The notes beneath the pieces are model-generated. The model saw nothing but the letters and a program-made list of their open reading frames with translations, was not told the origin of the DNA and did no database searches. Positions 1-11,198 of a DNA stretch of 11,198 nt are shown piece after piece. Both the position numbers and the translations under genes were made by a program. Position 1 is the stretch's first letter, and the number at the start of each line of letters is the position of its first letter. Source of the stretch: Thermotogota bacterium (lineage in GTDB: Bacteria > Thermotogota > Thermotogae > Petrotogales > Petrotogaceae); the NCBI GenBank assembly GCA_051748045.1, contig JBNJGY010000055.1:1-11198 (forward strand). The letters run 5' to 3'.

Positions 1-1155
1 TTCTTCGTTTGTTGGAACAACCATTAATTTAACTCTTGAGTCTTCAGTTGATACGATTTTTTCTTCACCTTTAAAATCATTAATTTCTTTATCAATTTTT
101 ACACCTAAATAGCTAAGGTAATTTTCTGCTATTTCTTCTCTCATTATAGGTGAATTTTCTCCAACGCCAGCAGTAAATACTATTGCATCTACACCGTTCA
201 TAGCAGCTGCATAAGCACCGATGTATTTTGCGATTCTGTATTCGTAAATATCAAAAGCCATCCTTGATACTTTTTCACCTTCTATAGCGTTATCTTCAAT
301 ATCTCTCATGTCAGAATATTTTTTTGTTACTCCCAACATACCAGATTTTTTATTCAAGATATTCAACATTTCTTTTGGAGTTATTTCTTCTTCTTTACAT
401 ATGAATTCTATTATAGCAGGATCCAAATCTCCACTTCTTGTTCCCATTGCTAGCCCTTCTAATGGTGTGAATCCCATTGATGTGTCAATAGATTTACCGT
501 TTTTAACTGCAGCTACAGAAGCACCATTTCCAATATGACAAGTGATAATTTTTAGATCTTCTGGTTTTTTACCTAAAACATCAGCTGTTCTTTTTGCAAC
601 GTATCTATGTGATGTTCCATGGAAACCATATCTTCTTACTTTATATTTTTCATAATATTCATATGGAATTGCATATAAATAAGATGTTTGTGGCATTGTT
701 TGGTGGAAGGAAGTATCAAAAACACCAACTTGATCGGCGTTTGGTAATAATTCCATAGATGCTTTTATTCCCATTACATTTGCTGGGTTGTGAAGTGGAG
801 CCAAGAAAGACATCAATTCAATAGTATCTAATACTTCTTTATTGATTCTAACAGAAGAAGCAAATCTCTCTCCACCGTGAACAACTCTGTGACCCACAGC
901 ATCAATTTCTTCTAATGATTCTAATACACCGTGATCTGAAGAAACTAATAAATCTAGTACCATTTTAAGACCTTTTTCATGGTCTGGTATATCATCTTCA
1001 ATTATATTTTTTTCTCCATTTACTTTGTGGACAATTCTTGAGCCATCAATACCTATTCTTTCAACTAATCCTTTAGCCAAAACATTTTCGTTTTCCATGT
1101 TCAATAATTGGTATTTGATTGAAGAGCTTCCTGAGTTTATAACTAATACTTTCAT
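1..1155 (-). CDS. ackA: Acetate kinase (3' end truncated by the window edge; absent from the ORF track)
   Basis: Manual translation of the reverse strand from ATG at 1155 gives MKVLVINSGSSSIKYQ...GHRVVHGGE...LAPLHNPAN...FDTSFHQTMP...YGFHGTSH...CHIGNGAS...DTSMGFTPLEG...FTAGVGENS...VVPTNEE, all canonical acetate kinase motifs. SD AGGAGG at 1163-1168. Confidence 0.97.
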   Translation of the reverse strand, partial: MKVLVINSGSSSIKYQLLNMENENVLAKGLVERIGIDGSRIVHKVNGEKNIIEDDIPDHEKGLKMVLDLLVSSDHGVLESLEEIDAVGHRVVHGGERFASSVRINKEVLDTIELMSFLAPLHNPANVMGIKASMELLPNADQVGVFDTSFHQTMPQTSYLYAIPYEYYEKYKVRRYGFHGTSHRYVAKRTADVLGKKPEDLKIITCHIGNGASVAAVKNGKSIDTSMGFTPLEGLAMGTRSGDLDPAIIEFICKEEEITPKEMLNILNKKSGMLGVTKKYSDMRDIEDNAIEGEKVSRMAFDIYEYRIAKYIGAYAAAMNGVDAIVFTAGVGENSPIMREEIAENYLSYLGVKIDKEINDFKGEEKIVSTEDSRVKLMVVPTNEE

Positions 1156-1185
1156 TTCAAAACCTCCTTAGATTTTTTTCAATAA

Positions 1186-1194
1186 AGTTTATCA
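1186..1194 (-). promoter_or_regulatory. Possible extended -10 element (TGATAAACT) for ackA
   Basis: TGnTAAACT lies downstream of the glyA terminator and about 30 nt upstream of the ackA start. No good -35 is present and the region is very AT-rich. Confidence 0.3.
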
Positions 1195-1231
1195 TATTTT
1201 TTTTAACTTAATTTTACTTATTAATGTTATT

Positions 1232-1266
1232 AAAAAGAAAAAGGGAGAATTTCTCCCTTTTTCTTT
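1232..1266 (-). terminator. Intrinsic terminator after glyA (symmetric, potentially bidirectional)
   Basis: Perfect inverted repeat AAAGAAAAAGGGAGAA-T-TTCTCCCTTTTTCTTT (1234-1266) with A/T tracts on both sides. It overlaps the glyA stop codon. Confidence 0.85.
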
Positions 1267-2536
1267 ATTTTAATAGTTCTTTATATAAAGGAAATTTTTT
1301 GGCTAAATCTTTTACTTCTGTAATTATTTCTTTCTGAATGATTTCGTCTATAGATCCTTCATCGTCTTTTACATTTTTAGCAACTTTTGCAATTAATTTT
1401 GCTATAGTTTTCATTTCTTCTTCTTTCATTCCCCTTGTAGTTAGTGCAGGTGTTCCGACTCTAATACCTGAAGTGACAAAAGGTGATCTTTGTTCTTTTG
1501 GTACTGTGTTTTTGTTAACTGTTATATGACATTTTTCAAGTCCTTTTTCCATAGCTTTTCCTGTAACGTCTAAATTGGTTAGATCTATCAATAACAGATG
1601 TGAATCAGTTCCTCCAGAAACAATTTGCATACCATTATTTTCTAATTCTTCGCCTAATGTTTTAGCATTCATTACAACTTGTTTTTGGTACATTTCAAAT
1701 TCTGGTTCTAAAGCTTCTTTGAAAGCAACAGCTTTTGCAGCTATTACATGTTCTAAAGGTCCACCCTGTATTCCAGGGAAGATGGCTTTATTTACAGCTT
1801 TGTATATTTCTTTATCATTAGTTAATATCATTCCACCTCTTGGTCCTCTCAATGTCTTATGAGTTGTAGTTGTTACGACATCAGCGTAATCTAAAGGATT
1901 AGGGTAGATTCCTGCAGCAACTAATCCAGCAAAATGAGCCATATCAACCATTAGTAAAGCATCTATTTCATCTGCGATTTCTCTGAATTTTTTGAAATCT
2001 ATTATTCTCGCATAAGCACTTCCACCAGCTACTATGATTTTTGGCTTGTTTTTTAATGCTACTTCTCTAACTTCGTCATAATCAATTATTCCTGTATCTT
2101 CATTAACACCATATGATACAACGTTGTATAAGTTTCCAGAGAAGTTAACTGGAGATCCGTGAGTTAAATGTCCACCGTGAGATAAAGACATTCCCATGAA
2201 TGTATCTCCTGGTTTAAGAAGAGCAAAATAAACTCCCATGTTAGCTTGAGAACCTGAATGTGGTTGAACGTTTGCATATTTTGCATTGAACAACTCTTTA
2301 GCTCTATTTCTTGCTAAGATTTCTCCTTTATCTACAACTTGACAACCACCATAATATCTTCTTTTTGGGTATCCTTCAGCATATTTGTTAGTTAAAACAC
2401 TTCCCATAGTTTCCATAACAGCTATAGATGTGAAGTTTTCTGAAGCTATAAGTTCTAATCCGAACTCTTGTCTTTCCAATTCTTCGTTGATGATATCATA
2501 AATTTCTGGGTCGGACTTTTTAACATTTTCCCACAT
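1265..2536 (-). CDS. glyA: Serine hydroxymethyltransferase
   Basis: Motifs [59 protein letters not shown] (PLP lysine), FPGIQGGP and SGIRVGTPA. The start is moved from GTG 2545 to ATG 2536 (MWENVK) because the SD AAGGGGTG at 2543-2550 lies 6 nt upstream of it. Confidence 0.98.
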
Positions 2537-2577
2537 GGTTTTCACCCCTTCTTATTTAATAAAATATATTCATTCAT

Positions 2578-2583
2578 ATTATA
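2578..2583 (-). promoter_or_regulatory. Possible -10 (TATAAT) of the glyA promoter
   Basis: Perfect TATAAT on the - strand about 40 nt upstream of the glyA start. The -35 at canonical spacing is weak (TTTTAT). Confidence 0.35.
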
Positions 2584-2623
2584 AACCAAAGGTTAAAAAA
2601 ATAAAACTACTCGATTAATGTGA

Positions 2624-2657
2624 ATATGAAATCTCTTTCATGAAATTTTTTTCATAT
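2624..2657. promoter_or_regulatory. Tandem palindromic candidate operator (two ATGAAA-N4-TTTCAT boxes)
   Basis: ATATGAAA-TCTC-TTTCATGAAA-TTTT-TTTCATAT: two 16-bp dyads (2626-2641 and 2640-2655) overlapping by 2 nt, in the divergent glyA/operon intergenic region. Confidence 0.5.
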
Positions 2658-2712
2658 CGCCTTTATTTAACCATAATCCTATTTAATTCCCCATATGTTA
2701 TCTCTATGGGTT

Positions 2713-2741
2713 TTGTGATTTAATGTAAATTTGACTATAAT
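2713..2741 (+). promoter_or_regulatory. Sigma70-type promoter of the aminotransferase-buk-ptb-vor operon
   Basis: -35 TTGTGA (2713-2718), 17-nt spacer, -10 TATAAT (2736-2741). SD AAGGAGGT precedes ATG 2785. Confidence 0.7.
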
Positions 2742-2784
2742 AAATATAGAAGGGAAAAATTATTCATAAGGAGGTAATTCTATA

Positions 2785-4020
2785 ATGAATTATGAATCAA
2801 AATTATCATGTGTGGCTCGTGGAATTAAATCAAGTATTATAAGAGAACTTTTGAAGGTAGCAAATGACCCAGGTATGATTAGTTTCGGAGGGGGAGTACC
2901 AGATCCTGATACATTCCCTAGACATAAAATGGCAGAAATTGCAAAAAACATTATTGAAAACGAATATAAATTCGTTCTTCAATATGGAACAACAGAAGGC
3001 GACCCTGAATTAAAACAGGGTTATATGGATTTACTAAAGAAATATGAAAATATCGATTGGTTAGAGTATGACAACATGGTTATAACTGTTGGTTCTCAAC
3101 AAGCATTGTATTTAGTTGGAATGACATTTTTAGATGAAGAATCTTATTGTGCTGTAAGTAGACCAATATACCTTGGAGCTGCTAGTGCATTTCTTCAAAG
3201 GAATCCAAAGTTTATAAATGTTCCTTTATTAAAGGATGGAATTGATCTTGATTATTTAGAAAGTGAATTGGAAAAATTAGAAAAAGAAGGAAATATAGAT
3301 AAATTCAAATTTACTTACGTAGTATCTAATTTCCATAACCCAGCTGGAGTTTCAATGAATTTGGAAAAAAGGCAAAGATTAGTTGAGTTATCAAAAAAAT
3401 ATGATTTCATAATCATAGAAGATGACCCATATGGTGCGCTTAGATTTGAAGGTGAAAAAGTAGATACAATATATTCAATGGCACCAGATAGAACGCTTTT
3501 ATTAAATACTTTTTCAAAAGTATTATCACCAGGACTGAGATTGGGAGTAGTAATTGGACCTACAGAACTTGTTAGAAGAGTTACAATGGTTAAACAAGCA
3601 GCTGATTTATGTACTCCATCACTAACTCAAAGATTAGCCGCTAAATTTATAAATGAAAATGATCTCATGGAAGAAATTAAGCCAACTATTGAATTATATG
3701 GCGAAAAGAAAGATTCTATGATGGAAGCTATGAAAAAACATCTAGGAGATATCTCTGGAATAGATTGGACATATCCTGAAGGTGGGTTATTCACATGGGT
3801 AACACTGCCAGAAGGTTTTGACACAATGGAAATGTTTGAAATTGCAAAAGAAGAAAAAGTTCTTTATATTCCTGGAGAAGCTTTTTATGTAGATGAACCA
3901 GATAGCAATACAATGAGAATATCTTTCTGTTTACCAACTCACAAAGAGATTGATGAAGGAATGGCTAGATTAAGAAGATCTATAGATAGATATGCCAAAG
4001 AAAAAGGTCTTGAATTATAG
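2785..4020 (+). CDS. PLP-dependent class I aminotransferase (LysN/ARO8-like; aromatic, branched-chain or 2-aminoadipate type)
   Basis: SSIIRELLK, ISFGGGVPDP, LQYGTTEG, GSQQAL, NFHNPAG, IEDDPYG, TFSKVLSPGLRLG (PLP lysine), PEGGLF and MRISF. There is no N-terminal HTH, so it is not a MocR regulator. Confidence 0.9.
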   Translation: MNYESKLSCVARGIKSSIIRELLKVANDPGMISFGGGVPDPDTFPRHKMAEIAKNIIENEYKFVLQYGTTEGDPELKQGYMDLLKKYENIDWLEYDNMVITVGSQQALYLVGMTFLDEESYCAVSRPIYLGAASAFLQRNPKFINVPLLKDGIDLDYLESELEKLEKEGNIDKFKFTYVVSNFHNPAGVSMNLEKRQRLVELSKKYDFIIIEDDPYGALRFEGEKVDTIYSMAPDRTLLLNTFSKVLSPGLRLGVVIGPTELVRRVTMVKQAADLCTPSLTQRLAAKFINENDLMEEIKPTIELYGEKKDSMMEAMKKHLGDISGIDWTYPEGGLFTWVTLPEGFDTMEMFEIAKEEKVLYIPGEAFYVDEPDSNTMRISFCLPTHKEIDEGMARLRRSIDRYAKEKGLEL

Positions 4021-4031
4021 GAGGTTTATTG

Positions 4032-5099
4032 ATGTACAAAATTCTGACAATTAATCCTGGATCAACCTCAACAAAAGTAGCACTTTTTGAAGATGGAAAT
4101 ATGATTGCTTCTGAAAATCTTGAGCATAAAACTGAGGAATTGAAAAAATATGATAACATAATGGATCAAATAGATTTCAGGAAAAAAGCAATTATAAATT
4201 TTATTAACAAAAACGGTGTTGGAATAAACGATTTACATGCCATATCTGCTAGAGGTGGAATTTTACCTCCTCTAAGAAGTGGTACTTATAAAGTAAATGA
4301 AGAAATGGTTCATTATTTACAATTTGAAGCAAAAGTTGAACACGCTTCTAATTTAGCAGCAGTAATAGGCTATCAAATTGCAGATAATTCTATACCAGTT
4401 TATATTACGGATCCTGTTTCAGTAGATGAATTTAAAGATGAAGCTAGAATATCTGGAAATTCAAAATTAGAGAGATATAGTCAATTGCATACCTTAAATA
4501 TGAAAATGGTTGCAAGAAGATCAGCTGAAGAAATTGGTAAAAATTATAATGATTCTAATTTTATTATAGTACACCTTGGTGGAGGTATATCAGTTGGTGC
4601 TCAAGAAAAAGGTAAAATAATTGACGTAAATAATGCGAATGATGAGGGTCCATTTAGCCCTGAAAGAAGTGGAGAGCTTCCTATGGGTGATGTTGCAAAA
4701 ATGGCCTTTTCTGGAAAATATAATTTTAAACAAATGAAAAAAAGATATATTGGTAACGGTGGATTGGTAGGATACTTAGGTACAAATGATCTTAGAGAGG
4801 CGCTTAAAAAAGCAGAAAATAATGACAAGGCTAAATTAGTAGTCGATGCTATGGCTTATCAGATATCAAAAGAAATAGGAGCTATGGCTACAGTGTTAAA
4901 AGGTGACATAGATGCTATAGTTATAACTGGAGGTCTTGCTAATTCTGAAAAATTTATATCAATGATAAAAGAAAGAGTATCTAAACTTGGATTAATTATG
5001 GTTTATCCTGGTTCATATGAAATGGAAGCATTATGTCAAGGTGCATTAAGAGCGTTGAATAATTTTGAAAAACCATTAGTTTGGAAAAAAGAGGTGTAA
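4032..5099 (+). CDS. buk: Butyrate kinase / branched-chain carboxylic acid kinase (paralog 1)
   Basis: INPGSTSTK, ARGG, EHASNL, DPVSVDE, HLGGGISV, GPFSPERSG, TGGLA and EMEAL. ATG 4032 is preferred over TTG 4029 given SD AGGAGGT at 4019-4025. Confidence 0.93.
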   Translation: MYKILTINPGSTSTKVALFEDGNMIASENLEHKTEELKKYDNIMDQIDFRKKAIINFINKNGVGINDLHAISARGGILPPLRSGTYKVNEEMVHYLQFEAKVEHASNLAAVIGYQIADNSIPVYITDPVSVDEFKDEARISGNSKLERYSQLHTLNMKMVARRSAEEIGKNYNDSNFIIVHLGGGISVGAQEKGKIIDVNNANDEGPFSPERSGELPMGDVAKMAFSGKYNFKQMKKRYIGNGGLVGYLGTNDLREALKKAENNDKAKLVVDAMAYQISKEIGAMATVLKGDIDAIVITGGLANSEKFISMIKERVSKLGLIMVYPGSYEMEALCQGALRALNNFEKPLVWKKEV

Positions 5100-5103
5100 T
5101 GAA

Positions 5104-6003
5104 ATGATTAAAAAGCTTAGAGAACTCATCGATTTAGCTTCAAAATTTGATAGAAAAAGAAAAGTAGCCGTAGCTGTTGCTGAAGATGACGTTGTTCTTC
5201 AAGCAATTAATGAAGCAGTAGACCTTAATGTATGTGAAGCTGTTCTTTTTGGTGATGAAAATAAGATTAAAGAAATTCTAAAAAATAAGAAAATTGATGA
5301 AAATAAATTTGAAATTAAAGGTTTTGATAATAAAAAAGATGCAATAAAGGCTGCTATAAAATCTGTATCTGATGGAGAAACAGATTTACCTATGAAAGGT
5401 AAGATTACAACAGGAGAATTATTATCAGTTTATCTTAAAGAAGAATATGGATTAAGACAAAAAGGTACTATGAATTTAGTAAGTGTTTTTGAGGTACCTA
5501 CTTACCCTAAACCAATAATAATGACAGACGGTGGAATGGTGATCGCGCCAACATTAGAACAAAAGGTAGATTCAATAAATAACGCAGTTGGAATTTCGCA
5601 TAAATTAGGATTAGAAAATCCAAAGGTAGCAGTTATTGGAGCGATAGAAAAAGTAAATCCTAAAATGCCAGCTACTTTAGATGCAGCTGTTTTAGTCCAA
5701 ATGAATAGAAGAAATCAAATAAAAGGTTGTTTAGTTGATGGTCCTTTTGCTATGGACAATGCTATCTCAAAAGAAGCAGCAAAACATAAAGGTATAATTA
5801 GTGAAGTTGCTGGAGATGCAGATATACTAATAATGCCAGATATAGAAGCTGGGAATATTTTTTATAAGTCTATGGTTTTTTTAGGTAATGCGAAAATAGC
5901 AAGTACCATTCTTGGAGGTAAAAAACCCGTAGTTTTAACTTCAAGAGCAGACTCAAACGAAGCTAAATTATTATCAATAGCCTTGTCAGTGGTTATGTCA
6001 TGA
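5104..6003 (+). CDS. ptb: Phosphate butyryltransferase (phosphate acyltransferase, PTA/PTB family)
   Basis: MKGKITT, TDGGMVIAP, PKVAVI, EKVNPKMPATLDA, DGPFAMDNAIS, VAGDADILIMPDIEAGNIFYK and PVVLTSRAD. It is 299 aa and sits between two buk genes. Confidence 0.93.
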   Translation: MIKKLRELIDLASKFDRKRKVAVAVAEDDVVLQAINEAVDLNVCEAVLFGDENKIKEILKNKKIDENKFEIKGFDNKKDAIKAAIKSVSDGETDLPMKGKITTGELLSVYLKEEYGLRQKGTMNLVSVFEVPTYPKPIIMTDGGMVIAPTLEQKVDSINNAVGISHKLGLENPKVAVIGAIEKVNPKMPATLDAAVLVQMNRRNQIKGCLVDGPFAMDNAISKEAAKHKGIISEVAGDADILIMPDIEAGNIFYKSMVFLGNAKIASTILGGKKPVVLTSRADSNEAKLLSIALSVVMS

Positions 6004-6015
6004 GGAGTGGTTTGA

Positions 6016-7083
6016 GTGTTTAAAATATTAGTAATTAATCCTGGATCAACATCATCTAAATTAGCTATTTATGAAGATGATCAAGAAATTTTAAATGAAA
6101 CAGTAAGACATTCATCTGAAGAAATTGGTGAATTTAATGATATACCTAGCCAATATGAGTTCAGAAAAAAAGTCATAGAAGAATTTTTAAATAAATCTGG
6201 ATATCCATTAAGTAGTTTTTCTGCTATTATCGGAAGAGGAGGCCTTCTAAGGCCTATACCTGGAGGCATTTACTCAGTAAATGAAGATATGATGAAAGAT
6301 TTAAAATCTTCAAAATATGGAGAGCATGCTTCAAACTTAGGTGGGTTAATCGCACATGAATTAGCTAGAAGTGTTGATATTGAAGCTTTTATAGCTGACC
6401 CTGTTGTTGTTGATGAAATGATGGATGTAGCTAGAATATCTGGACATCCTGACTTTGAAAGAAAATCAATTTTTCATGCACTCAATCAAAAAGCAATTGC
6501 TATGCAATTAGCTGATAAATTAAATAAAGATTATAAAGAATTGAATTTAATAATTGTTCATATGGGTGGAGGAATTTCTGTTGGAGCCCATAAAAAAGGA
6601 AAAGTTGTAGATGTAAATAATGCTTTAGATGGAGATGGACCATTTACTCCAGAAAGATCTGGAACTTTACCTTTAACAGGATTCATGAAATTATGTTTTT
6701 CAGGAGAATATGAATTAGCTGATGTGAAAAAAATTCTAAAAGGAAAAGGTGGATTAGTATCATATTTAGATACTAATGATGCCCAAGAAGTTCAAATTAT
6801 GGTAAAAGATGGAAATAAAAAAGCAGAAGTTGTTTACAAAGCATTAGCATTTCAAATAGCAAAATGGATAGGGAAAATGTCAACCGCCATGAACTTCGAA
6901 GTTGATGCAATAGCATTAACGGGTGGAGTTGCTTATGATCAAACTATGATGGATAAATGGATTAAAGAAAGAGTTGATTTTATCGCTCCCGTTTATGTTT
7001 TTCCAGGAGGCGATGAAGAAAGAGCACTAGCAATGTCTGCTTTTAGAGCATTAAAAGGTGAGCAGAACATAAAAACATACTGA
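6016..7083 (+). CDS. buk2: Butyrate kinase / branched-chain carboxylic acid kinase (paralog 2)
   Basis: GTG start with SD AGGAG overlapping the ptb stop. Motifs INPGSTSSK, GRGGLLRP, EHASNLG, SIFHALNQKA, HMGGGISV, NNALDGDGPFTPERSG and TGGVA. Confidence 0.93.
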   Translation: MFKILVINPGSTSSKLAIYEDDQEILNETVRHSSEEIGEFNDIPSQYEFRKKVIEEFLNKSGYPLSSFSAIIGRGGLLRPIPGGIYSVNEDMMKDLKSSKYGEHASNLGGLIAHELARSVDIEAFIADPVVVDEMMDVARISGHPDFERKSIFHALNQKAIAMQLADKLNKDYKELNLIIVHMGGGISVGAHKKGKVVDVNNALDGDGPFTPERSGTLPLTGFMKLCFSGEYELADVKKILKGKGGLVSYLDTNDAQEVQIMVKDGNKKAEVVYKALAFQIAKWIGKMSTAMNFEVDAIALTGGVAYDQTMMDKWIKERVDFIAPVYVFPGGDEERALAMSAFRALKGEQNIKTY

Positions 7084-7092
7084 GGTGTTTAG

Positions 7093-7761
7093 ATGATAGA
7101 AAAACATAAAGTTAATGTATTTATAGGGATGTTTGGATCTGGAAAGACAGAAATATCTATAAATACAGCCTTAAAGCTTAAAGATAAATATGATAATGTT
7201 GCTATTGCTGATATTGATACAATAAGTCCTTATTACAGGACTAGAGACGAAATAGATTATTTAACTAACGAAGGTATAAAAGTAATAACCCCACCAAGAC
7301 AATATATGCATGCAGATGTTCCTATTATACCACCAGCAGCTGGAGGGTATATTCAGAATCCAGATTATAAAATAGTATTAGATGTAGGTGGAAATGACGA
7401 TGGGGCAATTGTATTAGGTTCTTTAAATAATTTTCTTAAAAACTCAGATTCAGCAGTATATTTTGTTATAAATACTTTTAGACCTTTTACTGATGAAAAA
7501 AACAAAATAATTGGGCATATTGAAAGATTGTCTGCAAAAGCAAGATTAGATATTGATTATTTAGTTTCAAATGCAAATGTTATGAATGATACTACAAATG
7601 ATCACATCAAAAAAGGTGAAGAATTAGTAGAAGAGGTTTCAACAGAATTAAATATTCCAATAGCATTTACAGTAGTAGATGAAGAACAAAAAGAAAATAT
7701 AAATACAAAATATAAAAAATTTCCCATAAGAAGGTTTATGAAAAAAACATGGGACCTATAA
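7093..7761 (+). CDS. Uncharacterised P-loop NTPase (MinD/ParA/CobQ-like nucleotide-binding domain)
   Basis: Walker A GMFGSGKT near the N-terminus, ADIDTISPY (switch I-like), Walker B-like IVLDVGG and VINTFRP. Confidence 0.8.
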   Translation: MIEKHKVNVFIGMFGSGKTEISINTALKLKDKYDNVAIADIDTISPYYRTRDEIDYLTNEGIKVITPPRQYMHADVPIIPPAAGGYIQNPDYKIVLDVGGNDDGAIVLGSLNNFLKNSDSAVYFVINTFRPFTDEKNKIIGHIERLSAKARLDIDYLVSNANVMNDTTNDHIKKGEELVEEVSTELNIPIAFTVVDEEQKENINTKYKKFPIRRFMKKTWDL

Positions 7762-7773
7762 GGAGGGACAGAG

Positions 7774-7995
7774 ATGGAGCATAAAAATCTCGTTGAAATT
7801 GACCAAGAAAGATGTAAAGGTTGTGGATTGTGTATAGATGCTTGTCCAAAAAATGTTCTTGGTTTTTCAGAAGGATTCAACGCTAAAGGTTACCATCCAG
7901 CAGAAGTACAAAGACAGGATGATTGTATAGCATGTGGATTCTGTTATCAAATGTGTCCTGATGTGTGTATAGAAGTAAAAACTTTAGCAAAATAA
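7774..7995 (+). CDS. 2x[4Fe-4S] ferredoxin-like delta subunit of 2-oxoacid:ferredoxin oxidoreductase
   Basis: Two CxxCxxCxxxCP motifs (CKGCGLCIDACP and CIACGFCYQMCP). It lies directly upstream of the alpha subunit and has SD AGGAGG. Confidence 0.93.
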   Translation: MEHKNLVEIDQERCKGCGLCIDACPKNVLGFSEGFNAKGYHPAEVQRQDDCIACGFCYQMCPDVCIEVKTLAK

Positions 7996-8012
7996 TGAGG
8001 AGGGACATATAA

Positions 8013-9071
8013 ATGGCTGAAAAAGTAATGGTAAAGGGTACTGAAGCGATAGCTGAAGCTGCTTTGAGAGCAGGTTGTAAATTATATTATGGTTACCCTA
8101 TAACACCACAAAGTGAATTAACTGAATATATGGCAAGAAGATTACCAGAAATTGATGGTACATTTTTACAAGCAGAAAGTGAAGTGGCAGCAGTTAATAT
8201 GATTTATGGTGCCGCTTGTACTGGTAAGAGAGTTATGACATCAACTTCTTCACCAGGTTTCTCTTTGATGCAAGAAGGAATGTCTTATATAGCAGGAGCA
8301 GAATTACCTTCTGTTTTTGTTAATGTAGTAAGAGGTGGACCAGGTTTAGGAGATATTCAACCAGCTCAATGTGATTATTTCCAAGCAACAAAAGGTGGTG
8401 GCCATGGTGATTATAAATTAATTGTTTATGGTCCAGAATCATTGCAAGAAGCTGTAGAATTAACAGTTAAATCATTCGATGTTGCAGATAAATATAGAAC
8501 ACCTGTTTTGATTTTAGCGGATGGTATGTTAGGACAAATGATGGAACCAGTTAGCTTTCCAGATTTTGTGGATGAAAAAACATTACCAGATCATTCAGAA
8601 TGGGCAATGAGAGGAACAAATATGGAAAGAGATGCTAATAGAGTCACTTCTTTCAATATAGATCCTTATGGTTTAGAAGAAATGAACCATAGATATCAAG
8701 CAAGATATAAAGAAATAATTAAAAATGAAAAAATGTATGAAGAGTTTATGTTAGAAGACGCAGAGATTGTTATTGTTGCATACGGTACAATCGGAAGAAT
8801 AGCTAAATCTGTTGCTAAAATGGCAAGAGAAAAAGGAGTAAAAGCTGGTGTATTTAGACCAATTACTCTATGGCCTTTCCCTTACGAAGAATTAGCAAAA
8901 TACAACGATCAAGCAAAAATGTTCTTCACCGTGGAAATGTCAGCAGGACAAATGATTGAAGATGTTAGATTAAGTGCAAATGGTAAAAAACCTGTTGAAT
9001 TCTATGGAAGAATGGGTGGAGTAGTTCCTACACCAGGTGAAATTTTTGCTAAACTAATGGAATTAGTATAA
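8013..9071 (+). CDS. vorB: 2-oxoacid:ferredoxin oxidoreductase alpha subunit (2-ketoisovalerate oxidoreductase VorB-like)
   Basis: GYPITPQSE, QAESEVAA, TSTSSPGFSLMQE, RGGPGLG, KGGGHGD, FRPITLWPFP and VEMSAGQM. The context with buk/ptb supports the VOR-type call. Confidence 0.88.
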   Translation: MAEKVMVKGTEAIAEAALRAGCKLYYGYPITPQSELTEYMARRLPEIDGTFLQAESEVAAVNMIYGAACTGKRVMTSTSSPGFSLMQEGMSYIAGAELPSVFVNVVRGGPGLGDIQPAQCDYFQATKGGGHGDYKLIVYGPESLQEAVELTVKSFDVADKYRTPVLILADGMLGQMMEPVSFPDFVDEKTLPDHSEWAMRGTNMERDANRVTSFNIDPYGLEEMNHRYQARYKEIIKNEKMYEEFMLEDAEIVIVAYGTIGRIAKSVAKMAREKGVKAGVFRPITLWPFPYEELAKYNDQAKMFFTVEMSAGQMIEDVRLSANGKKPVEFYGRMGGVVPTPGEIFAKLMELV

Positions 9072-9089
9072 TTTAAGGAGGGGAAAATA

Positions 9090-9845
9090 ATGGCTTATAC
9101 AGATAAATTTAAAGGCCCTCACGCATTAAGCGGAAAAGAATTCACTTACTGTCCTGGTTGTCATCATGGGATTGTTCACAGACTTGTGGCAGAAGTATTA
9201 GATGAATTAGGTATAGAGGGTAAAACTATGATGGTAGCACCTGTTGGATGTTCAGTTTTTGCATATGAATTTTTTAATGTAGATGGAACTGTGGCAGCTC
9301 ACGGAAGAGCACCAGCAGTAGCAACAGGAATGAAAAGAGCAATGCCTGATAAAACAGTTTTCACATACCAAGGTGATGGTGATTTAGCAGCTATTGGAAC
9401 AGCAGAAATTATTCATGCAGCAAATAGAGGAGAAAAAATCACTACAATATTTGTTAATAATGCAATATATGGAATGACAGGTGGTCAAATGGCGCCTACT
9501 TCATTATTAGGTATGAAAACAACTACATCTCCTTATGGAAGAAAAATTGAAACTGAGGGTCATCCTATGCATGTTTCAGAAGTACTAAAAGAACTTGATG
9601 GTGTTGCTTATTTATCAAGAACAAAAGTAAATACACCACAAGATGTTATAAAAACTAAAAAAGCAATAAAAAAAGCATTTTTAGCTCAAGAAGAAGGGGT
9701 AGGTTTTGGAATAGTTGAAATTTTATCAACATGTCCAACTAACTGGGGTTTAACTCCTATTGAATCAAACAAATGGTTAGAAGAAAACATGTTAAAAGAA
9801 TATCCTTTAGGTGTATTTGTTGATAAAGTTGGTGATTCTAAATGA
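9090..9845 (+). CDS. 2-oxoacid:ferredoxin oxidoreductase beta (TPP-binding) subunit
   Basis: YCPGC, PVGCS, HGRAPAVATG, TPP motif QGDGD...NN, YGMTGGQ and STCPTNWG. Confidence 0.92.
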   Translation: MAYTDKFKGPHALSGKEFTYCPGCHHGIVHRLVAEVLDELGIEGKTMMVAPVGCSVFAYEFFNVDGTVAAHGRAPAVATGMKRAMPDKTVFTYQGDGDLAAIGTAEIIHAANRGEKITTIFVNNAIYGMTGGQMAPTSLLGMKTTTSPYGRKIETEGHPMHVSEVLKELDGVAYLSRTKVNTPQDVIKTKKAIKKAFLAQEEGVGFGIVEILSTCPTNWGLTPIESNKWLEENMLKEYPLGVFVDKVGDSK

Positions 9846-10384
9846 GTTTCCATAATTCAATCATAGCAGGTTTTGGTGGACAAGGTGTAATGCTTTTTGG
9901 ACAAGTTTTATCTTATTCAGCAATGGTTGATTCAAAATATACTACTTGGCTTCCGTCATACGGACCAGAAATGAGAGGAGGAACAGCTAATTGTACAGTG
10001 GTTGTTTCCGACGAATATATCGCATCGCCTGTAGTTGATAAACCAAATGAAGTTGTTGCTTTCAACATTCCTTCTATGACTAAATTTGAACAAGAAATGG
10101 AAGAAGGTGGAATTTTAATTCTTAATTCTTCAGTTATAGATAGAGAACCAACTAGAAAAGATATAACAATTATAAAAGTTCCTGCAAATGAAATTGCAGA
10201 CAAACTTGGAAATACAAGAATACAGAATATGGTTATGCTGGGTGCTTATTTAGGAGCAACAGAAGCTGTTTCTTTAGAGGCTGTAAGAAAAGCTTTAGAA
10301 AAGAAATTAACTGGTAAAAAGGCAGCATTGATTGACATAAACATGAAAGCTATTAAAGAAGGAATGGAAATTTCTAAAAAATAA
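9842..10384 (+). CDS. 2-oxoacid:ferredoxin oxidoreductase gamma subunit
   Basis: AGFGGQG, PSYGPEMRGG, ILNSS and NMVMLGA. The ATGA overlap with the beta subunit stop suggests translational coupling. Confidence 0.92.
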   Translation: MSFHNSIIAGFGGQGVMLFGQVLSYSAMVDSKYTTWLPSYGPEMRGGTANCTVVVSDEYIASPVVDKPNEVVAFNIPSMTKFEQEMEEGGILILNSSVIDREPTRKDITIIKVPANEIADKLGNTRIQNMVMLGAYLGATEAVSLEAVRKALEKKLTGKKAALIDINMKAIKEGMEISKK

Positions 10385-10385
10385 T

Positions 10386-10415
10386 AAAAAGGATGTGCTT
10401 AGCACATCCTTTTTT
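10386..10415. terminator. Bidirectional intrinsic terminator between the operon and the convergent tRNA-Ser
   Basis: Perfect inverted repeat AAAAAGGATGTGCT-T-AGCACATCCTTTTT, giving U tracts on both strands. Confidence 0.9.
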
Positions 10416-10417
10416 CT

Positions 10418-10506
10418 TGGCGGAGAGAGTGGGATTTGAACCCACGGATGGGGTTGCCATCACACGCGTTCCAGGCGTGCGCCTTCGGCCACTCGGCCAT
10501 CTCTCC
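10418..10506 (-). tRNA. tRNA-Ser (anticodon GGA), CCA encoded
   Basis: GGAGAGATGGCCGAGTGGCCGAAGGCGCACGCCTGGAACGCGTGTGATGGCAACCCCATCCGTGGGTTCAAATCCCACTCTCTCCGCCA. Acceptor GGAGAGA/TCTCTCC, discriminator G, anticodon arm CACGC-CTGGAAC-GCGTG, long variable arm GATGG/CCATC and T arm GTGGG-TTCAAAT-CCCAC. Confidence 0.97.
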
Positions 10507-10518
10507 ATAACAAAATTT

Positions 10519-10547
10519 ATTATATCATAATTTACCCAAAAGGTCAA
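10519..10547 (-). promoter_or_regulatory. Sigma70 promoter of tRNA-Ser
   Basis: TTGACC (10542-10547), 17-nt spacer ending in TGA (extended -10), then TATAAT (10519-10524), 12 nt upstream of the mature tRNA. Confidence 0.85.
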
Positions 10548-10548
10548 T

Positions 10549-10578
10549 AAAAAAAGGACACGCAACGAATGCATGTCC
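10549..10578 (-). terminator. Intrinsic terminator (- strand)
   Basis: GGACATGCA-TTCGT-TGCGTGTCC-TTTTTTT: a 9-bp stem with one G-U pair that works only on the - strand, followed by U7. Confidence 0.85.
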
Positions 10579-10640
10579 AATGTATAAAGATCCCCTAAAG
10601 TTCCCCCTGTTTCAATACTATTAATTGCTTACCTTATCGT
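10549..10640 (-). ncRNA. Candidate ~90-nt small RNA of unrecognised family
   Basis: Bounded by a near-consensus promoter (10645-10673) and an intrinsic terminator (10549-10578). It contains no complete ORF with a credible start and carries two G-rich motifs, AGGGGGA and AGGGGA. Confidence 0.55.
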
Positions 10641-10644
10641 AATA

Positions 10645-10673
10645 ATTTTATCATATAATGTCATAAAAGTCAA
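10645..10673 (-). promoter_or_regulatory. Sigma70 promoter driving the candidate sRNA
   Basis: TTGACT (10668-10673), 17-nt spacer ending in TGA (extended -10), then TAAAAT (10645-10650). Confidence 0.75.
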
Positions 10674-10677
10674 CAAA

Positions 10678-11163
10678 TCAAAATAAGAAATTCAATCCGA
10701 TAACTACATTTGGTTTAAACCCATATTCAGAAAATGATCCTATAGATTCTTTCATAGAAGCTTCTAATAAAATATGTCTTGTAAAGAAAACACCTGTTCC
10801 TAATAATAGTTTATATTCTTTATAATTCAAAAACTCTGTGACTGAATTTTCTACAGAAAGTTTTAACTGAAGAAAAGAAACTCTTTCTCTAATAAAATAA
10901 ATACCTAAATTTACATCACTTAAATTTAATTCTTTATTAGGATAAATGGTAATTTTATCAAAATCTTCTTCAATATTATTTTCCAACCCGATTGGAATAT
11001 AAGCATACAAAAAACCTAAATCAGTTCTAAAATTCAAATTAAAATTTGAAAATTCTTCAATATTTCTGTTTTTAAAATCTGCTTCAAAAGCTACTCCCCA
11101 ATCCATTGAGAAAGTAGTTAAACTTAAAACAATGATAAACAAAAAAATTAAACCTTTCTTCAT
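10678..11163 (-). CDS. Hypothetical secreted protein, probable small outer-membrane beta-barrel
   Basis: SD AGGGGGT upstream, Sec signal peptide MKKGLIFLFIIVLSLTTFS, alternating hydrophobic/polar segments and C-terminal VVIGLNFLF ending in Phe. Confidence 0.7.
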   Translation of the reverse strand: MKKGLIFLFIIVLSLTTFSMDWGVAFEADFKNRNIEEFSNFNLNFRTDLGFLYAYIPIGLENNIEEDFDKITIYPNKELNLSDVNLGIYFIRERVSFLQLKLSVENSVTEFLNYKEYKLLLGTGVFFTRHILLEASMKESIGSFSEYGFKPNVVIGLNFLF

Positions 11164-11198
11164 AATATTATACCCCCTACAAATTATAGTTTTCCTTC

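Follow-up and report, generated by a model that had tools for sequence, protein, structure and literature searches.

A candidate G-rich small RNA beside tRNA-Ser(GGA) in a member of the Petrotogaceae, and a conserved C-rich RNA that it may bind

The window analysed here, a stretch of 11,198 nucleotides from a member of the Petrotogaceae (phylum Thermotogota; assembly GCA_051748045.1, contig JBNJGY010000055.1), probably encodes a real non-coding RNA of ~90 bases with its own promoter and terminator, here called G-RNA, on the minus strand beside the gene for tRNA-Ser(GGA). The two G boxes of this predicted RNA match two C-rich boxes in another small RNA encoded by this genome, here called C-RNA, and G-RNA therefore most likely soaks up C-RNA; that it acts as a sponge or partner of C-RNA is a reading to which we give somewhat better than even weight. 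Sequence signals, conservation, complementarity and a single paired change in the two RNAs are the observations behind it; expression of both RNAs, contact between them and the direction of control are inferred. Three functions had been put forward in an earlier, sequence-only reading of the window, namely titration of a protein such as CsrA, mimicry of a Shine-Dalgarno (SD) sequence and a sponge for C-rich small RNAs, and the last is now favoured because a conserved C-RNA in the same genome complements both G boxes and their flanks. The relevant features are as follows, with positions in the window unless another locus is given.

10673-10645, minus strand: near-consensus promoter of G-RNA, with -35 TTGACT (10673-10668), a 17-nt spacer, an extended TG (10653-10652) and -10 TAAAAT (10650-10645)
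10638-10549, minus strand: G-RNA, predicted non-coding RNA of ~90 nt; a start at about G10638 and a 3' end within the U run are predictions
10609-10602, minus strand: G box 1, CAGGGGGA, complementary to CCCCCUG at the 3' C tract of C-RNA
10595-10588, minus strand: G box 2, GGGGAUCU, complementary to AGAUCCCC at the 5' C tract of C-RNA
10608-10602 and 10596-10591, minus strand: G motifs AGGGGGA and AGGGGA, inside the G-RNA body
10578-10549, minus strand: intrinsic terminator of G-RNA, with a stem-loop (10578-10556) and U7 (10555-10549)
10547-10519, minus strand: separate promoter of tRNA-Ser(GGA), TTGACC-17-TATAAT with extended TG, scoring 11/12
10506-10418, minus strand: tRNA-Ser(GGA) gene (covariance model, 58.2 bits)
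10386-10414, unstranded: palindromic hairpin of 13 pairs with A and T runs on either side, matching itself on both strands
G000:C22:30648-30730 (same genome): C-RNA, containing the C boxes AGAUCCCCC and CCCCCCUG

The promoter, the ~90-nt body, the 9-bp stem with its U7 terminator, the G motifs and the separate tRNA promoter had all been proposed in the sequence-only reading, and each lies on the minus strand at the place given there. In a consensus scan of the window the G-RNA promoter scores 10/12 with its extended TG; it begins at 10673, and the stop codon of the neighbouring 161-aa open reading frame (ORF) is at 10678. The terminator stem comprises 9 pairs, five of them G-C and one G-U, and the terminator abuts the -35 box of the tRNA-Ser(GGA) promoter. 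By themselves these consensus matches do not rise above chance: promoter-like sites number 35 in the window and 53.7 +/- 6.9 in shuffled sequence, terminator-like sites 6 and 4.6 +/- 2.1. It is conservation, and not the consensus matches, that raises the unit above chance.

The lack of enrichment favours a reading in which the region is no more than the 3' UTR of the 161-aa gene with its terminator, the promoter-like site being a chance match and a separate RNA not being made, and so does the absence of a terminator between the stop codon and the hairpin at 10578. This reading is nonetheless highly improbable: five genera with differing upstream genes share a promoter of equal spacing and extended TG, in g8 a hairpin and T run belonging to the upstream gene come ahead of the G-RNA promoter, and the G-RNA body is better conserved than the coding sequence. 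The proposal that G-RNA is a 3'-region small RNA sharing the terminator of the upstream mRNA fits the genus of the window alone; the upstream neighbour is a different one in the other genera.

The opposite strand and a coding function were also considered. A C-rich transcript from the plus strand of the same DNA was rejected, in that the hairpin precedes a U run on the minus strand only and a scan of the window found neither promoter-like nor terminator-like sites on the plus strand over the element. A small ORF within G-RNA was likewise rejected, as a start codon at a usable distance 3' of either G box is absent; the only frame listed in G-RNA (10580-10374) crosses the terminator and the tRNA. 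The claim that the RNA belongs to no described family has held, since in a search with the covariance models of Rfam 15 the tRNA alone passes the gathering score in the region of the element. At E values up to 10, the best other match over G-RNA is ncr1241 (22.5 bits, with the gathering score at 60), which covers the terminator only, and the region yields no match to RsaOG/RsaI. Metatranscriptomes were represented by nine runs from three studies, available as contigs only and containing 0.09-0.27 of the sampled words. In four of these contig sets compared with positions 7000-11198, the oxidoreductase genes are covered by contigs identical to the letter; tRNA contigs from other organisms, with loose ends at 10506-10508, can account for the depth in the bin 10500-10639, and the bin 10640-10779 has zero cover in these contigs.

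Conservation in relatives was looked at, and the promoter, the G tracts and the terminator are kept. Between two species of the genus (G000, the genome of the window, and G001) the G-RNA body is 92% identical, compared with 73% in the coding sequence next to it and 64% in the region of the tRNA promoter; the promoter is 100% identical to that of a further genome, G002, and 83% to that of G001, and terminator pairing is retained in both through G-U and A-U changes. A promoter, two G tracts and a terminator lie 5' of tRNA-Ser(GGA) at 7 of the 20 loci examined, in four genera, and a fifth carrier genus, g4, has the unit elsewhere in its genome. The full architecture (TTGACA-17-TGnTAnAAT, two G tracts and a terminator) occurs in 5 of 10 genera and 8 of 26 genomes of the family, with equivalent TTGACA-17-TGnTAnAAT promoters read in the four other carrier genera (g8, g5, g3 and g4). 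The CA flank of G box 1 is kept in four of the five genera, g3 having CAA instead, and the GGGGAU of G box 2 is also kept in four of five. The 5' half of G-RNA is conserved within the genus and not between genera, whereas the G boxes are conserved between genera. The sequence signals and the conservation in five genera thus support the earlier claim of a separate non-coding RNA of ~90 nt whose two G-rich motifs are functional.

For the remaining five genera of the family, absence of G-RNA is judged by the exact pattern AGGGGGN{2,9}GGGGAT only, two MAFFT alignments of the RNA having misaligned its tracts and terminators. By this measure half of the genera in the family have C-RNA with G-RNA undetected, and the sponge would therefore be dispensable. 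Two extra pattern matches in genus g6 were set aside, one being coding and the other having no promoter-and-terminator context. In metagenomes the pattern CAGGGGGAAN{1,7}GGGGAT matches at least 121 loci; among the matches listed, two have a terminator-like site within 60 nt and neither resembles the G-RNA unit (G+C 0.59 and 0.47). A looser pattern, AGGGGN{3,12}GGGGR, was uninformative across the order, its counts being similar to those of a reversed control among the matches listed.

The exact pattern led to the C-RNA locus, as AGGGGGN{2,9}GGGGAT matched a second highly conserved site in 22 of 26 family genomes, the opposite strand of which carries a promoter, then a C-rich RNA, then a terminator. 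In the genome of the window this is a second small RNA with two C tracts (AGAUCCCCCUAUCCCCCCUG). A covariance model of C-RNA finds matches in 46 of 51 genomes and in all 16 genera of the order, and 29 named Thermotogota records contain its core, including Thermotoga, Fervidobacterium, Thermosipho and Marinitoga. C-RNAs have two or three C tracts and a terminator; the tracts, with a mean unpaired probability of 0.61-0.93, complement G-rich ribosome-binding sites. A core of GGGGG serves as SD sequence 5' of 175 of 1813 long ORFs (~10% of genes), while the commonest SD words contain GGAGG. In two other genera, seven loci share a conserved mRNA leader (GUAUCUCAAGGGGG...GGGGG) of which 14 nt complement the C-RNA of those genera, and such two-tract sites seem to be genuine C-RNA partners elsewhere. 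A leader of the GGGGG type before a MerR-like gene at C42:6332 complements C-RNA over 13 nt. C-RNA looks like a regulator that would pair with ribosome-binding sites of the GGGGG type. Rfam cmscan of six loci, five of them with C-RNA, returned no family at E values up to 1, RsaE included. Regulators of the RoxS/RsaE type carry UCCC motifs in separate loops; C-RNA is like them in being short, in having unpaired C tracts and a terminator, and in its complementarity to G-rich ribosome-binding sites, and unlike them in its tandem tracts of 5-7 C (CCCCCUAUCCCCCC), its Thermotogota-wide distribution and its lack of an Rfam match.

The fit between the two RNAs extends to the bases that flank the tracts, with the G-RNA boxes CAGGGGG and GGGGAUCU complementing both boxes of C-RNA, flanks included. 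The predicted helices of 7 bp (box 1) and 8 bp (box 2) lie in the correct antiparallel order, and duplexfold of the full-length RNAs gives -34.9 kcal/mol. The gain on cofolding is -21.9 kcal/mol at 37 C, -20.1 at 55 C and -15.3 at 70 C, values reached by none of 200 shuffles. CAGGGGG occurs at 38 sites in the genome and GGGGATCT at 12, and the two stand within 20 nt of each other at only two, which are G-RNA and the antisense strand of C-RNA itself; the chance expectation for such sites is ~0.002, for motifs that were picked after the pairing was seen. Two tracts of at least four G followed by a terminator are found at three genome sites; of the two examined, one is a tRNA end and the other is G-RNA, the only G-rich RNA-like unit of the two. 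None of 1813 gene-upstream regions contains two tracts of at least four G, and G-RNA is therefore no ordinary ribosome-binding site.

The two RNAs show a matched change in genus g3, in which G-RNA reads CUCAAGGGG and a C-RNA paralogue reads CCCCCUUGAG, compared with CAGGGGG and CCCCCCUG in the other genera; the CAA flanking box 1 is matched by UUG in the C-rich paralogue of that genome. With the G tracts held fixed, flank shuffles in g3 reach the observed energy in 11 of 1000 cases, for the better of two paralogues tested. The corresponding counts per 1000 are 143 for G000, 116 for G001, 56 for g8, 108 for g5 and 465 for g4, so that fixing the G tracts leaves a modest flank complementarity, with g3 alone standing out; because the genera are related, these tests are not independent. 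Complementarity to C-RNA is also present in g8 and g5, in g3 with the paralogue and, more weakly, in g4, where G-RNA pairs at -28.7 with the C-RNAs of other genera against -23.8 with its own. A genome-wide duplexfold ranking for C-RNA places G-RNA 56th of 7786 merged windows, by a crude and non-discriminating measure that allows long, loopy duplexes. The genome has five C-rich units that mirror the G-RNA type, and none of the four further C-rich candidates shows flank specificity towards G-RNA. Any C-rich RNA will pair with G tracts.

In the mechanism that we propose, G-RNA would be transcribed from a strong sigma-70-type promoter and would end at its own terminator, and its working part would be the two single-stranded G boxes, CAGGGGGA and GGGGAUCU. 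These would base-pair together with the C-RNA boxes AGAUCCCCC and CCCCCCUG, and with both C boxes occupied the sponge or decoy would set how much free C-RNA is left for its mRNA targets. Mutual decay of the two RNAs may also follow. A sponge of this logic has been shown in Bacillus subtilis, where RosA acts on RoxS.

Another use of the G boxes would be as a decoy in which their GGA motifs titrate the translational repressor CsrA, as do CsrB and RsmY/Z. CsrA is indeed encoded in the genome (PF02599, 58.2 bits, above the cut-off; C131:2223-2384), both G boxes contain GGA in four of five genera, and the sites in G-RNA are ~11 nt apart, close to the lower spacing limit for dual-site binding by CsrA. 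The gene, however, stands in a flagellin-fliW-csrA cluster, beside fliW and a flagellin-like gene, an arrangement in which the antagonist of CsrA is the protein FliW. Moreover, G-RNA offers two sites only, outside conserved hairpin loops and in predicted structures that differ between genera; box 1 of g3 (AAGGGGUUC) is without GGA and yet keeps complementarity to a C-RNA; the conserved flanks (CA 5' of box 1 and AUCU 3' of box 2) are explained by pairing to C-RNA and not by a GGA motif; and no CsrB- or Rsm-type Rfam match lies over G-RNA. The earlier suggestion of CsrA titration is therefore weakened, and we consider it unlikely. In terms of the CsrB/RsmY/RsmZ class, G-RNA shares the non-coding character, the GGA motifs and the presence of CsrA in the genome, and it differs in having two motifs instead of several GGA in hairpin loops, in the g3 box that has lost GGA and in the association of csrA with fliW.

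G-RNA might instead be a trans-acting regulator of mRNAs, acting through a G-rich seed or its AU-rich 5' part, with the C-RNA match incidental or one target among others. Its entire 5' half is conserved within the genus, beyond the G boxes, Hfq is encoded in the genome, and a scan for contiguous complements gave a perfect 14-nt match at C15:14912 and several of 13 nt. By our estimate, however, a match of 14 nt is about what chance allows, with roughly one expected for a 60-nt query against 4.8 Mb; no mRNA site in the genome has both boxes, and the 5' half diverges between genera while the boxes stay. We regard such a role as quite unlikely.

Mimicry of an SD sequence, by which the G boxes would capture 30S subunits through the anti-SD of 16S rRNA, draws on the use of GGGGG as SD core at 175 of 1813 long ORFs and on the AGGGGGU that serves as SD sequence of the adjacent 161-aa gene. 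A variant, in which the unit is a leader coupled to tRNA-Ser(GGA) by read-through of its terminator, draws on the synteny with this tRNA in four genera and on the terminator abutting the tRNA promoter. Predicted pairing to the anti-SD nevertheless amounts to -9.1 kcal/mol against -28.4 to C-RNA, with the anti-SD derived by complementing the most frequent upstream words, as the 16S 3' end is absent from the assembly. The conserved flanks of G-RNA mismatch this anti-SD, neither G box is followed by a start codon at a usable distance, and the g4 unit lies away from the tRNA. The earlier SD-mimic proposal is right in part, in that GGGGG is an SD core, and either form of the reading has little probability.

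A sponge for C-RNA, the reading favoured here, has parallels in the Bacillota. RosA (S345) of Bacillus subtilis is described as a sponge RNA of RoxS and FsrA, whose pairing neutralises the seed of the partner and which is repressed by CcpA (PMC8216469). Like RosA as described there, G-RNA is a predicted stand-alone unit with its own promoter of the sigma-A/sigma-70 type and two G-rich regions that complement C-rich ones in a conserved regulatory RNA. Unlike RosA, it belongs to the Thermotogota and is predicted at ~90 nt; it has no sequence or Rfam relationship to RosA, and no operator-like element was seen at its promoter, in contrast to the CcpA repression described for RosA. RsaI (RsaOG) of Staphylococcus aureus is described as a stand-alone RNA with two G-rich regions that bind the C-rich RsaE, RsaD and RsaG, and as bearing in addition its own C-rich region, directed at mRNA targets (PMC8216469). 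G-RNA resembles RsaI, so described, in its two G-rich regions and stand-alone character and differs from it in having no C tract. Sponges of the RosA/RsaI kind form a functional class and not a homology family; of its features, G-RNA has the stand-alone unit, as predicted from sequence, and two G regions that complement a C-rich RNA of the same genome.

A wider picture can be drawn more tentatively, and we place it somewhat short of even. C-RNA would be a Thermotogota-wide, selective anti-SD look-alike for the ~10% of genes with GGGGG rather than GGAGG sites, and in one branch of the family that contains Marinitoga a dedicated G-rich sponge, strongly and probably constitutively expressed from beside tRNA-Ser(GGA), would be co-evolving with this regulator, in a circuit either convergent with RoxS-RosA and RsaE-RsaI or older. 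If so, G-RNA would have led to a phylum-wide C-rich regulator missing from Rfam, to several C-rich paralogues confined to particular lineages and to an antagonist rich in G, and C-RNA, its paralogues and G-RNA would together make a complete small regulatory circuit. Control of C-rich small RNAs by G-rich sponges, so far known from the Bacillota, would then have arisen repeatedly or be ancient, and a deep-branching phylum would possess a circuit of small RNA and sponge. The G-RNA/C-RNA pair would also offer a natural explanation for a subset of genes that keeps GGGGG sites while the commonest SD words contain GGAGG. A literature search turned up no publication that describes base-pairing small RNAs in Thermotogota, and in a paper on the genome organisation of Thermotoga maritima, small RNAs are predicted from Rfam only.

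On the far side of the tRNA, the palindromic hairpin at 10386-10414 separates the 3' end of the tRNA from the stop codon of a gene for an oxidoreductase gamma subunit, whose ORF ends at 10384; this hairpin is likely a two-way terminator.

Between a 161-aa ORF and the gene for tRNA-Ser(GGA), the reverse strand of the window carries a compact unit that would give a G-rich small RNA of ~90 nt (10549-10638), here called G-RNA.

Signals of the G-RNA unit and of the adjoining tRNA gene
10673-10645, reverse strand: G-RNA promoter, TTGACT (10673-10668), 17-nt spacer, TG (10653-10652) and TAAAAT (10650-10645); scan score 10/12 with extended TG
10608-10602, reverse strand: G motif AGGGGGA in the G-RNA body
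10596-10591, reverse strand: G motif AGGGGA in the G-RNA body
10578-10556, reverse strand: terminator hairpin, 9 pairs with 5 G-C and one G-U, ~90 nt past the promoter
10555-10549, reverse strand: U7 run of the terminator, directly 3' of the hairpin
10547-10519, reverse strand: tRNA-Ser(GGA) promoter TTGACC-17-TATAAT, 11/12 with extended TG, starting right after the U7 run
10506-10418, reverse strand: tRNA-Ser(GGA) gene, served by the second promoter (tRNA search and Rfam)

The G-RNA promoter begins 4 bases past the stop of the 161-aa ORF (stop codon end at 10678), and all the elements described in the sequence-only reading (promoter, hairpin with U7, separate tRNA promoter and two G motifs) were located, making that account accurate. 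Consensus promoter and terminator matches are by themselves not above chance: the window has 35 promoter-like sites where shuffles give 53.7 ± 6.9, and its terminator-like sites number 6, with 4.6 ± 2.1 in shuffles. The signal scan of the window found no plus-strand promoter or terminator signals over the element, and the ORF listing and the sequence gave no usable ORF inside it. With Rfam 15 at gathering thresholds, the tRNA is the sole match in the whole window; at E values up to 10 (10380-10760), the best non-tRNA match on the element is ncr1241, whose 22.5 bits lie below its gathering score of 60 and whose alignment is confined to the G-RNA terminator. The proposed novelty holds against this database, and the predicted G-RNA is placed outside every described RNA family.

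When 41 related genomes were searched at the DNA level with a 381-base query, whole-query matches came solely from the genus's other two species, G002 at 96% and G001 at 84%; in the remaining genomes the match was confined to the tRNA part. In the three-way alignment of the genus, pairing of the terminator stem is retained via G-U and A-U changes.

Identity between the window's own genome (G000) and G001, by segment of the three-way alignment
RNA 5' part and G tracts: 92%
G-RNA promoter: 83%
G-RNA terminator: 84%
Coding sequence beside G-RNA: 73%
tRNA promoter region: 64%

Promoter, G tracts and terminator, the parts whose conservation near tRNA-Ser(GGA) had been proposed as a check, are conserved there in four genera: among 20 loci at which the 330 bases 5' of the tRNA were inspected, seven have a unit of the G-RNA type (three in the window's genus g1, one in g8, one in g5 and two in g3), which consists of TTGACA and, after 17 nt, TGnTAnAAT, followed by AU-rich sequence, the pair of G tracts and a hairpin plus U run. 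The unit is missing upstream of the tRNA at the other 13 loci, in genera g6 (5), g9 (2), g10 and g2 and in the sister family f2 (4), and a fifth genus, g4, has it at another genomic place (L027). Between genera, conservation is limited to the G tracts and the bases next to them, with CA before the first tract and AU after the second in four of the five genera; the exact pattern did not detect G-RNA in five of the family's ten genera, and these five have the C-rich RNA considered below. A decoy for CsrA would fit a genome that encodes this protein, but csrA sits in a flagellin-fliW-csrA cluster, the G tracts lie outside conserved hairpin loops, and the first tract of g3 is without GGA. The alternative, raised at the outset, that the region is only the 3' untranslated end of the upstream gene fails as judged from sequence, because the promoter is conserved in genera where the upstream genes differ. 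G-RNA is, as a predicted transcript, a real, conserved and previously undescribed small RNA.

Of the family's 26 genomes, 22 matched the pattern AGGGGGN{2,9}GGGGAT, mostly at a second locus that is very conserved; its opposite strand carries a promoter, ...AGAUAGAUCCCCCUAUCCCCCCUGAGAUAAACCCAG..., and a hairpin of CCGGAUCC/GGAUCCGG with a U8 run. The predicted product, here called C-RNA, is a small RNA, C-rich and ~80 nt long, that contains two or three C tracts (CCCCCUAUCCCCC...); in G000 it lies on the plus strand of contig C22 at 30648-30730 (L025:1491-1573), and its relatives are in A2 and at loci L063-L082 and L087-L142. Alignment of 18 copies from seven genera gives 80% mean column identity with both C tracts invariant, and the terminator stem CGGAUCC is invariant over 7 genera. 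Six loci gave no Rfam match at E values up to 1, and a covariance model from the alignment has matches in 46 of 51 genomes and all 16 genera of the order; the sister family is among them, and several genera have second copies. An exact-pattern scan of all prokaryotes, with one genome per species, returned 58 stretches, 29 of them in records named Thermotoga, Pseudothermotoga, Fervidobacterium, Thermosipho, Marinitoga, Kosmotogaceae or Thermotogota; the conserved C-RNA context was found at all 29 of these and at none of the six non-Thermotogota matches inspected. Genome G041 and Marinitoga lauensis have letter-identical C-RNA loci, so that the family of the window's genome is probably the one that includes Marinitoga (Petrotogaceae). 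A related pattern matched 76 of 151 genomes of the phylum, in most of these through the antisense of the commoner C-RNA form (TCAAGGGGGATAGGGGG). C-RNA promoters have a conserved GTTAACA box ~9-10 nt 5' of the -10 hexamer (L025 ~1431-1490 and equivalent flanks), with more GTTAAC, GTAAC or TGTTACGTTAACA boxes farther upstream; such boxes look like the operator of some regulator, and none was found at G-RNA promoters.

In G000, G-RNA contains CAGGGGG ... GGGGAUCU and C-RNA contains AGAUCCCC ... CCCCCUG, and the two are predicted to form Watson-Crick helices of 8 and 7 pairs in correct antiparallel order. For the full-length RNAs, duplexfold gives -34.9 kcal/mol, and subtracting the two monomers from the cofold leaves -21.9, -20.1 and -15.3 kcal/mol at 37, 55 and 70 C, respectively, a gain reached by none of 200 sequences in which the non-terminator part was shuffled (shuffle mean -5.5). 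The tracts are predicted to be moderately accessible: the mean unpaired probability is 0.45 and 0.61 in the tracts of G-RNA and 0.80 and 0.61 in those of C-RNA. G000 holds 38 CAGGGGG and 12 GGGGATCT sites, and both boxes lie within 20 nt in this order at only two places, G-RNA and C-RNA's own antisense strand, against ~0.002 expected by chance, a figure that is indicative only, the motifs having been picked after the pairing was seen. A genome scan for two tracts of at least four G followed by a terminator returned three sites (a tRNA end, G-RNA and one further site), and the mirror scan for C tracts returned five units, among which the main C-RNA is G-RNA's best partner at -28.4 kcal/mol; the other four reach -19.0 to -24.0 kcal/mol, without flank specificity. 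Pairing of G-RNA with the anti-SD would be weak (-9.1 kcal/mol, with an inferred anti-SD, the 16S 3' end being absent from the assembly). Action in trans on mRNAs is possible because Hfq is encoded in the genome, although the longest contiguous complement to G-RNA is only 14 nt. The most likely role of G-RNA, held with modest confidence, would be that of a G-rich sponge or partner of the phylum-wide C-RNA.

As described in PMC8216469, RosA of B. subtilis is a stand-alone RNA whose two G-rich regions pair with C-rich stretches within RoxS and FsrA, and which reduces the level and activity of RoxS; RsaI of S. aureus is similar to it. The action of RosA on RoxS and FsrA is the closest known logic, and G-RNA would on paper act like RosA and RsaI. 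The literature on small RNAs of Thermotoga, Thermotogae or Thermotogota, as covered apart from subscription journals, holds no account of such RNAs, and in the T. maritima genome-organisation paper small RNAs were predicted from Rfam only (PMC3636130).

Less favourable to a specific fit, most of the modelled pairing energy comes from G tracts meeting C tracts. In a flank test, the G tracts were fixed and the other core bases shuffled.

Shuffles of 1000 reaching the observed energy in the flank test; the figures are not simply combinable because the genera share ancestry
G000: 143
G001: 116
g8: 56
g5: 108
g3, better of two paralogues: 11
g4: 465

In a cross matrix, the g3 G-RNA favours its own C-RNA paralogue b (-31.9 vs -29.5 or weaker), and the g4 G-RNA is stronger with C-RNAs of other genera than with its own (-28.7 vs -23.8). 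In a crude whole-genome duplex scan for partners of the C-RNA seed, G-RNA takes rank 56 among 7786 merged windows. In most of the family, C-RNA has CCCCCCUG and G-RNA has CAGGGGG; a g3 C-RNA paralogue has CCCCCUUGAG, which also occurs in the sister family and Thermotoga-like genera, and the g3 G-RNA has CUCAAGGGG. This matched change, with one additional U in C-RNA and one additional A in G-RNA, is a single event.

As to the likely targets of C-RNA, the 22 bases upstream of ORFs of at least 150 aa (n=1813) contain GGAGG in 449 cases and GGGGG in a further 175, and none of the 1813 has two tracts of at least four G there. The C tracts can pair with GGGGG but not with GGAGG, and C-RNA could therefore act on a subset of ribosome-binding sites, those of the GGGGG type. 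The longest perfect complement to its seed in G000, 13 nt (AUCUCAGGGGGGA, C42:6332, plus strand), spans the ribosome-binding site of a gene that encodes 415 aa and has a MerR HTH plus a weak methyltransferase match, and complements of 10-11 nt lie where a CheC/CheX-like gene, an ABC-2 permease gene and a 566-aa ORF start. Seven loci in two genera of another family (L175-L180 and L184; genomes G108-G112, G119, G121, G122) share a conserved mRNA leader, GUAUCUCAAGGGGG-N4-6-GGGGG, ~7-10 nt before the GTG or TTG start codon of a small hydrophobic protein that begins MSYVEFIIF.... Fourteen leader bases are complementary to the C-RNA of the same genomes, and the leader is likely a direct C-RNA target; with its two G tracts and 14-nt complement, two-tract G sites thus recur as likely C-RNA partners. 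G000 also has four more candidates for C-rich small RNAs, in each of which a terminator follows two tracts of at least four C.

Further candidate C-rich small RNAs in G000
C8:~29374-29480, plus strand: resembles model-found second copies in G001 and G009
C13:~9150-9040, minus strand: conserved in G001 (85-88%, range for C13, C66 and C99)
C66:~3748-3640, minus strand: conserved in G001 (same range)
C99:~4660-4570, minus strand: conserved in G001 (same range)

Beside G-RNA, the 161-aa ORF (10678-11163, reverse strand) has no Pfam match; it has a hydrophobic N-terminus and ends ...GLNFLF, and could therefore encode a small beta-barrel protein of the outer membrane. The ribosome-binding site of this ORF, AGGGGGU, is of the GGGGG type, and C-RNA could pair there. 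On the plus strand, domain matches place a four-gene 2-oxoacid:ferredoxin oxidoreductase cluster at 7774-10384 (4Fe-4S ferredoxin-like subunit, POR_N/PFOR_II, TPP-binding subunit and POR gamma subunit). The cluster and the tRNA are convergent and share a palindromic terminator (10386-10414), and letter-identical contigs for the cluster's genes are present in salt-lake metatranscriptomes. In G058, a genome of another family, long palindromes GGGGGACAGGTCCCTTGATTA...TAATCAAGGGACCTGTCCCCC flanked by G-rich words (L186, L187) are repeated at several contig ends and look like a dispersed repeat.
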